From: Eledone cirrhosa
Taxonomy: Eukaryota
NCBI GenBank assembly: GCA_964016885.1
Contig: OZ024747.1
Span: forward strand, 56,792,001-56,856,000
DNA length: 64,000 nt
Direction: 5' to 3'
Shown: positions 1-64,000 of the stretch, piece after piece
Numbering within the stretch: position 1 is the first letter of the stretch
Layout of the letters: each line of letters begins with the position of its first letter
Program-made: the position numbers and the translations under genes
The notes under the pieces: model-generated
What the model was told of the DNA's origin: nothing
Databases searched by the model: none
The model's input: only the letters and a program-made list of their open reading frames with translations

Positions 1-599
1 GATTCAAATAAGATTTGTATCTGATGATCTATATCCAAAAATACAATGATAAAAGATGAACAAAGATTTTGAATACATAAGGATATGGAAAATTTAAGAC
101 AAACTACATATGAAGAAGACAAATAAGTGATAGGATTAAGCATAGGATGATCTAATTTTATAGAATATAGAATGTATGAGTATCATCATCATCATCATCA
201 TCATCATTTAACATCTTCTTTCCCTAGTAGCAAGAGTATATGTGTGTGTGTCTGTGTGTTTGTGAGTGAATGTGTGTGTGTGTCTGTGTGTGTGTGTGTG
301 TGTTGGTGTTTGTGTGTGTGTGTGCGTGTGTGTATGTGTTTTTATGTGTGTTTGTGTGTGTGTGATGAAAGGCAGTAGTTTGAAGTTTCAACATGGCTGT
401 TTCATCTGACAGCCAGGTAAAATAATCAAGTTGAAATGCAAAAGCCACTTTTGACTTAGAAAAGAAAAAACTATACACTCCACCTACAAGTATTGAGTGC
501 TCATTCAGTTAATGTTTCAATAGTACAATGATATCTAAAATACCCATTCTAAGATATATATATATACACAGACACACACACACACACATATATATATAC

Positions 600-942
600 G
601 GAGGCACATGGCTTAGTGGTTAGAGCATTGGCCTTGCAATCGAAAGGTTGTGAGTTCAATTCTCAGACTGGGTGATGTGTTGTTTCCTTGAGCAAGACAC
701 TTTATTTCACATTGCTCCAGTTTACTCAGCTGTAGAAATGAGATGATAGGGACTGTGGTCCCTATCATTCCACTGCAAAGTGGTCGTGGAGGTGCCACAG
801 CAAAAAAGCACCAGAGCACTCACTGTAAATGAGATTGGTGTTAGGAAGGGCATCCAGCTTTAGAAATCAAGCCACCATCAGTTCCCGTCCCACCCTTGCA
901 AGCAGGGAAAAAGCGGACGGAAAATGAAATGAAATGAATGAA

Positions 943-945
<3 letters not shown>
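600..945 (+). mobile_element. tRNA-derived SINE with CORE-like body and RTE-derived 3' tail
   Basis: A-box TGGCTTAGTGG and B-box GAGTTCAATTC. CORE-like segment ccttgagcaagacacttt...ctcagctgtagaaatg. The 3' end ccgtcccacccttgcaagcagggaaa matches the LINE 3' end at ~55521-55560. Near-identical minus copy at 22085-22415. Confidence 0.8.
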
Positions 946-976
<31 letters not shown>

Positions 977-1060
977 AAAGGTAAACAGAAATAACAACAC
1001 AATCGGTACAGTATATGGAAGGGATATATTAGGTTAACACTTGATATAGCAGGAAGAGAA

Positions 1061-1095
1061 CCTTAACGTTTCGGACGCTAGTTCTTCATCAGAAG
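1061..1095 (-). ncRNA. Minimal type I hammerhead motif (Penelope-type), slightly degenerate
   Basis: Minus strand reads ctt CTGATGA a gaac tagc gtcc GAA ACGTT A agg. Degenerate relatives at ~11490-11520 (+) and ~40785-40817 (-), the latter with ggac in stem II. Confidence 0.6.
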
Positions 1096-1120
1096 AAAGT
1101 ATATATATATATATATATAT

Positions 1121-1311
1121 AACGAAGGAAATGTGGTAAGGAACCAGGTGGACCATAACGCACCAAAGTACTCAATACTTAGGGTAGTAGAGTGGGTAAT
1201 AGGAACCAGTAAGACCCCGACGGCTGAGCTCAAGCCGTTTCGACGGCTAATTCTGGACTCAGAATTAGCCGTCGAAATGGCTTGAGCTCAGCTGTCGGAG
1301 TCTTACTGGTT

Positions 1312-1315
<4 letters not shown>
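1121..1315. mobile_element. Short Penelope-derived fold-back element in (TA)n
   Basis: Inverted repeat ~1200-1315. Each arm carries the HHR 3' half (consensus GAA ACGGCT tgagctc AGCYGT C). Near-identical copy at 59955-60176 and diverged copy at ~26475-26617. Confidence 0.7.
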
Positions 1316-1364
<49 letters not shown>

Positions 1365-1715
1365 AAAACAAAGCAACCAAGATTGTTAATTGTACTTCTA
1401 ATTGACCGACATATTTTTAGCCAGGCTTTATTTTGCCAAACATATAGTTGTTTTCTCAACTTTTCTGAACTTGAGTTAGTCTAGCTTAGTGTTCGACCTG
1501 ATTGAATATATTGATTTTTTGTAGTATTGTAGCAACATGCTTTTGGTTGCCTTATTCTTGGTGTCACCCTTTATTAACTTTTTGTGTACTTTGGGTTGAA
1601 ATGTATCAATTCCCCACTTCATTCAATGCTTTGTGACTGCCGCTTATAATTCAATGAACATCTGCTATTGTGCCGCTACAACTTCAGTTATACTCATTAT
1701 CATACACATACACTA

Positions 1716-1905
1716 GGGTGGTGAATTGGCACTATTGGTAGAGGGTCGGACACCATGCTTTCCAGCGTAGTTACGTCCCTTTACGGTCTGAGTTCAAATC
1801 CCGTTGAGGTTAACTTTGCCTTTCATCCTTACAGGGTCGATAAAATAAAGTACCAGTAATGTACTGGGTAATTGCTGGCCTTGTGCCAAAAGTAGAAACA
1901 ATTAT
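1716..1905 (+). mobile_element. Abundant tRNA-derived SINE (representative copy)
   Basis: Head tggcagtatcggtagag, B-box GAGTTCAAATCC, body gcctttcatccttacggggtcgataaaataaagtaccag, tail agtagaaacaattatt. About 20 full or partial copies, e.g. 11565-11740+, 13918-14110+, 15115-15345+, 16145-16335-, 18000-18190+, 21748-21937-, 26165-26342+, 34330-34552+, 50535-50710-, 58805-59000-. Confidence 0.85.
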
Positions 1906-1985
1906 TATACACACACACACATATATAACAAAACCATCCAACCTATGCTGGCATGAAAGATGGACGTTAAACAATGATGATGATG

Positions 1986-2320
<335 letters not shown>

Positions 2321-2699
2321 ATATATATCATCATCATCATCATCATCATTGTTTAACATCTATCTTCCACGCTAGCATGGGTTTAGACGATATATATATA
2401 TATATATGATGATGGACTTTCCTATTGATCTTGACATATGAGTAACCAGCAACATTAGATTAGTCAGTTGGTGGATGTTTATGTGTGATGTGATATTCAT
2501 GTCCCATCACACGTCATGCAAACAAGGTCACATATGATACAAAATTGTGGGTTATGAGACAATATAACTGGTACATATGTTTTAGTCCTCACTATTGTTT
2601 CCCTCGGCTGTTGGGAATGGCTAAATTCGAAAGATCCTATGCCACTCTCAATCTGACTCCTCGTGTGCAACTTTTGTAATGCAGGGCTACCTTCTCAAA

Positions 2700-3035
2700 G
2701 GACTGTCATGCTGCCGATAAAAACACATACAGCTGTTGGTTTTCACTTCAATTTATCATAAATTTCCGGTTGGTTAGTTGGTTGGTTTGCTAACTGGAAG
2801 GTTGTTTATATATTGTCAAAGCTCTTTCATCACACATTCTGTGACCTCTTCAATGAATAGGTTTTTATGATGGTGCAGAATGAAAGAGCTTTGAGAATAA
2901 ATACACAACCGTCCAGTTATCGAACCAACCAACCAACCAACCAACCAACCGGAAATGTATAATAGATTGAAGCGAAAACCAAGAGGTATGTGTGTTTTTA
3001 TAGCGGCAGCATGACCTTCCCAAAGTATAACAATA
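2700..3035. mobile_element. Penelope-like terminal (pLTR) remnant: inverted arms with a degenerate HHR in the loop
   Basis: Arms ~2705-2790 and ~2920-3015 are inverted. Minus strand ~2815-2865 reads tTGAAGA ggtcacagaatgtgtgat GAAAGAGCTT tgac. Homologous to 33596-33790 downstream of the GIY-YIG ORF. Confidence 0.7.
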
Positions 3036-3099
3036 GCTGTTTCAACATACATTTTCAGATAAGAAATCTTGCAAAACAAATTAAAAAAACGAAGTATAT

Positions 3100-3383
3100 A
3101 TCATCATCATCATCACCGTTTTACGTCCGTTCTTCCACGCTAGCATGGGTTAGACGGGTTGTCCTGTTGTGGGCTGTAGCCGGTCGGCTGACCATGCCTT
3201 GCTCATACGGGAACTGATTTTGGCTTGATTTCTACAGCTGGATGCCCTTCCTAACACCAACCTCATTTAAAGTGAGTGCTGGGTGCTTTTTTCCGTGGCG
3301 CCTACATGTCCACTTTACAGTGTGGGCTGGGTGCTATTTTATTGTGGTACCTCCATGACCACTTTGAAGTGGGAGGGTGTGGG

Positions 3384-3387
<4 letters not shown>
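3100..3387 (-). mobile_element. RTE LINE 3'UTR fragment with (GAT)n tail
   Basis: Matches 63185-63490, which follows an RTE ORF. Related copies at 20405-20670+, 21035-21330-, 38940-39250+ and 5405-5580-. Confidence 0.7.
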
Positions 3388-3461
<74 letters not shown>

Positions 3462-5228
3462 TATATACATATACATATACATATATACACACATATATAT
3501 ATACAAATACACACACGCATACATAAATATATATATATGTATGTGTATATATATGTGTGTGTATATATCTATATATATATATGTATGTGTGTGTATACAT
3601 GCATATATATATGTGTTTGTATGTGTGTGTATATATGCGTATATATATGTATGTATTTATATATACATACATACATATATATACATATACATATACATAT
3701 ATATATACATATATATAGAGAGAGAGATATATATAGATGTAACTGTACACATACATACCCACACATATATTCACAATATCTTATAAAATTACTTCCTTAT
3801 ATACTTCATCTCATAATTTATTTGGCTTCTTTATTTTACTTCTTTATTTTACTTCTCTTTTTTATTTTATTTTCTTAAAAATTCTTTATCTTTATTTATT
3901 CAATTATCTTTCATTTTATCATCTTTTTTAGATACATTACATCTGATGCAATTCTGAATTTACAGCACTTGGAGCACATTACGTATTCTTAAAATATGTT
4001 TTCTATCACTAAAAAAATCTTACCACTGACCACCCTCCTCAAGGAAATACATATCAATATATCTAGTTAATCTGTTTATATTTCGGCAGTGTAAACCAAA
4101 AAAGAAAAAAAACTATTCAATTTTGAACGAATAGATGCAGCCCTGCAAAGACATGAAGATAAGAGTAAAGTTTTAATCTCCTCTAAACTCTGATTTCTTA
4201 CTTAAAACTGTTTCAACTGTTGTACTAAAAAGCTCATTTATATACTCTTTCATAATGGAAAAAAGAAAATTCTTAGAAATTTCTTAAATCTATAGATAAC
4301 AGTGTTTGTTACTTTCATTCCTCTCTTTTTATTTGCATTAATGCATGATGCTTATTCACTTAAAGATGTTTAAAAATTGTTAGGAATAGAATATTTGAAA
4401 TTTAAATTTGTTTTCAATTCTTTATAATAGTAAATTGGTGAGGAATCTATTTTGAAAAATTAAACAATATTTTAGCATTTTAATGGCAAAGATCATCATC
4501 ATATACTTTCATCAGATTTTTTTTTACAAATAGTATTCTTTTAAAATACAGCAAAGGGGCTGGAAACTAAAATAAAATTTCAAGTGTAGAAAAAAAAAAT
4601 GTATATATAAATATACAATGAAAAGAAATAATACAAGATATAATGAATACAGTCAGTTTTGTATTGATCTTTTATCAGTGCACGTAAATGGCCTCCCATA
4701 AAATCACATGAACATGTATAGATGTTATAGATGTGTTAATATAAATACAAGCACATTCCTGCTTTCAGTATAACAACTAAGGATTTAATTTTAATGGCTA
4801 AAAATTCAATTAGTAATAAAATGAGAAAAGAATTGGTTATATGATTGATAACAAAAAGATAAAAATTTAGTAGTTGTAGGAGCAGGAAAACACAATTCTT
4901 TGTTTTTATGTCTATTTTTACTTACTGGCATGGGTTAGATTAGAGGTTACTGAAGTAGCGTTCTGTGGCTGGATGTCCATCTTGATGCTAAATTTCTTTT
5001 ATAGTAAGGTTCTGATCATTGTACATCAAACAACTGAACTATGGGACATAACATTTATTATGTGAGGCATGCATAAACAAACATTCCTTGTTGCTTATGT
5101 AGTAAGACACCCACCTATATATATATATATTATATATATATAGTAATAATAATAAATTTGAAGACTAAAAACCAAAGAGGGCTCGATAAGGATAAATATA
5201 TATCAGATATATAAGAACCATAGAGCAA

Positions 5229-5395
5229 ATATTTATTAAAATAACAGATTAAAGTTTAAGCAAAGAATCGCTGCTTTCACCATTAACGGGATCTTCTGAA
5301 ACTGATCAGAAGATCAGTTAAGTTTCAGAAGATCCCGTTAAGGGTGAAAGCAGCGATTCTTTGCTTAAACTTTAATCTGTTATTTTAATAAATAT
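5229..5395. mobile_element. Fold-back element with two inverted HHR-like motifs (CAGAAGA core variant)
   Basis: ~75-bp inverted arms. The + arm 5320-5372 reads aagttt CAGAAGA t ccc gttaa ggg t GAA AGCA gcgattctt TGCT T aaactt. A further copy lies at 49369-49419 (-). Confidence 0.65.
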
Positions 5396-5986
5396 ATATA
5401 TATATCATCATCATCATCATCATCATCATCATCGATTAACGTCCATCTTCCATGCTAGTATGGGTTAGACGGGTCCTGTTTTGAGGCAAGTTGTATCGGG
5501 TGAACATGTCTTGCTCATATAGGGGTGTTTCTGGATGGTTTCTAAGGCTGGATGCCCTTCCTAACGCCAACCACATTAAATACATATATATTTATACATA
5601 TATGTGAATATATAGTGCACACAGACATGTACAAAGATATATATATATGTATATATATGGTATATCAATAATCGGTTTCCTTTATTTCAGTAGGTGAAGC
5701 TCACTAATGTGAACCGAGGACTATTTCAGTATACAGTTGCTTTTGACTCAACATATGAATCCCTGCTCAAGGTTGTTCTTAGGTTGATCTTCTGAAGGTA
5801 CCACAATCGATAATTCATGTAAACATTATGCAATAAATGTTTTTCCTACTTATTCAGAGAAATTGTCTAATTATATATATATATATATATATAGTTACAA
5901 TGTGCTTGTAAACCAAAATTAAAAGTTCAAGGCATTTAATACACCTAGTAAATGAGAACAATTTACTCTCATTAATATTACTATTA

Positions 5987-6038
<52 letters not shown>

Positions 6039-6552
6039 GAACTATATATATGTGTGTGTGTACATGTGTGTGTACATATATCATCATCATCATCATCATC
6101 ATCGTTTAACGTCCATTTTCCACGCTAGGACCCCTAGCCTTTGTCAGGGCATTCTTCTACGGGAAGGCAACTCATGAAACTGGGATAACTCTGATATAAA
6201 ACCTGCAACTCAGTAGTTACCGATGATGTTGATCTTTTCTTCTTTTCGGGTTATAGCTACTGTCGCTCAGAGAGTGGGATTGGCTCAGTGCACAGTCTTT
6301 CCTCACTTTAAAAAATATCTTCACGCACAGGCATTGCTCGATAGAATTAATTAATAATTATTAATAATGGTATATCGTGTAATGGCCATACTCGATAACG
6401 AGGGGGCAGCCATCATATATAGATATATAGCTACTGTTTTAATCCATTGCCCTAGCCTAGGCTGCTATTATTTATTGATCCTGAAATAATGACTGGCAAA
6501 GTTAACCTTAGTTATATTTAAAATCAGAGTCTAATGAGCCAAAACAAATAGA

Positions 6553-7428
6553 GAGGCATCTGTAAATAAGGCATCTGTAAATAAGGCATCTGTAAATAAG
6601 GCATCTGTAAATTCATAAGGCATCTGTAAATTCATAAGGCATCTGTAAATAAGGCATCTGTAAATAAGGCATCTGTAAATTCATAAGGCATCTGTAAATA
6701 AGGCATCTGTAAATAAGGCATCTGTAAATAAGGCATCTGTAAATTCATAAGGCATCTGTAAATAAGGTATCTGTAAATAAGGCATCTGTAAATAAGGCAT
6801 CTGTAAATTCATAAGGCATCTGTAAATAAGGCATCTGTAAATAAGGCATCTGTAAATTCATAAGGCATCTGTAAATAAGGCATCTGTAAATAAGGCATCT
6901 GTAAATTCATAAGGCATCTGTAAATAAGGCATCTGTAAATAAGGCATCTGTAAATAAGGCATCTGTAAATTCATAAGGCATCTGTAAATAAGGTATCTGT
7001 AAATAAGGCATCTGTAAATAAGGCATCTGTAAATTCATAAGGCATCTGTAAATTCATAAGGCATCTGTAAATAAGGCATCTGTAAATAAGGCATCTGTAA
7101 ATTCATAAGGCATCTGTAAATAAGGCATCTGTAAATAAGGCATCTGTAAATAAGGCATCTGTAAATTCATAAGGCATCTGTAAATAAGGTATCTGTAAAT
7201 AAGGCATCTGTAAATAAGGCATCTGTAAATTCATAAGGCATCTGTAAATAAGGCATCTGTAAATAAGGCATCTGTAAATAAGGCATCTGTAAATTCATAA
7301 GGCATCTGTAAATAAGGCATCTGTAAATAAGGCATCTGTAAATAAGGCATCTGTAAATTCATAAGGCATCTGTAAATAAGGCATCTGTAAATAAGGCATC
7401 TGTCACCATAAGGCATCTGTAAATTCAT
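6553..7428. repeat. Minisatellite of 15-bp (aaggcatctgtaaat) and 19-bp (aaggcatctgtaaattcat) units with higher-order structure
   Basis: Directly visible, ~54 units. A variant unit (aaggtatct) recurs at 6768, 6994 and 7190. Confidence 0.95.
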
Positions 7429-7900
7429 TACACTCCAATATTTATTGACCCATGAAAGAATTGACTTCAACAGAATTTGAACTCAGAGCATAGTGAGCTC
7501 AAATAAATGCCGAGGCAACCAATCTGATGCTCTAACAACGCATCACCTAATGGTAAATTAGAATATCACCAAAATAATGCTTTCTGATTTAGGTTCAAGT
7601 CCAACAATTTTTGGGGAAAGGGAAAGTCCATTAAATCGATCCCGTGAGGATGAAAGGAAAAGCTAACTTCAGCAGGATTTGAACTCAGATCATAATGGTC
7701 CATAACTCTATGCTGCAAAGCATATTGGGCAATACACTAGCGATACTGCCAATCCACCAATACAAAAGAGAATAAGATTAAAAATATCAGAAAAATTATA
7801 TAAAATCAAATCAAAACTAAAAAAAAAAACCTAATTTTCTTATGTATATATATATATATATGTATGTATATGTGTGCGTGTAAATATATATTTATATATA

Positions 7901-7943
<43 letters not shown>

Positions 7944-8439
7944 ATGTGTATATATATGTGTGTGTGTGTGTATATATATATATATGTGTGTGTGTATGTG
8001 TATATATATGTGTGTGTGTATATATATATATATATACATGTGTGTGTGTATGTGTATATATATGTGTGTGTATATATGTATGTGTATATATACATGTGTG
8101 TGTGTATGTGTATATATATGTGTGTGTGTATATATATATATATATGTGTGTGTGTATGTGTATATATATGTGTGTGTGTGTGTATATATATGTGTGTGTG
8201 TATGTGTATATATATGTGTGTGTGTGTATATATATATATATATGTGGGGGGTGGGGGTGAGGGGGTGTGTGTATATATATAATACAGCAAGATAAAAAAC
8301 ATGAATTTAATAATATTAAAAAGGTAAAAGTAAAAGCAGTAAATAAATATTAAAGAGTAAATATTAATAAAATATAAATATCATAATGATAAAATCAAAT
8401 TAAATATAGTATAAAATGACTAATAAATATTCATATATG

Positions 8440-8476
<37 letters not shown>

Positions 8477-8495
8477 ATTCATATATATATATATA

Positions 8496-8542
<47 letters not shown>

Positions 8543-8626
8543 ATATTGAGATAAAAAATATCATAATATAAATTGAGACAAAATATATTTGATTAGCTAG
8601 AGTGAGAGAGCAGAATAAAAAAAAAG

Positions 8627-8663
<37 letters not shown>

Positions 8664-9109
8664 GTGTAAATGAGTGGGATGTGAGGAGTTGGTGATATTT
8701 CTTGTAGGCAATAGGGGGCATAGATGATCGACCATTAATGTCAGCAGGTATTAATAAAATAAAGGACATGTACATGAAACAAATTAGCTAGGCAAAGGTT
8801 TCATGGCGGCTTTTGGCTATTTTGAGAGTCTCTCATGTACCTACACATATGAATGTGTTCGTTTGTTTGTATGTATATGTATGTACCTGTATATGTGTGT
8901 GTGTGTGTGTGTGTGCATTTGTCTCATGCTTTCATCCTTGGTCTTTCTCTTTCGTCACTACTTTGTACTCTTCCCTGTATAATAGAGACTGGATGAGAGA
9001 GGGGAAGAGAGAAAGAGAGAAAGAGAGAGAGAGAGAGAGAAAGAAAGAGAGAGCAGTGTTACTGAATGGGGCTGGGGGTAATAGAGGTTTGCAAAAACTA
9101 CCAAAATTT

Positions 9110-9460
9110 ACAAAGCTCAGGTGAAACCCACAATGAAGTACTTCTCCCATCTTTGGGACAGTGCTGCTATTACACATATAAACATCTTAGACTGCTCACA
9201 GACATGTTTATTTGACAAGACATTATCTAGTGCTACTTGAGTGGTCTCTGTTTCTCAGATCTGGCAGGTCCCATATCACTTCTGGTCAGATTCACACAGC
9301 TCACTTATCTTTCTTCCTCTCCTCTCTCATGTTTCGCCTAATCTCTTAACCCCCTGAACATTTCACTTTTGTATTCTTCATCCTTTCCATATTTTGCCTA
9401 TAGCAATCAACTTGCAATGGCTCAAGAAGAACATCATCATCATCAATCTCACCAGTCTTA
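9110..9460 (+). pseudogene. Highly decayed non-LTR retrotransposon RT C-terminal fragment (Jockey/CR1-like)
   Basis: Translates AQVKPTMKYFSHLWDSA, resembling the QVRPxMEYxSxxW motif of non-LTR reverse transcriptases. Confidence 0.4.
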
Positions 9461-10095
9461 ACTACCCTGAAAAGGCCATGGGCACAAACCCTTTTTCCAG
9501 ACAACACCAACAAAAGAAAAAATACAATTTACTATTTAAAAGACAACTTGGTGTAGATATTTGATTGATCTTAAACTTCTAGCTAGTATTAATATTTACC
9601 TAACATCAATTCATCTGTTGGTATATGTTAGTATATCGTTATTGCAATTTACCAAATAAAACTTTGTGTTTATTTAGATATTATTTTCATTTTAACATTC
9701 CAATTATCTATTTTGATTTAGATATATTTTGTTGCTGTACATTGCTATGACTTAGTTCCAATCATGTATGATTGCACCTGAGCATTGTACACAATAATTT
9801 CATTATTATATAAACAGCATTCAATAATAGACCATTTAAAATGAAAATTATCAATTCAATGTTCTTCTAAGTGCCACGCATACCTGTTTAAGACTGTTGC
9901 ATTCCTTTTCTCTTTGTTCCTGAAAATGAGTCTGTGGTTTCACAAAAAGCTCTTAAAATGACTTCACTAACACTAGTATATGATATCTTGATTTCTGTAT
10001 TACACCTTTTATATTTTTATGATGACAGAATAGATATTTTGCATTACTTTTGCAGCTGAATCTGCTCCTGTCGGTTTTTATTTTTTAGTCTTAGA

Positions 10096-10395
10096 CAGGG
10101 TTGGATTTAGACCTTGGTGGTCCACAGCACTTCAAGTTTGGGGCTCTCCTCATACACAAAGAATCAGAATACACATCAAACCCTCCAATTTTATATTTCA
10201 AAGTTAGCTTGGCACAAGTAATTGGAATTGAAAAGTCATACATACAGGTTTTAAATTCAAAAATACTAACCATCCTAAAACTAAAAAGCCTAGTTGAGGT
10301 TACAAATAAATTGCTATGGCCATTGCTGGTCGGGCTCCCCTCAGCAGGGAGCCCATGGCAATTGCCCCCTTTACCCCTCATTAAATACGGCCCTG
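10096..10395. mobile_element. hAT-like MITE
   Basis: Imperfect TIRs cagggttggatttag / ttaaatacggccctg. Same family as 39257-39530 and 50007-50289, with partial copies at ~12130-12335 and ~12490-12682. Confidence 0.75.
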
Positions 10396-10699
10396 GCCAC
10401 AGAAATGTTAAACAAGGTGCTCTTATTTGGAATGCTAGTTTGTTTCAGGTGATGTATAGTCACTTTTTGTATGTGTTCATAAATTTAAACCAATATAGCT
10501 GCAGGCAAAGAATAATTAAACTAAATTGTTCCCATAATGAGTACTTTTAACTTTACTCAATATGAAGGTGTACACCCTTACTCAAAAACGTATCTTATGA
10601 CATATATCATTGAAGAGGTGCATTCTTACTTGAAGGAGTACATCATATCTTATAAATTTATAACTCACTTATTGTGGGGTATAGTTTTGTCACTGAAAA

Positions 10700-10915
10700 T
10701 GTGCCTTCTTCTGTAAATTTGTACCTTATATCCCATAAAAGTCTAACTCACTGTGAAAGGGTACATGCGTCTTTGAAGACGTAACTTCTTCTATAAATGT
10801 GTACCTTATATCCTGTAAAATTCTAACTTACAGTGAAGTGGTACATTCATCTCTGAAGACATAACTTTTTTAAATGTGTGCCTTATATCCTGTAAAATTA
10901 CAACCTACTGTGAAA
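10700..10915. repeat. Degenerate ~80-bp tandem repeat
   Basis: gtaccttatatcc-type motif at 10721, 10801 and 10878 (spacing 80 and 77). Confidence 0.7.
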
Positions 10916-11973
10916 GAGAGTAGCCCACTTTTTGTGAAGGTGTAATTTATATACTATAACAACTCTCTCACTACAAAAGATGTATGAGCCAACACAGGAA
11001 AGCAAGGTAATCCAATACAGGAAATGAAGCTATTAAGAGAAGTTCTATGAATTCATTTCACCTATTCAATGATCCAACAAATTCCTCATTAACAATATCC
11101 CTGCCATTCTATATATTCTCTAAACCTCTTTAATCATAAAACCAGACAAATATCTTTGAACAAATGTTTTGTGTTAACGTTTTCATGAACATATTTTCAT
11201 TGAATAAAGTAAATATAGGTATGGCTATGTAGTTAAAACCTTTGCTTCACAAACATAAAGACTTGGGTTTTATCCCACTATGTGACTTCTAGGGCAAGTA
11301 TTTTTTTTACTATATACCCTGGGTTGACTAATATCTTATAAATGAATTTGGTTGACAGAAACTGTATGGAAGCTTACAATATATAACTGACTAATGAGAC
11401 ATGCTTTTCTCTTGCCTGAATACTTCCCATTTTCTTTCTTTTCTTACTGTTGTTTATTTTCCTATTTCTTCTTCTCTCTCATCTCTTTTCCAATGAAGAA
11501 CTAACGTCCGAAACATTAAGTTGTTTTTCCTAATATATCAAATATTAAACTTATATCATTATTGTATCGGTAGAGGGTTGGACGCCATGCTTTCTAGCAT
11601 AGTTACGTCCCTTTACAGTCTGAGTTCAAATCCCGCCGAGGTTAACTTTGCCTTTTATCCTTACAGGGTCGATAAAATAAAGTACCAGTAATGTACTGGG
11701 TAATTTGCTGGCTTTGTGCCTAAAGTAGAAACAATTATTGTATTGTATTGTTCTCTTATGTTTTTTTCCTCATTGACTTTTCTTATAAGTATATATATGT
11801 AGTGTTGCAGAAGGTAAGTTGCTTATACATGGTTGTTATGTTGTAACTTCTTGAGGATAAGCCTGTCCAAGTGGCCCATAGTTTATCCCAGCTGAGAGTT
11901 GGGGATTAGGGGTGACAGAGTATTCATTTATCAAATAAGAGTAGTTAAGACAGGATTATTTCACCATAATTGC

Positions 11974-12010
<37 letters not shown>

Positions 12011-13087
12011 CTGTATATTTGTATGTATGTATATATGCATGTATATATATGTATCCCAGTACAACCTGTCTCATGGTCGGGTCGTTGGCGACTAAACTGA
12101 CAAACCCACCAAGGTTATCTATGCACTCAGTTGGGCTTTTTAGTTTTAGGATGGTTACAATTTTTGAATTTGATACCCTTATTTATGACTTTTCAATTCC
12201 AATTACTTGCACCAAGCTAACTTTGATATGTAAAATTGGGGGGGGGGGGGTTGCTGTGTAATCTAATTTTTGTGTATGAGGGACCCTCTAAACCTGAAAA
12301 TCTTTGGGCCCTCAAACGTCTAAATCCACCACTGGTTACAGGCTTATTGTGTCCGTTTTGTCCATTTGTATCCTGAAATCTCACAGCACCTTCACCCGAT
12401 TGTTTACTATCATTGACTCGAGCTTATGCTCATACCATTTCTCAGAACGAGGTAATTTACTCAGTATATATAAATGCCAGTGAATCACTTTTTAGTTTTA
12501 GGATGGTTAGAATTTTTTTATTTAATACCTGTATGTATAACTTTTCAATTCAAATTACTTAGATCAAGCAAATTTTGATATGTAAATTTGGGGTCTTGCT
12601 GTGTATTGTAATTTTTTATGTATGAGGGTCCCCCAAAAAATCTGAAGTGCTCTGGGTCCCCCAAGGTCTAAATCCAGCCCTGTGTACAAGCTGACCTCAG
12701 AGTAGTAAACTATATAGAATAGATTAGAGAGGAATAGAACAAATAAAGAGACACAGTGCTGGAGAAGACCCATCCACCACAAGCAAGTATGGAAAGGCAG
12801 ATGTAAAAATGATGATAGTGGTGATGCTATACATTCAGGTATCATTCTTCATATATAATTCTTTATTGGTTTTTCCAATGACCATATATAGTATATAGCT
12901 GTTTTACACTGAAAATTCACAGAATACTTACATCAAATTCTCCCCACACTCTTGACCAAACAATGTTGTTGTTATTTAGGCTTTTCAATGTTGTTCATCA
13001 TAATATATTGTTTACCACTGCCTTAAAAGATGGTATGTGTATATATGTAGATACATACCTACATACATACATACATACATACATACA

Positions 13088-13121
<34 letters not shown>

Positions 13122-13173
13122 CATATATATACATATATACATACATATGTATATATACATATATTCACATGTG

Positions 13174-13207
<34 letters not shown>

Positions 13208-13370
13208 TACATACTTATATATGCTAGGATATGTATATACATATACATATACTTATATATATATATATATGCATATATATATATATATATGCATATATAT
13301 ATAAATATATATATGTATATATATATGTATGTGTGTATATATGCATATATATATATATATAATATATATA

Positions 13371-13458
<88 letters not shown>

Positions 13459-14354
13459 TATATATATGTCTGTGTGTATGCGTGTGAATGTACATATACA
13501 TATAGTGTTGTTTTATTTTTATAAAATATGTTCTTACAAGTTTTTCTTACCACATGTCAATTAGTATTGCAAGTGAAATAGTTAATTAATGGGCTGCCAA
13601 GACACATAAGATTGAATTAATACACATGTATTTGTTTTATTTGCTGCAACAGTAAACAACATTACTTTTCTTTATGTGAGCTTTTAATTATTTTAACTTC
13701 ACCAGATTTACTGGAATGTTATTGGAGTTTACCGGAAAAGCTACACATCACATAGTTTCCCATTGTCATTCACCTCAGGGGTTATTCATTCAAGTCTCAA
13801 AGTCCAATTCTTCTCACTACTAACTGTCAACATCATCATTATTATTATCATTAATAGAATTATCATCATCATTATTATTAGCATCATTATTATTATCATT
13901 ATTATCATTATTATTAAGGGTGGTGAATTGGCAGTATCGGTAGAGGGTCGGACGCCATGCCTTGACGCATAGAGTTACGGCCCTTGCCATTCTGAGTTCA
14001 AATCCCGCCGAGGTTAACTTTGCCTTTCATCCTTACGGGAGGTCGATAAAATAAAGTACCAGTAATGTACTGGGTAATTGCTGGCCTTGTGCCAATAGTA
14101 GAAACAGTTATTATCATTATTATCACCACCATCATTATCATTATCATTTTCATCATCATCATCGTTATTATTATCATTATTCGATAAAATAAAGTACCAG
14201 TAATACACTGGTTAATTGCTGGCCTTGTGCCAAATGTAGAAACAATTATTATTATCATCATCATCATCATCATCATCATCAACATCATCATCATTATCAG
14301 TATCATTGTCCTTGTCACCAACATCAACAATCTCATGTTCCTCCAGAAGTCCCA

Positions 14355-14822
14355 ACACCACTGCCACCACTACCACCACCATCAGCACTACCGCCACCAC
14401 TACCACCACCATCAGCACTACCACCACCACTACGACTACTACTACCACCACCTCTACTACTACTCCCACCACCACTTCTACTACTATTACTACTACCACC
14501 ACCACCACCACCACCTCTACTACTACTACCACCAGCACCACCACCTCTATTACTAATACTACTACTACTACCACCACCACCACCACTTCTACTACTAATA
14601 CTACTACTACTACTACAACCACCTCCACTTCTACTACTAACACCACCACCACCACCACCTCTACTACTACTACTACTACCACCACCACCACCTCTACTAC
14701 TACTACCACCACCACCACCTACTACTACTACTACTACCACCACCACCACCTCTACTACTAATACTACTACTACCACCACCACCACCTCTACTACTAATAC
14801 TACTACCACCACCACCACCACC

Positions 14823-14874
<52 letters not shown>

Positions 14875-14923
14875 TTACTCCTACCACCACCACCTCTACT
14901 ACTACTACCACCACCACCACCTC

Positions 14924-14958
<35 letters not shown>

Positions 14959-15032
14959 TCACCACCACCTCTACTACTACTACCACCACCACCTCTACTA
15001 CCACCACCACCACCACCACCTACTACTACTAT
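14355..15032. repeat. Compound (ACC)n/(ACT)n trinucleotide tract
   Basis: Directly visible. Source of the poly-T and poly-V ORFs. Confidence 0.95.
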
Positions 15033-15914
15033 TTATATATAATTATTCAACATTATCCAGTCCTTACTTACTCATCATTCACAACATCATTCTTTTTATT
15101 CTTACTATTATTCATTGGTGGATTGGCAACATTAGTAGAGTGTCGGACAGCATGCTTGAGTCATAGAGTTACGGCCCTTTGCGTTCTGAGTTCAAATCCT
15201 GCCGAGGTTAGCTTTGCCTTTTATCTTTACAGGATCGATAAAATAAAGTAGCAGTAATGTACTGGCATGGATTTAATCAACTCCCCCCCCCCCCCCCTCA
15301 CCCAAAATTGCTGGCCTTGTGCCTAAAGTAGAAACAATTATTATTATTATTGTTAAAAGATGGGTGAGAGAGAGAGAGGCAAGAATGGCCCGAGTGAATG
15401 GACCTACTCTGAGTATATGCCTGTAAATTGAAGGTGGAAAACTGGGAGAGGACACTTGCCCTGGTGGTCAGGGTCACCGTGGCTTTTTTTTTAATGGGCT
15501 TTCTCCAGGATGGCCCTCGGAAGTCTCCCCCCTATTGGGAAATTTTTCATTATTCTTTTATTACATGCTCTGTTTTTTTTTTTTTACACGCAGAAATGCC
15601 CATTTGTACCGTCCTGTATTGTCCTGTACTGTCCTTAATGTCTACTTTGTGTAAACCCTTGTGGTTAATAAAGAAAGCATTATTATTATTATTATTATTA
15701 TTATCATTACTGTGGTCGTTCTTGCTATCCCAGTTTCATTCTTGTGTGATATTGTTGCACACCTTGGTGTTGCGCTGTGCATCTTGTTTATTTGCAGTGT
15801 TTTCTCATGTAGTCTATTTAATATGAGTTCAATCCATAGTCATGCTGATTATTATGATGATGATGAAGATGATGATGATGTTAATGATTAAAATGATGTT
15901 TATGAGAATAATTA

Positions 15915-16705
15915 TGATTTCTGATTTAGGCATAAGGCCATCACTTTTGGGAGAGGGAAAAGTCATTTAAATCGACCCCAGTCCATTAATGGTGCTTTAT
16001 TTTATCAACCCTGCAAGGATGGAAAGTAAAGCTAACTTCAGTGGGATTTGAACTCAGAACGTAAAGGGCTGTAACTATATGCTGCAAAGCATGTTGTCCA
16101 ATGCCCTTCTGATACTGCCAATCTACCGTCCTATGAGAATAATAATTGTTTCTACGTTTGGCACAAGGCTAGTAATTACCCAGTGCATTACTGGTACTTT
16201 ATTTTATCGACCCCAGTAAGGATGAATGGCAAAGTTAACCTCGGCGGGATTTGAACTCAGAATGGCAAGGGCCGTAACTCTATACGTCAAAGTATGGCAT
16301 CCGACCCTCTACCGATACTGCCAATTCACCGCCCTATGAGAATAATAATTGTTTCTACTTTAGGCACAAGGCCAGCAATTACCCAGAGTGCATTACTGGT
16401 ACTTTATTTTATCGACCCCGTAAGGATGAAAGGCAAAGTCAACCTCGACGGGATTTGAGGTTGAATTTGCCTTTCATCCTATGAGAATAATAATGATAAT
16501 GGGCTCTACTTTAAGCATAAGGCCAACAATTTTGAGGGAGAGGAAAGTTGATTAAATCGGCCCCAGTACATTACTGGTGCTTTATCTATCAAGCTCATGT
16601 GTATAAAAAGTAAAGGTAATCTCAGCGAGATTTGAACTCAGAATGTAAAGAAACTTAACTCTATGCCTCACAGCATGTTGTCTGACGCTCTACAGATTCT
16701 GCCAA
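15915..16705 (-). mobile_element. Tandem cluster of four SINE copies
   Basis: Successive minus-strand SINE bodies separated by a repeated ctatgagaataataat linker. Confidence 0.75.
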
Positions 16706-17231
16706 TAATGATAATGCTGATGAGGATGATGATGATGACAATGACATTATTGTTGATGTCAATGGTGGTTAAGATGATGATGATGACAATAATGATGATG
16801 TTGATGATCATATAATCTACCTTTCATTTTTTTTAGTGCCAAGTGTAATAGACAAGAATTGGTTTGGGAAAAACAAGTTCATATTTCAATAGAAATTGCA
16901 TATTCAATAAATAAATAAATTTAAAAACAATTCAACAAGGCTGAATTCAATTATTCACAAATTTTAAAGGAATTTCAACTGAATATATCCAAACAATTTC
17001 TTTAAATAAGTAAATCTTTGTTTCAACAGTTTTACCATTCTCAAGCTTCACAATGCCAGCTCAGCTATTAATGGTGTTGTTTACAGGATATTTTAGATTT
17101 TTACATCTATTAGTTGTTGGTTTTTAAAAATATTTTTACAAAACTATAGAATATATAATAGGTGCATGAGGGGTGATATATGTTTATATTAGCACATATC
17201 TTTAAATATCTTACAGAGTATATACATATAT

Positions 17232-17271
<40 letters not shown>

Positions 17272-17584
17272 ATATATATATATATATATATATATATTCA
17301 TATATATATATGTTTTTGTGCATATAAAAGTACATATACAGCTGTATATTATTATGTATTTGTATACATTGAGTCTTATATGTGTATATGTGTTTGGTTG
17401 AGTGTATCACTTTGCATATATATTGAATTTCATAAATTTATTATATTTTTTAAATGTTATCCTAAATAGGATATTTCTTAGAAAAGAATTCTATAAATTT
17501 TCTTAAAATATTCCTTTATTAAAAACAAAATATGTGTATGTAGATATGTAGATATTTGTTTACGCTCAATCACACACATATATG

Positions 17585-17627
<43 letters not shown>

Positions 17628-17844
17628 GTATGTGTTTCTGTGTACGCATGTATGAATATATTTGTATGTTGTTTTTATATGTATGTATTGTATTGTATGA
17701 ATATGTATATTATAAAATTGAGATTTAAAAAAAAAGTCTTTTCATTCAGTGTAATATGCATAGAATTGTGAACTGACACATCACAGATTTTTTCATAGAA
17801 TACCATTCATTGATGACACAATATACATACACACACACACAAAA

Positions 17845-17910
<66 letters not shown>

Positions 17911-18520
17911 ATCTGTGCATTTTTGTGTATCTACATATGTTTGAGTAATATATTGTAAAAGAGAAAACTCAAATATACGAATTCATTATATATATATATG
18001 CGGTGGGTTGGCAGTATTGGTAGAGGGTCGGACGCCATGCTTTGACGCATAGAGTTACGGCCCTTGCTATTCCGAGTTCAAATCCTGCTGAGGTTAACTT
18101 TGCCTTTCATCCTTACGGGGTCGATAAAATAAAGTACCGGTAGTGCTCTGGGATAATTGCTGGCCTTGTGCCAAAAGTAGAAACAATTATATATATATAT
18201 ATATTGGTATATTAACTGTGACTTTGCTCAATGCCATTCTACACTACAGAATAGTTTAACATATTTTTAACTAACATTTTATACATAGGTAGATGTAAAC
18301 ACTTACTGAGTGACTCGGTACAATCATTAAAGTCTTGACATGATGCACTAATGATTTAGCAGAAAGTGATTAAAAACATACTTGTTAATTCAAATGTGTT
18401 CATTATCTTTACTAGTGGACAGATCATCAAGAAAATTTGCAATAAACTAAAGTAATCATGTTAAGTTTTAATGTGATGTAGTCAGAGTGTTATAATAGTT
18501 TTCTTCATCTTCAATTTTAA

Positions 18521-18743
18521 CCCTTTAGCATTTACATTACTTTATATATACTAGTTTGTTCTCATGATAAAGACTTTAAACTCATATAATTATCTCACAT
18601 AATATCGAATCTATGAGACTTTGATATTATTTATTTTAAGAAACAATACTTTAACATCCGTATGAGTGGCCAGTTACAGTCAGTTTGAATAGAAAGGGAT
18701 GAGAGAATTCTGGCCAAATATGGCTGGTTTAAAAGCTAAAGAG
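18521..18743. mobile_element. piggyBac-like MITE candidate
   Basis: TTAA-CCCTTTAGC ... GCTAAAGAG-TTAA. The right end is partly duplicated at ~18765-18840. Confidence 0.45.
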
Positions 18744-21667
18744 TTAATGTCAGTATGAGCAGGTGTTATGGCTGGTTTGAACAGAAAGAGGTGAGAGAAT
18801 TCTGGCTGGATACAGCTGGTTTAAATTCTACAGAGTTAATAAACATATATTTCACTATTTTTAATTTATTGCTTTATCAACAACTTTCAGATCCTTATAT
18901 GACTGGAGGGAATGGAGGGGAAAATATTCTCAAACTGGAAACTTGGCCAAAATGTTAGTCATCAAGGAAATACATATTTCGTCGTACAGATAAGGTCCTG
19001 CTCCCTACAATCTATCTTTCAGGACCATATGAACCTCACCAATACCACTACCACTGTGTTTTGAAAAACCGAAATATTTTACTTAATACTTTACCTTTTC
19101 CTGGGCAAATAACTTGAGCAAGAAGACACTCTCTATTATTACATACCTTTGGTTTATTCCTGGAGTTGACTCTTGTGTTGTAACATGCTTTTTTACTTGA
19201 AAAACTAAAAGATGATGTTGTTATTTTTGTTGATGAGATTTCTATTATTGTCAGTTAAATCTGAAGTGTTGTTCTCATTTAACTTTTGAGCTTATCAAAT
19301 AGTAAATTTGTATGCCTATATCTGTTTATTGTATTTTTTAATCTGTCATTGTGTTTCTAATAATTTTGTAGGTGAGGTACTACACCAAAGTGAAAAAGCA
19401 TCTCTGGATGTTTCTATCAAGGTGACATTACGGGGTCGATAAAATAAAGTACCAGTAATGTACTGGGTAATTGCTGGCCTTGTGTCAAAAGTAGAAACAA
19501 TTATTGAAGTATTAAGGTGCGTGACTTTGTGGTTAAAGAGTTGCATTCAAAATTGTGTGGTTACGAGTTCAATTATTGGACCAGGTGATTTGTTGTATCC
19601 TTCATCAAACACTTTATTTCATGTTGTTTCTTCTGCCAGGAGTTGCGACTGGTAGATAGTATCAGCAATGGAGAGACCATGGAAACAAAAGTTTCCTTTG
19701 TCCAATTTACCGAGGTCCACTCCACTTGGCAAGTGAATGAAATCTGGGATTTTGTTGATTGATCAGAGTAAGCGACTGATAAACAAACGAAAATGGATGT
19801 TTGCAAAATTTCAGACAATAAAATATTCAAGTATATTCAAGTATAAACTATCTATTATCCAGTTAATAAGTGGATGTTTTGATATTCCAAGGACACTTAT
19901 TGGTTTGTTTGTTTTTCATCAAGTAGTCATTCTAAGTAGATTTCTATCAAAATCTGTATCGACAGAAAACAAATAATAATAATGATGATGTTGATAAAAA
20001 CAACAACAATCTTAATGATTATTACTAATTTAGGCACAAGATTAGTAATTAGTAGAGTAGCGAAAAGTCAATTATATCATCCCCAGTACTTGATTGGTAC
20101 TTTAATTTTGTGATGATGGAAATATGAAAGGCAAAGTCAGTTTTGGCAGGATTTAAACTCAGAACATAAAGTGCCATAACTAAATACTAGAATAACAAAT
20201 GACAACCTCTAGTGCTGGTGCCAAGATAATGAGCACCTGTTTCAGCCTGTAAATTGGTAGTGCTGGTACCATGGTAAAAGGCATGCAGTCCATAGAGTAA
20301 AAGGTAAAAGGCACTCATCCATAGAGTAAAATGATTGTGCAGCTAGCATGAAAGCATGCACCCAGTACACCCTGTAGGTTGGTTTTGGGTATTAGAAAGG
20401 GAACAAGCCGAAGCTAAAGCATATAGACAATATGCCCCCACACCCTCCCACTGCAACGTGGTCATGGAGGTGCCACGGCAAAAAAGCACCCAGCACTCAC
20501 TGTAAATGAGGTTGGTGTTAGGAAGGGCATCCAGCTGTAGAAATCAAGCCAGAATCAGTTCCTGTATGAGCAAGACAAAGTCAGCCAACTGGACACTACC
20601 CAGAACAGGACAACCCGTCTAACCCATGCTAGCGTGGAAGAATGGACGTAAAACGATGATGATGATGATGGTGTACATAAGTTATATAATTATTTATTAT
20701 ACAAATAAAAGTACAAAATGGGAAGATTGAAGTATCATCCATTTATATTTTGTCTGCATATAAGGACTCACAGTTGACAAAGTACTGAATAGTATAACTA
20801 TATCAAGAAAAATAATCGTTTCTGATTTAGGTACAAAGCCAACAATTTAAGGGTTGGGAAAGTTGGCTAAATAGACCCAGTGTATTACTGGTACTTTATT
20901 TCATCGACCCCATAAGGATGAATGGCAAAGCTAACCTTGGCAGAATTTGAACTCAGAACTTAAAGAACCATAACTGTATACCACAAAGCATATTGTCTGG
21001 TGCTCTGCAGATACTGCTTATCCAATGCCCTTGATCATCATCATCATCATCGTTTAACGTCTATCTTCCATGCTAGCATGAGTTTAGACGGGAATTGTCC
21101 AACTTGAGGCAAGATTGGTTGTCTTGCTCGTATAGGACTATCAGGCGGGTTTTCTATGGCTGGATGCCCTTCCTAACACCAACCACGTTTACAGTGTGTA
21201 CTGGGAGGTTTTTACCGTGTTACCTACATGGTCACATTACAGCGTGGACTGTGTGTTTTTTGTTGTGACACCTACACGACCTCATTTATTTAGGACTGGA
21301 TGTTGTGGCAGCAACATAACTTTACAGAGAAAGGGGTGGTGTTGATGGGGGTCGGGGTAGGGGTAGTGGGATGGGGGTGTATTTTTGATATCAAGAATAT
21401 TAATAGTTGATGTTTACACAAGTTATTCTTTTCTATACATGTTTCAATGGAGCTACTTAGCTGTTATGTAGCCATATTAGTAATCTGTGTGTGTGTGTTT
21501 GGGTGTGTTTTTCATTCATGGGCTTAGAAGTGTATATATAACATCATGTATATATATATATTGACCTGTAAATCTTGCTAGAGTCGCAGGGGTGCTGTAG
21601 TGGGCATTTTAAACTTGGAGGAGACTATCCCTCTCCAGGCATGAAACAGCTGATTCTTCCAGAACAG

Positions 21668-21723
<56 letters not shown>

Positions 21724-22084
21724 TCGAGATGAAATGAAAAAGAGATATAATTGTTTCTACTTTTTGGCACAAGGCCAACAATTATCCCAGTGTATTACTG
21801 GTACTTTATTTTATCGACCTCGTAAGGATGAAAGGCAAAGTTAACCTCGGCGGGATTTGAACTCAGACCATAAAGGGCCGTAACTCTTTGCTGCAAAGCA
21901 TGGCGTCCGACCCTCTACCAATACTGCCAATCCACCGAGAAAGAGATATAATAGAAAAATCAACCTCAGTTCTGGTAGTTTTATTTTATCAACTTCAAAA
22001 TGATAAAAGACAAAGATGACCATAAAGTTGAACATAGCAACATTTGAATTTAGAGTGAGAGGTCTAGAATCATCATCATCATCA

Positions 22085-22415
22085 TCATTTCATTTTATGT
22101 CCGCTTTTCCCTGCTTGCAAGGGTGGGGCGGGAACTGATGCTGGCTTGATTTCTACAGCTGGATGCCCTTCCTAACACCAACCTCATTTACAGTGAGTGC
22201 AGGGTGCTTTTTTGCCGTGGCACCTCCACGACCACTTTGCAGTGGAATGATAGGGACCCCAGTCCCTATCATCTCATTTCTACAGCTGAGTAAACTGGAG
22301 CAATGTGAAATAAAGTGTCTTGCTCAAGGAAACAACACATCACCCGGTCTGAGAATTGAACTCACAACCTTTCGATTGCAAGGCCAATGCTCTAACCACT
22401 AAGCCATGTGCCTCC
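22085..22415 (-). mobile_element. CORE-like SINE with RTE tail (second copy)
   Basis: Near-identical reverse complement of 600-945. Confidence 0.8.
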
Positions 22416-22882
22416 ATGTATACCACAAAGCATTTTGTCCAATGTGCTCACAATGGTACAAATTCACTACCTATGAGTTTAGAAGGACATATTTATAAAT
22501 AGGTATAGGAAATGAGTCTACCAAAAAAAAAAAAAAGTAAGAAAGGTAGAGGGTGGGAGGAACAAGCAATTGAATTTGAACATATAAAAAATGTATAAGA
22601 AACATCAAATTGTCAGATATATGTATATAGTTACAGATATACAGAGATAGAATCACATAAGTAAGCCACATGAGCAAACATATATACAAAACTCATATAT
22701 GTTAATATATATAGTCACATAATTAAATGTATGTATATAATGTTATATATAAATATATACATAAAGTCACATATGTAAACATATACATAAGTGTATGAAT
22801 TTCAATATGATTTTCAGATGAAATTTAAAAATAAATTGCATATGAATTGAAAACATTAGCTTTGTGTATTGGAAAATGACTG

Positions 22883-22993
<111 letters not shown>

Positions 22994-23048
22994 AAGGAAA
23001 CTGAATATTGCATTAAAAAAAGGTGTTTAATATTTACTTATATCTATG

Positions 23049-23109
<61 letters not shown>

Positions 23110-23367
23110 ATATATATGCGTGTGTGTGAGTATGCATGTCTATATATACTTATAAAAAGTGAAGAATTTAAACCTAATTGAATTTCAGGAAAAATATGTC
23201 TAAGAGAACATTCTATTGAAAATATTGAATAAAACTGGAATTCATTCAAGACATTTGTTCATATCAATTGAGGGTTTTGTGCAAAATAAAAGTGCCTATA
23301 TATATATATATATATGTACATATACATTATAAATATATCAATATATATATATACATTAATATAAATA

Positions 23368-23476
<109 letters not shown>

Positions 23477-23728
23477 ATATATATATTTAACAATATGCAT
23501 ATATATAGATGTTTCTTTATATTTTTTCCTTATATTTCTATAACAAGATATACATCTATAAGAATCATGTATGTATAATTACCAACATTGAATTCAATGA
23601 AAATTAAGAACTTGTTTTTTTAATAATTTCAATAACGAATATATATTTCAATTTTTACCTTATATATACATTGTTGTGCACAATAGAAAATTTTGATGGT
23701 GTTTTGTGTAGTTATAAATATACATATT

Positions 23729-23782
<54 letters not shown>

Positions 23783-24344
23783 TTGGTATTCATACTTACA
23801 CTCAAATTCTATAGAATATTTTAAATTGATACTTGAAGTGATGGACGGAATCCATTCTCTTGCATCATACCAGTCTTTGTTCTGGGACTAATTTTAGACA
23901 TGTCTTTTATTTAACAGAACTATTTCAGTTGTTTCACTAAATATTTTCAAGAATCAAATGTAAGATCTTCCAAAAAACTTTGACTTAAGAAATGGGAAAT
24001 ACAATACAAGATTCATTTGCCATTATTAATACCTTAACAATATCTTGGAATGTTTATGAAATAATTTAAAATTTGTAAAAAAAAAAAATTTAAAAAAAAA
24101 AAGCAATAGAAAAGTAAAAAAATATATATTGTATGGAATTTCTTCAAATAATCATTTTCTGTATGAGAAACATAATGACATACTAACACTATTGGTAGTT
24201 CAAATATGAATGGTGATATTCTCCATTTTATGCTGTAAAAACTGGCGATGGACCTGTGACTTGTTCTGAGAGGTTTGGGATAGAAACACAAATATTGTAT
24301 ATCCTGAGACTGCAAAGAGGGTCTAGAAGAGAGCAATTCATAGC

Positions 24345-25140
24345 AAATGGAACCTGGAACATCACATTCCTTACAGATAAGTAGCAGGAACTACTGGAGC
24401 AGGAACTAGATGTTACCAGTTACATATAGTCAGGGTTCCCTCAACAAAGTTCCATGGCTCTGGTACTGTAGATTTGAAACTTCATAATCCAGATTTGAAA
24501 CTTCATAATCCAGGTGTGGTGCCAGAAATGATTGAGTAGGTGGGACTGGGGACACTTACAAGCCCCCAGCAGTCAGAATGTATTATGGACTAGATCCCAT
24601 TAGGAAGGAGAATTTGCCTCTTGAAGCTTAGACTAAAAGATATATCGCTTTATTCACCAAACAAGGAGTCTTAATACAAATCCTTCCTTGATGAAGTCAC
24701 TGCATATATCTTATTGGGAGACATCAATGCAAATGTTGGCACTGACTACCTGACATGGAAAGGAATATTGGAAAGAGTGGCAATCCCTATCTAAATACAA
24801 ATGGTCATGCCTCGCTAGACTTCTGTCCTATCATGTACTCTCTAATACTCTTTCAGCACAGAGACATCCATAAATATACATGGTATAAGGGGAATCAGGG
24901 ACAGAGATCAATAAGTGATTTTCTTATTGTCTCTGATCTCTCCGATTCTGTGCTGGATGCTCATGTTAAGGTAGGGGCTGAGTTGTCAACTGACCACCAT
25001 CTAGTTATCTGCAATTTGAGACTACCTTAACCCAAAGAAACCGACAAAACTGGAAGATCCAGGGTGACTTACATCATAAAGTGGGAACTGTTTGTAGATA
25101 AGGAAGTCAGGACAAGGTATGTGCCTACTATTGCATCCAA
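24345..25140 (+). pseudogene. Decayed RTE-clade LINE AP-endonuclease fragment
   Basis: ORF 24755-25030 contains HKYTW...SISDFLIVSD...GAELSTDHHLV (APE domain motifs). Upstream WNITF and LLGDINA remnants. Confidence 0.75.
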
Positions 25141-25149
25141 ATTTATAAA

Positions 25150-25760
25150 GAAAAGAATTTGAAAATGCAACTGGAGTCTTTTAAGAATACTTATTTACTT
25201 TACCGGTTTCACAGTTCTTATGATTATCAATAGTAAAATTGAGATGAGGGTTTGTGTTTCTGTTGTGGTGTGTTTTACATCAGATGCAAGACACACCACA
25301 ACAGAATTTTACTATTAATAATCATAAGAACTGTGAAACTGGTAAAGTAAATAAATATTCTTAAAAGACTCCAGTTGCATTTTCAAATTCTTTTCCTTAT
25401 ATATTTATCCATGTGGGACATTTATAAAAAATCTTACTTTTTATATATATATATAAGGAAAAGAAATCAAAAATGCAGCTGGAGTCTTTTTTAAGAATAT
25501 TTATTTATTTACTTTATCGGTTTCACAGTTCTTATGCTTTTCAAAAGTAAAACTGAGATGGAGTGTTTGTGGTTTGTCTTGCATGTGATTCATATTCACA
25601 AGTTCTTTCTTATTTATGCAGAAAGAGTTGCTCAAATTTCTGGTGTTTTTTAAAAGTAATTTGGTTGGTTGATGACAATCACGTGAATAATTACAATAAA
25701 GTTTACGCTAGTTTGTATTCCAAAATTCTTATTGTATTTGCCTTAAAAAATGTGGCTCAA
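25150..25760. mobile_element. Fold-back element plus adjacent copy, carrying three U3-A8 variant HHR motifs
   Basis: Inverted repeat 25150-25395. Minus 25194-25237 reads tttacta TTGATAA tcataagaactgt GAA ACCGGT A aagtaaa. Minus 25508-25551 reads tttactt TTGAAAA gca taagaac tgt GAA ACCGAT A aagtaaa. Confidence 0.65.
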
Positions 25761-26625
25761 ATTGTGTTTTTTTTTTAAAGTGTAATATTTGTTGGTCGAT
25801 GACTGTCACATAAGTAAGTACATCAAATTTTGCAACAGTTTATGTTTGAAGGTTCTTTATTGAATTTGCCATTTTAATTGTTGGTCAGTCACATGATTGG
25901 CCATATAAAATAGGTGCCAGAAAAGAATGGTTGTCATAGAAAGTTTTGTGCCAAACAAAAGATAATGGTCAAGGAATGGGAGGAGGATGAATAGTTCTGG
26001 TTCAGTGAGTATGGCTGATGTCATGCTGAGGTGTCAAAATTCAGACTTTCTATTGAAATAAATTGAATGTTTGTGTTGATAGTATAGTGGTGGTGGCAGG
26101 GTAGAAAAGAGAAATATATTTTTTTATTTGCATGTGGCTGTGTGTGTGATTTATATATATATTTAGCAGTATCGGTAGAAGGTCGGACGCCATGCTTTCC
26201 AGCATAGTTACGTCCCTTTACGATCTGAGTTCAAATCCCGCCGAGGTTGACTTTGCCTTTCATCCTTACGGGGTCGATAAAATAAAGTACCAGTAATGCA
26301 CTGGGTTTTTGCTGGCCTTGTGCCTAAATTAGAAACAATTATCAGGCTAAAATTCCTTTAGTCAAAAATACGGTGAAAGCTATTCTATTTTCTAATTTCA
26401 AACCTGCTCACTGTTTCAAAACATACTTACTTGATATATAGATATATAGATATAAATCAAAATGGATGCAGTCAGAGTACTCGATACTTGGGGTAGTAGA
26501 GTATCGTGAAATGTAAGAGTTAGGACCCTAATGGCTGAGCTCTTGAGGTTTCAACAGCTAATTCGGAACTAGATGTTGAAACGGCAAGAGCTCAGCTGGC
26601 GGGGTCTCGACTCTTTCATATATAA

Positions 26626-26701
<76 letters not shown>

Positions 26702-26782
26702 GTTATTCCGGGTTGAGTCAGAGGTAACCACAGTAAGTAAGGTACTCAATACATTGCAGAGTATAAAAGTTTTAATATAGAT

Positions 26783-26835
26783 GAGATTCTACAGGACTAG
26801 AACTGTTTCATTCTTTAGAAATCATCAGGAATCTC
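26783..26835 (-). ncRNA. Type I hammerhead ribozyme (intact core)
   Basis: gagattc CTGATGA t ttc taaa gaa t GAA ACAG ttctagtc CTGT A gaatctc: 7-bp stem I, 4-bp stem III, GUA cleavage triplet. The inverted twin at 26837-26889 has GAA changed to CAA. Confidence 0.8.
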
Positions 26836-27348
26836 TGAGATTCCTGATGATTTCTAAAGAATCAAACAGTTCTAGTCCTGTATAATCTTATCTATATATA
26901 TATATATATATATATTGTGTGTGTGTATGTATGTGTGTAAATATTCTATAAAAATATATATGAACAGAATATTTGCTCACAGACACATATCTGTATACAC
27001 ATACTTTTAGAGGGGCACATGTACAGGAGTGTAGATAAATGAATATATACAAATGCAGAAAACCACAAAATATTCATCAGAATTTCCAAGTATATTAGCT
27101 ATTTGCCAAAGTTAGGAAATACCATGTTTGCTCAAAGATATATGAGTTATATTAGTGGAGTAATTCTATCCAACTAACATTATAATGGCACCAAAGACTG
27201 ACCTAAAGTCTTGCTTTTAGTCAATGAACTTGATATATTCATGAGAGTTTGCTCATCATGCAGCTTTGGAAACTACTATTCCCGCTCACTGGAAATCACT
27301 GTAAATGATTTATGTATTCATATATGTATGTATTTATGTTTGTATGCA

Positions 27349-27392
<44 letters not shown>

Positions 27393-27466
27393 CATGTGTG
27401 TTTGTGTCTGTGTGAGCCTGTTTATGTATGTATGTGTGCGCACTCACACACATACATATTTATATT

Positions 27467-27510
<44 letters not shown>

Positions 27511-28189
27511 TTTATATACATATGCATATATGTAAATTTCTCTCTCACCCTCTCTTTACATTTATATTTATGTATATATGCAACTCTCTCTCTCTCTCTC
27601 TCTCTCTCAATTTGTCACAGTAAGTAAATGCCTTAATGAAGAGTTGTAGTAGATTAGTAATTTTTTAAGGTGGGATCAAAGCAGCCTTGATCTGATAACT
27701 CTGTAGATGAAGTTGATGTCTTCATGATAAAGCTTTGCATTTGTAGAATTGGCCAAATGGTTAGAATGTTGGTATTTGTTCCAGTTCTTTGTGCGCTGAG
27801 GTCAACTTTGTTCTTTTATACTTTCATGATTAATGAATGAAATCCCAGTCCAGATCACTGGATTGGTGGAATCTGATCCAGAGCTTTACATTCTGAAGTC
27901 AAATTTCACATCCTTCTACCAGAAGTTGTGACTAGCCAAATGCATCAACAATGAGAAGACCAATGAAGTTTCCTTGGTATGAGCCAGCAATCGTCCCAAT
28001 GCCTTTTTTGTAGGAGAATTAAAGTGCTGTGATCCTGTGTTTATATCAGGAAATTATTTCATTGTTTATTCAGATGATTGTCATTAGCGAATAGAGTTGC
28101 TTAGCTTTCTTTGAACATAAATTGCAAGGTCATTTATTTCTAATATATGAGCTAACCATGAACACTATTTAATATTTGAGCAAGGAGTT

Positions 28190-28540
28190 AGCATTCTATC
28201 TCGGGTTAGACTTTCTGGATAATACTGGATACTTCTATTTTTTTATACTACACTTTAAGACAGTTGAGGCCTTAACCTACACAGATTTTCTCTCTAACTA
28301 TCCCTAAAACATAATTAATAATCTTGATAAGAACATTTTCTTTTATTTTCTCAAACCTTTCTGTGAACTTATACATTTTTAGTGAAATTGAACCTTATTA
28401 CAATGAAGCACTTATTAGAAGTGATTTTATAGAGACACTGTACTATCTAAAACTGACCAGTTGAAAATAATACTCAGTAAAAATAGAAACATTAGCAAAA
28501 CAAGATATAGAATATGGTGTAATCACTCATTTAACTTAAC
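28190..28540 (+). pseudogene. Decayed Penelope-like RT C-terminal fragment
   Basis: Translates IFSEIEPYYNEALIRSDFIETLYY and RYRIWCNHSF, resembling PLE motifs PxYxxALxxSGY and RKIIWFNPPF (recalled, not aligned). Confidence 0.5.
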
Positions 28541-29418
28541 TCTTTTAAACTCTCTTGTTACCATATGTCAAATCTGGGTTTCAAATAATTTTGAGAATAA
28601 TAAAGAATTTGGAAAACTTTATTATTAAACTGATGGTTGAATATAAATACTTTAAAACATTGTATCATAGAATCAGGGACAATTTCAGGTGTTTTGTAAC
28701 AAGATTCAACACAAGAGCCATTAAGTTACTCTTAGTTTTCTTAGTGACAACAAGATTACAATATATGGAACCTTGACAAAGGCTTTCTCCAGATCTCCAA
28801 ATGCTAGTTAATATGGCTTCATCTAAGTGAAATACCTCTCCTGCAATTGTCACACAAAGAAATGTACTTCTGGAGAAGCCAACCTGCATCTCATTCTTTT
28901 CCTAATCAGGTGTGCTATACAATTTTTTCATTAACTTTTATAACTTAGTCCAATACCATGATATTTATGTACTTATTTCTCTCAGGTGCATCTACTTTGC
29001 ACTTCTATATTGCTATTGCTACGCCAGTCCTTGAGTATGACACCTCTCAAAACTAGCATATGACCTAGCATTTGACGATGATACTGCAATGACATATATA
29101 CATATAATTCTGTTTGTGAGTGTGTGACTTAGAGGAAATAGATAAATATAAAGTAAATGAAATTGAAAAGTATTATAACTGATGGAGAGACATAGCAGTA
29201 GAGAGAAAGAGAGAGAGAGAGACAAAGAGAGAGGGGGAGAGGGAGAGAGAGAGTAATGAAGAGTATAGACATAGAAAGTTTGGGGAACAGAAATGCAAAA
29301 GAGCAAAAGAAAAAAATGAAAAGGAAGTGAGTTAAAGGGAAAGAAATAAGGACTGAATGAAAAAAAGGAGAGGAGAAAGAAGACCACAAGTGGTAACAAC
29401 ACACACACACACTGTTGC

Positions 29419-29452
<34 letters not shown>

Positions 29453-29522
29453 ATGTATTATATATATATGTTTATAATAACATATATATGTGTGTAATGC
29501 AAGCATGGAAAGGCAGCTGTTA

Positions 29523-29611
<89 letters not shown>

Positions 29612-29614
<3 letters not shown>

Positions 29615-29830
29615 TGATTACACAACAGTTAGTTCACCATACCGAGAACAATTGTTTCACCTTAGCGGATCCTCAGCTCGTAATAAAGGATTACAAGCTG
29701 AGGATCCGCTAAGGTGAAACAATTGTTCTTGGTATGGTGAACTAACTGTTGTGTAACCACTTCTACCTAACTCGTCCAATGGATGGACTGAGTGCTCTAC
29801 CACTACGGATATTACCTTCCAGTGTTCTAC

Positions 29831-29835
<5 letters not shown>
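29612..29835. mobile_element. Fold-back element in (TA)n with two inverted intact HHR cores
   Basis: Minus 29643-29680 reads cgag CTGAGGA t cc gctaa gg t GAA ACAATTGT T ctcg. Plus 29694-29731 has a caag/cttg stem I. The same family occurs singly at 38711-38860. Confidence 0.8.
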
Positions 29836-29869
<34 letters not shown>

Positions 29870-29961
29870 GGAAAAATTTGAACAGGGACAAAACAGAGAG
29901 GCAGTACAATAAATGTTTATTAATTTCACGCTCAGGAGAGTGGGGGGGGGGTAGGTGGGGG

Positions 29962-29994
29962 ACGACGTTTTCGGGCATAAGCCCTTCCTCAGGT
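29962..29994 (-). ncRNA. Minimal hammerhead motif
   Basis: ac CTGAGGA a gggc ttat gccc GAA AACGT C gt. Stem I is only 2 bp. Confidence 0.5.
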
Positions 29995-30119
29995 GAGAAG
30001 TGTGTGGGAACAGAGTTCAAAAGGTGTGTAGGGGAGTGGTGGAGAAACATATAGCGAAAGGAAACGGTGCGAATGAAAAATTAACAAATAAAGATAAAAA
30101 ATAAAAATATATATAGAAG

Positions 30120-30170
30120 AGCTTCTACAGGACTAGAACTGTTTCATTCGTGAGAAATCATCAGGAAGCT
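30120..30170 (-). ncRNA. Type I hammerhead ribozyme (intact core)
   Basis: agcttc CTGATGA t ttc tcac gaa t GAA ACAG ttctagtc CTGT A gaagct. Stem I sequence differs from the 26783 copy but is fully paired. Confidence 0.8.
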
Positions 30171-30699
30171 GGCTGTCCAAGTAACTAGTAGTATTTATGT
30201 ATTTCCTTATCTGGTGGTAGGAGAGGGTGGGGATTGGGATGGGTGTAGGTCATTGGTTGAAGGATTCAAAGAATGGGGATTCATTAAAAGCTAATTCTTT
30301 AAAGCTATAATATTAACAACAGCAGAAAGAATACTGTAAACAAATTCAAAATTTGATTACCAATCCTTGTTTATCACTTAGACTAACAATGGCTGTAAGA
30401 CAGGTGTCTACAGGATGGGCGGGGTTCAATGGTTTAAAGAAAAGGGAAATGTTTTAGAAGCTAATTCTTTAAGGCTAAAATGAGGGTGACAAAGGCAGAA
30501 AAGGTTCCATCAACAGATTCAAGTGTTGGGTGAATCCCCTATAGTGAAGTTTCTCTAATTATATATTATATATATTCCAGGTGTCCACAAACACATTCAC
30601 ACACGCGCCCACTTACACACGTACACACACTTACATGCACGCACACACAGGCAGGCACACACACAACAAACATGCATAATGGTACATACACACATACAT

Positions 30700-30996
30700 A
30701 CATACAAATACATACATACACATATACATATATGTGTACATACATATGCACACATATACATATATATATATATACATATGTATACACACATATATATATA
30801 TATGTGTGTGTGTGCATACATATGCATATACATATGTATATATATATATATGTATATGTGTGCGTATGTATGTACATACATACACACACATATACATATA
30901 TATATATATATACATATGTAAATACATATGTATACACACATGCATATATACATATATATATATATATATATGTGTATACATATGTATATACATATG

Positions 30997-31028
<32 letters not shown>

Positions 31029-31079
31029 CGTATGTATGTACACATACATACACACATATATATATATATATATACATAT

Positions 31080-31133
<54 letters not shown>

Positions 31134-31560
31134 ATATGTATATATATATATATATATGTGCGTATGTATGTGTACATACATACGCACACACACACACACA
31201 TATATATATACATATGTATATACATATGTATACATATATATATATATATATATATGTATATATGCATGTGTGTATACATATGTATTTACATATGTATATA
31301 TATATATATATATATGTATATGTGTGTGTATGTATGTACATACATACGCACACATATACATATATATATACATATGTATATACATATGTATACACACATG
31401 CATATATACATATATATATATATATATATGTGTATACATATGTATATATATATATACACACATATATATATATATATATATACACATATATATATATATA
31501 TATATATGTGTGTATATATATATGTATGTATATGTATATATCTATATATATATATTATAT
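30700..31560. repeat. Compound TA/CA/TG microsatellite containing a large inverted duplication
   Basis: The unique marker gtaaatacatatgtatacacacatgcat (~30918) recurs as its reverse complement (~31262-31289). The centre lies in the (TA)n tract at ~31103. Confidence 0.8.
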
Positions 31561-31659
31561 ATAATGGAAATAAAGAGAAAAAGACATAGGGTTGGCCAAT
31601 AAGAAACAAGACATTTATAGAAGAGGTTGCAGGATGTCCACTTAAGTCTTCACCTACCA

Positions 31660-31705
31660 CCACCAACATTACTACAATGACCCCCCCCCCCCCCCCACCG
31701 CCACT

Positions 31706-31737
<32 letters not shown>

Positions 31738-32240
31738 AAACAATAATATCAATAACCCACTGTCACATCTGCCACCACCATCACCACTATTGTCACACCC
31801 ACCACTTCCATCTACACCAATATCACATCCACCACCACTACCATCACAGCCATGACCCCACAACTACTACCACTGCCTCCACCAACACCTCCAGCACCAT
31901 CACTGCCATCAACCACCCCACCACCACAACCACCACCACCATCACCCCACCACCACCACCACCATCACCCCCCCCCCCCCCATCACTACCCCCCCCCCAT
32001 CTTACCACCACAACCACCGCTACCATCAATCCACAACCACCATCACTACCCTCAACCCACACCACCACCACCCCACCACCACAACCACCACTACCATCAA
32101 TCCACAACTACCATCACTACCATCAACGCACCATCACCACCACCACCATCACCCCACCAACATCACTGCCATCAACCCCCCCACCACCATCACTACCATC
32201 AACCCACCACCACCAACCCCCACCACCCTGCCATCTACCT
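31660..32240. repeat. (CAC/CCA)-rich low-complexity tract
   Basis: Directly visible. Confidence 0.9.
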
Positions 32241-32814
32241 CCTTTCACTTGTCTGTTTGTCTGTCTGTCAATCCATAAAAGACTCATCAATTCAAGCTAA
32301 AAACTAAAACTCAACAGAGAAAAATCTTGTGAAACCCTTAGATTCTCCCACATAACTACACAACAGTAACTTCTCACATCCCTTCTCAACCCTTCTCTCC
32401 TCCCTCATCAACATATTGGAACATATAACATGTTGAAGAATGGTAAATGCCATTCTGAAAGTGGAAGAAGGAAATATATAGAGAAGGAGAAAAAATTTGA
32501 AGGAGACTCTTGAAAGAAAAGTTGGTAAACTTAGCCAGCTTTTTCATGGAAAGTTCAGCTTTCCTCTCTTCTCTCTTCACTATTTCAAATGGTTTGTTTT
32601 TGTCAACAACCTTTAAAAAATCCTGGGCTTTCATGAAATCTTGTTAAGTTGTACACTTTATAATGTTTCGTCTTTCTCAAAAACATGTTAGAGAAGACAT
32701 ATAATATATAATATATGTATCTATTATTTATATATATGTATAGTTATAGGAATAACTTTCGTCGGCAGTTACATTTTCGGTGTATGTGAGTCTGAGGCAC
32801 AGGACATGTTTGGT

Positions 32815-32870
<56 letters not shown>

Positions 32871-32955
32871 CCACATATATATCATCATCATCATCATCAT
32901 CATCATCATCGTTTAACGTCCATGTTCCACGCTTGCATGAATTTGGACGGTATAT

Positions 32956-33393
32956 ATGTATATATTAGCAATACTTATTAGCAATACATACCCTTTTCAA
33001 AGACCTCCCTATATAGATAAGAAATGTATAATATGTAAACTAAGCCCCCATATTAACTGTAAAACTAGAAATGTAGTATATAGCATAAGATGTACTGAAG
33101 GACAATGTAGAGATAAGAATATAGTGTACATAGGTGAGACAGCTCGTAGTATAGGGGAACGGATAAATGAACACTGGCGAGAGCTTCAGGATAGTAAAGA
33201 ATCATCTGTACTCTACCAACATGCTAAAATAGAACATAAGGGTAAATTAAAGAACATAGAAATAAAAATAGAATCTACACACAGAAAAGACACAATGTTT
33301 AGACAAATCACAGAGGCAATAAACATAAATGAACTCCAACCAAAATTAAATAGAAAGCATGAATGGAACAGCAACATCACAACTTACAATTAA
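32956..33393 (+). CDS. Penelope-like element GIY-YIG endonuclease domain (5'-truncated element)
   Basis: CxxC...CKTRNVVYSIRC...VYIGETARSIGERINEH...H...RQITEAININELQPKLN: the PLE GIY-YIG with Cys/His linker. The first residues come from flanking microsatellite. Confidence 0.85.
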   Translation: MYILAILISNTYPFQRPPYIDKKCIICKLSPHINCKTRNVVYSIRCTEGQCRDKNIVYIGETARSIGERINEHWRELQDSKESSVLYQHAKIEHKGKLKNIEIKIESTHRKDTMFRQITEAININELQPKLNRKHEWNSNITTYN

Positions 33394-33595
33394 GGACAAA
33401 ATGAAAACACACACACACACATAGAACAAACAACCAACCAGTAACATGTAAATAAACAAATAAATAAACAAATATAAACACACGCAAACACCCGGATGTA
33501 ACACATGCGCAAACTAAGCACACAACACACACAAAAACAAGATGGCGTAGGACAGAACAAAGGAGAGGCACAAAAAACAAAGAAAAGAATCCCCA

Positions 33596-33638
33596 GTTAC
33601 TGAAGAGGTCACAGAATGTGTGACGAAAGAACTTTGAC
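33596..33638 (+). ncRNA. Hammerhead motif in the Penelope 3' pLTR
   Basis: gtta CTGAAGA g gtcaca gaatg tgtgac GAA AGAACT T tgac, ~200 bp downstream of the GIY-YIG stop on the same strand. Confidence 0.7.
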
Positions 33639-33827
33639 AATATATGAACAATCGTCTGGTTGTGGAACCAACCAACCAACCGGAAATTTATAAATTCCTA
33701 AATTTATAAATTTAATTTATAATACATTGAAGTGAAAGCAGCTGCTGCATGTGTTTCTTATTGGCAACATGACCCTCCCAAAGTATAACAATATATATAT
33801 ATATGTATATATATGTATATATATATA

Positions 33828-34245
33828 GTGTGCAAATTTGGACGGGAACAAAACAGAGAGGCAGATATATATATATATATGTTTATTTATTCAATTGAAG
33901 AAAGTTGGTTGATTGAGATGTAACTATCCATTGATATATATGACCAGTAACATATAAATGGATATTTACAACTCCTGTGAATTTTTGTCTGAAGAGAAAA
34001 CATAGGGCAGTTATCAATTGCCAGACATCATCGAAATACGTATAACAAAATAGAGATGGACAAATGAAACCCTCTTTCTTGTTTATTATTATAACAAAAC
34101 TTCGGATGGACAAAAACCGTGGAGTGCTTTACACCTGTTAAGAAAAACTCAGCAGATTTTCAATCAACCAACTTTCTTCAATTGAATAAATAAACATATA
34201 TATATGTCTGCCTCTCTGTTTTGTTCCCGTCCAAATTTGCACTAT
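33828..34245. mobile_element. Inverted-repeat element with an HHR in the loop
   Basis: Arms ~33830-33916 and ~34160-34243 are inverted. Plus 33983-34050 reads ttttgt CTGAAGA ga...ggcagt tatc aattgcc...tc GAA ATACGTAT A acaaaa. Confidence 0.75.
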
Positions 34246-34584
34246 ATATATATACATATATATACATATATATATATATACATATATATATGAAACCGTC
34301 TTTCTTGTTTATTATTATATATATATATGAGGGCGGTGGGTTGGCAGTATCGGTAGAGGGTTGGACGCCATGCTTTGCAGCATAGAGTTACGGCTCTTTA
34401 TGATCTGAGCTCAAATCCCGTTGAGGTTAACTTTGCCTTTCATCCTTATGGGGTCGATAAAATAAAGTACCAGTCACGCACTGGAGTTGATTTAATCGAC
34501 TTTCCCTTCCCCCCAAATTACTGGCCTTGTGCCTATATAAGAAACCATTATTATATATATATATATATATATCTATCTATCTAT

Positions 34585-37500
34585 CTAAGGCGGGTAAAAT
34601 TCCCGAGATCCATGGACGAGTTCTCTCCAGCGGTCTCTGTCCCTCATTATCGCTGCCATATCCTGCATCTCCAACAGACCAGTGTCTGTCCTTAGGGCAT
34701 CAACATATGTTAACCTTGGTCTTCCTCTTCTAGTGTGTCCATGTAGGGGCTCCCAAAGGAGCACTGAGTGCAATGTCAACTCTGGATGTCGGTGAGCATG
34801 TCCAGCCAACCTCAGTCTCCTCTGTGTCACATTTGAGCTGACTTTTGGGATGCTCCCATACAGCTCTGAGTTTTTCATCCTCAGTGTATACTGATTAATG
34901 TTCAGAGCCATCCTCAGCATTCTCGTGTAGCACCCATCCACCATCTGAGTGAGTCTCTTGGTCAGTGTCCAAGTCTCAGACCCATACAGCAGCACAGACT
35001 CCACTACAGCAATGAAGAGGCGGATTTTCAGGTCTCTACGAAGGTCCGACTTCCACACCGATCTCAAGCTGTGACACGCCGCCCAGGCCTTGCTCTTCCT
35101 CTCAACCACATCATCCTCCGTATTCCCAATCTTTGCTCCCAAATACAGGAAGTCCTCAACCAATTCCAGCGGCTTCCCGCCTACATTAGTGATCCCCTCT
35201 GGCTTCTCAACATTCTCTACCAGATATTTTGTTTTAGTCTCATTCATTCTCAGCCCCACACTCATCGACACAGTCTCAACCTCCCGCATCAAATCCTCTG
35301 CCTCCTTCACTGTATTTGTCACCAAAACTATGTCGTCGGCAAATTCAGCATCCGATACCTTTTTTGCCCCAACTCTCCTGCTCTGAGCCGGTGCTACAGT
35401 AAAGCCAGTGTCCTGGTGTTTCTCCAGTGCAAGGCGCATACAATAGTCCACTACGATGATAAAAAGGTAGGGAGCCAATGTATCTCCCTGGAGCACTCCA
35501 GCCAGTATCTCAAAGAACTCTGTCATCCCATCAGGTGTAATGACTTGGGCTTTGGTGTTGGTGTAGAGCAGTGATATCAGGTCCACTATCCTCTTGGGGA
35601 TTCCATAAGCCTGTAAGATCTTCATCAGGCAGTAACGGTCCACAGAATCAAAGGCCTTCCTAAAGTCAATGAAAACCATGACCGCAGGAAGGCACTTTGC
35701 TCTAGCTCCCTCTAATATCCTCCTCAGCATCAGGATGTGACTGGTGGTTGATCTACCCTCTCTGAAGCCGTTCTGGTTGTCCCTGAGCTTCTTCTCCATC
35801 TCAGGCTGGATCCTGTTAAGAATCATCCTGTTGAGGGTCTTTGCCACAAGTGATGTCAGTGAGATCCCCCGGTAGTTGTTGGTGTTAGAGAGATTTCCCT
35901 TCTTTGGCACTGGGACGATGTTACTGATCCTCCACTGATTCGGGGCAACTCCTTTCTCCAGTGCCCCGTTACAGAACCCCAAGATGATATCATCAAAATC
36001 ACACCTCCTCATCACCTCTGATGCCACTCCATCTTCTCCATGAGCCTTGCCCTCCTTGATCTTCTTCTTGGCTCTCTGAAGCTCCTCTCTGGTGAAGGGC
36101 TCTGTCTCAACATCCAGTTCCTCAAACAGCCGCCTGATCTCCCCAGTGCTCTGGGCTGTGGAGGGTGGCTCTCCTAGTAGGGTCCTAAAATGGTCTAGCC
36201 ATTTCTTCTTCCTATCCTCGGGCCCCGTTCCCTGGATCTGACTCGAACACCTTTTCTTCCTCCCTGTGATCTCGTTGATGATCATCCAGCTCTCCTTACA
36301 TCCAGATCTGTCAACCGCTCTCTCCACACTTCTGATCTTCTCTATCAGTGCCTCCTCTCTGACCTCAGTGTAAGCGGTACAGAGCTCTTCCCTCATCACC
36401 TCCACAGTCTCCATCCTCTCCTCCGTAGGATCAGCATAGAATTGGTCCCTGGCAGCTTTCAGGTGTTCTCTAGCTGCACACACTTTTGGGTTTGCAGAGC
36501 TGACGTGCTTCCCTTTGTTCTTTTTCCTCGGCACCAGGGTTTCACTTGCTTTCGCCACTGCATTGGTGAAGTGCCCATACCTCCTCGTCACACTCTCCTC
36601 AGTCCATCCAATCTCTCTCTCCTCTGACTCTCCACACAGAGCACTAAACCTGTTTCTCACTTCCACTGTGAACCTCTCCTGTAGCTTATCATCTTCCTTG
36701 AAAGCTCCCCAGTCATAGATTGTTCTCCGGGGCTGAGCCTTGCTCTTTCTTAAGCTCACGCGGACCTCACTCATAACAAGCCGGTGGTCACTACCCAGTG
36801 TACTGAAATAGCTGTATGGTTCCGTGTTCAGAACACTATTCCGCCACTTTTTCCTCACCAGAATGAAATCAATCTGGGACTTGGACAGGTGCATATCTGA
36901 GATGTAGGTCCACATCTTCCCCAGATTCTTCCTAAACCTTAGGTTGGTCGCCATCAAGTTCGCCTCCAGGAGGGTGTCTCTCAGTAGTCTTCCATTTCGG
37001 TTGGTGTTGTTATGGAAGTACCAGCAAGGATCTTCACTGCCCTCCTTACTCAGATGTGCATTGAAGTCCCCCAAAACAAGCAGGATATTGTGTGCCTGAG
37101 TGGTGTTGACAGCTCTACACACCTCCTCATGGAACTCCTCGGCATTCACATCACTGTCCCCCTCGGTTGGACTATAGGCTGAGATGACTGTCGGTCTTGG
37201 GTTTCCATTGAAGGTCACCCTCAACACTCGCGGGGAGATAGGCATTATTTCCCTCACCAACAGATTGGTTTTTGCACTGAACACAAAACCCACTCCTCCT
37301 ACTGCAGCATTTGTTGTGTTCTTCACTGCCGATGTAGTGATGAGCTAGCTCTTCCTCCCGATCATCACACTCCTCACGGGCTCATCGTGTAGAATCCTGT
37401 GTTTTTGGATCGCAAGTATCTGTATACCACTCTCCTCGAACAGATGTCCCAACTCCTCTCTCTTCTCCAGCGTTCGAATAGTCCTCACATTCAAAGTGCC

Positions 37501-37719
37501 CATTTTGATGGCTCTTCTGCAGGACAAAACTGCATTCTTTATATTTGTCTCAGAGACAGCTGATCCATCATCCACTGGCCCTCTCTGTGGCTCTAAGCCA
37601 GCAGAGTCATAACGACCAGGCTGCTCATTGACAGTGTAATTAGGGGCTCTAACCCTAGTGCTGTTAGATCGACTCTCCATATTTCTTTTCAATGGCTGAC
37701 AATACCTTACCGGCGCCAC
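34585..37719 (-). pseudogene. Near-intact RTE-clade (RTE-X-like) LINE ORF: AP endonuclease plus reverse transcriptase
   Basis: The 124-aa and 913-aa ORFs are in frame, separated by one TAG at 37345-37347. Motifs GTLNVRT, LGDFNAH, SDHRLV, NYRGISL, QNGFR, FIDFRKAFDSV, GVLQGDTLAPYLF, FADD, FLYLG. (TAGA)n tail at ~34570-34587. The 5'UTR extends to ~37890. Confidence 0.95.
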
Positions 37720-37893
37720 TCGAATAAGGTAGTTATTTAACCCATAAATGGAGCCCTAACAGGTACTACCACCCCGGGCCAGGGCAGACCTGGGAGTCAT
37801 GACAACTAAGGGGTAACTCCACATTCCCCACATCTCCTGAACTCCCGAACTGGAGCCTTGCCACTGGATGTAGTTTAATGTCATACCCAGGAC

Positions 37894-37946
<53 letters not shown>

Positions 37947-37957
37947 GTGTGTGCATG

Positions 37958-38305
37958 TGAAGGCCCATGGCTTTGTGGTTAGAGCTTTGGGTTTGTAATT
38001 ATGAGGTTATGAGTTCAATTCTCAGACCAGGTGCTTTGTTGTGTCCTTGAACAAGACATTTTCTTTCATGTTGTTCAAGTTAATTCAGCTGTAGAAATGA
38101 GCTGGGATGTCACTGGAGCCAATCTATATTGGCCATTGCCTTTCACTTGGACAACATTTGTGGCATAGACAGGGGATACTGGTATACATGATACTGGTAT
38201 ATAGACTGCTGGTCTTCTCAAACAAACCTTGCCTGCAGTTGTGTCTTGAAGTGGAAACTTTCTGGGCACAAATCCGATAATCATTTGTGAATAAAGGCAG
38301 TCTTA
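37958..38305 (+). mobile_element. CORE-like tRNA SINE with a different 3' region
   Basis: tggctttgtggttagag, gagttcaattctcagacc, and gtgtccttgaacaagaca...tcagctgtagaaatgag. Confidence 0.65.
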
Positions 38306-38419
38306 TATATATATAATTTTTTTTCTTATTTTTTCCTCTTTCCTCTCACTATCCAAATGGAATCTGAACCATTAAGGTTCTGATTCTTGGATATGTCACT
38401 ATTTATAAAAGAAATTTTG

Positions 38420-38480
38420 TATTTTATCTGATGAGAGCATACCAAAGTTTTGGTACCCTTGACATATATATAATAGAATA
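38420..38480 (+). ncRNA. Degenerate hammerhead motif
   Basis: tattttat CTGATGA ... GAc ATATATAT A atagaata. Stem I is 8 bp, with a core GAA>GAC mutation. Confidence 0.5.
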
Positions 38481-38521
38481 AATATGGTTTTATAAATATA
38501 GTTTCCATTTATTAATATCAT

Positions 38522-38557
<36 letters not shown>

Positions 38558-38578
38558 CCTTCATATCATGTTCTCCTG

Positions 38579-38645
38579 TTTTATCTGATGAAAACACAAA
38601 TATTATTGCTTGATGATGTTTGTTTTTGAAATGCGCATAATAAAA
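38579..38645 (+). ncRNA. Type I hammerhead ribozyme (intact core)
   Basis: ttttat CTGATGA, long stem II acaaatattatt/gatgatgtttgt, then GAA ATGCGCAT A ataaaa. Confidence 0.75.
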
Positions 38646-38677
38646 TATATGGAACTCCTTTAACCATCTTTTGATCT

Positions 38678-38710
<33 letters not shown>

Positions 38711-38717
38711 ACCATGT

Positions 38718-38767
38718 CCATTACGAGCTGAGGATCCACTAAGGTGAAACAATTGTTCTCGTTATGG
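38718..38767 (+). ncRNA. Type I hammerhead ribozyme (intact core)
   Basis: ccattacgag CTGAGGA t cc actaa gg t GAA ACAATTGT T ctcgttatgg. Stem I pairs at 9 of 10 positions. Confidence 0.8.
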
Positions 38768-39220
38768 TGAACTAACCGTTGTGTAACCACTTCTACCTAA
38801 CTCGTCCCATGGACTGAGTGCTCTACTACTTCGGATATTACCTTCCAGTATTCTACCACTATATAAATATATATATATATATATATTTTACAGTCAGTAG
38901 GCATCTCTAACAAAATACACCCCATCCACACCACCCCTTTCAATGTAAAGTTATGTTGGTACCACAACATCCAGTCCTAAATAAATGAGGTCATGTAGGT
39001 GTCACGACAAAAAAACACACAGTCCACGCTGTAATGTGGCCGTGTAGGCAACACGGTAAAAACCTCCCAGCCCCACACTGTAAATGTGGTTGGTGTTAGG
39101 AAGGGCATCCAGCTGTAGAGAACCCGCCAGACAGTCCTATGCGAGCAAGACAACCACTCTTGCCTCAAGTGGGAAAACTCCCGTCCAAACCCATGCAAGT
39201 GTGGAACACGGACGTTAAAC

Positions 39221-39253
<33 letters not shown>

Positions 39254-39256
39254 ATA

Positions 39257-39530
39257 CAGGGCCAGATTTAATGGGGTCAAAGTGTGCAATTGCTCCAGGC
39301 CCCTTGCAGTGAGGGGTTCCACCAGCGATGGCCATAGCAATTTATATGTGCCCTCAGCTGGGATTTTTAGATTTTGAATTTTTGAATGTAATACCTGTAT
39401 GTATAACTTCTCAAATCCAATTACTTGTGCCAAGCTAACTTTGATATGTAAAATTGGGGGAGAGGGGTGTCTATATACTCTAATTTTTTGTGTATGCCCC
39501 CTCCCCCATCAAGGTCTAAGTCCAACCCTG
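39257..39530. mobile_element. hAT-like MITE
   Basis: cagggccagatttaa ... ctaagtccaaccctg. Homologous to 50007-50289. Confidence 0.75.
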
Positions 39531-39670
39531 TATATATTTATATATATATATATATATATATACAGTATTTTCCGTTGTGTTGTAATATAAATATTACACA
39601 CAGTAGATTATCAGCTCACGTAGAGTTTGCTCGACGGTTCCAGTTGTAGTTCCAAAAGTAATCCGGAGAA

Positions 39671-39873
39671 AAATAGAAAGATTTGAATGGATACAGTTTA
39701 GTTGAAAGGAATTTATTGACTGATGAAATGACAGTAAATAATAACATTGAAATATTGAATGTCTGCATAACTAAAAGTTTGTAGATAGCTGTTTTAGGTT
39801 ATGTAACTGTTATAGAAACACGTGTCAATAAATTCCTTTCAACTAAACTGTATCCATTCAAATCTTTCTATTT
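39671..39873 (+). mobile_element. 50-bp perfect inverted repeat enclosing an HHR core
   Basis: Arms 39671-39720 and 39824-39873. CTGATGA at 39720, stem II atgacagt/actgttat with a large insert, GAA ACACGTGT C at 39815-39826. Confidence 0.7.
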
Positions 39874-41023
39874 ATATATATATATATATATATATACAAC
39901 AGTGGTTCTTCAAAGTCTGACACAGCGGGATAGAACTAAAGATTACATGGCTGCAAAGAAAATATCTTAACCACACAGCCTTGACTGTATATATGTATAA
40001 TATAAAATATTCAGAAAGACATCAATATATAGGTTCATAAAATATCGAGATTTGATTAGGTGCAGAAAATATTTGAAAATAAGCAATTCTTGTTGATGAA
40101 GTCTTAGCTTTGTTGAATATATGAATGTTTATGTAATATAACTTTCTTGGGGAATGGTGCCTCCTTTATTTAGGAAATAATATTTGCTAGCCAGGTGATA
40201 GTTGAAAATGTTCACATATGGTATGGAAGATATGAATATATCATATGTTTTTGTACATGATGACTTGTACATGATGAATAGATGGAAATGTGACATCTTT
40301 CCTAATACATTTTCTGGCAATCAAATCTTAGTGAACTGTTTTTGTTAGTATATTGATTATTTTAACAAATAGAAACATGAAACTTAATTCAAAAAGCTTT
40401 AGCTGCTAATAATAAACCTACACGCTTATGCATATATATATATATATATATATCACATAAGAAACGGAGAATCAGTGGTGCGACGAATTAAAATTTATTA
40501 AACATATTACAATCGTTTCTCTGGCGACCAGCTCGAGGCACGATCGATGCAATGATCGAACCTGACTCTGAAATCGCAAGATAACTGCCACTTGTTTCAT
40601 CATCATCATCATCATCATTTAATGTCCATGTTTTCATGCTGGCATGGGTTAGACAAGTTATCCTGTTGTGAGAAATGTCAAGTTAGGTGACCATATGTGT
40701 GTGTATGCAAAAAGTAAATGGAAAAAAAAACAAAGTACAATGAAGATATATTTTAGTTTCACTCTCGATATTGTAGAAAAGTTTTAACGTTTTGGATGCT
40801 AGTCCTTCATCAGAAAATAGAATGAGAAATTAAAGAAGAAATAAAAAGATAAAGGTGAGGGAGCAGGGGTAGAAATGAAAAAGAATTTCATGAGAAAAAT
40901 ATCATTAGCATCAGCAACATGTGAGAATGGAAAAATGGATCTAAAATGATGTGATGCTAATGATATTTTTCTCAAAGAAATTTCTTTTTCATTTCTACCC
41001 TTGCTCTCTCTCACCTCTATCTT

Positions 41024-41079
<56 letters not shown>

Positions 41080-41269
41080 CATATATATGTGTTGTATTAT
41101 TTTGTACCAAATCAAAGGCTTTTATTCAATCTAAGAATAATATAGAAAGAGTCAATAAGAGAAGAAATTAGTATGGGTTAACAATGCAACAAACAAGAAC
41201 AGAACGAATACAACGAATAAGAATAAAAAGGAATCAAATCAAAGAAAAAAAGTGATGCTATAAAACAAA

Positions 41270-42532
41270 GCAGAAAACTAGGTGTTGATGAATGGCTTGT
41301 GAGAGCTATACAAGCCATGTATAAAGAAACAGTCAGCAAGGTTAGAATTAACAACGATTATAGTGAAGAGTTTAGCGTAAAAGTTGGTGTTCATCAGGGC
41401 TCCGTCCTTAGCCCCCTACTATTTATTATTGCCCTTCAGGCTATAACAGAGGAGTTCAAGACCGGCTGCCCATGGGAACTCCTATATGCAGATGATCTAA
41501 CGCTCATAGCTGAATCAATGGCTGAACTAGAGAAGAAATTCCAAACATGGAAGCATGGCCTAGAATCAAAAGGCCTTAAAGTTAAATTGTCTAAGACTAA
41601 AGTTCTAGTTTGTAGGAAGAAATTAGGGCACCGGTCCCATCTGGGAAATGGCCATGCTCAGTGTGTAGGAAAGGAGTAGGTAGAAACTCAATTTTATGTC
41701 CCAAATGCAAAGTATGGGTGCATAAAAGATGTAGTGGGATCACAGGTAAGCTAACTAAGAATATAGATTTTATATGTGGCCGGTGCTCTGGTGCAATAAG
41801 TAGCAGCAAGTGCCCACAGAATACTAACTCATTCCATTGCACAGATGGTTCTATAGAAATAGTGGACAGCTTCCGTTACCTGGGTGACAAAATCAGCAGT
41901 GGGGGAGGGTGCTCTGAAAGTACAGTAGCTAGAGTCAGAACGGGATGGAAAAAGTTCAGAGAGCTTATACCACTATTGGCCGCTAAAGGGTTCTCTCTAA
42001 AAATGAAAGGCAGGCTGTATGATGCCTGCAGACGAACAGCAATGTTACATGACAGTGAGACCTGGGCATTGTGTGCAGAGGATATACGCAGACTGGAGAG
42101 AAACGAAGCTTGCATGCTCCGCTGGATGTGTAATAGTAATATACGTGAACGGCAAAGCATAAACGAACTAAGGGAGAAATTAGGAATAAGAGGGATCAGA
42201 TGTTGTTTACTCGAGAGAAGACTACGTTGGTATGGTCACGTGATGTGCATGAAAGACGACAGCTGTATAAAAAAAGTGCAGGGCAATAAAAATAGACGGT
42301 AGCCACGGAGTAGGCAGACCCAAAAAAACCTGGGACGACTTGATAAATTCCGACCTCACACACTTACACCTCTCCAAGACAATGTCACTGGACCGAAGGC
42401 ATCCAGCCGTAGAAAACCCGGCAGACAGTCCTATACGAGGAGGACAACCAATCTTGCCTCAGGTGGGAAAATTCCCGTCCAAATCCATGCAAGCGTGGAA
42501 GATGGACATTAAACGATGATGATGATGATGAT
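41270..42532 (+). mobile_element. 5'-truncated RTE LINE inserted into the 3' LTR
   Basis: GVHQGSVLSPLLF, LLYADD, PHD-like Cys cluster, FRYLG, RRLRWYGHV. Frameshifted, with a (GAT)n tail. Confidence 0.9.
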
Positions 42533-42565
42533 AAAATCACATCATCACATTCTTTCCCTCTAGCG

Positions 42566-43476
42566 TTAATCGTTGTATCGCATTGGCCTCACTACTAAGC
42601 GTCCTCGGTGTGTTCTTTTTTGTTGGGGTGTGTTATCCGAGGTTAAGAATGTGTAAGAAGATTCATCATCGTCGAATTCAGCACTCTCTGTAGGATTGTC
42701 ATCGGTGGTAGATGTCATACTTTCGTTCCCAACTGCCTCAGGGGTAGATATTGCTGTTGGTTGAGTTAAATTGGTGCCTTTTGGGGAGTTATTATTCTGA
42801 CACTCAGATGTTGTTGAATTTCCATTGTTTTGTGGTGATGCTGCTGGTGCGAGATTTGTAGTTGAGACTGTGTTTATTCTTCCATTATTAAATTGTACCT
42901 TGGCAAAGTGAGATGAGATCGTCTCGATGAGTTGAACGTTTTCCGTGAGATCATCACCTTTATTCCTTATGTGACGTCGATGTAGCACGATTGTGCCCAG
43001 TTTATTTAGAAACTCTGGTATTTCTGTGGCGTTGTTTGTCGATCTGGTGAATGAAAATACTCCTTCATGTGGTGTGGCGTTTGTAGCAGTGCAAAGCAAT
43101 CCTCGGATAGAGGACAGAGCGATTGGAATCATGTTACTCCATTTTTATTGAGATTATTTGTCTTCAATGCCAGACTTATCGCTTTGCATATTGTGCCGTT
43201 AACTCTTTCGCATTGGCCGTTGGCTTGGGCTCGATATGGCGTGGTGTGGCTTTTTATAATGTTATTACTCCATAAGAAATCTTTGAGTTTTTGTGATTCA
43301 AATTGACGTCCCCTATCCATATGAATCGAACTGGATTTTCCAAATATAAAGAATATCTCCAATAAATGTTTAATTACTATGTCCGTTGTTATCTCTTTAC
43401 AGGGAATGGCAAATGGAAAACGTGAGTACTCGTCAACTATAGTCAATATAAATCGAAAACCGTTTGAGATAGCCAT
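42566..43476 (-). pseudogene. Retroviral-type (rve) integrase core and C-terminus, frameshifted
   Basis: ILTIVDEYSRFPFA...IHMDRGRQFES...TTPYRAQANGQCERVN provides the second D and the E of D,D35E. It continues after a frameshift as ...ALSSIRGLLCTATNATPHE. Confidence 0.85.
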
Positions 43477-44379
43477 GGGACAAAGTCCATTGATAGTCTT
43501 AGTCTTTCCCAGGTTCTTGTGGCATGTATTAATCTTCCTTTGGGTGGTTTATAGAATTGTGGTTTACATTCATGGTATATTTTGTAATTGGCGATAACTT
43601 CTCTTCTTCCATTAGAAATTAATTTGTTTCATGTCCGACTGAAAGACTCTGGAGTTTTTACCTGTCTTGGGTTTAATTAATGAGGAATTTTGAGAATGAA
43701 TAAAATTGTTGTATTATTTTGTACCAAATCAAAGGCTTTTATTCAATCTAAGAATAATATAGAAAGAGACAATAAGAGAAGAAATGCAACAAACAAGTAC
43801 AGAACGAATACAACAAATAAGAATAAAAAGGAATCAAATCAAAGAGACAAAAGTGATGCTATAAAACAAATCATATCATCACAATATATATATATATATA
43901 CACACATGTACATACACATAAATACACGTAATTTTACAAACACAGATATGTACTCATATATGAAATTGGAACACATTGAGTTGTAATGGAAAGTTCTCTC
44001 CAATGGGGCTATGGCATATAACTATATCTACTCTACAAGTCAATATACATTGAGTATTACCTTGATTTGTGGTCTTCCTGGTCTTCAAACTGAGAATACT
44101 TCACATATACTCCCAGCTGACTATTTCAGACATGATTTCAAACACACATATAGATTAAAAATCTCTGAATGGAATGAATTAATGGAAAATGCTTTGCTTA
44201 CAAAGGTCAGTGAGAAGAATTATCCTGCTACCTGCAGTGGCACACCCTGAGATGGATGTAGAGGCCAATCTTGGACCTATGGGTTCTGCTCAGTTAATGG
44301 TTGGGTGGCGGCAGCCTTCTTTGATGTTTATCTTCAGCTGCTGCCTTCCTGCCCTGCAACTGTTTTGATGGTCACTCTC

Positions 44380-44580
44380 CATTTCTTTCTGTCTTCTGCC
44401 AGGTGATTCCATTGCCTTGGATCAGTTGGCAGTTGAGTTGATCCTTGAAGCGTTTTTGGGGGGGCCCTTGCTTTTGATTGCCTTGACATAGTTCGGTGAA
44501 GAAAACTGCCTTTGTCATCCTAGAGTCGTTCATGCATGAGACATGGCCTGCCCAGAAAAGCTATCTCATCATCAGCATGC
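44380..44580 (-). pseudogene. RTE (BovB-like) LINE C-terminal remnant
   Basis: Translates WAGHVSCMNDSRMTKAVFFTELCQGNQKQGPPQKRFKDQL. Confidence 0.65.
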
Positions 44581-45757
44581 TTTCAGAATCTATACTAAAG
44601 CAGTGTATATTTATCAATATATAAATACACACATACACTTACATAGGTTCATACACACACATACTCATAGGTAGTTATTTATGTGTATATTTTCAAATGC
44701 ACACATACATTTGTAAACTATCTGTACACAATAATATATATCTATATATAAACAGATACATACACAAACCTATTGACAAAAGTTCAGATACACACACATA
44801 CATATCTAAGTATAATTATATGTTCATATATATACACACATGTATATATATATCCAAAATCTATCTGTACACAATAACATCTATATATAGACACATACAT
44901 ACACAAACATATTTACAGATATACAAACTCATATGCAGATACATTCATAATCTATAGAAGTATATAGTTGTATATCAAAACACACACATATATATACATA
45001 TGTAGCGATTATCATATATAATTTTACACACATGTATACATTCAAAATCTATCTATACACAATAATGTAATGATACATGTCTAAATATAAACACATACAT
45101 ACACAAGTCCAGATACACATACTTAAACACATTCAGCTACATGCATATTTTCAAACAAACACATATATATACGTTCAAAATCTATCTATACATACACAAT
45201 AACACGTATAAGCATGCCTAAAGAATCCATTATAAAGTCACCTTTCCCTGTGATTCAATTTCTGAAGATTCTTTGAATTAACAGAACAGAAGAGAATTCT
45301 TTGTGGCACCAATAATTACCAAGAAAGATAATCATTAAAAATGTATATTTTACTTCCAATTTTCTATATCAACCTCCTAGAATTCTTCTGGTTATGCTAA
45401 TTTTTCTTAGCGAAAACACCACCTGTCTTTTTAAGGTGTATATTATTTTGGTGAATGCTATCATGAGATGGAATATTTTCCTTCATATGAGAACTTCAAC
45501 TGAGTTTTCTCCAAGATCTTATAAAAATATATATATATATCCAGACAGTATATATACATCAAAATACTTTAATGGAATTGGAAGATTTTTCAGCTTGAAG
45601 TATTTGCCTCACCAGAGAGGTGGATATGTCATGTGATACAGAATATGATACACCCCCCCCCCCCATACTCCCCACTCCCCCAATCTACTATCTCCTTCCC
45701 CTTGCAAATGGATGACAATTCAATTGCTGCACAAGAATGTAATTTTATTGTCAGATG

Positions 45758-45774
45758 AGCTGCTGCTGCTGCTG

Positions 45775-45839
<65 letters not shown>

Positions 45840-46984
45840 GGTGGTGGTGGTTGTTATAGTAGTGGTGGTGGTGGTGTGATTGTTGTTGTTGGTGGTAGTG
45901 TGGCATTGTAGTGGTTGTTGTTGTTTGATGTTCTTGTTTGTTGTTGTAGTGGTGGTGGTGGTGGTGGTGGTGGTGGTGGTGGTGGTTGTGATAGTAGTGG
46001 TGATCATGGTGGTGGTGGTGGTGGTGGTTGTGATAGTAGTGGTGATAATGGTGGTGGTGGTGGTTGTGGTGGTGGTTGTGATAGTAGTGGTGATCATGGT
46101 GGTGGTGGTGGTGGTGGTTGTGATAGTAGTGGTGATAATGGTGGTGGTGGTGGTTGTGGTGGTGGTTGTGATAGTAGTGGTGATCATGGTGGTGGTGGTG
46201 ATGGTGGTTGTGATAGTAGTGATGATCATGGTGGTGGTGGTGATGGTGGTTGTGATAGTAGTGATGATCATGGTGGTGGTGGTGGTGGTGGTATGGTTGT
46301 AATAGCAGTGGCGATCATTGTGGTGGTGGTGGTGGTATGGTTGTGATAGCAGTGGTGATGTTCCTAGTGGTGGTGGTGGTGGCATTGTTGTAGTTGTTGT
46401 TGTTTAGTGGTGCGATTGTTGTTGTGGTTGTGGTAGTTGGTGGTGGTGGTGGTGGTGGTGGCATTGTAGTGGTTGTTATTGTTTGATGTTCTTGTTGTTG
46501 TTGTGGTGTGATTGTTGTTGTGGTAGTTGTTGGTGGTGGTGGTGGTGGCATTGTAGTGGTTGTTATTGTTTGATGTTCTTGTTTTTGTTGTGGTGTGATT
46601 GTTGTTGTTGTGGTTGTTGTGGTGGTGTGATTGTTGTTGTTGTGGTTGTTGTAATGGTGCTGGTATGTTGGTGTTGTTTTTATTCTCTGTTAGTTTTCTT
46701 AGTTGTAATTTTTTTTTCTTCATCATCACCACCACTATCATTAATATTATCATCATCATCATCATCATCTTCAGTGTTGTTATTACAACCACTAACTCCA
46801 TCACCATCCTCTTCTTCCTACCCCCACCCCCTCCTCTAGTCTCAAACCATTATTATTGCTATTATTATATATCATATACATACATGCAGTATACAAACAA
46901 ATACACATATATATACACACAAGAACATACATACCATTTTTCTATTAACAATATTATTAATGATATTACTGTTTATTGTTATCT

Positions 46985-47031
<47 letters not shown>

Positions 47032-47115
47032 GGTGGTGGTGATGGTGGTGCTGGTAGCATCGGCATCAGCAGCAGCATCAGCATCAGCAGCAGTAGCAAC
47101 AGTAGCAGCAGCAGC

Positions 47116-47161
<46 letters not shown>

Positions 47162-47162
47162 T
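45758..47162. repeat. Compound (GGT)/(GTT)/(CTG)/(AGT) trinucleotide region
   Basis: Directly visible, with higher-order units such as gttgtgatagtagtggtgatcatg. Confidence 0.9.
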
Positions 47163-47275
47163 TCTAGATTTTCCTCTTTACATATTATCACCTAGCTACA
47201 TTATAAAGAAATGTAATTTCTCAATCTTTTGACATCCACAGATTTATTTCTATGGCAATATTCACACAGACACAC

Positions 47276-47354
<79 letters not shown>

Positions 47355-47419
47355 CGTACGTACATACATACATACATACATTTCTGTATGTATGTATGAA
47401 TCTCTAGAGATGACATTTG

Positions 47420-48465
47420 GATAGGAGAGCTTGTACCCCCTGTTATTAGTGACTGCTTATGGTTTCCAGACCACTAGAGGGGACTCAGCCTCAGGGGTTG
47501 CACGATGGCAATAGCCAGCAAATCTTACTCTCCTTTTGCGTACAATGTCAGATATGCGTGGAAGGCCGGCAGATATTTCTTTCAAAGTCAGATGTCGCTT
47601 ATGATCCAAATGCGTCGAAGTAGGTGAGTGTAGCTGCCATCAAGATGCTTTTGTTGTTTGGATGAAAACATCCATCTTTCACTTCCATATAGTAAAATTG
47701 GTTGAATTGTTACTTGGAAGAGTCTGATTTTGGTGTGTTTGGAAAGATTTGACCTCCAAACTCGATCCATCTTGTTGCAAGCTGACCATGTTTGAGCCTT
47801 CCTGATGGCATAATCCTTCCCAGAATCCATGATCCCAGACCCCAAATACTTAAAATCCTCGACTTGCTTGAATTAACTGCCATTGATTGTTTTGATGTTG
47901 TTGCCTGTACAGTTTGATATCTACTGTTTTACCCTCATTGAGATGTAGGCCAACAAGGGTGGCTGCTTCCTGGAGAGATCTCAAAAGTTGTCGCATTTTC
48001 TAGGCAATCTGCAAGAAGTATAATGTCATCCACAAAGTCAAGGTCAGTGAGATGTTTGGAGGGATGCCTAGAGCTCATGCGGGGTTTGATGGTTATACCT
48101 TTGTTATTGATTTTGTCAGAACGTAGTCTAGTGCAATGATAAAGAGAAATGGGGTAAGAGTGTCACCCTGCAGCACTCCTGATGAGATGTAAAATAATTC
48201 TGTTAGGTAATCAGTGGTGATGATAGGGGCACTTGTGTTGAGATTCAGAGCCTTAATTGCTTCCACATATCTTGCTGGGATGCCATACAAGGGTAGAATT
48301 TCAAACAGAATGTCTCTGTTTATGCTGTCAAAAGCTTTTCTAAAGTCAACAAAAACTAAAGCCATTTGTCTGTTGGAGTTTCTTGTCTCTTCCACTACTC
48401 TTCTCAAGGCCCAAGTCTGTGCAAGTGTAGATCTACCATGCCTAAACCCATTTTGGTTGATGCAA
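47420..48465 (-). pseudogene. Decayed RTE-X-like LINE RT fragment
   Basis: VFVDFRKAFDSIN, GVLQGDTLTPFLF and ILLYGSE, with frameshifts. Confidence 0.85.
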
Positions 48466-48869
48466 AGGATTAACCAAAAAGACTTACCTAAAAATCTTCC
48501 ACCTTAATTTTATGTAAAAAACTTGTTGTTTTGTTCCAAACACCAGCTTAGTAATGAGAAAATTAGTTATATTACTAAATCCCTGCAAAGAGTTGATTAT
48601 TTTCAAACGATGATGATGATGATGAGGATGATGATGATGGTGATGATGATGAATATTTGAAAATCATAGGCTGTGGTTGTTTATTAGAAATATTGTAATG
48701 AAAAGTTAACCTGTCAGTATTTTGTTTCTACTGTTGAAAGTTCAAAATGAATCATAGAAACATATTAAGTCTTTTATATGATTATATAGGAATACCATCA
48801 CTGAAAGATAGTTATTTTCTTAGGGAAGCTACTCATCTTGCTTTTTACATGTTTTAATGATGTTTCTAT

Positions 48870-49215
48870 TGTTTTTGGCACCCATGGAAATGCTTACAAA
48901 ATCAGAAAATAGTACAGCTCTCATGACTTTTGGAAACATTTACTCATGAACAGAGTTGCTGCAGCATGGAACAAACTAGCTGCATCAGGTGTTAGATGTC
49001 AGGATACTGCATCCTTCAAAACTTCCGAGCTTCCCGAAATTTGCCAACACTACACCTGATATTTCCCATCCACACACACATGTGTGTGTGTTTGTTTGTG
49101 TGTATATATTGACTCATATACTGTTCACTTTCCTGACTTTTATACATTATTCTATGTATTATACATGCACCTTTGATGAGATGTAGTGCACCTGAGCACT
49201 GTACACAATAATTTT
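48870..49215 (+). mobile_element. CR1-like LINE 3' end remnant
   Basis: RVAAAWNKL-type motif and tail gtgcacctgagcactgtacacaataat. Minus copy at ~59002-59350 and tail-only copy at ~9773-9805. Confidence 0.55.
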
Positions 49216-49225
49216 TATAATCATA

Positions 49226-49855
49226 CTAGCATAATGGCCCGGCGCTGCTCGGGATTCTAAACGTGAAATAAATATATTTGTTTATATTTTGTTATTGTGT
49301 ATGCAAAAATATCTGTACACGAATATATAATTATATATATATATATATATATTAAAATAACAGATTAAAGTTTAAGCGAAGAATCGTTGCTTTCACCGTT
49401 AACGGGATCTTCTGAAACTAAAAAAATCAATCTGTGAACGCAGAAGTAAATATTTCGAAAAACGTTACACACTATATATATAATATACACACACTATGTA
49501 TATACATATATACGCACACACACACACACACAGATAGTGAAGAATGTCGTAATGCATACAGACAGATATTATAAGGGCTCGACATTATAGCTACGTATCT
49601 ATCTAAAAAAACAGACTAAGAAAGATAGAGAGATCGCTAAACGGCGCCTAATGCGGTCTCTAGGGCATTGGAAATTTGAAATATTTTTTTGCTCAAAACA
49701 CTCACACGACCATAAGTATTACATGTGTAAAGTTTGAAAAAAATCGGTTGGGTGGTTCTCGAGTTTTAGCGAGTCAGACAGATATTCTCTGTTTTGTCAG
49801 ACAGATATTCTCTGTTTTGTCAGACAGATATTCTCTGTTTTAGACATGTAGATAA
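49226..49855 (+). mobile_element. Helentron/HINE (DINE-1-like) non-autonomous element candidate
   Basis: 5' actagc...cccggcgctgctcggg and 3' aagtttgaaaaaaatcggttgggtggttctcgagttttagcg...cagacaga...tagat resemble HINE termini (recalled). It carries a nested HHR fragment. Confidence 0.5.
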
Positions 49856-50006
49856 GATGCAACCAGCAGATTATATCAACAATGAAAAGACCAATAAAAA
49901 CATATTTTCTTGATCTGATATGACAATCAGCTCCTTTAATTTCCTATTGTTGATGCTGTTGTTTAGCCTCAAATCAACTCTGACCCATGAAGCCTATGAT
50001 CACAGA

Positions 50007-50289
50007 CAGGGCCAGATTTAATGTGTACAAAGAGGGAAATTACCCTATGCCCCCTGTAGTGGGGAGGCCTACCAGTCACAGCCGTAGCAATTTATTTGTG
50101 CCCTCAGCTGTGATTTTTAGTTTTAGGATGGTTAGAATTTTTGAATTTCATACCTGTATGTATAACTTTTCAGTTCCAATTACTTGCACCAAACTTACTT
50201 TGATATATAAAATTGGAGGGTTTGCTGTGTATTCTAATTTTTTGTGTATGAGGTGCCACCCTCCCCCACAAGATCTAAATCCAACCCTG
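50007..50289. mobile_element. hAT MITE with perfect 8-bp TSD
   Basis: TIRs cagggccagattta / taaatccaaccctg, with ATCACAGA on both flanks. Confidence 0.9.
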
Positions 50290-51557
50290 ATCACAGATAT
50301 TCCAACCAATATCTTTTTATTGGTACTTAGGAATACATTCCAATATTACCTTTTATTTATTGTTTAACCCTTTTGGCACCAAGCCGCCTTAATTGTTTTA
50401 AGATTAGATGGAGGGATGTTTAATATGTTAGTGTAATTCTATGACTTTCTTACTTGGCATATATTTGGGATGGGTTGAGCCAGCTCCAACTAGAGAACCT
50501 ACAGAATCATAAACAGTGATTAACCATGTTTAATAATTGTTTCTACTTTTGGCACAAGGCCAGCAATTATCCCAGTGCATTACTGGTACTTTATTTTATA
50601 AACCCCGTAAGGAGGAAAGGCAAAGTTAACATCGGTGGGATTTGATTTCAGAATGGCAAGGGCCGTAACTCTATGCATCAAAGCATGGAATCTGACCCTC
50701 TACCAATACCAGCATGGAGTTTATCAACCAGTTGTGATTCCAGAATGTAGGAGTGGATGGTCATGGCTGAAATCCCTTTGAGACATACTGTATCGTGTTG
50801 AATTTTCCTGATAATTTATTATAGATTCAAATGCCTAAAGAATGCTCGGCTACTTGGGTATTAATTTCACAACTGAATTGATTATGGTAGAGCTAACACA
50901 TGGCACTAGCTCTGCTAGTTGAAGTTGACAGAATCATCTAAAAACTCTTGACAGTAGTGCTCCAGTCTGGCCATAATCCTATGAAAGAAACCATTAAAAA
51001 AAAAAGAACCCGAAAGAAGAAAATGGTTTTGGTATATTTGATCACATATGAATATAAAATTCGTTTGTGTTTGTTAGTTTTCTGGAACGCAAATGTATAT
51101 TTGTTTATTAATATAAATACGTGTTTATGTCTTTCAAGATGATTATTAATTTCATAGCTGCATAAACGTGAGTATATTTGTGTTCCTTATACAAGTGAAT
51201 GATGGAAATTGTGTATCAAATATCCTGTGTTTAGAACTTACAATATTGTGTATTTACTCTAAAATAAAACAACAAAAACAACCATCCACAGAAATCTCGA
51301 TTTTCAAATAATCGTATGATTATTATCTGCTTCTGCCATTTGGAGAGCTAAAGAAAACACATCTCGTTATCATCATTGCGACTGATAGTTATATGTATAT
51401 ATCTGTGTATGTATGAATGTATATCTATTTATTTATATATTTATGTATTCATACACACACACCCACACCATACATATACATATATATATATATATATATA
51501 ATCATTATATTTTTTAAGAAGAACATAAAAATGGTGATATGTATATATATATATATC

Positions 51558-51611
<54 letters not shown>

Positions 51612-52056
51612 TATTTATCATCATCATTATATTTTTTAAGCGTATGTAAAAGCGGTGATGGCGTGTGTGTGTGTGTGTGTGTGTCTGTGTGTGTGTGTAT
51701 ATAATGGTGGGTGCATATCAATTTTTTCTATCTATCTATCTATCAGTCAGTATGCGTACATATGAAATATTAAACATTATATGTTTGTAAACACCAATTT
51801 CAAGATGAATAAATAATAAATAGAAGCCACACCAAATTCAAACTAAATATATATTTCTTGGTGAGCAATCATCTAAATGGACAATCATTTAACACCACTC
51901 CATTTTACATACATATAAACATATACAAATACACATGTGGACACATATGATCATTTTTTTTTTCATTTGGAGAAGGTAAATAATTGTAAACAATTATTCA
52001 TATAAATACATGTGGATGTGTGTGTGTATTTACATGTATATACATACATACATACA

Positions 52057-52107
<51 letters not shown>

Positions 52108-52379
52108 ATATTTTTATATAAATAGTCATATATACATATATATATGTGTCTATATATATATACACACGCACACAAACACACACACACATACATATATGTT
52201 AGATTATATTGGAGTTTATCAATATATATCCTGATGAAGATTATAGAAGCTTGATGCTACTCTTATAACATAAGTTATCCATTGTTATTATATTTTATAT
52301 ATATATATTTTTTTTTAATGACCATGCTGTTAAATAGAGGGGTAGAGAGGGCCATTGTGTCTAGTAAGACATTCTCTCT

Positions 52380-55300
52380 AGTGCTGGTGGCACAAATAAA
52401 GGCACCCAGTCCATGCTGTAAAATGGCGCTGGTGTTAGGAAGGGCATCCAACCAGTGTATCAATGCCAAAACGCTTTTCAGCACAGCAACAAATAGGAAC
52501 AACAACAAAGTATGAAGACGTCGCATCTCAGAGTTGCAACACTTAATGTTGGCACTCTCAGGGGTAGATCTGCTGAAATAGCAGAGATGCTGGAGAGAAG
52601 GCAGGTGGATATGTGCTGCGTGCAAGAGGTGAGATGGAGAGGTGCCTCTGTGAGACTAGTCGTAGGCAAACATCTTAGCTATAAGCTTTTCTGGGTAGGT
52701 AAGGATGATGGGTTAGGGGGAGTAGGCATTTTCCTGGCTGAGAGATGGATCAATAAGACAATAGAGGTAGTTCGAGTTAGTAATCGAATAATTAAGCTTA
52801 GATTAGTTGTAGGCAGGAGACTACTGACAATCATTTCTGCCTATGCTCCCCAGGCAGGCCTAGGTAAAGATGAGAAAGACTGCTTTTACGAGCAACTTTC
52901 ACAAACAACCGCAATGACAGAGGATGGAGACATCGTTATGCTAGCAGGAGACTTCAATGGTCATGTTGGACAACTCCAGGTTACACTGGGGTACAATGTG
53001 GGCATGGTTACGGCTCAAGAAATGAAGAAGGAGTGAGACTTCTTGAATTTTGTGATGCAGGTACACTGACTATTTGCAACACAAACTTCCAGAAACCTGC
53101 CAATCACCTAATAACCTACAAATCTGGTGAGCACATAAGCCAGATTGACTTCTTACTAGTTAGGCAGTGGGACAGGCAGATAGTGTCTAATGCCAAGGCA
53201 TACCCTGGGGAAGAATGTACCCCACAGCATAGGTTAGTCGTTAGTGATATCTCAGTAAGCAAGAGATGGAATGAGACATACAGGAAGGTGTGAAGAAGAA
53301 AGGTCTGGAAGCTAAAAGACCTTTCACTAAAATACAAATTTAGGAAAGCCCTTCAATATGTATATGACGAAAAAGAAGACGATTTAGAGATGTATGACAT
53401 AGATAATAACTGGAATTTCTTACGTGACAACTTGCTGCAGGCTACTGATGAATCTTGTGGCTGGAGCAGAGCTTCAACCAGACAGAGAGTGACCTGGTGG
53501 TGGAACAGCACAGTAGATAAGGCCATTAGAGACAAAAGACTAGCATGGAAGGCTTGGAAAAAGGGTGGGAGTAGGGAAGAATATACAGCCACTAAGAGAG
53601 AAGTTAGACGTCAGGTGTACTTAGCACACAGGGAGGCGGAGAGTAGGAGGTTTGCCAATGTTCTGCGACGGGAAGATCAGAGGCGTGCGGTGTTCCACAT
53701 TGCAAGGCAGTGTGTCAATGCAAATCAGGATGTTGTTGGAGATAAATGTGTCTGGGATGATGCCGGTGTAATTAGTGTCACGAATGATCAGAAAAAGGAG
53801 GCCTGGAAATGTCATTATGAGAGACTGATGAATGTGGAGAACGATTGGGAGAGAGAGAAATTATCCTGAGATGATCCGACAAAGGGACCAGCTATTGAGA
53901 TTGACGAATATAGGGTCCAAGAGGCGATTAAGGAAATGAAAAATGGTAAGGCTGCTGGACTATCGGGAATAGTTGCTGAGATGCTGAAGGCATCAGGGGA
54001 CGTAGGCACTAAACTGGTTGCACGCATCATCAATCAGGCTATATATGGTGGTGTCATACCCAAAGACTGGTGCAGCAGTATTCTCATAAATTGCTACAAA
54101 GGTAAAGGGGATGCTCTGGAGAGGAGCAATTATAGGGGTATAAAACTGATGGATCAGGTTATGAAAGTGGCAGAAAGGATATTAGCACAACTAATTAGAG
54201 AAAGGGTCAAACTAGATGCGATGCAGCTTGGTTTTGTGTCTGGGAAGAGTACAACAGATGCTCTCTTCTTGGTGAGACAATTGCAAGAGAGGCTCTTAGA
54301 GAAGAATAAGCCACTATACTTGGCCTTTGTTGACCTAGAGAAGGCCTTTGATAGGGTACCCCAATCTGTCATCTGGTGGTCCCTAAGGAAGCTAAGTGTT
54401 GAGGAATGGCTTGTGAGGACAGTGCAAACTTTGTAAAGTCAGGGTAGGGATGGAGTTTAGTGAGGAATTCCAGATACAAGTAGGAGTACATCAAGGTTCG
54501 GTCCTCAGCCCGCTCTTGTTCATTATAGTCCTCCAAGCCATAACAGAGGAGTTTAAGACTGGCTGTCCATGGGAACTTCTCTATGCTGACGATCTGGTTC
54601 TTATAGCAGAATCAGTAGAGGAGCTAGAGAATAAATTCTGGCTATGGAAACAACAGTTGGAAGCAAGAGGACTGAGAGTGAACCTAGCTAAGACAAAAGT
54701 GTTGATGAGTAGAAAAGAGGACAAAACTCTGATTCCGTCAGGGAAATGGTGATGTTCGATATGGAGAAAAGGAACTGGCATAAATTCTATAAAATGCACA
54801 CAATGCAGATCCTGGGTACACAAAAGATGTAGTGGGATAGCAGGCAAACTAACAAGTAGGGAGAAACCTGTATGCAGTAGATGTACAGGGAAATTAGACA
54901 GTAGAAGTCGCATTGATAGACACATTTTTCAAATGCAGGAGGGCACTATAGAATCAGTGGATAGCTTCCGGTACCTAGGAGATCAGATTAGCATGGGAGG
55001 AGGGTGTTCCGAGGCCATAGTATCTAGAATAAGGACGGCTTGGAAGAAGTTTAGGGAGCCGCTTCCTCTGCTGACAAAGAAGGGTTTCTCCCTGCGTATG
55101 AAAGGCCGGTTGTATGAATCCCGTGTGAGGAGCGCGATGCTGCATGGTAGTGAGACATGGGCAGCAACTGCAGAGGATATGCGACGGCTGGAGAGAAATG
55201 AGGCAAGCATGCTCCATTGGATGTGCAGTGTAAATGTGCGTGAACGACCCAGCATGAATGTGTTAAGAGAGAAACTGTGTCTGAGAGAGATAGAATGTAG

Positions 55301-55565
55301 TGTACGGGAGAGGAGACTGAGGTGGTATGGACATCTGATGTGCATGGAGGATGACCGATGGGTGAAGAAGTGCCAGGAAATGCCAGTTGAAGGAAGATGG
55401 TAGAGGTAGACCACGAAAAACATGGGCGGAGGTGGTGAGAACAGACGTCGGATCGTTGAAGCTCACGGTGGAGATGGCGAAGGACCGTGACGAGTGGAGA
55501 GATGCTGTGCTGAATAAGACCCGTCCCACCCTTGCAAGCAGGGAAAGGCGGACGTAAAATAATGA
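52380..55565 (+). pseudogene. Full-length decayed RTE LINE (APE + RT + PHD-like finger)
   Basis: VATLNVGTL, CVQEVRW, GDFNGHVG, QHRLV, NYRGIKL, AFVDLEKAFDRV, YADD, FRYLG and RLRWYGH. Several stops and frameshifts. Confidence 0.95.
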
Positions 55566-55622
55566 TGAAAATAATTATGATATATATATGGTATTAGAAT
55601 TGGTGCTCTGAAATAGCGATGT

Positions 55623-55986
55623 ATATATGAATGTATGTATAGTATATTTGGCAATATACCGTATGTTTAATTAAAAACATTTTGAAGACCTTGCGCTATC
55701 ATTTTTAAAGTAGTGACTATGTCACTTATTTCTTTTTTCAGCAAAAGAAGGGAGATAAGCTGACAGAGTGTGTTTCACACTGTTGGTGATCATCAGAGCA
55801 ACGTACTCCCCTTTGCTGAAAACTATAGAAGCTGGATTCTTATAGCACTCCAGTCCCCTTCTTTTGCCGAAACAAAGAAGTAAGTGATATAGTCACTACT
55901 TTAAAAATGATAGCGCAAGGTCTTCAAAATGTTTTTAATTAAACATACGGTATATTGCCAAATATACTATACATACATTCATATAT
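55623..55986. mobile_element. ~130-bp inverted arms enclosing an intact HHR
   Basis: Arms ~55623-55753 and ~55856-55986. Minus 55759-55799 reads gct CTGATGA t cac caaca gtg t GAA ACA cactc TGT C agc, with a distal gggag/ctccc extension of stem I. Confidence 0.8.
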
Positions 55987-56707
55987 ATATATAATAAATT
56001 TTCTGCACAGTTTCTGTCCACCAAATTTCACTCACATGGCATTGATGAACCCAAGGTTATATCAGAGAAGACATTTGTCCAAATTGCTATATATAGATAT
56101 ATATTTCCCAGGGTACCACTTGCCTAAGGTTCCACATAGTCTGATGGAACCCCAAACCATATGGTTGTGAATTGACCTCCTTAACCACATAGCCAGGCCT
56201 GTGTGTGCCGTGCTAGATTTAGGACAAATGAAGCCCTGTCCTAGTTAAGTTATGAGGCACCATAATTGGGCCTTGAAGGAGATAAACACTTTTTTTGGCA
56301 GGAAGATGGCCCCCTGGCTTAAGCACACCCAAGCAACAATGGTAAATTGAGTATTGTGTGTATGCTATATACATCCAGGAATACAATCATTCTTTATTGT
56401 TTTTTTTCATAAAGATGGCATATGTAAGTAGTTGACTGTGGAAATGGGGAAGCTGGGCTGTTTTAGTTCTAATCTTCGACAGAAGTATGAAGATGTGGAG
56501 TCAGGTATGTATGGTGCTGATGAGGTCTATAAGAATACTATCAGGTCAAGTCAACCCATTATTGATCTTTCTCCAGTAATCATTGGTTTCTGTCAAATTC
56601 AAAGAAATCAATATTTAATTTGATTTAAGATAATGATATTTAACATACTTTTACAACCCCCAAACCAACCCACCCACACAATTAAGTATGTGTATGTACA
56701 TATATAT

Positions 56708-56791
<84 letters not shown>

Positions 56792-56811
56792 GTGTGTGTG
56801 TATATTTGTGA

Positions 56812-56863
<52 letters not shown>

Positions 56864-57530
56864 GTGTATGTATGTATATATATGTATATACATATATATA
56901 TACATGTATATATATATACTTACATACACACATGTATATATATATATATATATTGTTTTCAATTACAAATTTTCTGACAATCTGTTTTCTTTCAAGTTCC
57001 ATGTCACAAATCTTTAGCGGTTAAAACAGGTAATCAGATGACAGTGTGTATGTGTGTGTATGTATGCATATGTGTGTATGTATGTATAAGTGTGTGTGTA
57101 TGTAAGTGTATGTGTATGGTGGGGCCATAATTTTACACCACCGCCTTCTCTGCGAAGAAGGGGAGGGGGGGGGGGCGTTGTATTATTTTATTGATTTATT
57201 ATTAATATTTGTTAGTGTTAGTGTTTACATGTTTGAGAGAGTGTGTCTGTGCGTATGTGTCTGTTTGTATCTGTATGTATGCTTTTGGGTGTATATATAT
57301 ATATATATGTGTGTGTGTTTGTATGTATGTGTGAATTGATTTGTGTGTATATATGTATGTGTGAATTTTTTTGTGTGAGTATGTGTGTATTTGTTTGCAT
57401 TTGTGTATGTGTATGTCTGTTTGTCATTGTAAGTGTTTGTGTATGTTTGTGTGAATCAGTATGTGTGTGTTTTTGGATGAGTTCATATGTATTTGTATAC
57501 GTGTCTATTAGTGTGTGTGTGTTTGCGTTG

Positions 57531-57563
<33 letters not shown>

Positions 57564-57774
57564 AGTATATAATAAACACAACTATCACCACCACCATCGC
57601 CATCATCATCTACACCCTTATCATCATCACTTCAACCACCACCACTCCCATCACCATCACCATCATCATCTACACCCTTATTACTATTACTTCAACCACC
57701 ACCACCACCATCACCATCACCATCATCATCTACACCCTTATCAGCATCATTACTAACACGCATCATATAGATAA

Positions 57775-59000
57775 AACCCTTTACATTCTGTGTTCAAATC
57801 CCGCTTCAGTTAGCTTTGACCTCCATCCTTACAGGCTCAATAAAATAAAGTACCAGTAATGTACTAGGCTCAATTTAATTGACTTCCCCCTTCCCTTCAA
57901 ATTGCTGACCTTGTGTTTAAATTAGAAACCATTATTAAAACAGCCAAGGGCAGTGGATTGGCAGTTTCGGTAGTGGGCCAGACGCCATGCTTTGCAGCAT
58001 AGAGTTACGGTCCTTTATGATCTGAGTTCAAATCCCGTTGAGGTCAACTTTGCCTTTCATCCTTACGGGGTTGATAAAATAAAGTACCAGTAATGCACTA
58101 AGCTCAATTTAATTGACTTCCCCTTCCCTTCAAATTGCTGACCTTGTGTCTAAATTAGAAACCATTATTAAAACAGCCAGGGAGGTGAATTGGCAGTATC
58201 GGTAGAGGGTCGGACATGCTTTCCAGCATAGTTACGTCCCTTTATGATCTGAGTTCAAATCCTGTTGAGGTTAAGTTTGCCTTTCATCCTTACGGGGTCG
58301 ATAAGAGAAAGTACCAGTAATGTACTGGTGAATTGCTGGCCTTGTGCCAAAAGTAGAAACAATTATTAAAACAGCCAAACAAAATATACTTAAGCCCTTC
58401 CAATCCCAAATCTGTAATGGAAGCTCTGAGTAGTAAATTGAAATGGACATCCTAATTTGCATATTATTGGTTTCTGATTTAGGTACAAAGCCAACAATTT
58501 TTGGGGGAGGGGAAATCGATTAAATCGATCCCAGTTAGTTATTGGTATTTTATTTTATCAACCCCGTCAGGATAAAAGGCAAAACTAACCTCAGAGGCAT
58601 TTGAACACATAAAGTAAAGGGCCGTAACTCTATGCCACAAAGCATGCAGTCCGACACTCTACTGATACTGCCAAAAGTGTTTGTTTTGGTAGTTAATCAA
58701 GATTTACATTAAAGTGTGGACTAAGAAGACAAAGTATATGATAAAGTTATAACTGTATATACACAGAATAGAGGATATTATTTAAAATGATATCATATAT
58801 AATAATAATTGTTTCTACTTTTGGCACAAGGCCAGCAATTACCCAGTGCATTACTGGTACTTTATTTTATCGACCCTGTAAGGATGAAAGACAAAGTTTA
58901 CCTCGGCGGGATTTGAACTCAGACCATAAAGGCCAGTAAATCTTTGCTGCAATTCAAAGCATGGCATCCAACCCTCTGCCGATATTGCCAATCCACCAAT
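57775..59000. mobile_element. SINE cluster: three tandem + copies followed by two - copies
   Basis: The + copies each end in attattaaaacagcca (~57945, ~58178, ~58376). The - copies are at 58465-58675 and 58805-59000. Confidence 0.8.
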
Positions 59001-59915
59001 GAAAATTATTGTGTACAGTGCTCAGGTGCACTACAACTCATCAAAGGGGCATATGTAGTACATAGAATAATGTACAAATGTCAGGAAAGTGAACAGTGTA
59101 TGCATAAAGATATACACACAGACATACATACACACACACATGTGTGCATGGAAGGGGAATATCAGGTGTAGTGTTAGTGGATTTCGGGATGCATGGACAT
59201 TTTGAAGGATGCAGTGTCTCGACAGCTAACAACCAATGCAGATAGTTTTTTCCATGCTTCAGCAACTCTGAGCACGAAAAAATGTTTCCAAAAGTCATGG
59301 GAGCTGTTATGTTTTCTGACTTTGGAAGCATATCCATGGGTGTTAGATACATAAAGGATTTCCTTGTGGTTATTCAGATAGTATACATGCTTTCTAGTGA
59401 AAGACTAACTAAGCTTGAAACCAGTTAAAGGCATTTACCATATTATCTATTTACTGATAAATATGTATATTTGGCGTGTTTATATGTCTACAAATGCAAT
59501 GTGTAAATTTATATACACATTTGGTTCATTTCTGTATATACACTGATAAAATATTTAGCTGAAATATACATATTGTTTATATCAAAATATATATGATATC
59601 AATCAGCTGTCATCATCATTGTTTTAAGTTAAAAATCTGTGACATATTTATATCTGGGGTCACATCATTATCATGTTGTCTCTTTGACAGCTGGATCATT
59701 GTCTATGCAGCTATATATATATATATATATACATACCTATATATATTGCAAGCAGGGAAGAGCGGACGTAAAATGATGATGATGATATATATAATATATA
59801 TATATGCGTGTGTGTGTGTATGTGTGTATTTATATATATATATACAGATTATATATATATATATATATATATATATTTGAGAAACATTGTCTATGAAGCT
59901 ATATATATATACATA

Positions 59916-59954
<39 letters not shown>

Positions 59955-59956
<2 letters not shown>

Positions 59957-60176
59957 CGAAGGAAATGTGGTAAGGAACCAGGTGGACCATAACGCACCAA
60001 AGTACTCAATACTTGAGGTAGTAGAGTGGGTAATAGGAACCAGTAAGACCCCGACAGCTGAGCTCAAGCCGTTTCGACGGCTAATTCTGGACTAAAAATC
60101 ATAGTTTAGTGATTTTTAGTCCAGAATTAGCCGTCGAAACGGCTTGAGCTCAGCTGTCGGGGTCTTACTGGTTCCT
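59955..60176. mobile_element. Fold-back Penelope-derived element in (TA)n
   Basis: Near-identical to 1121-1315 with a longer central stem. Perfect inverted repeat ~60033-60101 / 60110-60178. Confidence 0.75.
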
Positions 60177-60294
60177 ATATATATATATATATATATGCGT
60201 GTGTCTGTATGTGTGTATATATATAGAGAGAGAGAGATTATATATATATATATTATTGAGAAACATTGTCTATGAAGCTATATATATATACATA

Positions 60295-60338
<44 letters not shown>

Positions 60339-60782
60339 TGTGTGTGTATGTGTGTATATATATATAGAGAGAGAGATTATATATATATATATATTATTGA
60401 GAAACATACTCACATATACATATATTCATGTATGTATGTATAAACATGTTTGTATGTGTATCTATCTACATCTTTGCCAAATTATGAAGTTGCACAAATC
60501 ATCTTTTTTACTGCAGTGGGGAGGGGGGGGGGCTTCTTTTCTTTTCTTATGGTTTTCTCTAGAAACTAAGTCTATGGGGTGAGTTTGTGTATGTGTATGG
60601 TTGAAACTGCATGTGGTTATATGTTAGTATGTGTGTGTGTGTGTGTGTATATATTTATATATATTTATATATATATATATAAATATACATATACATACAA
60701 ACACACACACGCACACACATATATATATTTATATATATATATACATATACATATACATACACACACACACACACATATATAC

Positions 60783-60825
<43 letters not shown>

Positions 60826-60835
60826 CATACACACG

Positions 60836-60883
<48 letters not shown>

Positions 60884-60902
60884 CATACACACACACACAC
60901 AC

Positions 60903-60965
<63 letters not shown>

Positions 60966-61291
60966 TATGCATGTGTGTTAGTGTGTGATTGTGTATGTGC
61001 CATTTTTGTTACTATTGGGGTATGTAATTATTATCACATTTTACTGATCTCATTTTTTGAGCAGAATATAAAAAACATGTCAATGATGATGGTCCAAAGG
61101 TCTCATGTGTATGTGTGTGTATGTGACTGTATGTGTGTGTATGTGAGTATCTGTGTATGTATCTCTCTCTCTCTTTCTCTCTCTCTCCCAATATATATAT
61201 ATATATAATGTATTTCTGTAGAAAAGGTAAAGAAAAGAAGAGTGCTCTATGTATAGTATACGTACATATATATATATATATATATATGTAC

Positions 61292-61322
<31 letters not shown>

Positions 61323-61337
61323 CGTATATATATATAT

Positions 61338-61403
<66 letters not shown>

Positions 61404-61430
61404 GTATATATATATATATATGTATGTACG

Positions 61431-61505
<75 letters not shown>

Positions 61506-62172
61506 TGGAACTATAATTATGTCATGTTTACAGCTATTTATTTGTCTCTGCATTGAATGAAACACAGACTCACCACAGAAATTATATACCTGGATAACTA
61601 ACAACCACTCATCCACTTCCTTCCATTCACCACACACACAATATATCTCTGATTTTGTTGTCAATTAATCTACATATGTGTCGATACAACGTTTCAGTAT
61701 GGGAAGGGACCTGTCTATCTGATGAGCGCTCTGTATGTATGTAAACACACACATATGCAGACACACATATATATATAGTCCTGTAAAAGCCATTTCTATA
61801 TCTATTCGAAGCTCGAGATTTTATCCTTTATAGGATATCTCAAAATGCGAATGAAACCCAAGGGGAGAGACATAATCCTGGTAAGTGTGTACGCATTTCT
61901 TCTAACTTTAATTTTATACCTAATTGTGTATGGTTGACGGTATATTTAGTCCATTTCCACGTGCTCTTGAAATGTTGGGTAAATATTCTATGGGGATCGG
62001 CCGCGAAGAGTTTGCTGTCGTTTATTTATCTAATATTTCTTCATAGGTGCCTTTTAATCTTATAGCCTGGTCTAATTGATTTTTTATGTGGTTGATTATG
62101 CTAATTGGGAGAGGAAATGGTGTATGTATATTATCAAATGATTCTTTGGACAATTATATATATATATATATG

Positions 62173-62208
<36 letters not shown>

Positions 62209-62238
62209 TGTATGTATGTATGTATGTATGTATGTATG

Positions 62239-62307
<69 letters not shown>

Positions 62308-62309
<2 letters not shown>

Positions 62310-63490
62310 AGAAAGGGTCTCAAAGTCAACCTGACAAAGACTAAGGTCCTCGTAAGTAGACGAGCAAACAGAACCCAGATTCCCTCAGGGAAATAGCCTT
62401 GCTCAGTATGTAGGAAAGGTGTAAGTAGGAACTCCATCCTCTGCCCCAAATACAAACAATGGGTACACAAGAGATGTAGTGGGATCACAGGAAGCTTAAC
62501 TAAGAATGTAGGCTTCATATGTAGCAGCTGTGCTGGGACAGCAAGCAGCAAATGGCCACAGGAATCAAGCACCACCAAAATCTGGGAGGGCTCTGTAGAA
62601 ACAGTAGACAGCTTGTGCTACCTAGGTGTGTGTTCGGAAAGTACAATAACTAGGGTAAGAACAGGATGGAAGAAGTTCAGGGAGCTATTGCCACTGCTAG
62701 CTGCAAAAGGCTTTTCCCTCAAAATGAAAGGCAGACTGTATGATGCGTGTATACGAACATCAATGTTATATGGTAGTGAAACCTGGGCGCTGTCTGTAGA
62801 AGACTTGCGTAGATTAGAAAGAAACGAAGCTTGCATGTTCCGATGGATGTGTAATAGTAATATTCGCGAACGGCAAAGCATAAACTAATTGAGAGAGAGA
62901 GACTGAGCATAAGAGTAATCAAATGTTGTGTGCAGGAGAGGAGGTTGCGTTGGTATGGACATGTGATGTGTAGGAAGGATGACAGCTGCATAAAAAGATG
63001 CAGAGCACTAGAAGTCAATGGAACCGTGGAGTGGGCAGACCCAAGAAGACCTGCAATGAGGTGATAAAAGCCGACCTTACCCAATTGCACCTCTCAAGGG
63101 CGATGACACACAACCGTAACCTCTGGCGTCACGCAGTAATACAGAAGACCCGACTTCCCACGAGTACAAGCCGAAGCTGAAGCATATAGACAATATGCCC
63201 CCACTCCCTCCCATTGCAAAGTGGTCGTGGAGGTGCCACGGCAAAAAAGCACCCAGCCCACACTGTAAAGTGGACGAGTAGGTGCCATGGAAAAAAAGGA
63301 CTCAGCACTCACTGTAAATGAGGTTGGTGTTAGGAAGGGCAACCAGCTGTAGAAATCAAGCCAGAATCAGTTCCCATATGAGCAAGACAAAGTCAGCCGA
63401 CTGGACACTGCCCACAACAGGGCAACCCGTCTAACCCATGCTAGTGTGGAAGAACGGATGTAAAATGGTGATGATGATGATGATGATGGA
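62308..63490 (+). mobile_element. 5'-truncated RTE LINE with long 3'UTR and (GAT)n tail
   Basis: [13 protein letters not shown], Cys cluster, GWKKFRELLPLL and MLYGSETW. Homologous to 41270-42532. Confidence 0.9.
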
Positions 63491-63708
63491 GAAATCCAAT
63501 AACTTCTTTGAGAATGATTTTCTTTTCTTGATACAGAGGGTCGGCCCGGTGTATGGTGTTGATGCCTCCAAACTTAAAGGTTTTTTTTATGAACTTTCAT
63601 TGTTTTAAAATGTTTTGCCGTGTGAAGAACTCAGACTATCATAACTGATAGTCCTCAGTCATTTTAAATAAACCTGAACCAACTGAATATGGCCTCAAAT
63701 CTTTTATT

Positions 63709-63760
<52 letters not shown>

Positions 63761-63819
63761 AATATACAAGAGAGATAAACACAAATATAAACATACATGT
63801 GTTCGAATTGTAAAGGACC

Positions 63820-63965
63820 AGGTTTGCTATGCTGAAAAAATACTAACTATGACAATATGGTTTGCCAGACTTAATTTAAAGTAGTAAATTAAGCAAAAGA
63901 ATAACAAACCTATATTGGGCAACTGCCTGAAAACACCTAGACAGTTATAGAAACTATTTCGAAAA
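63820..63965 (+). pseudogene. Possible decayed Penelope GIY-YIG remnant
   Basis: DNMVCQ...TYIGQ...YRN fragments across frameshifts. Weak. Confidence 0.3.
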
Positions 63966-64000
63966 ATTATTATTAAGTGAAGGCATCACCAACTCTCTGC

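What the first reader, a model, noticed from the sequence alone, without database searches (positions are those of the whole stretch)
26783..30170. Stem I covariation between HHR family members points to selection on RNA structure
The copies at 26783 and 30120 share an identical core and stem III (GAA ACAG ttctagtc CTGT A). Their stem I sequences differ but are each fully paired (gagattc/gaatctc versus agcttc/gaagct), and their loop II sequences differ (taaa versus tcac). This is the best internal evidence that the motifs are functional ribozymes rather than chance matches.
Basis: seen in the sequence. Interest (0 to 1): 0.75.

Follow-up and report, generated by a model that had tools for sequence, protein, structure and literature searches.

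The report
Hammerhead ribozyme of Hydra-clade Penelope retrotransposon
These two motifs are leftover ends of a very abundant Penelope-type jumping gene whose RNA carries a predicted self-cutting hammerhead; paired changes in its stem show that the active parent elements were likely selected to keep the fold, but this is a known kind of element and these particular copies are probably inactive.

Summary
The two minus-strand motifs differ in stem I by one base pair (A-U versus C-G); the seventh pair at 26783 comes from an inversion junction. From two copies alone this has about a 5-6% chance. The motif sits in the terminal repeat of a Hydra-clade Penelope-like element: a full copy carries a 713-aa RT/GIY-YIG frame, and a 22-mer of the core has 32,152 exact hits. 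Across five subfamilies (159 copies) stem I took seven substitutions: three double changes and one wobble, none breaking a majority pair (null P 0.003-0.009). The catalytic core never changed and loop II changed at all four positions. Selection therefore likely acted on the source elements. Inserted copies decay: catalytic positions mutate like their neighbours, and the 26783 copy is predicted to be locked in a long hairpin with its inverted twin. Cleavage is untested. Hammerheads in these elements, including such covariation, are published. The scan noted similar two-ended insertions in other repeat families of this genome. Less expected: most copies' 5' ends fall in the stem I 5' arm.

The parts
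26784..26834 (-). Type I hammerhead motif, subfamily A (stem I AGAUUC/GAAUCU, loop II UAAA); predicted cut after GUA, between 26790 and 26789
26699..26783 (-). Long 3' tail of the terminal repeat (91 nt past the cut site in total) ending in (TA)n; holds a box unchanged across five subfamilies
26707..26722 (-). Small tail hairpin next to the insertion end; one pair covaries between subfamilies (U-A versus C-G)
26838..26888 (+). Inverted twin of the hammerhead with a short tail; G12 changed to C and pair 1 broken; forms a long hairpin with the minus-strand copy
   Evidence: -83 kcal/mol, z -16.3
30120..30170 (-). Type I hammerhead motif, subfamily B (stem I AGCUUC/GAAGCU, loop II UCAC), with a short tail into (TA)n
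30171..30570 (-). Native 3' untranslated part of the element upstream of the hammerhead, followed by about 1 kb of microsatellite; 5'-truncated, no ORF
2125..2310 (.). Third, older head-to-head insertion of the same family (cores 2214-2252 minus, 2260-2298 plus) with decayed stem I

Best explanation
The motifs are hammerhead ribozyme sequences in the terminal repeat of a Hydra-clade Penelope-like retrotransposon, and stem I was likely kept paired by selection on the transposing source elements, not on the inserted copies. Shown: element anatomy, subfamilies, compensatory changes between subfamilies, decay within them. Inferred: the element RNA folds stems I-III and cleaves slowly after GUA, probably with help from the element's protein or as a dimer through the palindromic CUAG in loop III. 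Inferred: the RT/GIY-YIG protein nicks (TA)n, starts copying inside the RNA at two sites past the ribozyme (about +15 to +23 and +91) on uncut RNA, and often stops at the stem I 5' arm, which leaves tens of thousands of short, often head-to-head copies such as the one at 26699-26890.
For: Full element L145: hammerhead, 713-aa frame, microsatellite-rich 3' region, hammerhead; many near-identical open frames. Hydra motifs conserved in 60 aligned proteins (against section 11 of PMC8557442). Published Hydra hammerheads share the U.U after the core and the ACAG/CUGU-A stem III (File S2 rows). Tree built without stem I puts the A-U pair on one branch (99/98). Majority stems of five subfamilies: 7 steps, all keeping pairs; null P 0.003-0.009 for no broken pair, 0.0005-0.002 with two or more double-changed pairs. 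Core 0 steps in 12 sites, loop II 7 steps in 4, flanks 0.33-0.71 steps per site. Pair count on 46 sequences: 97.1% paired, covariation 0.130 against 0.002-0.074 for slid controls. Copy decay: 10 of 335 catalytic versus 22 of 938 other positions changed, p 0.54; 27 of 89 tail-anchored copies fully intact. 31 of 34 head-to-head pairs have one long and one short tail.
Against: No cleavage or expression data. Only three double events, two of them transitions next to a CpG. Subfamily D is mixed at pair 6 (G-C 17, A.C 6, A-U 3, U.C 3 of 31). A sixth type with an extra base in the 5' arm was seen only in junction copies and left out of the test. Stems II and III never covary, and a 28-nt tail box is as invariant as the core, so invariance alone does not prove catalysis. 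The active stem II is weak (pair probability 0.01-0.07) and an inactive pairing of UUC with G12-A14 is 1-1.4 kcal/mol more stable. The number of pairs with double change did not exceed the shuffle control (437 of 500). In one BLAST-selected sample the core was slightly better kept than stems (p 0.025). In Anolis Poseidon, ribozyme mutants did not impair insertion in vitro (passages of PMC11167929).
Confidence: 0.82

Rival explanations
1. Stem I is selected as a structure but not for cleavage: it serves as a protein-binding or reverse-transcription signal at the RNA 5' end, and the ribozyme is vestigial or very slow.
For: Weak stem II with U.U and a more stable inactive pairing; inserted copies span the cut site, so uncut RNA is the template; 54 of 94 copies end at the stem I 5' arm; a tail hairpin covaries too; ribozyme mutants still insert in the Poseidon assay.
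Against: All 12 catalytic positions are fixed while N7, the one free core position, varies; the same core with different stems recurs in published Hydra elements.
Confidence: 0.1
2. The paired changes arose without selection, by template switching that copied one arm of stem I from the other during reverse transcription or replication.
For: Fold-back at stem I does occur: in L093, L096, L238 and L259 the 5' arm is continued by the reverse complement of the tail; 65 of 266 copies are head-to-head. The A-type change is a double transversion on a short branch (0.058).
Against: The test used copies with native upstream sequence; pair 7 stays unpaired in all five subfamilies and the U.G wobble persists; switching cannot explain the fixed core or the free loop II.
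Confidence: 0.05
3. The host has co-opted these copies as working ribozymes, and selection acts on them in place.
For: Both cited copies have an intact core and stem I.
Against: Copy-level catalytic changes occur at background rate; copy-level stem I changes are mostly uncompensated (36 broken, 12 one-sided, 3 double); the 26783 copy is predicted to be trapped in a long hairpin; intactness fits young age.
Confidence: 0.03

Closest known systems
Hydra clade of Penelope-like elements and their hammerheads (Craig et al. 2021, PMC8557442; passages, section 11 and File S1/S2 rows read)
   Same: C-terminal GIY-YIG, RW[K/R], DKT, CxCX5C, CxxC and CxH, no CCHH; (TA)n targets; inverted 5'-truncated copy and one-sided tail; core CUGAUGAU...UGAA; stem III ACAG/CUGU then A as in Penelope-1_NV and Penelope-1_SK.
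   Different: About 6 kb long owing to a microsatellite-filled 3' region (described Hydras are mostly under 3 kb); loop III of 8 nt with a CUAG palindrome (1-3 nt in the listed rows); 3-bp A-U-rich stem II; extra tail about 70 nt rather than 30-40; tens of thousands of copies. The four Octopus mentions in that supplement, of which two were shown, were Naiad rows.
Minimal hammerheads of metazoan Penelope-like elements (Cervera and de la Pena 2014, PMC4209133; parts 1-2 of 4 read)
   Same: [quoted passage not shown]
   Different: Has a real 4-bp stem III and a 6-bp stem I; lacks the G10.1-C11.1 pair that paper calls highly conserved.
Poseidon element of Anolis (Frangieh et al. 2024, PMC11167929; passages read)
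   Same: Internal start of reverse transcription at two sites in a stem-loop past the ribozyme, A/T-rich targets, uncut RNA as template.
   Different: Other clade; there the ribozyme overlaps the start codon and cleavage was measured (protein-assisted); here it lies about 140 nt before the start codon, the two inferred start sites are about 70 nt apart, and nothing is measured.

Membership tests
Type I hammerhead ribozyme | Core CUGANGA, GAAA and UH in order, with stem I closing the ends | tested here: met
   all 12 positions fixed in five subfamilies
Type I hammerhead ribozyme | Three helices supported by pairing and covariation | tested here: inconclusive
   Stem I covaries at two pairs; stems II and III pair but do not vary
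Type I hammerhead ribozyme | G10.1-C11.1 pair opening stem II | tested here: not met
   U.U in all subfamilies; the same U.U is listed for many published Hydra hammerheads
Type I hammerhead ribozyme | Match to an Rfam hammerhead model | tested here: not met
   None at gathering score in the window or among 77 matches to E 10 in 26600-30300
Type I hammerhead ribozyme | Self-cleavage after NUH | not testable with these tools
   needs an assay
Penelope-like element | Single frame with RT and C-terminal GIY-YIG between terminal repeats | tested here: met
   L145; RT motif residues D253, G316, YRDD fixed in 60 of 60; Pfam gave only a weak GIY-YIG hit (E 0.012) and no RT hit
Penelope-like element | 5' truncation, inverted partial copy, tail at one end only | tested here: met
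   31 of 34 head-to-head pairs long plus short tail
Hydra clade | RWK motif, DKG changed to DKT, CxCX5C linker, CxxC and CxH around E and N | tested here: met
   RWR38-40, DKT116-118, C566/C568/C574, C666/C669, C694/H696 (definitions)
Hydra clade | CCHH motif absent from the endonuclease | tested here: met
   Only H617 conserved; C589, C598 and Y635 columns are not
Hydra clade | Insertion into (TA)n | tested here: met
   Tails run into (TA)n in the copies printed; not counted formally
Hydra clade | Placement in an RT tree with reference Hydra families | not tested
   No reference proteins were fetched; assignment rests on motifs
Non-LTR retrozyme | Non-coding tandem monomers with one hammerhead each | tested here: not met
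   Family has its own coding elements; short copies seen are solo or head-to-head, not tandem arrays

The most novel reading that the evidence does not exclude
The element's RNA begins at the 5' arm of stem I, so the hammerhead is the first fold of the transcript. Reverse transcription started at two internal sites runs off this 5' end, and two such cDNAs are joined head to head. This one mechanism would explain the tens of thousands of 60-140 nt ribozyme-only copies and palindromes, and would make the ribozyme a switch that removes a leader of about 45 nt.
Probability: 0.3. Interest if true: 0.55.

Novelty: new member of a known kind. Interest (0 to 1): 0.27.

Why it matters
The role of hammerheads in Penelope-like elements is still open. 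This family offers a young Hydra-clade element with intact frames, natural stem I swap variants (A versus B) ready for disrupt-and-rescue tests, and sharply defined insertion ends. The covariation itself is expected and already described for this class.

Tried and rejected
Rfam scans found no hammerhead; microRNA hits there are hairpin and microsatellite artefacts. Single-strand folding gives no signal over shuffles. RNA runs: no RNA holder listed, which is no evidence on expression. Contigs of three runs of unknown kind were laid; they cannot show RNA ends, and summed depth is no copy number. A DNA search meant to find native flanks of the sixth type was mis-aimed and returned only itself, so that type stayed out of the covariation test. 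PDB sequence search found nothing below E 0.07. A structure prediction of the protein had not finished after six collection attempts; no fold search was made. Lunse et al. 2017 was not held and is known only through passages of PMC6765202. Naiad identity was considered from the (TA)n targets and rejected: the nuclease is C-terminal. A distal extension of stem I and a splice acceptor at the 5' arm were considered by eye; neither is kept across all five subfamilies (AG is absent at that place in C and D). The excess of catalytic changes (5.2%) is inflated by 5' junctions cutting into CUGA and was replaced by the 3'-half test. Literature searches and a term search of PMC13282606 did not show this family, but Repbase and Dfam were not searchable and only part of one supplement was seen, so it may already be catalogued.

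Full report
Observation. Both motifs lie on the minus strand (26784-26834, 30120-30170). Their 39-nt cores are identical except for loop II, and stem I pairs in both. The stems differ by one base pair: pair 4 is A-U at 26783 and C-G at 30120. The window holds five copies of the family. A 22-mer of the core occurs 32,152 times in the 3.0-Gb genome, the reversed control 0 times; 26-mers with the two 3' arms occur 17,490 and 2,774 times. The host is an animal, probably a cephalopod; this is an impression from the repeat content and was not tested.

What it belongs to. Following copies upstream led to a full element, L145: hammerhead, a 713-aa frame starting about 140 nt after the cut site, a long microsatellite-rich 3' region, and a second hammerhead. 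Many copies keep the frame open at 98-100% identity. In an alignment of 60 proteins, the query and 59 of the 120 listed homologues, the RT residues and every motif that Craig et al. use to define the Hydra clade are conserved (section 11 of PMC8557442). Their File S2 lists Hydra hammerheads with the same U.U after the core and, in Nematostella and Saccoglossus families, the same stem III. Pfam gave only a weak GIY-YIG hit, and no tree with reference proteins was built.

Is the covariation real? From 266 distinct core matches I kept the 160 with native upstream sequence and no inverted twin, and dropped one with a duplication. These came from searches seeded on each type, so subfamily sizes are not genome proportions. 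A tree from upstream sequence and core, without stem I, separates five subfamilies, though many forks are unresolved; the A-U pair arose once (99/98). Some copies were assigned by hand from that tree. Majority stems: A AGAUUC/GAAUCU, B and E AGCUUC/GAAGCU, D GGCUUC/GAAGCC, C GGCUUU/GAAGCC. That is seven steps: one double change at pair 4, two at pair 6 and one wobble at pair 1. Throwing seven substitutions at random on the same tree leaves all stems paired in 0.3-0.9% of runs; with at least two double-changed pairs as well, 0.05-0.2%. For the two cited copies alone the figure is 5-6%. The null assumes the root state and the tree. On 46 of these sequences the structure is 97.1% paired, with covariation 0.130 against at most 0.074 for slid partners; the count of double-changed pairs (2) is not above shuffles. 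RNAalifold recovers stems I and III but prefers UUC paired to G12-A14 over the active stem II.

Other signs of selection. Across subfamilies the 12 catalytic positions show 0 steps, N7 one, loop II seven in four sites, and flanks 0.33-0.71 per site. A hairpin at the end of the tail also has a double change. Against: D is mixed at pair 6; a sixth type with an extra base in the 5' arm could not be placed, and the C wobble may be an indel relative to it; stems II and III and a tail box are simply invariant.

Where selection acts. Among 89 copies found through a tail 30-mer outside the ribozyme (90 of the first 100 hits were fetched), 67 keep the 3' half; there catalytic positions changed at 10 of 335 and others at 22 of 938 (p 0.54). 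27 of 89 are fully intact, 17 of them outside palindromes. Copy-level stem I changes are mostly uncompensated: 36 broken, 12 one-sided, 3 double (two near-duplicates dropped). A BLAST-selected sample showed slightly fewer core changes than stem changes (p 0.025 overall, 0.46 for G/C sites). The simplest reading is selection on source elements and drift in copies.

Mechanism. Shown: A-type tails end mostly at +15 to +23 or +87 to +94, mode +91; 31 of 34 head-to-head pairs join one long and one short tail; of 94 copies anchored on stem III, 54 begin within 8 nt upstream of C3, 19 inside the core and 21 further up (ungapped measure); 28 of 43 truncated A-type copies begin 4-7 nt upstream. Inferred, by analogy with the Anolis Poseidon assay (passages of PMC11167929): the protein nicks (TA)n and starts reverse transcription inside uncut RNA at two sites; the cDNAs often end at the stem I 5' arm, possibly because the transcript starts there. 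The ribozyme is predicted to be slow: its active fold is 1-1.4 kcal/mol above an inactive one, and the loop III region gains stability as a dimer (-14.8 against -2.4 kcal/mol per monomer). Low activity and dimer dependence are reported for this class (PMC4209133; review passages). Two earlier scan notes describe similar two-ended insertions in other families of this genome.

Verdict. A real feature and a fair inference at family level, but a new member of a known kind: Cervera and de la Pena already describe such families as full of compensatory changes. Interest 0.27.

Noticed in passing
window 29613-29760 and 38715-38790: A second hammerhead-like family (core CUGAGGA, palindromic loop III CAAUUG), as a head-to-head pair at 29655-/29698+ and solo at 38728+.
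   Followed up: partly
window 32941-33790 (+): 3' end of another Penelope-like element: GIY-YIG-like frame of 150 aa followed by a hammerhead at 33600-33628 and a tail into (TA)n; a relative in L029 has a fully paired stem I.
   Followed up: partly
window 29969-29992 (-) and 1069-1092 (-): Two further minimal hammerhead motifs of other families, both beside (TA)n; the copy at 30120 sits just upstream of the first.
   Followed up: no
window 26720-26750 (-), all subfamilies: A tail box of about 28 nt is unchanged across subfamilies whose proteins are only 70% alike; a candidate protein-binding or promoter element.
   Followed up: partly
L143 (G000:C1:2875300-2882500): Whole insertion as a 6.5-kb inverted structure: two microsatellite-rich 3' regions pointing outward around a 5'-truncated frame.
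   Followed up: partly
window 34600-37700 (-): G+C-richer stretch that reads by eye as an endonuclease/RT LINE-type element; not translated or searched.
   Followed up: no
window 607-670: tRNA-like match at the Rfam threshold; similar text recurs in other loci, so probably a SINE head.
   Followed up: no
L165:1150-1456, run X5: Contigs from a second coded organism hold the hammerhead and tail with 1-2 differences but not the ORF start.
   Followed up: no
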